Virus record (IMG/VR): IMGVR_UViG_3300017548_000008 | Span: 1-32,643 of that record | DNA length: 32,643 nucleotides | Reading direction: 5' to 3' (one strand) | From: a virus | Lineage: Duplodnaviria; Caudoviricetes | In this document: in pieces, positions 1 through 32,643 of the stretch | How positions within the stretch are numbered: position 1 is the stretch's first letter | Layout of the letters: every line of letters starts with the position of its first letter | Position numbers and translations under genes: made by a program | Notes under the pieces: generated by a model | Told to the model about the DNA's origin: nothing | What the model saw: the letters and a program-made list of their open reading frames with translations, nothing else | The model's database searches: none

Positions 1-171
1 CCTGCCGACCAGATGGCGCGCCATTTCCTTGAAGTGCTCGAACCGGAATTCCCGGCCATCGGCGGTCTGCCATCCCCACATGCCGAACAGAATCAACAAG
101 TCTTGCTCGGTAGGCTCCGCGCTCGCGGCAGGCTGGGCGGCCAGGGCAGCGCGCTCTCGTTCGGTGTTCAT
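1..171 (-). CDS. Hypothetical protein, runs off the left edge (MNTERERAALAAQPAASAEP...)
   Basis: ATG at 171 preceded by GGAGAACAC; frame open to position 1; not in the ORF track because truncated. Confidence 0.7.
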   Translation of the reverse strand, partial: MNTERERAALAAQPAASAEPTEQDLLILFGMWGWQTADGREFRFEHFKEMARHLVGR

Positions 172-204
172 GTGTTCTCCCTCTGTTGACGAAAGCGGCC
201 CCGC

Positions 205-540
205 CTACTTTTTCCGCTCTTGCTGAGCACGCAGGCAGACTGCAAAGATCACGTGCGCGATCCTCTCCGGCGCCATCTGCTTCATGGTTTTGTCGTTGTA
301 GATCAGTTCGATCGTGTCCATCATGTCTACCTTGGCCTGGATGGGGGCATCTGCGTCTCTCAGTGCCACCATCTGGTAGAGGATCTTCTTTCGGCCTTCG
401 TCCCGGCCTTTGGCCACCCCCATGGCAGCCTTACTCAGGTATTTGCAGTACGCGATATCGTCATCGATATCGTCGGCGTGAGCTGGTACGGCGGTCAGCA
501 GGCCGGCAGTGATGATGGCGGCGAATATGGTTTTGCGCAT
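205..540 (-). CDS. Exported hypothetical protein
   Basis: Sec signal peptide MRKTIFAAIITAGLLTAVPAHA|D; SD-like AAGGAAAGGAA; two Cys. Confidence 0.75.
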   Translation of the reverse strand: MRKTIFAAIITAGLLTAVPAHADDIDDDIAYCKYLSKAAMGVAKGRDEGRKKILYQMVALRDADAPIQAKVDMMDTIELIYNDKTMKQMAPERIAHVIFAVCLRAQQERKK

Positions 541-570
541 TTCCTTTCCTTGCGCGCCGTGGCGCGTTGG

Positions 571-1128
571 TCAGTTCGAGTAGATTTCCTGAAGCTCTGC
601 CGACGTTGCCATGCGTTCGCCCTGCACGCTGACGTATTCCAGCCCCTTGTCATCGCTACACAGACCCTGGCGACTGAGCGCGGCCCTCGCCTCGTCCGAC
701 ACACTGCACAACATGTCCACAGCAGCCTGATGCAGGCGTGTGGCGGTAGTGGTGTCGCCCGCGGCGCCGATGGTGGAGGCCGCCTGCATGGTGCGCTCGA
801 AGGTGCGAAGCTGAACGCAATGCATGTCGATCTTGGGGCCGCCAAAGGCCACCGAGAACCCAGGTCCGCCGACACCGCCCTGCGTGGTGCCGCCGCAGTA
901 ATCGGAACTGAACGAACCGGCAAAGCCACCGAGGATGACTCCCGGGGTATTCTTCAACGTCGTGGTCTTGTGCCCAGGCGACGAGTTGAAGTTGATGTTC
1001 TGAGCGTTCCCGGCGTTCTGCGCGGTGCTGGTCGAGGTGCTGGTCGTATTGGCCTCAGATGAGGTCGTGGTATCGGCCCAGGCGTTGGCGCCCAGCAACA
1101 TGGCCGCAATGAGGACGAGGTATTTCAT
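571..1128 (-). CDS. Exported Cys/Gly-rich hypothetical protein
   Basis: Signal peptide ending AWA|D; SD AAGGAG; Thr/Ser-rich N-terminus, Gly-rich segment between two Cys, four Cys in total. Confidence 0.8.
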   Translation of the reverse strand: MKYLVLIAAMLLGANAWADTTTSSEANTTSTSTSTAQNAGNAQNINFNSSPGHKTTTLKNTPGVILGGFAGSFSSDYCGGTTQGGVGGPGFSVAFGGPKIDMHCVQLRTFERTMQAASTIGAAGDTTTATRLHQAAVDMLCSVSDEARAALSRQGLCSDDKGLEYVSVQGERMATSAELQEIYSN

Positions 1129-1155
1129 GTTGTTCTCCTTGAGATTGGACCGGGC

Positions 1156-1180
1156 AGGACAGGGTCATAACTCCTGTCCC
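1156..1180 (-). other. Intergenic stem-loop (possible mRNA stability/processing element)
   Basis: AGGACAGG (1156-1163) / CCTGTCCC (1173-1180) inverted repeat with no U-tract. Confidence 0.45.
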
Positions 1181-1199
1181 AACCCACCAGGCCTACGGC

Positions 1200-1694
1200 T
1201 TAGAAGCCGCCGACGACAGCCACGCCGCCGACACCGATGATGCCGCCGATCTGGCCGACGTTGAAATTGGCCTTGCCCTTTGCCATGTTTTCGCTGGAGG
1301 CAAACGCCTGCGAGCCGTTGACGATCACCTCGCCGTTGTCAGTCCACTGGGTGCCGACCGCATTGCCCGACATCGAGCCGGCCGCATTCACGGTGGAAAA
1401 CTGCGTGGTGTTCGTGATCACAGTGGCCCCGACGTTGTTGATGGCGCCGCCGATGGTGGCCGTGCCGCCCGAGATGGCGTCGGCGGTCTGGTGCGAGGCG
1501 AAATTGCCCGAGCCGGTGGCTGCCGCCACGGTGCTGCCGTTCGAAACGGAGGTGGCCTTGCCGCCGACCGTGCCTTGCCACGCCTGGCCGACGCCACCGA
1601 CCACGATACCACCACCCGCGCCGGAGGCCGAGGCCAGGGCGCACATGCTGAACAGGGCCGTCGCGGCCAGGGACTTGCTGAACATCTTCTTCAT
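1200..1694 (-). CDS. Exported Gly/Ala/Ser/Thr-rich low-complexity protein
   Basis: Signal peptide MKKMFSKSLAATALFSMCALASA|S; SD AAGGAG; very few charged residues in the mature chain; C-terminal Phe. Confidence 0.8.
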   Translation of the reverse strand: MKKMFSKSLAATALFSMCALASASGAGGGIVVGGVGQAWQGTVGGKATSVSNGSTVAAATGSGNFASHQTADAISGGTATIGGAINNVGATVITNTTQFSTVNAAGSMSGNAVGTQWTDNGEVIVNGSQAFASSENMAKGKANFNVGQIGGIIGVGGVAVVGGF

Positions 1695-1740
1695 GGTAAA
1701 GCTCCTTGAGGTTGTTTGCCAGTGACCCGACTGGCGGCGG

Positions 1741-1947
1741 TTAAACTATCAATTTTCTTGCGATGTTGTTGACATGGTGCCGCTCGACCTTCAAAATCCG
1801 AATAATCTCACACTGCCGCCAGCCGGTCTGCAGCATGTTGACGATCTTGGCCCGCTCCTGTTGACTCAACACAAACGGCCGGCCCCGCGGCCTTGACTGC
1901 CTGGGCCTGCCGCCCTTGGACTTCGGCAGACAGATCCAGGTGGTCAT
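1741..1947 (-). CDS. Small HTH DNA-binding protein (resolvase/Hin C-terminal-like)
   Basis: GRPR/GRP minor-groove arms followed by LSQQERAKIVNMLQTGWRQCEIIRILKVERHHV; ATGA overlap with the upstream gene. Confidence 0.6.
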   Translation of the reverse strand: MTTWICLPKSKGGRPRQSRPRGRPFVLSQQERAKIVNMLQTGWRQCEIIRILKVERHHVNNIARKLIV

Positions 1948-2183
1948 GAAAATAACCTTACGGCGAAATTGACGAGGGAGATAATCGCAGCGGCAAGCAA
2001 ACCAACTAGCCCCACCTGGGCGACGGCTTCAACGCCGCTGAAGATGACCTCCGTAAATCTGTCCCCAAGCGTCGGTGAAAAATTATCCGTCGTGGGGTTG
2101 CGAAAACCGTCGACCATCCTGGCGATGATGTACAAGATGGCGGCGATAATTACCGCGGTCAGAAGAATTTTACCGATATTCAT
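1944..2183 (-). CDS. Small membrane protein (2 predicted TM)
   Basis: Two hydrophobic stretches; ATGA overlaps at both ends. Confidence 0.7.
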   Translation of the reverse strand: MNIGKILLTAVIIAAILYIIARMVDGFRNPTTDNFSPTLGDRFTEVIFSGVEAVAQVGLVGLLAAAIISLVNFAVRLFS

Positions 2184-2689
2184 TGCCCTGCCCCATCCAG
2201 ACTGGCCTCGTCGGCCGCATCATCAATGAGCAGCTCCTCGACAGATCCCGCTGGCGGCGCCACAAATTTGGTCGAGATCAACAGCGTGACCCAGTAATAG
2301 CCGTCATCGCACGGCCCCACAATCCCGGCGTCGGTCAACGATGGGTCCCAGAAAATCTCACCATCCTTGATGATGACCATGTGATTGACGCCGGTCCGGC
2401 TTTCACCGGAGAACAGGACGTAGATACCAGGCCACATCTGGCCGAGAACGTCGAGCAGTTTGTCAAGGTCCATGTCGCCGGCGTAGGCCAGCTCCATTTG
2501 GCGCAAATTCTGTGACGCGAGAAATTCGTCCACGGCCGCCTTGAAGGCATGTCCGTCACCATGGTGCTCGCCGAAGTTCGGTACGGTGTCGCGATCGAGG
2601 TCGAGCATGCAGGCAAGGCAGGTGCGAGCGCAATCGCCGAATTCACCCTGCTCGGGCCGGTGATGGAAAGCCTGTTTTTGTGGGGTCAT
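2180..2689 (-). CDS. Hypothetical protein, possible papain-like (C39-like) fold
   Basis: GDCARTCLACML ... HMVII ... WDPS gives Cys-His-Asp order. Confidence 0.55.
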   Translation of the reverse strand: MTPQKQAFHHRPEQGEFGDCARTCLACMLDLDRDTVPNFGEHHGDGHAFKAAVDEFLASQNLRQMELAYAGDMDLDKLLDVLGQMWPGIYVLFSGESRTGVNHMVIIKDGEIFWDPSLTDAGIVGPCDDGYYWVTLLISTKFVAPPAGSVEELLIDDAADEASLDGAGQ

Positions 2690-2691
2690 GG

Positions 2692-2997
2692 TCAGCAGAT
2701 TCCGTGGTTATAATCGTGCATATAGATGAGGGCATCATCCTCAGACCCGCGGCTTGTGATGCCGCCCAGCGACTCCGACTTGCCATGGCAAAATGGATCG
2801 GGGCCGAGGCCACTGTTGGCGATGCACATCGACGAGATCTCGCCCGCCGCCACGACCTTCGAATTTTGGCCCTTCAGGTCCTCGGACAGCTGGATCGCCT
2901 CGGCAACGACCGCGTGAGTCAGCGAGTTGGGAAAGATGATGGGCAGCTCACGGGCGTTGCCGTGCCTGTCCGCCATCTGGATAACGATATATTTCAT
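2692..2997 (-). CDS. Hypothetical protein
   Basis: Preceded by TGCTGAGGAC-TTCATC-ATG; 101 aa. Confidence 0.75.
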   Translation of the reverse strand: MKYIVIQMADRHGNARELPIIFPNSLTHAVVAEAIQLSEDLKGQNSKVVAAGEISSMCIANSGLGPDPFCHGKSESLGGITSRGSEDDALIYMHDYNHGIC

Positions 2998-3020
2998 GAT
3001 GAAGTCCTCAGCATTTAAGG

Positions 3021-3193
3021 CGTTCGCCAGCCGACCTGTTCGGTGTGGTCAGTGCCTCTTGTGGTTGACGCCACGAGCCACGCCACTCCGTTTGACCTAT
3101 CCCAATCCGCCCGCTTGCGTCAACAAGCTCTTGATTGGGCATCAGCCAGTCCACACCTGCTAGACCCTGCTCCTTCCAGACCGACGGCGAACG
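3021..3193 (-). ncRNA. Putative structured RNA / 5' leader with complementary (kissing) loops
   Basis: 17-bp closing stem (3 G-U pairs that work only on the minus strand), 7-bp inner stem, loops UUGACG and CGUCAA; begins at the predicted TSS of promoter 3201-3229. Confidence 0.65.
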
Positions 3194-3200
3194 AAACTGA

Positions 3201-3229
3201 ATTCTAGTCCGCTAAAAATTCGTTGTAAA
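3201..3229 (-). promoter_or_regulatory. Sigma70 promoter overlapped by an inverted repeat
   Basis: TTTACA-17 bp-TAGAAT; CGCTAAAAAT (3210-3219) / ATTTTTAGCG (3235-3244). Confidence 0.75.
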
Positions 3230-3261
3230 CAATCATTTTTAGCGCGGTTACAATGTGGTCT

Positions 3262-3489
3262 TTAGTCCCAGTGAACCTGCTCGATAATCTCCGCCGCCAC
3301 AAGATTACCGAAGTCGTCGATGACGCCCGGATAGACGCCGGGCTTGAAGTTCTTCTGGCTGTGGGACCACGCCACCCAATAGCGGCGATCACGCGGCAGA
3401 CGGGTACCATATCGCCCACGACTCACTTCCTCGCGGTGGTCGAAGTACGACTCATCTGGGCGGCGTTTGTAGTAGCGGATCTTGGACAT
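3262..3489 (-). CDS. Hypothetical protein
   Basis: 75-aa ORF packed within the minus-strand cluster. Confidence 0.6.
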   Translation of the reverse strand: MSKIRYYKRRPDESYFDHREEVSRGRYGTRLPRDRRYWVAWSHSQKNFKPGVYPGVIDDFGNLVAAEIIEQVHWD

Positions 3490-3492
3490 TGT

Positions 3493-3651
3493 CTAACCAC
3501 CCCAAACAAGATTCGCGAGTCCAGCGGCAAACAGCAGCACACCGGAAAATAATGCGCTCAGCTGGAGAAGATCATATCGAGGACCGGCGGCAAGAAACGA
3601 CACCAACTGGAAGGCCCCGACGATGATCATAGTGAGATCAAAAATTACCAT
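3493..3651 (-). CDS. Small hydrophobic membrane protein, 52 aa (MVIFDLTMIIVGAFQLVSFLAAG...LVWGG)
   Basis: Translated by hand; AAGGA SD; fills the gap between neighbours; below the ORF-track cutoff. Confidence 0.65.
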   Translation of the reverse strand: MVIFDLTMIIVGAFQLVSFLAAGPRYDLLQLSALFSGVLLFAAGLANLVWGG

Positions 3652-3653
3652 GG

Positions 3654-3899
3654 TCAGTCCTTGTGAAAGCGGTAGCCGACGACCCCGCCGAAGAAATCGA
3701 GCACGATTGGTCGCCAGACGCCACCGTCATCGGCCATCTCGACATAAACGGCCTTTCCGCCCATTGGGCGATGAATCAGCGCCTGGCCCCATCGGCATTT
3801 GGCCTCCCTCAGGGCGACGATGTCGCCATCTTGAGGACCGTCGCGGTCCTCGACGCGGGTATTCTTGGTGAATCGTTGATATGGACCGTCCGTTCTCAT
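3654..3899 (-). CDS. Hypothetical protein
   Basis: ATGA overlap with the upstream gene; GGAGG SD. Confidence 0.65.
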   Translation of the reverse strand: MRTDGPYQRFTKNTRVEDRDGPQDGDIVALREAKCRWGQALIHRPMGGKAVYVEMADDGGVWRPIVLDFFGGVVGYRFHKD

Positions 3900-4165
3900 T
3901 TCAGCGCCTCCATGCCCTCGTCAGCCGCCTTGGCATATACGATCCGTGAATTGGCCAAGGCCAACTCGATGTCGCCGCTGGTGGCGAGGCGGGTCACGCG
4001 GAAATCGCCCTGCCTGATGGTCCCAACGCCGCCCGCCAGCGGGTAGTGACAGAATCTACCGTCCGGCAGTCGACCGCCAAGGATAGACTGGTGGACCAAT
4101 CGGCCATCGGCGCCGGTGTATTGAATAATCATCAATCGGCCGGTTGAAATTTGGGGATGGTTCAT
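3896..4165 (-). CDS. Hypothetical protein (MNHPQISTG...)
   Basis: Start re-called at 4165 from AGGAGAAGAATC-ATG. Confidence 0.65.
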   Translation of the reverse strand: MNHPQISTGRLMIIQYTGADGRLVHQSILGGRLPDGRFCHYPLAGGVGTIRQGDFRVTRLATSGDIELALANSRIVYAKAADEGMEALK

Positions 4166-4175
4166 GATTCTTCTC

Positions 4176-4370
4176 CTAGAAGTGCTGATCACGATCCTGC
4201 CGACGATAGGCCGAAGACAGAACGAGGATCAGCACGAGTGGCCAGATGACGGCGATGGTGAATACCATAATGAGCAGCACCATCAACGGCCCGTGCAAAT
4301 ACCCCAGCGCCACCATGATGACGACGGCGATGATCAGCAGCGCAACGGCTGCTGCGGTCTTTAGTTGCAT
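4176..4370 (-). CDS. Small membrane protein (2 predicted TM)
   Basis: Strongly hydrophobic; TGCTGAGGAC-ACC-ATG. Confidence 0.7.
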   Translation of the reverse strand: MQLKTAAAVALLIIAVVIMVALGYLHGPLMVLLIMVFTIAVIWPLVLILVLSSAYRRQDRDQHF

Positions 4371-4377
4371 GGTGTCC

Positions 4378-4563
4378 TCAGCAGAGTTGAATCACGAGGT
4401 CGGAGATGTCGGCGATGCGCATGCCGCCGTTGTTGTAATACTCCTCGACCTCGCTGACGTGCGCGTCGACGTAGGCAAGGGCCCGCTTCGCCCTGCTGGC
4501 GCTGACGCCGCCGACCTTGACGAGTTCACAAATGTCCAGCTTAACTTCTTCGGCGATATTCAT
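4378..4563 (-). CDS. Small early protein, likely paralogue of 5825-6004
   Basis: TGCTGAGGAC-CACATC-ATG; its last codons TGC TGA form the next motif copy. Confidence 0.75.
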   Translation of the reverse strand: MNIAEEVKLDICELVKVGGVSASRAKRALAYVDAHVSEVEEYYNNGGMRIADISDLVIQLC

Positions 4564-4588
4564 GATGTGGTCCTCAGCATTTGTTGAA

Positions 4589-4750
4589 TTAGCGACGCAG
4601 TTCGGCGTACATTTCTTTAAGCAAGCGCAGTTGACGCTTGCGCTCGATCATCATATCACCACGCTCGCCATCAAGTTCGGCGGCAGAGATGGCCTGCACG
4701 CAAGCGCGAATTTCATCGTTCAGTCGGTCGAGCTTTTGTTGCTTGTCCAT
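4589..4750 (-). CDS. Small helical early protein (MDKQQKLDRL...), 53 aa
   Basis: Start re-called from TGCTGAGGAC-CTGATC-ATG. Confidence 0.75.
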   Translation of the reverse strand: MDKQQKLDRLNDEIRACVQAISAAELDGERGDMMIERKRQLRLLKEMYAELRR

Positions 4751-4766
4751 GATCAGGTCCTCAGCA

Positions 4767-4973
4767 TTACAGTCGAATGAAGGTGGCGGCAGACTTGGTG
4801 GATTGGCCGTTGGGCATGAACAGACGATCACGATCAACACCATTCCGAGAAACCCAGAATTGGCCGTTGCGCTTTACCTGAATTACGACGGCCTTGTATT
4901 CTTTTACCTTTTCACCAAGAAACCACGTTTCGACAACAACTTCTTGGTTGATTTGAACTTGGTTGGTGGTCAT
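4767..4973 (-). CDS. Small early protein (MTTNQVQINQ...), 68 aa
   Basis: Start re-called from TGCTGAGGAC-GAAGATC-ATG. Confidence 0.75.
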   Translation of the reverse strand: MTTNQVQINQEVVVETWFLGEKVKEYKAVVIQVKRNGQFWVSRNGVDRDRLFMPNGQSTKSAATFIRL

Positions 4974-5011
4974 GATCTTCGTCCTCAGCATGTTCGTTTG
5001 ATCGTGAAACC

Positions 5012-5065
5012 ATTATAGAGCCAGATTGTGGCCTTGTAAATAGCTATTTTCAAACTATTTTGTCA
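5012..5065 (-). promoter_or_regulatory. Strong sigma70 early promoter A with AT-rich UP element
   Basis: TTTACA (5040-5035)-17 bp-TATAAT (5017-5012). Confidence 0.85.
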
Positions 5066-5095
5066 CAGGCCTCGATCTTGAGACTGAGGCCTGTG
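5064..5095. other. 10-bp perfect stem-loop
   Basis: CACAGGCCTC / GAGGCCTGTG; lies after gene 5109-5459; no U-tract. Confidence 0.55.
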
Positions 5096-5108
5096 TGCGC
5101 AGCGCAAC

Positions 5109-5459
5109 CTACCGACCTATCGACTCAGCTAGTTCGGCGTAAACTTCAGCCTTTGCCTGAGCCGCCAGGTTCGATGTCGCGGACGTGCTGCGGCTCGGGT
5201 AGCGCGCGGCGTGAAAAGCCTGCCTCGTGAAGTGATTGACCATGCGATCAACAGACTCGTCAGTCGCATCGACGTCGCGAAGCATGGCCAAAGCATCTTC
5301 GGAGATGGCGAGGAGAGCTGCGTCGCGAAAGTGGCGCTCGCTCCACTCCATGGCGTACAAGGGTGATTCGTGGAGGTTTTTACGAAAGCGCTCGAGACCA
5401 GCCGAAGCGGCGTCACGCATATTAGTCAGGTGGTCGATGGCTTGTTGCTTGTTCATCAT
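5109..5459 (-). CDS. Early hypothetical protein
   Basis: TGCTGAGGAT-CTAAATC-ATG; directly downstream of promoter B. Confidence 0.8.
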   Translation of the reverse strand: MMNKQQAIDHLTNMRDAASAGLERFRKNLHESPLYAMEWSERHFRDAALLAISEDALAMLRDVDATDESVDRMVNHFTRQAFHAARYPSRSTSATSNLAAQAKAEVYAELAESIGR

Positions 5460-5504
5460 GATTTAGATCCTCAGCAGTTCCGGTCGTTCGTTGACCGTGA
5501 AGAC

Positions 5505-5560
5505 ATTATAGATCTGATTTGTGGTCTTGTAAACACCTATTTTCAAAACTATTTTGTAAC
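5505..5560 (-). promoter_or_regulatory. Strong sigma70 early promoter B
   Basis: TTTACA (5533-5528)-17 bp-TATAAT (5510-5505); upstream ACAAAATAGTTTTGAAAATAG nearly identical to promoter A. Confidence 0.85.
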
Positions 5561-5591
5561 TCGCCATTTACAATTTATTTGTGATTTCGTG

Positions 5592-5630
5592 CAAATAGGT
5601 GTTTACAGCTTTGTGGTGTTGCACTATAAT
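5592..5630 (+). promoter_or_regulatory. Strong sigma70 early promoter C (divergent from B)
   Basis: TTTACA (5602-5607)-17 bp-TATAAT (5625-5630). Confidence 0.85.
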
Positions 5631-5678
5631 GTATTCACGGTCAAACAACATGGACCGGAACTGCTGAGGACAAAGATC

Positions 5679-5822
5679 ATGACCAAGAAACAAGCCATCC
5701 AACTCGCCAAGAAGCTCCGCGCCGAGGGCAAGACCGTCAAGGTGTTCTGCCGCAGCGGCGTCTACACCCAGCCGGGCCGCGGCATCGTGCCGTTCGTCGA
5801 GTACTTCGTCGTGGAGCAGTGA
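5679..5822 (+). CDS. Small basic early protein (MTKKQAIQLAKKL...), 47 aa
   Basis: TGCTGAGGAC-AAAGATC-ATG; the longer ORF from 5370 runs through promoter DNA. Confidence 0.75.
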   Translation: MTKKQAIQLAKKLRAEGKTVKVFCRSGVYTQPGRGIVPFVEYFVVEQ

Positions 5823-5824
5823 TC

Positions 5825-6004
5825 ATGGAAAACTATGCCAAACTCGTCGCGACCGATGTGAACAATCTGATGAAGGTCGGCCAGAAGGAAAAGGCCATGA
5901 AGATGGTTGATAATTTCTGCGATGACGAAATGGAAAATCTCGACGCGTTGGCCGAGTTCTCAGCTTACCTGAACGATGATGTTCGCGAGGAACTTGGCTG
6001 CTGA
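5825..6004 (+). CDS. Small acidic early protein, 59 aa
   Basis: GGAG SD; followed by a terminator; 14 Asp/Glu. Confidence 0.75.
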   Translation: MENYAKLVATDVNNLMKVGQKEKAMKMVDNFCDDEMENLDALAEFSAYLNDDVREELGC

Positions 6005-6011
6005 AATGAAG

Positions 6012-6039
6012 AACCGGCCGTAAGGCCGGTTTTCTCTTT
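6012..6039 (+). terminator. Intrinsic terminator between convergent units
   Basis: AACCGGCC-GTAA-GGCCGGTT followed by TTCTCTTT. Confidence 0.8.
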
Positions 6040-6358
6040 AGATCGTGTTGTGATGGAGGAAGGGCTTCACACGCTCGCGCTTCGTGAACGCGTGGCCCTC
6101 GATGGCGCCAGCTGACACGTCGCCGCGCCGCATCATGAGGCGGATGGCGAACTGCAGATCGCCCAGCTCCCGCTCCAGCAACTCCACGTTGCCAACTCCC
6201 GTGTCCGGGTGGCGCGAATGCCGGCCGTGGCGCTGGATCTTCGCCGCGATGTGAATCACCTCCGACGCCTCCTCGATCAGCAGGGCCAATCGCTCCTCCT
6301 GGGAGGGTGACAGGCCATTGTCAAACGGAGGTACGAGATTATTTTCCCTGGTGTCCAT
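6038..6358 (-). CDS. MazG-like nucleotide pyrophosphohydrolase
   Basis: All-alpha NTP-PPase motif EEASE ... ERELGDL. Confidence 0.75.
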   Translation of the reverse strand: MDTRENNLVPPFDNGLSPSQEERLALLIEEASEVIHIAAKIQRHGRHSRHPDTGVGNVELLERELGDLQFAIRLMMRRGDVSAGAIEGHAFTKRERVKPFLHHNTI

Positions 6359-6371
6359 CGTGAATTTCCCT

Positions 6372-6641
6372 CTACGATAATAGTTCGGGATTTACCCTTA
6401 TGCCAACTACATTGCTGGCATTTTGTATTTCACACCAGCGTTGTGCCAACAAAAACAGTGCCATGTCTGGCATTCGCACGTCATTGATATGACACGGAGG
6501 CCGGAACGTCGCCTCCCACCGGCCTTGGTGCCGAATAATATGCGGGAGCCGCCTGCCGTCAATCTGGTTGTGTTCGTTCAACCAAGAAATTCTGGATGAC
6601 GCCTCGCCTAAACTGGCGCGGTAAAGCATTCCTAGGACCAT
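6372..6641 (-). CDS. Hypothetical protein
   Basis: GGAG SD; fills the gap between primase and the MazG-like gene. Confidence 0.6.
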   Translation of the reverse strand: MVLGMLYRASLGEASSRISWLNEHNQIDGRRLPHIIRHQGRWEATFRPPCHINDVRMPDMALFLLAQRWCEIQNASNVVGIRVNPELLS

Positions 6642-6659
6642 GATAGTTCTCCACCTCCG

Positions 6660-8792
6660 TCAATACTTCTTCTTGGCCGACGCCTTGCGTTCCATCTTGG
6701 CAAAGTAATCCTGGATGTCCTTGGACGTGGCCTTCACCCACTTGTTGTGGTTGCGAATGATGTAGAACCGATCTTGCCCATGCGGCGACCTCACCGGATT
6801 GCCGTTCGCCACCATCTGGGCGCCAGACTTCCGAAGCTCCCGGCCCAGGCCGTTTGCCGTCGTCCGCGTCTTCCCGGTCGGGTCATATAGCTCCAGCAAC
6901 TCGCGGTTCGTGAACAGGTCGCCTTCCACCACGACCTCGCCCACCTTCAATACTGCGTCGGGATCATTCAGCAACCTGTTGACCCAGCTGCCGAGGTCTG
7001 ACTTCACGTCGCTGATCATGCGGCGCTTGGCCTCAGTCATCATGGCACGGCCTGCCGGATTGAAGGCATCGGTGTTCCGCTGAAGCAGCCAGTGGAAGAT
7101 CGCCGCGGCGCCACCTGAGTCCAGCCAAAGCTCGTATTCCCGATACCAGTCCTCGTCGAGCGGGGCCACGACCACCTCGTGCACGAAGGTGCGGCGGTCG
7201 TCATCCTCGAGAAAGAAGGCGTCGGGCTGGTTCGACGTGAAAAGATAGTTGATGCAGTCCGGAATCTCGTAGGACGGGATGAACTTCGCGTTCACCCGCA
7301 GCGACTTCTGCGTGATGAGCTTCTTCAGGCGGTCGTTGTCCTCCCGCTTGTCGGTCCCCGTCACATCGTCACCCAGCACGAACTGCTTGTTCTCCGCCCA
7401 CTCATTGAATGAGGCGTGAAGCTCAGGCCCGCTGATTTCGGTAAAGTTCTTCCCGTAGATGCGGCCCAGCGAATAGCCGATGAGCGACTTCCCCGTGCCG
7501 TGCCGAATCCCGTAGATCAGGACCGAACTATAAAGCTTCATGCCCGGGTACTGCAACGGATAGGCGCACCAATCGAGAAACCACTCCTTCGCCCGCGGTT
7601 CTGCCCCGGTGAAGATGTGATCGACAAGCTGGAGAAATGGTTTGACGTCACCCTTCCTCGGCTCGACGCCCCAACCCTCCCACGTGTTCCAGGCGGTGCG
7701 CCGCGGGTGGTCTGCCTCGATGAACTTCGGCTTGCCCGGCGCGTACGTAAGTCTTCCTGCCTCGGACCTAAGTGGCCAGCTGATCCAGGCCTGGGCCCCG
7801 CTGACCGCCTTGAGGCTAAGCCGGCCGTCCTTCGACATCACGTTCTCGCTGTACGAGGCCGTGGCGTAGGCGTGGCTGGTAAAGGCGTTCGGCGACATCT
7901 TTGATCCCGTCTCACGATCGATGATGAGGCCGGGATTGTAGATGTAGATGACCTGGCTGTTGAGCTTCCAGAGAGATTGCACAAGGGTCAGCGGCTGCGC
8001 GGCCGTGCGCAAGAGGCCCGCCAACTCGTCGGCAGAACGTGCCACCAAGAAGTCGTCAAGCCCGGTCTTCGCCCCGTCCTCCAGGACCTCGGGCAGCGGC
8101 ACCACCTTGGGCAGGGCCCCGCGGGCCATGAGGGCCTCGGCCAGGCGGTTGAGGGCGGCGCACACGTTTTCATTGGCCCGGAAGTCGGAGTCGTAGATGA
8201 TATAGACATGTCGCTTGACCCAATTGACCTGCTCTAACTCCGGCAGGAAGTCGAAACCCAATTGGCTGGACTTGAAGCTGTCGACGCCGCCGAGGCCGAT
8301 GGTGGGATAGCCCTCCTTCGTCGCCTTGGCCGCCTTGAACTCACCCTCGGTGATGATGAGGGGCGCGTCGGGATCGGCCATGATCTTCACCCACGTCTGG
8401 CCGTCGGGCAGGTTGCGTGGGAAGTACGCGCACAGGCCAGAGCCAGGCGGCTGAATGTAGCGCTGCGGCTTCTTCTCGGCCAGGGCCGCAAAGTCAGTGG
8501 GCGATTCCAGGTAGCGAAGACGGAAGAACTGCGGCCACTTGGGCAGCGGGGTCAGTGGTTTGCTGGGGTCCTTGGGGTCCCAGTAGTTGATCCTGATCGA
8601 CGGCACCTGCCTGAAGAGGTGGTGCGTGCCGACCGTCTGCTTGGCCGTCAGCGCCTCCATGCCCAATAGCATGAGGTCATCGAGGTCGAGGCCAGAGCTG
8701 GTGACCTTGTCGATGACTAATTCGCGGTCTGACGGGGAGAGGTGATCGATGCCCTTGTACAGGGCCTTCTTGGATGTGCGACGGGTGGCCAT
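6660..8792 (-). CDS. DNA primase-helicase (DUF3854-type Toprim domain + SF3/D5-like P-loop helicase)
   Basis: Toprim motifs ITEGEFKA, YDSD, GLDD; Walker A GIRHGTGKS, Walker B FVLGDD, sensor FTSN. Confidence 0.88.
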   Translation of the reverse strand: MATRRTSKKALYKGIDHLSPSDRELVIDKVTSSGLDLDDLMLLGMEALTAKQTVGTHHLFRQVPSIRINYWDPKDPSKPLTPLPKWPQFFRLRYLESPTDFAALAEKKPQRYIQPPGSGLCAYFPRNLPDGQTWVKIMADPDAPLIITEGEFKAAKATKEGYPTIGLGGVDSFKSSQLGFDFLPELEQVNWVKRHVYIIYDSDFRANENVCAALNRLAEALMARGALPKVVPLPEVLEDGAKTGLDDFLVARSADELAGLLRTAAQPLTLVQSLWKLNSQVIYIYNPGLIIDRETGSKMSPNAFTSHAYATASYSENVMSKDGRLSLKAVSGAQAWISWPLRSEAGRLTYAPGKPKFIEADHPRRTAWNTWEGWGVEPRKGDVKPFLQLVDHIFTGAEPRAKEWFLDWCAYPLQYPGMKLYSSVLIYGIRHGTGKSLIGYSLGRIYGKNFTEISGPELHASFNEWAENKQFVLGDDVTGTDKREDNDRLKKLITQKSLRVNAKFIPSYEIPDCINYLFTSNQPDAFFLEDDDRRTFVHEVVVAPLDEDWYREYELWLDSGGAAAIFHWLLQRNTDAFNPAGRAMMTEAKRRMISDVKSDLGSWVNRLLNDPDAVLKVGEVVVEGDLFTNRELLELYDPTGKTRTTANGLGRELRKSGAQMVANGNPVRSPHGQDRFYIIRNHNKWVKATSKDIQDYFAKMERKASAKKKY

Positions 8793-8795
8793 ATA

Positions 8796-8828
8796 TCAGG
8801 CCCTTCCCGACTTGTTGGTTGTGGACAT
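8796..8828 (-). CDS. Putative 10-aa leader peptide (MSTTNKSGRA) in frame with the primase
   Basis: GGAG SD and GAGAAGAATCATG start context identical to that of gene 4165; stop followed by TAT-ATG of the primase. Confidence 0.4.
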   Translation of the reverse strand: MSTTNKSGRA

Positions 8829-8848
8829 GATTCTTCTCACTCCGATAC

Positions 8849-9190
8849 AGCCTGGCGCGACTGCCGGGCTTGCCCATAAAGCGACCGGTCCTCAGCAGTT
8901 GGTCACGGCCAAAATAACAATGCGCTTAGGGCAGGGCGGCCAACCGATCGTCAGTGTCAGGTCTCGAGCCGGCGGGAACGAGGTTGGGCCTGATAATCGA
9001 TTGGCCAGGTCTGGTTGCCCTGCCCTGAGCGCACTTTACCCGATGCTCAGCCACTGGGTAGAGGGGTCGACGATCCGCGTGAGACGGCCAAGGCTTGCTG
9101 AGGACCTTTGGGCGGAGAGCGAGAAGTTGGGTTCCGAGGCGCGACCAGTGGGACCCCTGCCAAGGAGCAGGAACCGGCGACGCCAACGAA
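8849..9190 (+). ncRNA. Putative large structured RNA, antisense to the primase leader
   Basis: At least five hairpins including a 22-bp stem 8921-8942/9012-9033; the wobble pairs are G-U on the plus strand. Confidence 0.55.
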
Positions 9191-9241
9191 GAACCCCACG
9201 CACTTAATGCCCTCGGCCGATACGGACCGTCGACGAGACGG

Positions 9242-9270
9242 ATTCTAGACTGACCTTCGAAGAAAGTAAA
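9242..9270 (-). promoter_or_regulatory. Sigma70 promoter for the primase operon (about 440-nt leader)
   Basis: TTTACT-17 bp-TAGAAT. Confidence 0.65.
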
Positions 9271-9305
9271 ACGGCTGACCGTAACCTCCGCGGCCAGAGA
9301 ATTTA

Positions 9306-9902
9306 CTAGTAACCGCCAGGCAGTGGCAACTCGCCAGGGCTGTCCTTGGTCGACGGCCTGCCCCGCGAGGCACCACGCGGCGTATTGGCCAAGACCCTCT
9401 GCTGGCCCTTGTCTAGGATGCCGATCCTGGTGAGGACATCGACCAATGATTCGCGCTTGGCCACGTTGACCGCGGTGAATTTGATGCTGGGCACACGCGG
9501 AATTTTCTCGGTCACGGTGGTCAGATAGTTGATGTCGCGACTTATCCGTCCCCGCCCCGTGCTCATTTGGCAGCGAAAACTGTGGATCTTGATCCCCATC
9601 AACGTCGCGACTTCTGCCGGCGTGTCAATGTAGATGGTGCCAAGCTGGGCACCCCCGTAGACGGGAACGTTGAATATCTCCATCCTATAGCAGTACGGAT
9701 TGGTCGCGGATCGCACGGCCTGGCCATGTTTTTCCCGCCTTTCCAGGGTCCACGAGGTCGAACGTCCGTCGCTGTAGAAGATCTTGCGCTGCTCGTCGGC
9801 CCACTTGTTGAGGCGTTCGAGCATCTTCTTGTCGCCACCCGCCAGGGCACCAAGCCCGTCGACTAGCGTCTCGAAAATCAGTTCCTTTTCCGTCTTGTTC
9901 AT
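9306..9902 (-). CDS. Basic hypothetical protein, possibly DNA-binding
   Basis: 198-aa ORF; HTH-like TPAEVATLMGIKIHSFRCQMS and a NUMOD3-like WTLERREKH stretch (weak). Confidence 0.6.
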   Translation of the reverse strand: MNKTEKELIFETLVDGLGALAGGDKKMLERLNKWADEQRKIFYSDGRSTSWTLERREKHGQAVRSATNPYCYRMEIFNVPVYGGAQLGTIYIDTPAEVATLMGIKIHSFRCQMSTGRGRISRDINYLTTVTEKIPRVPSIKFTAVNVAKRESLVDVLTRIGILDKGQQRVLANTPRGASRGRPSTKDSPGELPLPGGY

Positions 9903-10088
9903 CTTCAGGGGCCCTCGTAAGGTGTATAAGGTATATAACAGACCATTATTGGAATCAATATTTAATTCCGTGTAGATGGAATTCGATTATAGCGCATTCG
10001 GCCAAGAACCTTGCACTTTGGCCCATTTGCTGGTACAGATCGCCCAGGGCCGAAATCACAAATTGTGGAGAATAGTGGAAAAACATGA

Positions 10089-10424
10089 GCTACGGCAGGA
10101 GGGACATCAAAATTGAGCCGCTACAGAATTCGCCCCGCTACGAAACCCTAATTCTCTATCTAACTAATATTTTAAAAAATAGAATATGATAATAATCCTA
10201 TTATAACCATCTATCTCTAATAACCTTACTATCTTATATATTCTATTTTTTAATTTTTGACTTCTATCTAGAAAAAGAGATTTGTAGTAGTAAAGCTCTC
10301 TAAGTACTTGATTTTTAAGGCCATTTGGCCTTTTGGGCTCCGCCGCGTTCTGTATCAGGAGGGCCATTCTGGGTGCCAAACTGCCCCGAGAGCATTGCCA
10401 GGGCATCATCTCGGCCATTTGGCC
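10089..10424. other. AT-rich non-coding region, candidate replication origin or packaging site
   Basis: 10151-10320 is 22% GC (37/170 counted by hand); short repeats; lies at the strand switch between replication and packaging genes. Confidence 0.55.
10301..10313 (-). promoter_or_regulatory. IHF-binding site
   Basis: TAAGTACTTGATT is an exact reverse-complement match to WATCAANNNNTTR. Confidence 0.6.
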
Positions 10425-10631
10425 CCGTAGGAAAATGGGCAACACAGTGGCCTTTGTGGTCTCAAGATGTGTTTGTGATTGCGAATCGAGTATAGAATCG
10501 GCTCCGTCGTCGCCACGGCGCTCAGAGCCTTTGTGATGCTCACAAAATGTGGGTATTGCACTCACATTGAGCATAACTGCTCTGTGCATCGTGCCGTGGC
10601 CGCTCAACCGGGATTCGCAGGAGTTGTGGTC

Positions 10632-11222
10632 ATGGCCACAAAATCAACCACCACAAAGAAGACATCGCCCGCGCCGGCGGCAAAGTCCAGCGCAAAGCCT
10701 GGGCCAAAACCCAAGGCGTCGGCCAAGAAGACCGATCGCCACACCAAGGGCTACGCGCCGACCAGTGGGCTCGGACGCACCAGTCAGATTCGCAAGGGCA
10801 CAGACAAGATACCGGTGCCCGAGGACTCGGAAATTCCGATCAAGCGAAATCCCTCCCTGCACATCGCAGCAGCCGTCACGCGCCGCGGCAAACGAAGCAT
10901 GTTGACCAACGAGCAACGTCGCATGCTGGCACGGGCCACTGAGGGCCTGTCGCCCCTGGAGTTCGCCCTGTCCACCCTGCGCGATGAAATGGCCAGCCAA
11001 TCGGCACGCCAATGGGCCGCAGAGGTGCTCATGCCCTACGTGCACTATCGACTGCCCACATCGCCCGCCAGTCAGAACACCACCACCCGCGCCGGTGTGC
11101 TCGTGGTGCCAGGCCAGTTGACGCAAGAGGAGTGGATCGCGCAGTACGCCGCCCAGCCAGCCGACGTCGTGGACATCGAGTTCAAGGACGTGACCGATCT
11201 GACGAGCGACAAGAATGCTTGA
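10632..11222 (+). CDS. terS: Terminase small subunit (putative)
   Basis: Overlaps the start of TerL; AGGAG SD; SPLEF..L.D......R.WAAE.LMPYVH pattern; Lys/Pro-rich N-terminus. Confidence 0.7.
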   Translation: MATKSTTTKKTSPAPAAKSSAKPGPKPKASAKKTDRHTKGYAPTSGLGRTSQIRKGTDKIPVPEDSEIPIKRNPSLHIAAAVTRRGKRSMLTNEQRRMLARATEGLSPLEFALSTLRDEMASQSARQWAAEVLMPYVHYRLPTSPASQNTTTRAGVLVVPGQLTQEEWIAQYAAQPADVVDIEFKDVTDLTSDKNA

Positions 11223-12738
11223 CAACCTCCAACAGATCTACGCCAACCAGGGCCTGGAGTTCGTCAGGCGAATGGAGACCGCCCAGCTGGGTGAGCCTCG
11301 ACGCGTCTGGACCCCGCAGTACGGCGCCCAGATGAAGTTCATGAGTTGCCCGCTGTTCGAGGTCCTGATGGAGGGGCCGCGTGGTGGCGGCAAGACTGAT
11401 ACGCTCATCATGGACTTCGCCCAGCACGTGGGCGTGGGCTTCGGCCCTGAGTGGCGGGGCATCCTGTTCCGCCGCACCTTCCCCGAACTGCAGGACGTGG
11501 TCAACAAGACCAAGAAGTGGTTCTGGCAGATTTGGCCTGAGGCCAAGTTCAATGAGGCCCGGTACTACTGGGTCTGGCCCACGGGCGAGATGCTCCTGCT
11601 CCGCCAGTTCCTCCGCGACGACGACTACTGGAAATATCACGGCCACGCCTACCCATGGATCGGATGGGAGGAGCTCTGCACGTGGCCCACCCTGTCTGGC
11701 TATACCCGCATGTTCTCCTGCTGCCGGTCCACGGTGCCCGGCATCCCCCGCAAGGTTCGTGCCACGACCAACCCATATGGGCCAGGACACAACGTGGTCA
11801 AACACCGCTTCCGCCTGCCCGCCTGGTCCAATGCCCCGATCATGGACAGCACGGACGACGATGGCGAGCTGGAGCCACCGCGCATCGCGATCCACTCCAC
11901 CCTGGATGAGAACATCATCCTCATGAAGGCGGACCCGAAGTACAAGAGCCGGATTCGCGCGGCAGCCCGCAATGAGGCGGAGAAGGCCGCGTGGCTTAAG
12001 GGCAGCTGGGACATCGTGGCCGGCGGCATGTTCGATGACCTCTGGAATAAGAACATTCACGTAGTCCAACCCTTCCGCATCCCCAACACGTGGCGCATCG
12101 ACATCAGCTTCGACTGGGGCAGCAGCAAGCCCTTCTCGGTTGGCTGGTGGGCCCGGTCTGACGGATCTGACGTCACGATGCCTGACGGCTCGGTACGCAG
12201 CACCGTGCGCGGAGATCTCTTCCGCATCGCCGAGTGGTATGGGTGGAATGGGCAACCGAACGAGGGCCTACAGATGGTGGCCACACAGATCAGCAAGGGC
12301 ATCGTGCAGCGCGAGCTCAAGTGGGGACTGCATGGCCGCGTGAAGCCAGGCCCCGCGGACTCGAGCATCTGGACCGTGGAGAACGGCAACTGTGTGGCCA
12401 CGGACATGGAGAAGCGGGTTAAGATCGCGGGCAAGGAATTCTCCGGCGTCTACTTCACCAAGGCGGACAAGTCTGACCGCAAGGCCCGGTGGCAGCAGGT
12501 GCGCAAGTATCTGTTCAACGCCCTGCCCAACAAGGACGGTACGCCGCGCGAGAATCCAGGTCTGTTCATCTTCGCCCATTGCGACCAGTTCATTCGCACC
12601 GTGCCCGTATTACAGCGCGACGAGAAAGACCTCGACGACATCGATAGCGACGCAGAAGATCACATTGCCGACGAACTAGGTTATCGCGTGCGGGCCGAGG
12701 GCCGTGGCGCCAAGTCTGGCCGCACCAAGGGACTTTAA
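11215..12738 (+). CDS. terL: Terminase large subunit
   Basis: Walker A GPRGGGKT, Walker B WIGWEE, coupling motif TTNP, nuclease motifs SFDWG and EDHIADE. Confidence 0.95.
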   Translation: MLDNLQQIYANQGLEFVRRMETAQLGEPRRVWTPQYGAQMKFMSCPLFEVLMEGPRGGGKTDTLIMDFAQHVGVGFGPEWRGILFRRTFPELQDVVNKTKKWFWQIWPEAKFNEARYYWVWPTGEMLLLRQFLRDDDYWKYHGHAYPWIGWEELCTWPTLSGYTRMFSCCRSTVPGIPRKVRATTNPYGPGHNVVKHRFRLPAWSNAPIMDSTDDDGELEPPRIAIHSTLDENIILMKADPKYKSRIRAAARNEAEKAAWLKGSWDIVAGGMFDDLWNKNIHVVQPFRIPNTWRIDISFDWGSSKPFSVGWWARSDGSDVTMPDGSVRSTVRGDLFRIAEWYGWNGQPNEGLQMVATQISKGIVQRELKWGLHGRVKPGPADSSIWTVENGNCVATDMEKRVKIAGKEFSGVYFTKADKSDRKARWQQVRKYLFNALPNKDGTPRENPGLFIFAHCDQFIRTVPVLQRDEKDLDDIDSDAEDHIADELGYRVRAEGRGAKSGRTKGL

Positions 12739-12759
12739 TCCAAACACACTGAGGACATC

Positions 12760-14301
12760 ATGGCCGACAAGGACAGCAACATCAAGGAAAAGAATCCGGC
12801 GTACGCCCGGTTCATCGACGATTGGCAGCGCATGTCAGACACCTATGAGGGCGAGCGTGCCGTCAAGGAACGTGGCACCGAATACCTGCCGCCCACGGCT
12901 GGCATGCTGCTAGACGGCATGGCCGCTGGCAAGCCCGGCGCCACTGCCTACAACGCATACCTCAAGCGCGCGGTGTTCCACAACTTCGTAGCCGATGCTG
13001 TGGAGGCCATGCTTGGCTTCATGCACCAGCAGCCGCCCACCATCGAACTTCCAGCCCAGATGGAGGACCTGCGCGAGAAGGCCACGGTCTATGGCGAATC
13101 TCTCGAGCTTCTGCTGCGGCGCATCAACGAGCAGCAGCTGGTCATGGGCCGCATTGGCCTATACGCTGACCTGCCCGCCACCCCGCAGGTCGGTCCTGTG
13201 ATGCCGTACATTGTGACCTACTCGGCCAAGAACATCATCAACTGGGATGATGGGACCACGGACGAGGATCAACTGTCCAGCCTGAGCATGGTGGTGCTGG
13301 ATGAGACCAGCGCGATGCGTGGCACTGGCCTATCCTGGTACGAGGTGGAACAGTACCGGGTCCTGCTGCTCGGGCCCCTGGACGACACCGAGGGTGCCCC
13401 GGCCAATGTCTACCAGGTGGGCGTGTTCCGCAATCCCGTCGAGTCGGTGCCTACACCCGAGGGCATTGCCACAAGCCTGGACTTCGTGCAATCGGCCATG
13501 AAGACCCCGGTGCTGATGGGACAAACCCTCGACCAGATCCCCTTCGTGTTTGTCAACTCGAAGGACATCGTACCCACGCCCGACAATCCGCCATTCTTGG
13601 AGCTGGCCAACCTGTGCCTGGCCATCTACCGCCTGGAGGCCGACTACCGCCAGACCCTGCATAAACAGGGCCAGGACACGTTGGTCACCATTGGCGCCCG
13701 GCACCGCGACACTGACGATGGCGAGTGGCGCATCGGCTCCGGGGCCTCGATCGATGTTGAAATCGGCGGCGACGCGAAGTTCATTGGCATCTCGGCCGAC
13801 GGCATTGGCGGTCAGCGCCAGGCCCTGGAGGACGACAAGCAGCAGGCGCAGTCCAAGGCCGGGGCCCTTCTGACGAATGACAACAGCAACAGCAATGAGT
13901 CGGGCGAGGCACTTGCCATCCGGGTCGCTGCGCGCACGGCCACCCTGACCCAGATCGCCAAGGCGGGTGCTGCAGGCCTCGAGAAGATCTTGCGCATCAT
14001 CGCCAAGTGGCGTGGCCTGGACCCCGAGCAGGTGAAGGTGACGCCGAACACCGACTTCGCCAAGGGTGACCTGACCGGCCAAGACCTGGTACAGCTGATG
14101 ACGGCCAAGCGCCTGGGTGCCCCAATCAGCCTCGACACCGTACACGAGATCATGGCGGACCGCGGCCTCACCTCCAAGACCTTCGACGATGAACTCAAGG
14201 AGATGGAAAGCGAGGAGGACCTTGGCCTGGGTCTTGGTCTCGGCACCGGCACGGGGGCAGGTGGAAATCCGACGCCGCAGAACCAACCGCCCCAGGAGTA
14301 A
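12760..14301 (+). CDS. Portal protein (DUF4055-like)
   Basis: Follows TerL; YLP...Y..YL.RA.F.N, IPFVFV, NESGEAL motifs. Confidence 0.88.
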   Translation: MADKDSNIKEKNPAYARFIDDWQRMSDTYEGERAVKERGTEYLPPTAGMLLDGMAAGKPGATAYNAYLKRAVFHNFVADAVEAMLGFMHQQPPTIELPAQMEDLREKATVYGESLELLLRRINEQQLVMGRIGLYADLPATPQVGPVMPYIVTYSAKNIINWDDGTTDEDQLSSLSMVVLDETSAMRGTGLSWYEVEQYRVLLLGPLDDTEGAPANVYQVGVFRNPVESVPTPEGIATSLDFVQSAMKTPVLMGQTLDQIPFVFVNSKDIVPTPDNPPFLELANLCLAIYRLEADYRQTLHKQGQDTLVTIGARHRDTDDGEWRIGSGASIDVEIGGDAKFIGISADGIGGQRQALEDDKQQAQSKAGALLTNDNSNSNESGEALAIRVAARTATLTQIAKAGAAGLEKILRIIAKWRGLDPEQVKVTPNTDFAKGDLTGQDLVQLMTAKRLGAPISLDTVHEIMADRGLTSKTFDDELKEMESEEDLGLGLGLGTGTGAGGNPTPQNQPPQE

Positions 14302-14304
14302 TCC

Positions 14305-15531
14305 ATGGCCACCAAGAAGCCCTCCTCGCGGGGTCCACTTACGGCCAATGAGGCCTTTTTGGAGGCGATGATCCGCCACCAGATGGGCCTCATCGAGTTC
14401 GCTGGCTACGTAGGTCGCCGCGTGGTGGGCCTGCTGAACCGCACCGAGCAGGAGTTGGCGGACCGCATTCGCAGCCGATTGCTCAACAACGCAGGCCTCA
14501 CCACCCCGGCCGAGGTGCGCCGCTACGAGTTGCTGATCGCCCTGATCACGAAGATCCGCACCGACGCCTTCACCAAGGCCACGGAGGAATGGACCCAGCA
14601 GATGGTGGATCTGGCCAAGGCCGAGGCACAGTTCGTCAACGCCACCACGCTCACGACATCACCGGTCGTGGTACAGACCGCATTGCCCACGGCCCTGCAG
14701 CTTCGCCGCATCGCCCTGAGCCGCCCGTTCCAGGGGCGAATCCTCAAGGACTGGGCCAGCACCATCCTGAGCGAGGACCTGGCCAGGATCCGCGGCGAGA
14801 TCCAGGCAGGCATGGTGGCAGGTGAGACCTCGGTGAACATTGCCCGGCGCATTGTCGGAACCGCCCAGCTGCGTGGCGGCGATGGTGTGACGGAGATCAC
14901 ACGCCGTGCCGCCATGGCGCTGACGCGAACTGCCACAAACCACGTGGCCACGGCGACGCGCAACGAGTTCTACGCCGACAACTCGGACCTGTTCGACGAG
15001 GAGCAGTTCGTGGCCACGCTCGACAGTCGCACCACCCTGGTCTGCGCGTCAAATGACGGCAAGCGCTTCCCCATCGGCAGGGGACCGATGCCGCCGCTCC
15101 ACTGGAACTGCCGGTCACTGCGCGTGCCCGCCCTCGACGGCCAGGAGCTCTCTGCCAGACCCGCCAAGGCCATCACCGAGCAACAGATCCTTCGTGAGTT
15201 CAACGAGGCCAATGGCACCTCGGCCCGCAGCCGCAAGGACCTGCCGCGTGGGACCAAGGGCCAGTACGACGCATATCGGCGCACGCGGATTCGACAGATG
15301 ACCGGTCAGGTGCCTGGCACGACGAACTATCAGACATTCCTGAGGAATCAGTCGGCCGAGTTTCAGAACGACGTCCTTGGCATCACAAAGGCCAAGCTGT
15401 TCCGCGACGGCGGTCTGTCCCTGGACCGCTTCGTGGCGCGTGATGGCAAGGAGTTGAGCCTGGCCCAGCTGGCCCAGCGCGATGCCGCCGCCTTCAGGGC
15501 CGCGGGCCTTGATCCCGAGAACTATTTGTGA
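14305..15531 (+). CDS. Minor head/morphogenesis protein (SPP1 gp7 / Mu F-like)
   Basis: ATLDSRTTLVC ... PPLHWNCRS motif. Confidence 0.9.
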   Translation: MATKKPSSRGPLTANEAFLEAMIRHQMGLIEFAGYVGRRVVGLLNRTEQELADRIRSRLLNNAGLTTPAEVRRYELLIALITKIRTDAFTKATEEWTQQMVDLAKAEAQFVNATTLTTSPVVVQTALPTALQLRRIALSRPFQGRILKDWASTILSEDLARIRGEIQAGMVAGETSVNIARRIVGTAQLRGGDGVTEITRRAAMALTRTATNHVATATRNEFYADNSDLFDEEQFVATLDSRTTLVCASNDGKRFPIGRGPMPPLHWNCRSLRVPALDGQELSARPAKAITEQQILREFNEANGTSARSRKDLPRGTKGQYDAYRRTRIRQMTGQVPGTTNYQTFLRNQSAEFQNDVLGITKAKLFRDGGLSLDRFVARDGKELSLAQLAQRDAAAFRAAGLDPENYL

Positions 15532-15538
15532 GGAAACC

Positions 15539-15826
15539 ATGAGGCTCAGCATCGATGAATACAACACCTATGACGAGGAGACGCGGAACTTGCTGCACCA
15601 TGTTGAGATCTACCTCAATGACGAACGACAACCGGCCGGGGTAATTGTGGCCGATGAGGAGGGAGGCTATATAATCCGATACGCACGAGACGACACGGGA
15701 AATCTCAAGATCATCCGTGGTGACGATTGCTACGAGACCGAGCGCGTCGACGGCGCGGTAAAGATCGTCGATCGTCGCACCCTGCCTGGATACCAATTAC
15801 CTTTGCCACTGGCCGCTGAGGCCTAA
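15539..15826 (+). CDS. Hypothetical acidic protein, 95 aa
   Basis: GAGGAAACC-ATG; sits between minor head and scaffold genes. Confidence 0.7.
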   Translation: MRLSIDEYNTYDEETRNLLHHVEIYLNDERQPAGVIVADEEGGYIIRYARDDTGNLKIIRGDDCYETERVDGAVKIVDRRTLPGYQLPLPLAAEA

Positions 15827-15846
15827 TCTCAACCGGGAGTTTTACA

Positions 15847-16653
15847 ATGCCTATCAACCTTTCCTACGACAAAGAAGACGACATCCCCGAGGCCCATCGG
15901 GAACTGTTCACCGAAAAGGACGGCAAGTGGTTGCTGACCGGCGTGGTGGGCATGAAGACCCAGGCCGACATCGACCGGGTCAACGAGGCCCTGCGCAAGG
16001 AAAAGAACGATCACAAGGCCACCAAGGACAAATTCTCGGCGCTGGCCGACCTCGACATCGACGACGTGCTGGCCAAGCTGGACAAATACCCCGAGCTGGA
16101 GGCGGCGGCCGGAGGCAAGATCGACGAGGCCAAGCTCAATGAGCTGGTCGAGACGCGGCTTCGCACCAAGGTGGCCCCGATCGAGCGCCAACTGGCCCAG
16201 GCCAACCAAAAGCTGGCCGAGGCCACGAAGTCCATCGAGGGCTACCAGGCCAAGGAGCGGACCCGGGCCATCCACGATGCCGTGCGGTCAGCAGCCACCG
16301 CTGCAAAACTGCGCCCCGAGGCCATCGAGGACGCGCTGCTGTATGGTGAGCGCCTGTTCGACGTGGGCGAGGACGGCGTGGTGACGGCCAAGGACAACGT
16401 CGGTGTCACCCCGGGCATCGAACCCAGCGTGTGGCTCACCGAGATGCAGACGAAGCGACCCCACTGGTTCGGCGAGTCGGCGGGTGGCGGCGCGCGGGGT
16501 GGCAATGGCGGTGGTTCGGGCGGCAACAACCCCTGGTCCAAGGGCAGCTGGAACATGACCGAGCAGGGCCGGATCTATCGCGAAAGCCCGCAGCGCGCCG
16601 AGCAGCTGGCCAAGTCCGCTGGCACCACAATCGGTGGTCCGCAGCCGCAGTAA
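15847..16653 (+). CDS. Capsid scaffolding protein
   Basis: Coiled-coil, Gly-rich linker, NPW motif near the C-terminus; immediately upstream of the capsid gene. Confidence 0.8.
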   Translation: MPINLSYDKEDDIPEAHRELFTEKDGKWLLTGVVGMKTQADIDRVNEALRKEKNDHKATKDKFSALADLDIDDVLAKLDKYPELEAAAGGKIDEAKLNELVETRLRTKVAPIERQLAQANQKLAEATKSIEGYQAKERTRAIHDAVRSAATAAKLRPEAIEDALLYGERLFDVGEDGVVTAKDNVGVTPGIEPSVWLTEMQTKRPHWFGESAGGGARGGNGGGSGGNNPWSKGSWNMTEQGRIYRESPQRAEQLAKSAGTTIGGPQPQ

Positions 16654-16661
16654 CAATTTTG

Positions 16662-16713
16662 TTGTACACGGGCGGAAATTTGAGGTATATTCCGCCCTAA
16701 TCACAGTTTGTGA
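16662..16713 (+). promoter_or_regulatory. Putative capsid promoter with overlapping inverted repeats
   Basis: TTGTAC-18 bp-TATATT; GGGCGGAA/TTCCGCCC (16670-16697); TCACA-GTT-TGTGA (16701-16713). Confidence 0.5.
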
Positions 16714-16724
16714 CGTCCGTGCAG

Positions 16725-16842
16725 TGCCGCGCCATGGGGTTGCGGCAGGCCGGCTGGGCCCATGGGGTGCCTGGTGCGTAGGACGATCTTCACAAACCGG
16801 CATCACGGACCTGCCATGGGGTTGGGTCGCTGTGGTCCCCAT
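16725..16842 (+). repeat. Three hairpins capped by CC-AUGG-GGU in the capsid leader
   Basis: CCATGGGGT at 16732, 16760 and 16814, each on a different basal stem. Confidence 0.65.
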
Positions 16843-16881
16843 ACTCAGTTTCCAACCCGTCGCCTCATCGAGGAGAAAAAC

Positions 16882-17994
16882 ATGGCCGCTGGTCCGAACA
16901 CCCAGGTCTCCGACGTCGTCGTCCCCGAGATCTTCACCCCCTACGTCCAACAGATCACCGAAGAAAAATCCCGTCTGGTGCAGTCCGGGGCCCTGGCCCG
17001 CAACACCCTGCTGGACAACTTCCTCGCCGGCGGCGGCCTGACGGTCAACGTGCCGTCGTGGCGTGACCTCGACAACGACGAGGAAAATCTGTCGTCCGAC
17101 GACCCCGCCGACACCTTCAAGCGTGACACCGGCGACGATGGCTACATCGACACGGGCCGCACCGATTCGATCCCCAAGAAGATCGGCTCGGCGACCGAAA
17201 TCGCCGTGCGCCTGTCGCGCAACCAATCGTGGGGCACCTCGGACCTGGCCGCCGACCTGGCCGGCTCGGACCCGATGAACGCCATCGCCAATCGCGTGGG
17301 CGCCTACTGGGCGCGTCGCCGCCAAGCCGCCTTCGTGGCGACCATGGCCGGCATCTTCGCGAACAACGCCACCACGACCGACGCCTACCACGTGCAAAAC
17401 GACATGTCGGTGGACATCAGCGGTAGCGCCTACACCCCGGGCGTGACCGACTTCTCGGCCGAGGCCTTCCTCGACGCCGCCCTGACCATGGGCGATTCGA
17501 TGGACGATCTGGGCCTGGTCATGATGCACTCGGTGGTTTACAACCGTGCGCTGAAGAACAACCTGATCGACTTCATCCCCGACTCGACGAACACCAACGC
17601 GCAACCGAACGCCGTGCCGGGTCGCGGCACCGGCATCCCCACGTTCCTGGGCCGCCTGGTCATCGTCGACGATGGCATGCCCAACACCAGCGGCGTGTTC
17701 CAAACGTGGCTGTTCGGCTCGGGTGCCGTGGCCTACGGCGTGGGTGCCCCGAAGGTGCCGACCGAGGTCGAACGCCACGCGGCGGCCGGCAACGGTGGCG
17801 GCCAGGAGGTGCTGTACAACCGTGTCGAATGGGTTCTGCACCCGGTCGGCCACGCGTACATCGGCACGCCTCCGAACTCGGGTCCGGGCAACAGCTCCAG
17901 CGCCAACGGCCTGGCGGCTGCCAGCTCGTGGCGCCGGGTCTACAGCGAACGCAAGCAGATCAAGATCGCGCGTCTCATTACGCGTGAATTCTGA
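16882..17994 (+). CDS. Major capsid protein, 370 aa
   Basis: GAGGAG SD; MAAGPNTQVSDVVVPEIF, GRLVIVDDGMP, NGGGQE motifs; strong codon bias; followed by a terminator. Confidence 0.92.
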   Translation: MAAGPNTQVSDVVVPEIFTPYVQQITEEKSRLVQSGALARNTLLDNFLAGGGLTVNVPSWRDLDNDEENLSSDDPADTFKRDTGDDGYIDTGRTDSIPKKIGSATEIAVRLSRNQSWGTSDLAADLAGSDPMNAIANRVGAYWARRRQAAFVATMAGIFANNATTTDAYHVQNDMSVDISGSAYTPGVTDFSAEAFLDAALTMGDSMDDLGLVMMHSVVYNRALKNNLIDFIPDSTNTNAQPNAVPGRGTGIPTFLGRLVIVDDGMPNTSGVFQTWLFGSGAVAYGVGAPKVPTEVERHAAAGNGGGQEVLYNRVEWVLHPVGHAYIGTPPNSGPGNSSSANGLAAASSWRRVYSERKQIKIARLITREF

Positions 17995-18039
17995 TCGTGA
18001 TGCGGCTCCGCTGAGCTAACGCGGCACAGACCGTAGGAC

Positions 18040-18078
18040 ACGGGGCCGGTTGACAACAACCGAGCCCCGTTTTTCTTT
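18040..18078 (+). terminator. Intrinsic terminator after the capsid gene
   Basis: ACGGGGC-CGGTTG-ACAA-CAACCG-A-GCCCCGT-TTTTCTTT. Confidence 0.85.
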
Positions 18079-18098
18079 GAATAGGCAAAGGACCCATC

Positions 18099-18842
18099 AT
18101 GGCACGCTACCTGCGCGCGCGGTACGTTCGTCACCGCCACTTCAACCGTATTCGCCACTCCACCGCCTTCAAGGGCTTCCTGGCCGAGCAGGCCGACCGC
18201 CTCGAATCCACCGAGGAGGACGTGTTCGACCTCATGAAGCAAGGCTACACGGCCGATCAGATCCGGGGTCTGGAGGACATGCCCGCGGCCCCGGCCAACA
18301 CCGTGGCGCCCAGCATCAGCGGCACCCCGACCGTGGGCGAAGAGCTCTCGGCCGCCAATGGCACGTGGACCGGCTACCCGGCCCCTGGCTATTCCTATCA
18401 GTGGAATCGTGATGACGTGGCCATCGACGGCGCCACCGCGGCCGATTACACCCTGATCGGTGCCGACGAGGGCACGAACATCACCGTCACGGTGACGGCC
18501 TCCAACAGCGTGGGCAGCGCCTCCGAAACCTCGGATCCTGTGGGTCCGGTGGCGCCGGCCCCTGTGGCGCCGGTCAACACCGCGGCCCCTGTGATTTCTG
18601 GCACGCCCACCGTCGGCCAGGAGCTGAGTTGCACTACCGGCACCTGGACTGGCAACCCCACGCCAACCTATGCCTATGAGTGGCAGGCCGACGGGACCCC
18701 GATCGCCGGTGCCACCTCGTCGACCTACACCCTGCAGGCCGCCGAAGAGGGAACCACCATCACCTGCGAGGTGACCGCCACGAACTCGGCCGGTTCCGCC
18801 TCCGAGGTGTCTAACAGCCTGGGTCCCGTGGCCGCGGCCTAA
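18099..18842 (+). CDS. Virion protein with two tandem Ig-like domains (probable head decoration)
   Basis: Two repeats of P.NT.AP.ISGTPTVG.ELS...GTWTG.P.P.Y.Y.W...G..I..VTA.NS.GS. Confidence 0.75.
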   Translation: MARYLRARYVRHRHFNRIRHSTAFKGFLAEQADRLESTEEDVFDLMKQGYTADQIRGLEDMPAAPANTVAPSISGTPTVGEELSAANGTWTGYPAPGYSYQWNRDDVAIDGATAADYTLIGADEGTNITVTVTASNSVGSASETSDPVGPVAPAPVAPVNTAAPVISGTPTVGQELSCTTGTWTGNPTPTYAYEWQADGTPIAGATSSTYTLQAAEEGTTITCEVTATNSAGSASEVSNSLGPVAAA

Positions 18843-18875
18843 GACCTGATTGCCTTTATCAACCGGGAGAATATC

Positions 18876-19586
18876 ATGACCCTCACCAAGAAGCAACAGA
18901 ACAAGGTGCTCGCCACCCTGGATCAACTGGATCACGACAACGACGAGCACTGGAACAAGGATGGCTCGCCCACCGTCTCCGTGGTCGCCGAACTGGCGGC
19001 CTTGCCGCAACTGACCAAGGCCGACATTCACGACATCGCTCCCGACTTCAAGCGCGCGGTGCAGGAGCCCAAGACCGAGCAGTCGCAAGACAACGCCAAC
19101 GGCGACGCCGCGCAAGGCAATGCGCCGACCAATCCCGAGCAGGACCAAGATCCCGAGCAGGACCAAGATCCCGAGCAGGACCAAGATCCCGAGCAGGACC
19201 AAGATCCCGAGCAGGACCGTGAACTCACCGAGTTGGAACGCGTCGAGCGGCAGCTGGCAGCGGCCCGCGATTTGCTGGACAACGCCATCAGCAATGTGAC
19301 CAAGGCCCAGCTGGAGCAGCAACGTTGCCAGAACATCGTGCACCATTTGGAACTCCGGCTGTCGCGCATGACCCACGCGCATCGCGACACGTCGGCCGCC
19401 ACGGTGGCAGGCTATCTGCAGTCGCAGCAACGTGTCCGCGCCGAACAAGAGGCGCAGTACGCCCGCATGAAGGAAGAAGGGAAAATCGGCAAGCCGCGCA
19501 GCCAACTGGACAAGGCCATGGCACGTCGCCAGGGCTACGGCCACCAGCGCATGGTCATGCCGCCGCTGTTTGCCGGTAAGAAATAA
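18876..19586 (+). CDS. Hypothetical head-region protein with PEQDQD repeats and a coiled coil
   Basis: GGAG SD; LD.LD..NDEHW.KDG.P N-terminus. Confidence 0.75.
   Translation: MTLTKKQQNKVLATLDQLDHDNDEHWNKDGSPTVSVVAELAALPQLTKADIHDIAPDFKRAVQEPKTEQSQDNANGDAAQGNAPTNPEQDQDPEQDQDPEQDQDPEQDQDPEQDRELTELERVERQLAAARDLLDNAISNVTKAQLEQQRCQNIVHHLELRLSRMTHAHRDTSAATVAGYLQSQQRVRAEQEAQYARMKEEGKIGKPRSQLDKAMARRQGYGHQRMVMPPLFAGKK
19132..19218 (+). repeat. Perfect 18-bp tandem repeat, 4.8 copies
   Basis: Unit ATCCCGAGCAGGACCAAG at 19132, 19150, 19168, 19186 and partial at 19204. Confidence 0.95.
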
Positions 19587-19596
19587 GGAGCCTGTA

Positions 19597-19956
19597 ATGG
19601 CGACCAAAGATCAACTCCTATGGCTGAGGGCGACGCAGCGGGCGCGGAATACCCGCGAGAACTTCGCTGCCTTTCGCACTCTCATCGAGACCCCGGGGTC
19701 GTTGACGACCGGTGTCGTGATGCCGGCGAATTCCCGGTTGGGCGTTTCGGCATCTGTCGACGTCGATCCTGGGGCCCTTCTGGTGGCGGTCAATGGGGTC
19801 GATCATGGCGTCAATGGTGGTCCGGCTGACATGGTGTTCATGCTGGGCTATGTCGAAAAGGCGCGGACGATCACACTCGGTCCTGGCGCGGTGGGCGATG
19901 TCAGCCTGTACGTGCTGGATGGGTGGAATCGTCCGTACCTGATCGCGACGACCTAG
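19597..19956 (+). CDS. Putative virion structural protein
   Basis: TAAGGAG SD; located in the head-neck cluster. Confidence 0.7.
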   Translation: MATKDQLLWLRATQRARNTRENFAAFRTLIETPGSLTTGVVMPANSRLGVSASVDVDPGALLVAVNGVDHGVNGGPADMVFMLGYVEKARTITLGPGAVGDVSLYVLDGWNRPYLIATT

Positions 19957-19968
19957 GAATAGAAGATC

Positions 19969-20883
19969 ATGCTCATCGTCGAAGACGGTACTGGCCTGCC
20001 CGATGCAAATTCGTACGTCAGCCTTGAGTACGCGGCCCGCTATTTCGGCCTTCAGGGCAACGATGCGTGGTTCGGTGGCGAGCCCACCCCGGCCACGGGT
20101 ACCCTGACGTTTGCCTCCATCCCGACGTCGGGCGACACTGTGACTCTGGGCGGTGTGGTCTACAAATTTGTGGAGGCCTTGTCTGACCCGGCTGTGGCCA
20201 ACGAGGTTGTGATCGGTGACAGTGAAATCGATGCACGCGACCATCTGATTGCGGCCATCAACCAGGAATCAGGCCGAGGTACCACATACTCGACCCCGAC
20301 CACAAGGAACTACTGGGCCCAGGCCTCGGTCGACGGCCCCAACAGCATTCTGGCCACGGCTGTGGCGCCAGGGCCCACCGGCAGCGATATCACAACGTCT
20401 GCCACGGGCCAGGGATCGTGGGCCAACGCCACCCTGACCGGCGGTTCACAAACCATCAGCCAGGCGGCCCAGGAGAGTGCCCTTATCACGGCCACGGCCT
20501 ATGTGGACGCTAGGTTTGGTACCAGGTTTCGGGGCTGGCCGGTCTCGGATGACCAGGCCCTGGCCTTCCCGCGTACCGGGATTGCCTCAGGATGCTCCCA
20601 GGGTAAATCTATGCCTCCCAGGCTATTGATGGCTACAGCCGAGTACGCCGTGCGCGCTCTGGCTGGTCCCCTGGCGCCCGATCCTGTGTCCGATCCGTCA
20701 GGCTACGCCATCCGCCGCCGTCGTCGGAAGCTCGGGCCGATCGAGAATGAGTGGGAGTTTGCCACGGGCGAGAACGGGGCCTCAGGGCCGTCCCTGTGGC
20801 AGTCGTACCCCATCCCGGACGCCCTGCTGTCCTGCATGGTCAGCAGCATGGGTGCCAACCAAAGTCGTGTGATCCGGAGTTGA
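19969..20883 (+). CDS. Head-tail adaptor (DnaT-like family) with an inserted domain
   Basis: MLIVEDGTGLPDANSYVS and QALAFPR motifs, separated by about 125 extra residues. Confidence 0.8.
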   Translation: MLIVEDGTGLPDANSYVSLEYAARYFGLQGNDAWFGGEPTPATGTLTFASIPTSGDTVTLGGVVYKFVEALSDPAVANEVVIGDSEIDARDHLIAAINQESGRGTTYSTPTTRNYWAQASVDGPNSILATAVAPGPTGSDITTSATGQGSWANATLTGGSQTISQAAQESALITATAYVDARFGTRFRGWPVSDDQALAFPRTGIASGCSQGKSMPPRLLMATAEYAVRALAGPLAPDPVSDPSGYAIRRRRRKLGPIENEWEFATGENGASGPSLWQSYPIPDALLSCMVSSMGANQSRVIRS

Positions 20884-20885
20884 TC

Positions 20886-21284
20886 ATGGCGTACGATTAC
20901 ACCGACGATCAGGCCTTCGGGGTGGCAGAGATCGCAGAATATGGCCGGCAGGTTGTGATACAACGCTATTCGGATCAGCCGACCGATTCCAACGCCCCGT
21001 GGGATGGCAAGGGGCCGGCTAACCAACCGGACCAGGCCATTCCCACAATGATGGTCTTTGTGCCGCCGTCGTCTGCCACCGCCCTGGGGTTGCGTGGGGT
21101 CGACGAGGCATTGCTGAAGCGGTTTGAGCAGATCGCCATCTGCCCGCACCCGCCTGGGTCAACGGACGATCTGCGAGAGTTTGACATGATTCTGGACGGA
21201 GGGCAACTATGGCGCATCATATGGTCTGAGACCCTGCGTCCCGGACCAGTAAATGTTCTTTACTTCTTCGGGGTGATGCGATGA
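20886..21284 (+). CDS. Head closure/stopper protein (putative)
   Basis: Synteny; I.EYGR.V N-terminus; GGAG SD. Confidence 0.65.
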   Translation: MAYDYTDDQAFGVAEIAEYGRQVVIQRYSDQPTDSNAPWDGKGPANQPDQAIPTMMVFVPPSSATALGLRGVDEALLKRFEQIAICPHPPGSTDDLREFDMILDGGQLWRIIWSETLRPGPVNVLYFFGVMR

Positions 21285-21700
21285 CCGCCACATTCCGACA
21301 GGCGCAGCAGGACATTATGGCCCTGGTGAACCAGGTGGGTGTTGACAACAGCATCAAGATCGTCTACGAAAACACCAAGGACCAGGTGCCGACCGGCAAC
21401 GTCCCCTGGGCCAAGGTCGAGCTTCGCCATTTCGATGGGGGCCAGGCCAGTCTTGCGAACCACGCCGGCAAACGTCGGTGGCGGCGCGATGGGGTGCTTT
21501 GGATTCTGCTCCGCGTACCGATTGGTGGTGGGCTTGCAATGGGATACGAAATTGGCCAGCTCTTCGTCAACGCCATTCAGGCCACTGCCACCGACCACTG
21601 CGTGTGGTTCAGAAACGTGCGGTTGAATGAGGTGGGTCCCGACGGGGCCTGGTATCAGATGAACGTCCTCGCCAATTTCGAATACGACCAGGTTGTTTAA
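21281..21700 (+). CDS. Tail terminator protein (putative)
   Basis: Directly upstream of the tail tube gene; PWA.V...H, WYQ.NV...FEYD pattern. Confidence 0.7.
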   Translation: MTATFRQAQQDIMALVNQVGVDNSIKIVYENTKDQVPTGNVPWAKVELRHFDGGQASLANHAGKRRWRRDGVLWILLRVPIGGGLAMGYEIGQLFVNAIQATATDHCVWFRNVRLNEVGPDGAWYQMNVLANFEYDQVV

Positions 21701-21718
21701 ATTTTCAAGGAGCCAGTA

Positions 21719-23047
21719 ATGGTCTGCCAAACTCAAAAAATCGACTCGAACATCGTCGGTCTTCGCTTTGCCGAGGAAGAGTGCATCGGGGAACTGCCCC
21801 AGACCGGGGTGGTGTGGAACCCCCTGGAGCCGAACTCGTACGCCGACTTCGGCGGTGAGGTGACGACTGTCGCCCGTAATCCGATCAACCCGTCGCGACA
21901 ACGCCAAAAGGGCGTGGTGGTCGACCTCGATGCATCAGGCGGGTTCAACCAGGACTTGACCCATGCGAATGCCCAACAATTGATGCAGGGTTTCCTATTC
22001 GCTGACTTCCGCGAGAAGGGTACCGACACGCCCGCGGATTACGTGATCGACGCGGCGTCGGGCGACCTCACCGTCACCGTTACGGGCAATTTTGCCACGA
22101 TCGAAAGCACCACGCTGGACTTCACCACCCTGGGTCTGACCCCGGGTGAGTGGATCTTCGTCGGTGGCGACACGACCGCGCAGCAGTTCGCCAACGAGGA
22201 GAACAACGGCTTCAAGCGCGTGCGCAGCATCACCGAGAATGCCCTCGTCATCGACAAGAGCGAGGTGGCCATGGTCGCCGATGCCGGCACCGGCAAGACC
22301 ATCCGTCTGTATCTCGGTCGGGTACTGAAGAACGAATCGGACCCGTCCCTGATCAAGCGTCGCACCTACCAGCTGGAGCGGACGCTGGGTTCGCTCGACG
22401 GTCTGGATCCCCCGCAATCGGAATATCTCGTCGGTGCCGTGCCCAGCGAGCTGGTCATCAACGTGGCCCAGGCCTCCATCGTGACGGCCGATTATTCGTT
22501 CGTCGCCGTCGATGCCGAGCAACGTACCCAGGCGCAGGGGCTCAAGACCGGCACCCGCCCCGCCCTGGTCTCCGACGACGCCTTTAACAGCACGTCTGAC
22601 CTGGCCCGTATCCGCCTGGCGCTGGCTGGTACCGCCGAGGAGGCGCCCGACCCGCTGTTCGGCTTCGCCACGGAAATGACCATCACGATCAACAACACCC
22701 TGTCGGCCAACAAGGCCCTGGGCAAGCTTGGTGCCTTCGACGTGACCGCGGGCAACTTGATCGTCAGCGGTACGCTGTCTGTTTACTTCAGCGATATCCG
22801 CGCCGTCCAGGCTGTGCGCAACAACGCGGACATCACGCTCGATATGGCCTTCGTCAAGGACAACAAGGGCATCGTGATCGACATGCCGCTGATTGCCCTG
22901 GGCGATGGCCGCCCCACCGTGGAACTGGATCAACCGATCATGCTGCCCCTCACGGCCGACGCTGCCGCGGGCGCCAAAATCGATCCGGCCCTGAACCATA
23001 CCATCCTGTTCACCTTCTTCGACCAGCTGCCTGATCTGGCGGCGTAA
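21719..23047 (+). CDS. Major tail tube protein
   Basis: KIDSNIVGLRFAEE, W..LEPNSY.DFGG; AAGGAG SD; upstream of the chaperones. Confidence 0.85.
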   Translation: MVCQTQKIDSNIVGLRFAEEECIGELPQTGVVWNPLEPNSYADFGGEVTTVARNPINPSRQRQKGVVVDLDASGGFNQDLTHANAQQLMQGFLFADFREKGTDTPADYVIDAASGDLTVTVTGNFATIESTTLDFTTLGLTPGEWIFVGGDTTAQQFANEENNGFKRVRSITENALVIDKSEVAMVADAGTGKTIRLYLGRVLKNESDPSLIKRRTYQLERTLGSLDGLDPPQSEYLVGAVPSELVINVAQASIVTADYSFVAVDAEQRTQAQGLKTGTRPALVSDDAFNSTSDLARIRLALAGTAEEAPDPLFGFATEMTITINNTLSANKALGKLGAFDVTAGNLIVSGTLSVYFSDIRAVQAVRNNADITLDMAFVKDNKGIVIDMPLIALGDGRPTVELDQPIMLPLTADAAAGAKIDPALNHTILFTFFDQLPDLAA

Positions 23048-23083
23048 CCCAAGCAGTTCTACTACATATAAATGGAGTTTGCC

Positions 23084-23524
23084 ATGAGCATGTACAAGCA
23101 ATTCAAGACCGACACCGATCTGGAAAAGCAGGGGATCGTACTCGACTACGGCACCTTTCGTGTCCGTGTCGCCCGCATGGGCGGCTCGAATAAGAAGTTC
23201 GTCGCTCAGTTGGAACAACGCACGAAACCGCTGCGTCGTGCCATCCAGGCTGACACGGTCGATCGCACCAAGTTGATCGACGTCGTTCGCGAAGTCTTCG
23301 TCGACACCGTGATCCTGGACTGGGAGACGAATGTCGGCACGGAAAAATCCCCGGACTGGAAGCAAGGCGTCGAGGCCGAGGATGGAAGCCTGCTGGAATT
23401 CAACCGGGAAAATGTACTGGATGCTCTGCGCAACCTCCCTGACCTGTATGACGATCTGCAAGAGCAGGCCGGCAAGGCTGCCCTGTTCCGCGCGGCTGCC
23501 CTGGAGGACGAGGCAAAAAACTGA
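23084..23524 (+). CDS. Tail assembly chaperone (lambda gpG-like)
   Basis: Between tail tube and tape measure; ends in slippery A AAA AAC TGA. Confidence 0.85.
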   Translation: MSMYKQFKTDTDLEKQGIVLDYGTFRVRVARMGGSNKKFVAQLEQRTKPLRRAIQADTVDRTKLIDVVREVFVDTVILDWETNVGTEKSPDWKQGVEAEDGSLLEFNRENVLDALRNLPDLYDDLQEQAGKAALFRAAALEDEAKN

Positions 23525-23913
23525 TTGAGGTCATGCTCTACGTGTTGGAGCAGGGACCTACTGAACAGACGTTGCTTGAGATGTGCATGAGGGAGCGGCG
23601 TCCATTGCCGGCTGTAATTCAGAATGCCCCAGAGCTTCTACCAGGTCTTGAGTTGTACTACGGTGCGTATCTTGATTTGCAGAGTCACAGGCAATCTGGA
23701 ATGGAGGAGGGGCCGATTCCCCACCTCGTGGTAATGGACTACGCCGACCGATACAATTTTAGCGAAGATCAACGAGACGACCTGCTGTTCTTTGTGAAGA
23801 AAATGGATGCCACTTACTTTGAGTGGCGCCAGGAAAACAGAAGGCGTCGAGGCAACACCGGGAAAACTCAGGGCGCATCCAAACAATCAACACGTACGCG
23901 GACAAAGAGGTGA
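23521..23913 (+). CDS. C-terminal part of the -1 frameshifted chaperone (gpGT-like)
   Basis: The -1 frame from 23521 (CTG ATT GAG GTC ATG) is continuous with ORF 23533-23913. Confidence 0.8.
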   Translation: MIEVMLYVLEQGPTEQTLLEMCMRERRPLPAVIQNAPELLPGLELYYGAYLDLQSHRQSGMEEGPIPHLVVMDYADRYNFSEDQRDDLLFFVKKMDATYFEWRQENRRRRGNTGKTQGASKQSTRTRTKR

Positions 23914-23917
23914 AATC

Positions 23918-24352
23918 ATGGCCACACTCGGTCAATTCGGCGACAACATGATCCGGCGAGGAGTCCGAGTGGAGGCCAATCTCAACCGTAGGGTTCGTCG
24001 CATCGCCCTGGCCATCCTCTCCGAGGTGGTCGTCCAAACTCCGGTTGATACTGGCCGGGCGCGTTCCAACTGGGTGGTCTCACTTGGTCATATGGCCGAG
24101 GAGCCACCCTTTCCACCCTATGCGCCAGGTGAAGACGGAAGCACAGCCTCCGCAAACTCGACTGCCGCCATTCAGCTTGGCATGGCCGCAATGTCTGACC
24201 GCGAGCCGGAACAAGACATCTTCATCACCAACAATCTGCCCTACATCGGCCGCCTGAACGAGGGTTATTCCCCACAGGCGCCGGCAAATTACATCCAGAA
24301 CGCAATCCAATTCGGCATCGCGGCTGGCAGCAACATTAAAGTGATTGACTGA
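23918..24352 (+). CDS. Tail completion/neck protein (HK97 gp10-like)
   Basis: TPVDTGRARSNW ... NNLPYI.RLN.G.S.QAP motif. Confidence 0.85.
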   Translation: MATLGQFGDNMIRRGVRVEANLNRRVRRIALAILSEVVVQTPVDTGRARSNWVVSLGHMAEEPPFPPYAPGEDGSTASANSTAAIQLGMAAMSDREPEQDIFITNNLPYIGRLNEGYSPQAPANYIQNAIQFGIAAGSNIKVID

Positions 24353-24353
24353 C

Positions 24354-27050
24354 ATGGCAACCGAACGCATAGACATTATCGTCAATGAGAAGGGCTCTCG
24401 AGTTGTCCGTCGCAACTTCGAAGGCCTTGGGCGGTCTGCCAAGGGCGCCGACGTCGCTGTGAGGTTGTTGAATCGCACCCTCGGTCTGGTCGCCAGCGCG
24501 GTCGGTATCAGGCAGGTTCAGCAAATGGTGGACACCTACACCAACCTGCAGAACCGTCTGCGGCAAGTGACCACTGGCACGGCCAACCTGGCCGCGGTGA
24601 CGAGCAACTTGTTTGACATTGCAAATCGCACCCGGTCCTCATATGAGGGAACGGCGGAGTTGTATGCGCGCGTGGCATTGGCCACCAAGGAACTCGGAGT
24701 TTCTCAGCGTGAACTACTCACCTTTACCGAGCGGGTGAACCAGGCGATTATTCTGTCTGGTGCCTCGGCCCAGGAGGCCAGCGCAGGTTTGATCCAATTG
24801 AGCCAAGGCCTGGCATCTGGTACGTTGCGCGGTGATGAACTTCGCTCCGTGCTTGAGCAACTGCCGGCTGTGGCTGACGTGATTGCCAAGCATCTGAGGG
24901 TGACACGAGGCGAGTTGCGCCAGATGGGTGCCGACGCCAAGATCACGACTGACGTCGTCCTTGCCGCCTTCCGCAACGCCGAAAATATTTCTGCCGACTT
25001 TGCAAACACCGTGCCGACCATCGGCCAGGCATTCACGGTGCTGAACAATCAACTCATCAAATTTATCGGGGAGACGGACCAGGCCTACGGAGTCAGCAAC
25101 AAACTTGCCACGGCCATCATCGCCTTGTCAAATAACATCGACCTCCTGGCCAAAAGCCTGGTGGTGCTTGGCGCTGCGCTTGCACCGTTGCTGATTCGCA
25201 GTGCCTTGCCACGATTGCTGACCATCGTGTCCTCGTTGTGGCGCCTCATCGCCATGAATCCTATTGGTCTGCTCATAACAGCACTGACTGGGGCTGCGGC
25301 GAAATTCATTATCTTCAACGATGAATATGATGAATTCTTGAAATCTGCTGGCAAGACGGCCGGGGCGATGGCGCGTGTCACCGCGGCGTTTTCTGGTGCG
25401 CGCGCGTACATCGAAAAGGCGTGGGAGAATTTCCCTGAGTGGTTTGCTGGAATCATTGACCAGGGTGTGACCAAGGCAATCCAGGCATTGTCGAAACTTG
25501 GCACCAAATTGGCGGAGACCACGGTAAATGACGCCAAGCAGGGCAAGAAGATCCTCGATTTCTTCGGCATCCCCACCCCCGAATACGCGGAGCGGGCACT
25601 CAAGGTGGCCGAGGGCGACTACAAGAAGGTGCTGGAAAAAACCCTGAATTTTGAGTTGCCCAAGGATGCACTCAACCGCACCAACAAGTCGTTGGATAGC
25701 GCCGCGATGGCGTTCAAGCAGACGTATCTGCAGACGCTCTCCGACATGTCTGCCGACATCAACAGTGCGCAGGATGAACTTTTGGGCGGCGGTGGTGGCG
25801 GCGGTAATCGAAATATCGTCGATCCCAAGGCGGTAGAGCGCTTCCAACGCGAGTTGCGCCAGCTGTTGGACCAGATCGATCCGGTCGAGGCGGCGTGGCG
25901 ACAGTGGGAGGAGGCCCAGGTCACGCTCAACCAGGCCTTTGCAGTTGGCGCCCTCGACCTGTCGAATTACGACGAAATCATGTCGAAGGCGTACAAGACC
26001 TTCGAGGATTCCATCTTCCCCGTGCAGGCCCTCACTCGCGAGATGGATCGCCAGGCCGAGCTTCTTCAACAAGAGGCCTCATTGCGTGAGCGCAACCAAC
26101 AACTGTACGCAATCGAGGACCAACTGCGCCGTTCGCTTACCGAAAAGGAGCGGCAGGAGCTAGACACCCGGCTGCGTCGCATTCAATTACTGCAGATCGA
26201 GGCCGATATTCTCGACTCGATAAACCAGCCGGCCACAAATTACCGCGACACGGTCAAGGCGTTGAACGGCCTATTGAACACCGGTGCCATCAGCCTTGAC
26301 CAATACAACCAAAAGCTCGATCAGTCCCGCATTGAGATGTTGGAACTTGATCGAACCATTGGCGGAGGTGTATCTCGCGGCTTGTTGAAACTGAGGACAG
26401 AATTCACTGACCTCAGTCAATTGGCCGAGACGACGCTGACCAACGCCTTCAAGGGGGCCGAGGACGCGTTGGTGCAGTTCGTCACTACGGGCAAGGCCAG
26501 CTTCAGCGACCTTGTCAACTCCATCTTGGAGGATTTGGTTCGGTTGTCAATTCGCCAAAGCATCACTGGGCCGTTGGCCCAGATGCTTGGGAATTTCGCC
26601 GGGAGCTGGTTCGGCGGCAGCACCGCCATGAATGCCATGCAAGGCCCAGGTTTCACCGGTCTGTCTGGCTCCACTGCCACGAACGGATACGGGTTGATGC
26701 CTGCCTTCGCCAACGGCGGCGATATGACCGTTGGCGGCAGTGGCGGCGTAGATAGCCAACTGGTGAGCTTCAGGGCGACACCCGGCGAGCGTGTGTATGT
26801 ACGCAAAGCCGGTGAGCGTGATCCGACTGACGGCGGCATGTCTGTGGCGATGAATGTCATTATTCACAACAATGCCAATGCCAACGTTCGGGCCGAGGAG
26901 ACGCGCGATGACAGCGGCCAACCTCAATTGGAGGTGTTTGTAGATCAGGTGGAGGATCAACTGGCGAGTCGTGTGCGACGCGGCCAAGGTTCTCTGTTGC
27001 CCGCCATGAGTGAAAAACTCGGGGTCTCTTCTAAGCCGATTAACCGATGA
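24354..27050 (+). CDS. Tape measure protein
   Basis: About 900 aa, helical; QLSQGLASGTLRGDEL tape-measure motif; lambda-like C-terminal region and FANGG motif. Confidence 0.92.
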   Translation: MATERIDIIVNEKGSRVVRRNFEGLGRSAKGADVAVRLLNRTLGLVASAVGIRQVQQMVDTYTNLQNRLRQVTTGTANLAAVTSNLFDIANRTRSSYEGTAELYARVALATKELGVSQRELLTFTERVNQAIILSGASAQEASAGLIQLSQGLASGTLRGDELRSVLEQLPAVADVIAKHLRVTRGELRQMGADAKITTDVVLAAFRNAENISADFANTVPTIGQAFTVLNNQLIKFIGETDQAYGVSNKLATAIIALSNNIDLLAKSLVVLGAALAPLLIRSALPRLLTIVSSLWRLIAMNPIGLLITALTGAAAKFIIFNDEYDEFLKSAGKTAGAMARVTAAFSGARAYIEKAWENFPEWFAGIIDQGVTKAIQALSKLGTKLAETTVNDAKQGKKILDFFGIPTPEYAERALKVAEGDYKKVLEKTLNFELPKDALNRTNKSLDSAAMAFKQTYLQTLSDMSADINSAQDELLGGGGGGGNRNIVDPKAVERFQRELRQLLDQIDPVEAAWRQWEEAQVTLNQAFAVGALDLSNYDEIMSKAYKTFEDSIFPVQALTREMDRQAELLQQEASLRERNQQLYAIEDQLRRSLTEKERQELDTRLRRIQLLQIEADILDSINQPATNYRDTVKALNGLLNTGAISLDQYNQKLDQSRIEMLELDRTIGGGVSRGLLKLRTEFTDLSQLAETTLTNAFKGAEDALVQFVTTGKASFSDLVNSILEDLVRLSIRQSITGPLAQMLGNFAGSWFGGSTAMNAMQGPGFTGLSGSTATNGYGLMPAFANGGDMTVGGSGGVDSQLVSFRATPGERVYVRKAGERDPTDGGMSVAMNVIIHNNANANVRAEETRDDSGQPQLEVFVDQVEDQLASRVRRGQGSLLPAMSEKLGVSSKPINR

Positions 27051-28159
27051 TCCAGTACCCCGAGAAACTGCCGCCGCCCGTCAGGAATAATTTTTCGTCC
27101 AAATACGAGCGAAATTTCACCGTTCTCCGTATGGATGACGGTGGGCGTCGTCCTATTCGCCGATGGGCCAACCAGCCACGAGAATTTCAGCTAGAATTCC
27201 ACTTTACCTGGGACCAACTGGCACTGTTCGAGGGTTGGGTCGTATACGAGTTGAAGTCCGGACAGAACTATGGTATCATCCCCATCCAGGATGACGTGCC
27301 GATCGAATGCCAGTTTATTGATGACTACAACGTTGTATACGAAGAGAATGGCGAGTGGCGAGTCACCGCACGTGTCCGCACCATTCTTCCTGGTCCGGTG
27401 GTGCCCACATCATTTGTCGTGTTGCCCAGCTGGCCCGCCGAACTCCCTGAGCTTGAAAAGGCCGACTACGGCTTTGTCCGTGAGGGTGCGGCAAGATCCA
27501 CCGTTAAAGAAGGCTGGCAGGATGCTCGCGATCGCTGGAAGACCAAGCGTGCAGACGTACAATTTAAGGTGCTTCTTGACGCCACACAGCGCGAGATATT
27601 CGAGGATTTTGTAGATAATACCCTCGTCGGCGGCCTGGCATGGTTCCAGCTGAATCTAGCGGCAGGCAAGGGTGTTGAGACCGTACGGGCCCAGTTCTCC
27701 GAGCCGCCCACGATCTCGTCAAATGGTGCCGCATTCGTGGTATCTGGTGTCCTGCACACCTTTGCGCTGCCCCTGTATACAGAGGTCGAGTACCTCAGCC
27801 ACCGCGGATTCAATCTATCTGATCGATTGGTATTCACGGAATCACTGGAATTCATGCTAGGGCGGAGTGTCTCCATCGCAGAATACATGAAGTTCTCGGA
27901 GTCGCTCAGTCGGCAACTACATCGACAACTTACGGCCGATCTGGTATTCGGCGAAGAGCTCACCACAGAAACATCCTATAATCGTGCACTAAGCGACGAA
28001 TTTAACATCACAGAATCGGTAGAACAGAGTGCATCTTTCAACCGCCCATCCACGTCAGATGCCACAGAATTCACAGAATCTGGAGTTCTTTTCATACAAG
28101 ATTACGTCGACATGTCCTATCTGGCAGAGGATTATGTTGGTGTGAGCACATCCTTTTAG
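27047..28159 (+). CDS. Distal tail (Dit-like) protein with duplicated domain and repetitive C-terminus
   Basis: Follows the tape measure gene; two YPEKLP/WPAELP ... Q...FE..V...L..G units. Confidence 0.65.
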   Translation: MIQYPEKLPPPVRNNFSSKYERNFTVLRMDDGGRRPIRRWANQPREFQLEFHFTWDQLALFEGWVVYELKSGQNYGIIPIQDDVPIECQFIDDYNVVYEENGEWRVTARVRTILPGPVVPTSFVVLPSWPAELPELEKADYGFVREGAARSTVKEGWQDARDRWKTKRADVQFKVLLDATQREIFEDFVDNTLVGGLAWFQLNLAAGKGVETVRAQFSEPPTISSNGAAFVVSGVLHTFALPLYTEVEYLSHRGFNLSDRLVFTESLEFMLGRSVSIAEYMKFSESLSRQLHRQLTADLVFGEELTTETSYNRALSDEFNITESVEQSASFNRPSTSDATEFTESGVLFIQDYVDMSYLAEDYVGVSTSF

Positions 28160-28168
28160 GAGAATACC

Positions 28169-28609
28169 ATGCCCGACATCAAAATGAAGTTCAAGGGTTT
28201 TGTCGAAATCGAACTGAATGGCCTGGTCGTCATGCAAAAGGCCAATCTCGTGGTCAACACCGGGTTGAATCTGGCAGGTTTGCGCATCTTCACCTCCAGT
28301 GCGGACTACATCCGATACCTGGGCATTGGCTCGGGTACGACTGCCCCAGCGGCCGGGCAAACCGCCCTGACCGCCCAGTTGGGTGCCCGGCGTGCGTTCG
28401 ATTCGACGCCGACAGTAAGTACCACGGGCGTTACCGTCTGCACTTGCCTGTTCCCTGCGGGTCAATCGACCGGATCTGTGGCCGAGGCAGGACTGTTCAC
28501 CGCCACCACGGGCGGCGTCATGTTCAGCCGGGTTACGTTTACGGCCATCCCCAAGCAGGCCACCGATGAACTTCGTGTGACCTGGACGATCACTCCGGCC
28601 AACGGCTAA
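28169..28609 (+). CDS. Tail structural protein (fibre-anchoring module, putative)
   Basis: NLVVNTG, GIGSGTT, EAGLF motifs typical of virion proteins; AGGAG SD. Confidence 0.7.
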   Translation: MPDIKMKFKGFVEIELNGLVVMQKANLVVNTGLNLAGLRIFTSSADYIRYLGIGSGTTAPAAGQTALTAQLGARRAFDSTPTVSTTGVTVCTCLFPAGQSTGSVAEAGLFTATTGGVMFSRVTFTAIPKQATDELRVTWTITPANG

Positions 28610-28619
28610 GGGGTAGAAA

Positions 28620-30587
28620 ATGGTAGACATCGTCACCCGGGCGGGCAAGGGGTCTCCGCTTACCAATGCAGAATTGGATGCCAACTTCACCAACTTGGAT
28701 AGTGGGAAGTTTGAACTGCGTGGCATCCTGCCCAACGTAGAACACGACTTGGATACCTATCTCGCCGATACCTCGGCGGGTATTTGGTATCAACAATCGA
28801 ACTCTGGCGCGACCGTTGGCCTGAATTATCCAATTCAACGAGCGGGCGTATTGGAAATATTCCAGTGGCAAGGTGTCGGATCATATCGTTCGACCATTCA
28901 ACGCTATACCAGCAATGCGACTGCGGCCGGCACTGGCATCCCCTTAACCTTTGTTCGTCGCAGTACATCGGCTGGAGCATGGTCCACATGGCAACAGCTG
29001 TATAACATGGGTCTTGGCGGACTAACGGCGGCTGAAATTTCCGATTTTTCGGCGGCTGCGGATGCGCGCATCAACGAGATCGGCTGGGGCCGCACCGCCA
29101 GCGGGAAAATCTGGCCGCTGTCGGACCTGGACGCCGATCCCACTCCGGTAGGGTCGGGCGTCTACATTGCTACCACGGCGATGCCCGGCACGCCTGTGGC
29201 GAATAACGGCTGCGTGCTGACCTGGGAAAAGTTCACCGCGACAAGTGGCGTCATGGTGGCCAAGGATTATTCGGCAGGCGGCCGCCACTACTATCGACGC
29301 TTCAATGGCACGTCCTGGAGCGCGTGGGCCGAGCTTTACACGAAGGGGCTGGGCGGTCTGACCATTGCCGAAATTTCAGATTTCTATTCGACCCTGGGCC
29401 AGGCCGGATTGCTTACCAATGGTGCAGGCGCTGACTGGCCGGGTAACGACCTCACTGTCGACCCGACGGGTGTTCGCAGTGGTTGGTACCGAACCAATTC
29501 CGGAACGGTTGGCAGGCCGGATGCCAGCAATGCTCATCTGCTGCAATGGATGAAGTATTCGTCCAACTCTGGTACATTGGTCGCCTTCCCCTACTCCAGC
29601 GCGATTAGCAAACTCTACAAAAAGACCTGGAACGGTAGCACGTGGACTGCGTGGCAGTCTACCGACGATGGTTTAATCCAAACTGCGGAGAAGGCTGTGG
29701 CCAATGGGGTGGCCACACTCGATTCCAATATCCGGCTGCCTGTCGAGCAACTGCCTAGCAACGCGGTGGTCACGACCAGCGGCAAGATCCCTGCAAGCGT
29801 CGTGCCACCGGTATACGGTTGGGGCGTCACCGCTGCCGGGCCATCATGGCCGCTGACTGATCTTACGGTCGATCCTGCGAGCGCGCCGTCTGGAATCTAT
29901 AGCATTCCTTCGTCCATGGCTGGCCTACCCGAGGTAAATGGCCACATTGTTCAATGGATGAGATTTGCGGCCACCAGCGGTTTGATGGTGGCGTACAACT
30001 ATATCAACCCGGGCCGGGTGTGGATCAAGCGGTGGAATGGGACGACCTGGTCATCGTGGGAGCGCATTGGGGCAACAGACCCTTGGCAACTGCAACCGTT
30101 GGGTGTCGCCATCCCGGTCTTCGACCACCTTACGGGTGTGTCCCCGCCGCCCACAAACAATTCTGCCTACCGCTACATCAAGCTGACCGCTGGTGACGCT
30201 TACAACGATGGCGTGCTCACTGCCGAGTCCGTGAGCGGCTCAGCCCCATTGGTCATTGCCACGGCACAAATCTCGCTGTCGGCCAGCCCGATGAATGGGC
30301 AGACCGTGCAGTTGATAAACACCGAGCGGCGCGTGCTGCGGGCGGGCGAATCGGGGGTGGTTCAGCAGGATGCCTTTCAGGGCCATAAAGTCCAGACCAT
30401 CGGACAGTATGGACGCACGGCGCTTTCCGGGTCGCAAGACGCGAACGGCACCGGCCTCCGTTCGCCGAACGTATGGGGCGGCCCCACCGCCGATTTGACT
30501 GATGACGGTGTAAACGGCACCCCCCGCACGGCCAACGAAACCCGGATGAAGAACGTTGGCGCAACCTACTACATGAGGATTTTGTGA
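28620..30587 (+). CDS. Tail fibre protein with four knob-like repeats
   Basis: N-terminal KGSPLTNAELDANF; four G.Y ... W..W repeats; C-terminal QDAFQGH ... NETRMKN. Confidence 0.85.
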   Translation: MVDIVTRAGKGSPLTNAELDANFTNLDSGKFELRGILPNVEHDLDTYLADTSAGIWYQQSNSGATVGLNYPIQRAGVLEIFQWQGVGSYRSTIQRYTSNATAAGTGIPLTFVRRSTSAGAWSTWQQLYNMGLGGLTAAEISDFSAAADARINEIGWGRTASGKIWPLSDLDADPTPVGSGVYIATTAMPGTPVANNGCVLTWEKFTATSGVMVAKDYSAGGRHYYRRFNGTSWSAWAELYTKGLGGLTIAEISDFYSTLGQAGLLTNGAGADWPGNDLTVDPTGVRSGWYRTNSGTVGRPDASNAHLLQWMKYSSNSGTLVAFPYSSAISKLYKKTWNGSTWTAWQSTDDGLIQTAEKAVANGVATLDSNIRLPVEQLPSNAVVTTSGKIPASVVPPVYGWGVTAAGPSWPLTDLTVDPASAPSGIYSIPSSMAGLPEVNGHIVQWMRFAATSGLMVAYNYINPGRVWIKRWNGTTWSSWERIGATDPWQLQPLGVAIPVFDHLTGVSPPPTNNSAYRYIKLTAGDAYNDGVLTAESVSGSAPLVIATAQISLSASPMNGQTVQLINTERRVLRAGESGVVQQDAFQGHKVQTIGQYGRTALSGSQDANGTGLRSPNVWGGPTADLTDDGVNGTPRTANETRMKNVGATYYMRIL

Positions 30588-31165
30588 TGCCCTACGCAAG
30601 CGAAAACGCGGTGAGCCGCGATGAACTGCCCGGCGGGGTGGAGATTACGGAAGATCAGTATCAACAGGCCATCGCCGCGCTGGTTGCCGGCCAGCACGTA
30701 ACCATTGAGGGCGGCTTTGCCATCATTGACCCGCCTGTCGTACCCGACCCGGAGCCGGAGCCAGTAGAGCCGCCGACCCTTGAGCAGATCAAGGCGGCCA
30801 AGCTGGCGGAAATCAACGAGGCCGCCGAAAGCGAAATAGCCGTGCTGTCTGGCAAGCACACATACCCGCCGACCGAGGTTGACACATGGCCCACACAGCA
30901 AGCAGAAGCCGCCGCTTGGTTTGCTGCTGATGAGGCCGACCGGGTTGCATCGCTGGTGCCGTGGTGTGCGACGGCGGCAGCCGCGCGGGGGCTGGACTTG
31001 GGCGAGTTCATGGTACGCGTACAGGCCAAGGTCGAAGCCTTCATGCAGATTTCCGCGTTGATCTTCGGCCATCGGCAGGGCTTGGAAGACCAAATCGTGG
31101 CGGCCACCGATGAGGCCGACTTGAACGCCATCGAGTGGGTCGACCCGATTCAATTGGGAGAATGA
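30587..31165 (+). CDS. Tail fibre assembly chaperone (DUF4376-like)
   Basis: Follows the fibre; LEQIKAAKL.EI, YP..E..TW..Q..EA motifs. Confidence 0.7.
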   Translation: MPYASENAVSRDELPGGVEITEDQYQQAIAALVAGQHVTIEGGFAIIDPPVVPDPEPEPVEPPTLEQIKAAKLAEINEAAESEIAVLSGKHTYPPTEVDTWPTQQAEAAAWFAADEADRVASLVPWCATAAAARGLDLGEFMVRVQAKVEAFMQISALIFGHRQGLEDQIVAATDEADLNAIEWVDPIQLGE

Positions 31166-31168
31166 CCG

Positions 31169-31702
31169 ATGTCCTATACAGAGGCCCTTAAGGAGGCATA
31201 CGCGTCGGCCCCGGTCGATGAGTTGGAACTGGTGACGCTGGAGATCCACCATCCATCGTTCGAGGACGACGAGGGGAACCCGACCGCGATTCGCGTCGTG
31301 CAGGCCGACCGGGACTATGACCTTCGGCTCGAGCCCACCGCGCCGTTGAACGGTGGAGAAGTCGTTACTTTCCAGAAGTGTGGGTTCGAGGTGCAGGACC
31401 CTGGGTTCGCTGAAAACAAGGTGCCGATCCTGCCCATCACCATCTCCGGCGTCAGTCGCGAGATAACCAAATACCTGGAGGAGGCGATTCAGACCCGCGC
31501 CCCGCTGATCGTGTATATGCGGCCGTATATCGAGTCGGATCCCGACCAGCCGGCCATGGAGCCGCCATATCGCTTCGAGCTGACCAACGTTTCAGTCGAT
31601 GTATTTCAGGTGACGGGCGAGTGCAACCTGAAGGACGTGTACAATTTCCCCTTCCCCAATCGGAAATACACACCCGAAGATTTCCCTGGGCTGATCACAT
31701 GA
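31169..31702 (+). CDS. Minor tail protein (DUF1833 family)
   Basis: ALKEAYASAP ... TLEI.HP ... FP...YTPE.FPGL. Confidence 0.85.
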   Translation: MSYTEALKEAYASAPVDELELVTLEIHHPSFEDDEGNPTAIRVVQADRDYDLRLEPTAPLNGGEVVTFQKCGFEVQDPGFAENKVPILPITISGVSREITKYLEEAIQTRAPLIVYMRPYIESDPDQPAMEPPYRFELTNVSVDVFQVTGECNLKDVYNFPFPNRKYTPEDFPGLIT

Positions 31703-32094
31703 GCGCCGCCGAATTCATTCCGTACATCGGGTTGCCGTATTTGCCGAACGGGCGCGGCCCCGACGCCTATGACTGCTGGGGTCTGTTGCGTCACATTCAG
31801 GCCCGCCACTTCAACACGCCCATGCCGGAGGTGCCGATTGGCGACGCCGAGGCGACTCGTCAGATCTTCGAGACGAAGGTCAACATGGGCGATTGGGTCG
31901 CCGTGGACATGCCAAGGCACGGAGATGGTGTGTTGTTGCGTGGCGGAAGGCATCCCCATGTGGGCGTTTGGTTGGACATCGATTCGGGCGGTGTGCTTCA
32001 CGCCATGGAGAACATTGGCGTCATCTTCAGCCATCCTCGCGCGTTGCCGGCCCTGGGCTTTGGTCGGATCAAGTTCTATCGGATTCTCAAATGA
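31699..32094 (+). CDS. NlpC/P60 tail tip assembly protein (lambda gpK-like)
   Basis: YIGLPY...GRGP..YDCWGL ... HVGV ... VLHA. Confidence 0.9.
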   Translation: MSAAEFIPYIGLPYLPNGRGPDAYDCWGLLRHIQARHFNTPMPEVPIGDAEATRQIFETKVNMGDWVAVDMPRHGDGVLLRGGRHPHVGVWLDIDSGGVLHAMENIGVIFSHPRALPALGFGRIKFYRILK

Positions 32095-32643
32095 CCGTCA
32101 CGCTTATTCTCTGCAAAAATCCATATCAGCCGCTGGTTGATCGCGAGGTCGAGGTGATCCGACCGGGCGCGCGACTATCAACGGTTTTGCGCCAACGCGG
32201 TTATCTTAAGGGTCGCGGGCAAAAGACGATTCGGCCGATGCCGTTCGTTGTTGCTATCAACGGCGAATACGTACTGCAGAAGACGTGGACTCGCCGCCTG
32301 AGGGCCTCAGACCAGGTGGCGATTATCCACGTGCCGCGCGGTGGAGGTGGATCCAACCCGCTGCGCATCGTGGCGATGATTGCGCTGGTCGTGGTGGCGG
32401 CCTATACTGGCGGTATCGTAGGGGCTGCATACGGTTCTGCCGCGTTGGGTGCGGCGGCATCGGCCGCCATCACCATCACCGGCACTCTACTGCTCAACAT
32501 GTTGTTTCCGGTGAGGCAGACGCCGCTGAGCCTCGGTGGGGACGATACCCAGATCAGTCAGACGTACACCTTCGGCCAGCAATCCAATACGGCCCGGCTG
32601 TTGCAGGCGATCCCCGTGCTCTATGGCCGTCATCGCATCTTCC
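32091..32643 (+). CDS. Tail tip / host-specificity protein (gpI-like N-terminus), truncated at the right edge
   Basis: ATGA overlap; hand translation MTVTLILCKNPY ... PRGGGGSNPLR + hydrophobic segment ... IPVLYGRH; open to the window end. Confidence 0.8.
   Translation, partial: MTVTLILCKNPYQPLVDREVEVIRPGARLSTVLRQRGYLKGRGQKTIRPMPFVVAINGEYVLQKTWTRRLRASDQVAIIHVPRGGGGSNPLRIVAMIALVVVAAYTGGIVGAAYGSAALGAAASAAITITGTLLLNMLFPVRQTPLSLGGDDTQISQTYTFGQQSNTARLLQAIPVLYGRHRIF

What the first reader, a model, noticed from the sequence alone, without database searches (positions are those of the whole stretch)
8883..9111. Candidate antisense switch: hairpin loop complementary to the shared early-gene RBS
Seen: the only two full motif copies I found away from early gene starts both lie in hairpin loops upstream of the primase, in opposite orientations: GACCGG-UCCUCAGCAG-UUGGUC (8883-8904) and CCAAGG-CUUGCUGAGGAC-CUUUGG (9088-9111). 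Whichever strand is transcribed, one loop shows the anti-RBS and the other the RBS. The plus-strand GUCCUCAGCAGUU-GGUC is complementary over 13+4 nt to the promoter C leader GACCGGAACUGCUGAGGAC and nearly so to B. A third loop (9043-9054, CUCAGC) can also pair with GCUGAG. Known: P1 C4 and P4 CI RNAs regulate via short loop-target pairing. Inference: one phage RNA silences a multi-gene early regulon through a shared RBS, with intramolecular loop pairing as a switch, possibly linking early shut-off to replication onset. This is the best candidate for an undescribed system in the window.
Basis: partly seen in the sequence, partly recalled or inferred. Interest (0 to 1): 0.88.

Follow-up and report, generated by a model that had tools for sequence, protein, structure and literature searches.

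The report
Phage RNA locking many early genes
A family of tailed phages carries a conserved folded RNA sequence in front of its primase gene whose loop is complementary to a short tag at the ribosome-binding sites of several early genes; loop and tag change together between lineages, so the RNA likely switches those genes off together.

Summary
The motifs and hairpins are there and are not chance (11 matches vs 0.9 expected), but the strand was misread. The RNA lies on the minus strand, in the primase leader, behind an early-type promoter. It spans about 9234-9063, has paired ends, and its loop CCUCAGCAA (9103-9095) is complementary to UGCUGAGGA at 7 early-gene starts. The other two loops are cis target sites. 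The loop sits upstream of the primase in 86 of 118 related loci, including AXL3 and PW916, and its stems covary. The tag precedes 101 of 1466 genes in 50 loop-bearing loci but 3 of 486 in 23 loci without it. One clade of 4 loci inserted a base in both the loop (CCUUCAGC) and the tags (GCUGAAGG, 19 of 145 genes), with the RNA detached from the primase. Most likely this stable RNA builds up and blocks translation of early genes and of the primase. It works like P1 C4 or P4 CI but has many targets, matches no Rfam family, and occurs in phages with no lysogeny genes found. Expression and repression are untested. The scan's notes held analogous leader RNAs on other DNA, none with this tag.

The parts
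9242..9270 (-). Sigma70-type promoter (TTTACT, 17 nt, TAGAAT), same type as the early promoters; predicted start near 9236
   Evidence: TTTAC[AGT] at matching spacing in 62 of 86 loop-bearing loci
9060..9236 (-). Predicted small RNA: closing stem P1 (9234-9223 with 9077-9066), long variable arm P2, seed hairpin P3, CC-containing tail; the P1 span is 169 nt here and 72-128 nt in the other 49 lineages
   Evidence: z -4.6; covariation
9088..9111 (-). Seed hairpin P3 with loop CCUCAGCAA (9103-9095); GGUCCUCAGCA is the complement of the RBS tag
   Evidence: best (partial) hit of model R1 in the window, 15.9 bits, E 0.09
9113..9125 (-). Second pairing segment, complementary to 8844-8834, the RBS of the mini-ORF before the primase
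   Evidence: own versus swapped test across 39 lineages
9036..9060 (-). Cis site 1: hairpin H2 with loop GCUGAG (9051-9046)
   Evidence: cis sites in relatives
8919..9035 (-). Long hairpin (-66.5 kcal/mol) inserted between cis sites 1 and 2; seen only in this window
   Evidence: no relative beyond 16-19 nt chance matches
8883..8904 (-). Cis site 2: hairpin H3 carrying UGCUGAGGACC (8897-8887)
8796..8844 (-). RBS (8844-8834) and 10-codon mini-ORF (8828-8796), in frame with and ending 3 nt before the primase start; translational coupling inferred
   Evidence: sequence
6660..8792 (-). Primase-helicase gene (DUF3854 + DUF5906), 710 aa; cis-controlled gene
5661..5671 (+). Tag before ORF 5679-5822 (47 aa), first gene of promoter 5602-5630(+)
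5467..5477 (-). Tag before ORF 5459-5109, first gene of promoter 5533-5505(-)
4981..4991 (-). Tag before ORF 4973-4767, first gene of promoter 5040-5012(-)
4757..4767 (-). Tag before ORF 4750-4589
4570..4580 (-). Tag before ORF 4563-4378
4374..4384 (-). Tag before ORF 4370-4176
3004..3014 (-). Tag before ORF 2997-2692, first gene behind promoter 3229-3201(-)

Best explanation
The primase leader on the minus strand carries a conserved folded RNA sequence whose loop CCUCAGCAA is complementary to the UGCUGAGG(A) tag at the ribosome-binding sites of several early genes, and this RNA likely represses their translation by base-pairing in trans. Shown by comparison of genomes: promoter position, structure, loop-tag co-occurrence and compensating changes. 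Inferred: the early-type promoter fires at once; the first 80-170 nt are released as a short RNA with paired ends and a CC tail, likely by cleavage or termination in the U-rich linker and trimming; it is likely stable and builds up; its loop then covers the Shine-Dalgarno sequence of tagged early genes (DUF932, DUF2786, a weakly Gam-like family and many small unknown genes). In most lineages it would also catch two loop copies of the tag in its own readthrough leader and zip on to the primase RBS, giving negative feedback on replication. The likely effect is a delayed, RNA-only shut-off of the early programme; the same mechanism would give superinfection immunity or a carrier state, and I could not tell these two roles apart.
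For: Conservation: CCTCAGC within 600 nt upstream of the primase on the sense strand in 86 of 118 non-identical loci. Structure: 89.5% of cells paired and 16 of 18 pairs with double changes on a 19-sequence MAFFT alignment, against 32-41% for slid controls. Strand: promoter 36 of 50 sense vs 1 of 50 antisense; P3 G-U 21 vs A-C 3, P1 11 vs 3. Co-occurrence: tag at 101 of 1466 gene starts in 50 loop loci, 3 of 486 in 23 no-loop loci; in four orthologous target families 34 of 52 vs 0 of 22. Compensating indel: L073, L076, L079, L118 have loop CCUUCAGC and tag GCUGAAGG at 19 of 145 starts, canonical tag at 0 of 145, and the variant tag is at 3 of 1466 in canonical loci; model R1 ranks the variant RNA first in 3 of those 4 loci (E 0.013-0.058). 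Flank covariation: RBS copies match their own loop flanks better than swapped ones (86 copies, 37 lineages, p 0.0002), while copies inside genes (p 0.56) or on the non-coding strand (p 0.06) do not; it holds with one lineage per primase cluster (19 or 13 clusters, median p 0.002), and RBS copies resemble the loop complement, not the cis copy. The commonest change at cis sites is A to G (10 cases), which keeps a G-U pair. Eight of 50 lineages lack cis sites yet keep the loop, and 7 of the 8 have called RBS tags. Tags lie on the early side: 73 of 668 genes vs 5 of 332 on the structural side.
Against: No expression or repression data. Sense-strand folding energy was lower than antisense in only 16 of 50 lineages (the sense strand is C-rich, which biases this). 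In the window's lowest-energy fold only CCUC of the seed is open; opening the whole loop costs about 3 kcal/mol. Model R1 does not find the window RNA whole, only 9088-9146 at E 0.09. Flank matching is partial (3.3 of 6 positions), and the first, unsplit control also covaried (p 0.007). The second-segment pairing was weak in a duplex-energy test (6 of 39 vs 3 of 39 controls), though clear as perfect helices (6.5 vs 4.9 nt, p 5e-5). 13 of 50 loop lineages show no called tag within the fetched flanks. L074 and L085 repeat another RBS word (AACGAGG) with no complement found. Gene starts come from my own crude caller.
Confidence: 0.72

Rival explanations
1. The tag is bound by a phage or host RNA-binding protein; H2 and H3 are protein sites in the primase leader, and the complementary loop masks or titrates them.
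For: GCUGAG is displayed in small hairpin loops (site 1 mostly unpaired in 30 of 37 cases), as protein sites often are. The 7-mer core is nearly invariant across primases about 50% identical.
Against: A protein would not explain why RBS flanks track each phage's own loop flanks, the wobble-compatible A-to-G change, or the matched one-base insertion. No non-structural protein family went with the RNA in the fetched flanks: the families seen only in RNA loci with many members lay on the terminase/structural side, and three small early-side ones were in 8, 6 of 50 or fewer loci.
Confidence: 0.1
2. The element is only a cis switch for the primase (loop pairs with site 2 and closes the RBS); the early-gene tags are strong SD sequences spread by copying and are not targets.
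For: The two folds of the window leader are within 3 kcal/mol (-207.9 free, -205.2 with loop on site 2). 41 of 50 lineages scored a cis site (L058 has them too once its start is corrected). L053 seems to have only a cis pairing.
Against: Loop and tags persist in lineages with no cis site and in the variant clade, where the RNA lies 850-1140 nt from the primase behind other genes and a second promoter. RBS copies resemble the loop complement (3.36 of 6), not the cis copy (1.88, p 0.12).
Confidence: 0.07
3. The RNA pairs with the same sites but activates, as IsrK does, or the early mRNAs act as the signal that titrates the loop and frees the primase RBS.
For: IsrK is a short RNA from its own leader that activates the readthrough transcript in trans (PMC4825925, passages).
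Against: At the early genes the paired region is the SD itself, and those leaders have little structure to open (-1.8 to -8.1 kcal/mol). P1 forms first and leaves the primase-side pairing as the alternative fold. Titration cannot apply where no cis site exists.
Confidence: 0.08
4. The functional RNA is on the plus strand, showing an anti-RBS loop at 8883-8904 or a decoy RBS loop at 9088-9111.
For: Both named hairpins fold on the plus strand with G-U pairs in this window, and the antisense strand folds lower in 34 of 50 lineages.
Against: No plus-strand promoter found between 6345 and 11000; promoter at the stem in 1 of 50 antisense vs 36 of 50 sense; G-U versus A-C counts favour sense. Site 2 is absent from several lineages while the P3 loop is kept.
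Confidence: 0.03

Closest known systems
P4 CI RNA (seqA, CI, seqC immunity region)
   Same: Short structured RNA from the leader of the operon that holds the replication genes, pairing with complementary sites in its own transcript (PMC4825925, passage); two-segment pairing near an RBS; delayed action as the RNA builds up (recalled).
   Different: No Rfam match; the stem begins at the predicted transcription start, with no upstream seqA-like leader to be cut off; many trans targets in separate operons; cis sites are lost in some lineages; no integrase found in 4 genomes.
P1/P7 C4 antisense RNA (Rfam RF01695)
   Same: Loop-presented complementary sequence that blocks an RBS; target specificity gives heteroimmunity (PMC12197685, passage). 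The seed variants here may do the same.
   Different: No RF01695 hit (the control was blank). C4 controls the antirepressor operon; here the tag sits at up to about 10 gene starts, and no HTH_3 repressor was found in 5 genomes.
Gifsy-1 IsrK
   Same: One promoter yields a short RNA and a readthrough mRNA that holds its target; coupling through a small ORF, as may happen at 8828-8796 (PMC4825925, passages).
   Different: IsrK activates one cis-encoded target; here pairing covers SD sequences of many genes, which predicts repression.
Start-associated sequences (SAS) of cluster K mycobacteriophages
   Same: A short conserved word at the starts of many non-structural genes, function unverified (PMC12699233, passages).
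   Different: Different word. No complementary RNA is mentioned in the passages I saw; here the tag has a matching, covarying RNA loop.
5' UTR-derived RNA before the PAK_P3 primase/helicase gene
   Same: A short RNA from a primase leader in a virulent phage, seen by ONT-cappable-seq (10.1101/2023.10.13.562163, passages).
   Different: Different primase class; no hit with model R1; no targets reported in the passages seen.

Membership tests
C4/CI antisense RNAs | Match to the C4 covariance model RF01695 | tested here: not met
   No hit in the window, in 13 loci, or in L079 and L020 leaders. One search was also empty in 4 genomes, but its control did not ring.
C4/CI antisense RNAs | Encoded in the leader of the transcript it controls, with complementary sites downstream | tested here: met
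   Cis sites in 41 of 50 lineages, plus L058; absent in 8 and in the variant clade
C4/CI antisense RNAs | Two separate pairing segments, one near the RBS | tested here: met
   Second segment: perfect helix 6.5 nt own vs 4.9 swapped, p 5e-5; weak in the energy test
C4/CI antisense RNAs | Upstream target or leader removed by RNase P (PMC5499578, passage) | tested here: not met
   P1 starts about 6-10 nt after the -10 box, leaving almost no 5' leader; cleavage itself cannot be tested
C4/CI antisense RNAs | Controls an icd/kil-antirepressor or alpha operon in a temperate element | tested here: not met
   No PF00589 in 4 genomes; no PF00239, PF01381 or PF13614 in 5 genomes; controls rang. AXL3 is described as virulent, pseudolysogeny possible.
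C4/CI antisense RNAs | Confers immunity or premature termination | not testable with these tools
   Needs infection and reporter experiments
Trans-acting base-pairing sRNA with a seed regulon | Conserved exposed seed complementary to several RBSs, covarying with them | tested here: met
   seed mostly unpaired in 45 of 50 lineages, only half open in the window's best fold
Trans-acting base-pairing sRNA with a seed regulon | Expressed as a discrete RNA and represses targets | not testable with these tools
Mycobacteriophage SAS | Consensus GGGATAGGAGCCC | tested here: not met
   The tag here is UGCUGAGGA

The most novel reading that the evidence does not exclude
These phages run a repressor made of RNA alone: a single stable RNA addresses an 8-11 nt operator written into the Shine-Dalgarno region of the early genes and the primase, replacing a protein repressor. 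It would give timed early shut-off and an integrase-free carrier state or superinfection immunity, with seed variants (CCUCAGC, CCUUCAGC, perhaps GAACCUCC) defining immunity groups. It would also suggest that unexplained shared start words in other phages, such as SAS, are targets of unseen RNAs.
Probability: 0.4. Interest if true: 0.92.

Novelty: new variant of a known kind. Interest (0 to 1): 0.84.

Why it matters
Known phage antisense RNAs such as C4 and CI control one operon in temperate elements. Here a family of phages without recognisable lysogeny genes seems to control a whole early regulon with one RNA and a shared RBS tag, and natural compensating changes already point to base-pairing. 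It offers a testable answer to how such phages turn off early genes, and to what shared start-associated words may be for. Two cultured members, AXL3 and PW916, carry the element, so it can be tested directly. The two seed variants would form an orthogonal pair of translational switches.

Tried and rejected
Pattern scans for the two motif copies 150-211 nt apart found only L006, a contig-end palindrome, discarded. L088 is the window's own contig and was excluded. No RNA holder was listed for the region; this is no evidence either way. Duplex folding to find P1 over-extended and was replaced. The first flank-covariation control was not split by strand and also rang; it was redone. A duplex-energy test of the second segment was weak. 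Folding energy did not pick the strand. Twelve loci with a truncated or uncalled primase start were skipped. L095, L141 and L149 were left out of the 50-lineage set because my helix finder gave no sound P1, although model R1 later hit L095. The 23 no-loop loci exclude the 4 variant loci, two near-duplicates (L086, L116) and three loci with little or contig-end upstream sequence (L101, L132, L143). The L112 'anti' match lies inside a terminase gene and was rejected. The window's long hairpin has no relatives. Model R1 found nothing in 4 no-loop genomes (no positive control in that call). Literature searches for GCTGAGGA, CCUCAGC, and phage sRNA plus primase terms gave nothing on this element. 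Six supplementary files of PMC10690425 lacked the seed, three were not searched, and the supplement of PMC5737381 could not be read, so an unnamed listing there is not excluded.

Full report
Setting. The window is a whole 32.6-kb virus record of a long-tailed phage. Structural genes run on the plus strand from about 10.6 kb; early and replication genes run mostly on the minus strand. Its primase (6660-8792, minus; DUF3854 + DUF5906) is about 54% identical to those of Stenotrophomonas phage AXL3 and Pseudoxanthomonas phage PW916.

The observation. The motif is real: 11 matches against 0.93 expected. Seven copies sit before early gene starts, four of them the first gene behind a sigma70-type promoter. 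The two named hairpins are at the stated coordinates but are weak alone on either strand. The scan found a promoter of the early type on the minus strand at 9270-9242 and none on the plus strand between 6345 and 11000. Read on the minus strand, the leader holds the complement of the tag first (9106-9096) and two copies of the tag later (9051-9046, 8897-8887).

Relatives. A primase alignment brought in 146 loci, added to 3 and 3 annotated records. After dropping the window's own contig (L088), 12 loci with no usable start and exact duplicates, 86 of 118 loci, the window included, have CCTCAGC within 600 nt upstream of the primase on its sense strand. They form 53 clusters at 80% leader identity; 50 were used. 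The layout is constant: promoter, a stem P1 that starts about at the transcription start, a variable arm, a hairpin with loop CCUCAGCAA, the 3' arm of P1, then a CC-containing tail (40 of 50) and a U-rich linker. On a 19-sequence MAFFT alignment with my structure, 89.5% of cells pair and 16 of 18 pairs show double changes; slid controls give 32-41%. Model R1 hit 58 of 100 sources, once each, on the primase-sense strand. It finds only part of the window RNA (9088-9146, E 0.09, best of 33), because P2 is long here, so the window's membership rests on its promoter, P1, loop, tail and cis sites. A primase-blind pattern scan gave 62 hits; 37 passed the model, 35 of them lie before this primase family and 2 are near contig ends.

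Strand. A promoter lies at the stem on the sense strand in 36 of 50 lineages and on the other strand in 1 of 50. Non-Watson-Crick pairs favour the sense strand: 21 G-U vs 3 A-C in P3, 11 vs 3 in P1, 21 vs 9 in H2. Folding energy alone pointed the other way (sense lower in 16 of 50); the sense strand is C-rich, which biases that measure.

Are the early RBSs targets? First, co-occurrence: with my crude gene caller the tag precedes 101 of 1466 genes in 50 loop loci and 3 of 486 in 23 loci without a loop. Within four orthologous families it is at 34 of 52 genes vs 0 of 22. Second, flank covariation: 86 RBS copies in 37 lineages match their own loop flanks better than swapped ones (3.26 vs 2.72 of 6, p 0.0002); copies inside genes and on the non-coding strand do not (p 0.56, 0.06). 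An earlier unsplit control also rang (p 0.007). The signal survives taking one lineage per primase cluster (median p 0.002), and RBS copies resemble the loop complement, not the cis copy. Third, a natural compensating change: four loci first scored as lacking the RNA (L073, L076, L079, L118; one clade in the tree) have GCUGAAGG at 19 of 145 starts and never the canonical tag, and carry a P1-type RNA with loop CCUUCAGC 850-1140 nt upstream of the primase, behind other genes and a second promoter. Model R1 ranks that RNA first in three of the four. Fourth, eight lineages have no cis site but keep the loop, seven with called tags. L003 may be a third seed class (loop GAACCUCC; GAGGTTC before 6 sense-strand starts), but its tag overlaps the ordinary SD consensus and R1 does not hit it. 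Against: 13 of 50 loop lineages show no called tag in the fetched flanks, and L074 and L085 repeat another RBS word with no complement found.

Cis control. 41 of 50 lineages scored at least one GCUG(A/G)G copy between P1 and the next start, 33 at least two. These copies are mostly in loops. The commonest change is A to G (10 cases), which keeps a G-U pair with the seed. A second segment 5' of the loop is complementary to the region before the start codon (perfect helix 6.5 vs 4.9 nt swapped, p 5e-5; weak in an energy test). In the window it covers the RBS of a 10-codon ORF that ends 3 nt before the primase start. The window leader folds at -207.9 kcal/mol free, -205.2 with loop on site 2 and -204.7 with the loop held open; in the best fold only CCUC of the seed is free.

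Targets and lifestyle. Tagged genes lie on the early side (73 of 668 vs 5 of 332). Of 67 tagged genes scanned, phrog_1221 (DUF932) and phrog_421 (DUF2786/DUF7168) and phrog_13900 (two members weakly Gam-like) each came up 6 times; many have no family. No tyrosine integrase was found in 4 genomes, and no resolvase, HTH_3 or ParA in 5, with controls ringing. The AXL3 paper calls it virulent, with possible pseudolysogeny and a 2.5-h latent period, and the searched passages mention no such motif (PMC7504290, passages).

Mechanism. Shown: anatomy, strand, covariation and matched seed changes. Inferred: release of a short stable RNA (paired ends and CC tail; the stability argument is from recalled knowledge of stable RNAs), its build-up, pairing over the SD of tagged genes, and feedback on the primase through the two cis loops. 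Both CUCA and CUGA fit the YUNR turn of antisense recognition loops (recalled). I put base-pairing repression at about 0.72. Timer versus immunity is open.

Comparison. It works like P4 CI and P1 C4 (PMC4825925, PMC12197685, PMC5499578; passages) but fails membership: no Rfam match, almost no 5' leader, no temperate context found, many trans targets. The tag recalls mycobacteriophage SAS words, whose role is unverified (PMC12699233, passages). PMC2864571 was seen as passages only. My searches found no description of this element; unread supplements of PMC10690425 (3 files) and PMC5737381 could list it unnamed. The scan's notes had no look-alike by sequence or place; a word search showed analogous primase-leader and anti-leader candidates on other DNA, none with this tag; these are unchecked leads, not support.

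Verdict. A real, conserved and apparently undescribed phage regulatory RNA with a multi-gene seed regulon; a new variant of antisense control; interest 0.84.

Noticed in passing
window 3195-2996 (-): A 200-nt untranslated leader behind promoter 3229-3201 folds into a closed multi-arm structure (-80 kcal/mol, z -3.0 against base shuffles) just before the tag at 3004; 10 nt of it (near 3174) are complementary to the P2 arm of the RNA at 9171. It may be a second RNA; the 10-nt match may be chance.
   Followed up: partly
window 9035-8919 (-): A 117-nt near-perfect hairpin inserted between the two cis sites, with no relative found; P2 of the RNA is also about 80 nt longer than in relatives.
   Followed up: partly
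window 8828-8796 (-): 10-codon ORF with a strong RBS, in frame with the primase and separated by TGA TAT; coupling or readthrough is possible.
   Followed up: no
L003, about 200-120 nt upstream of the primase start; L053, about 170-60 nt upstream: P1-type leaders with other loops: L003 matches GGAGGUUC-type RBSs and its own primase RBS; L053 seems to pair only in cis. The family may have more seed classes.
   Followed up: partly
L074, L085: A different shared RBS word (AACGAGG) at many starts with no complementary RNA found.
   Followed up: partly
L026, L033, L038: A gene is inserted between the RNA with its cis sites and the primase, so the element controls whichever gene comes first.
   Followed up: no
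window 19134-19215 (+): CCCGAGCAGG repeated five times at 18-nt spacing inside ORF 18876-19586, probably a six-residue protein repeat.
   Followed up: no
window 5505-5630: Back-to-back near-consensus early promoters whose transcripts begin with near-identical short hairpins followed by the tag.
   Followed up: no
window 10160-10310: AT-rich stretch between the primase-side genes and the terminase genes, a candidate origin or packaging region.
   Followed up: no
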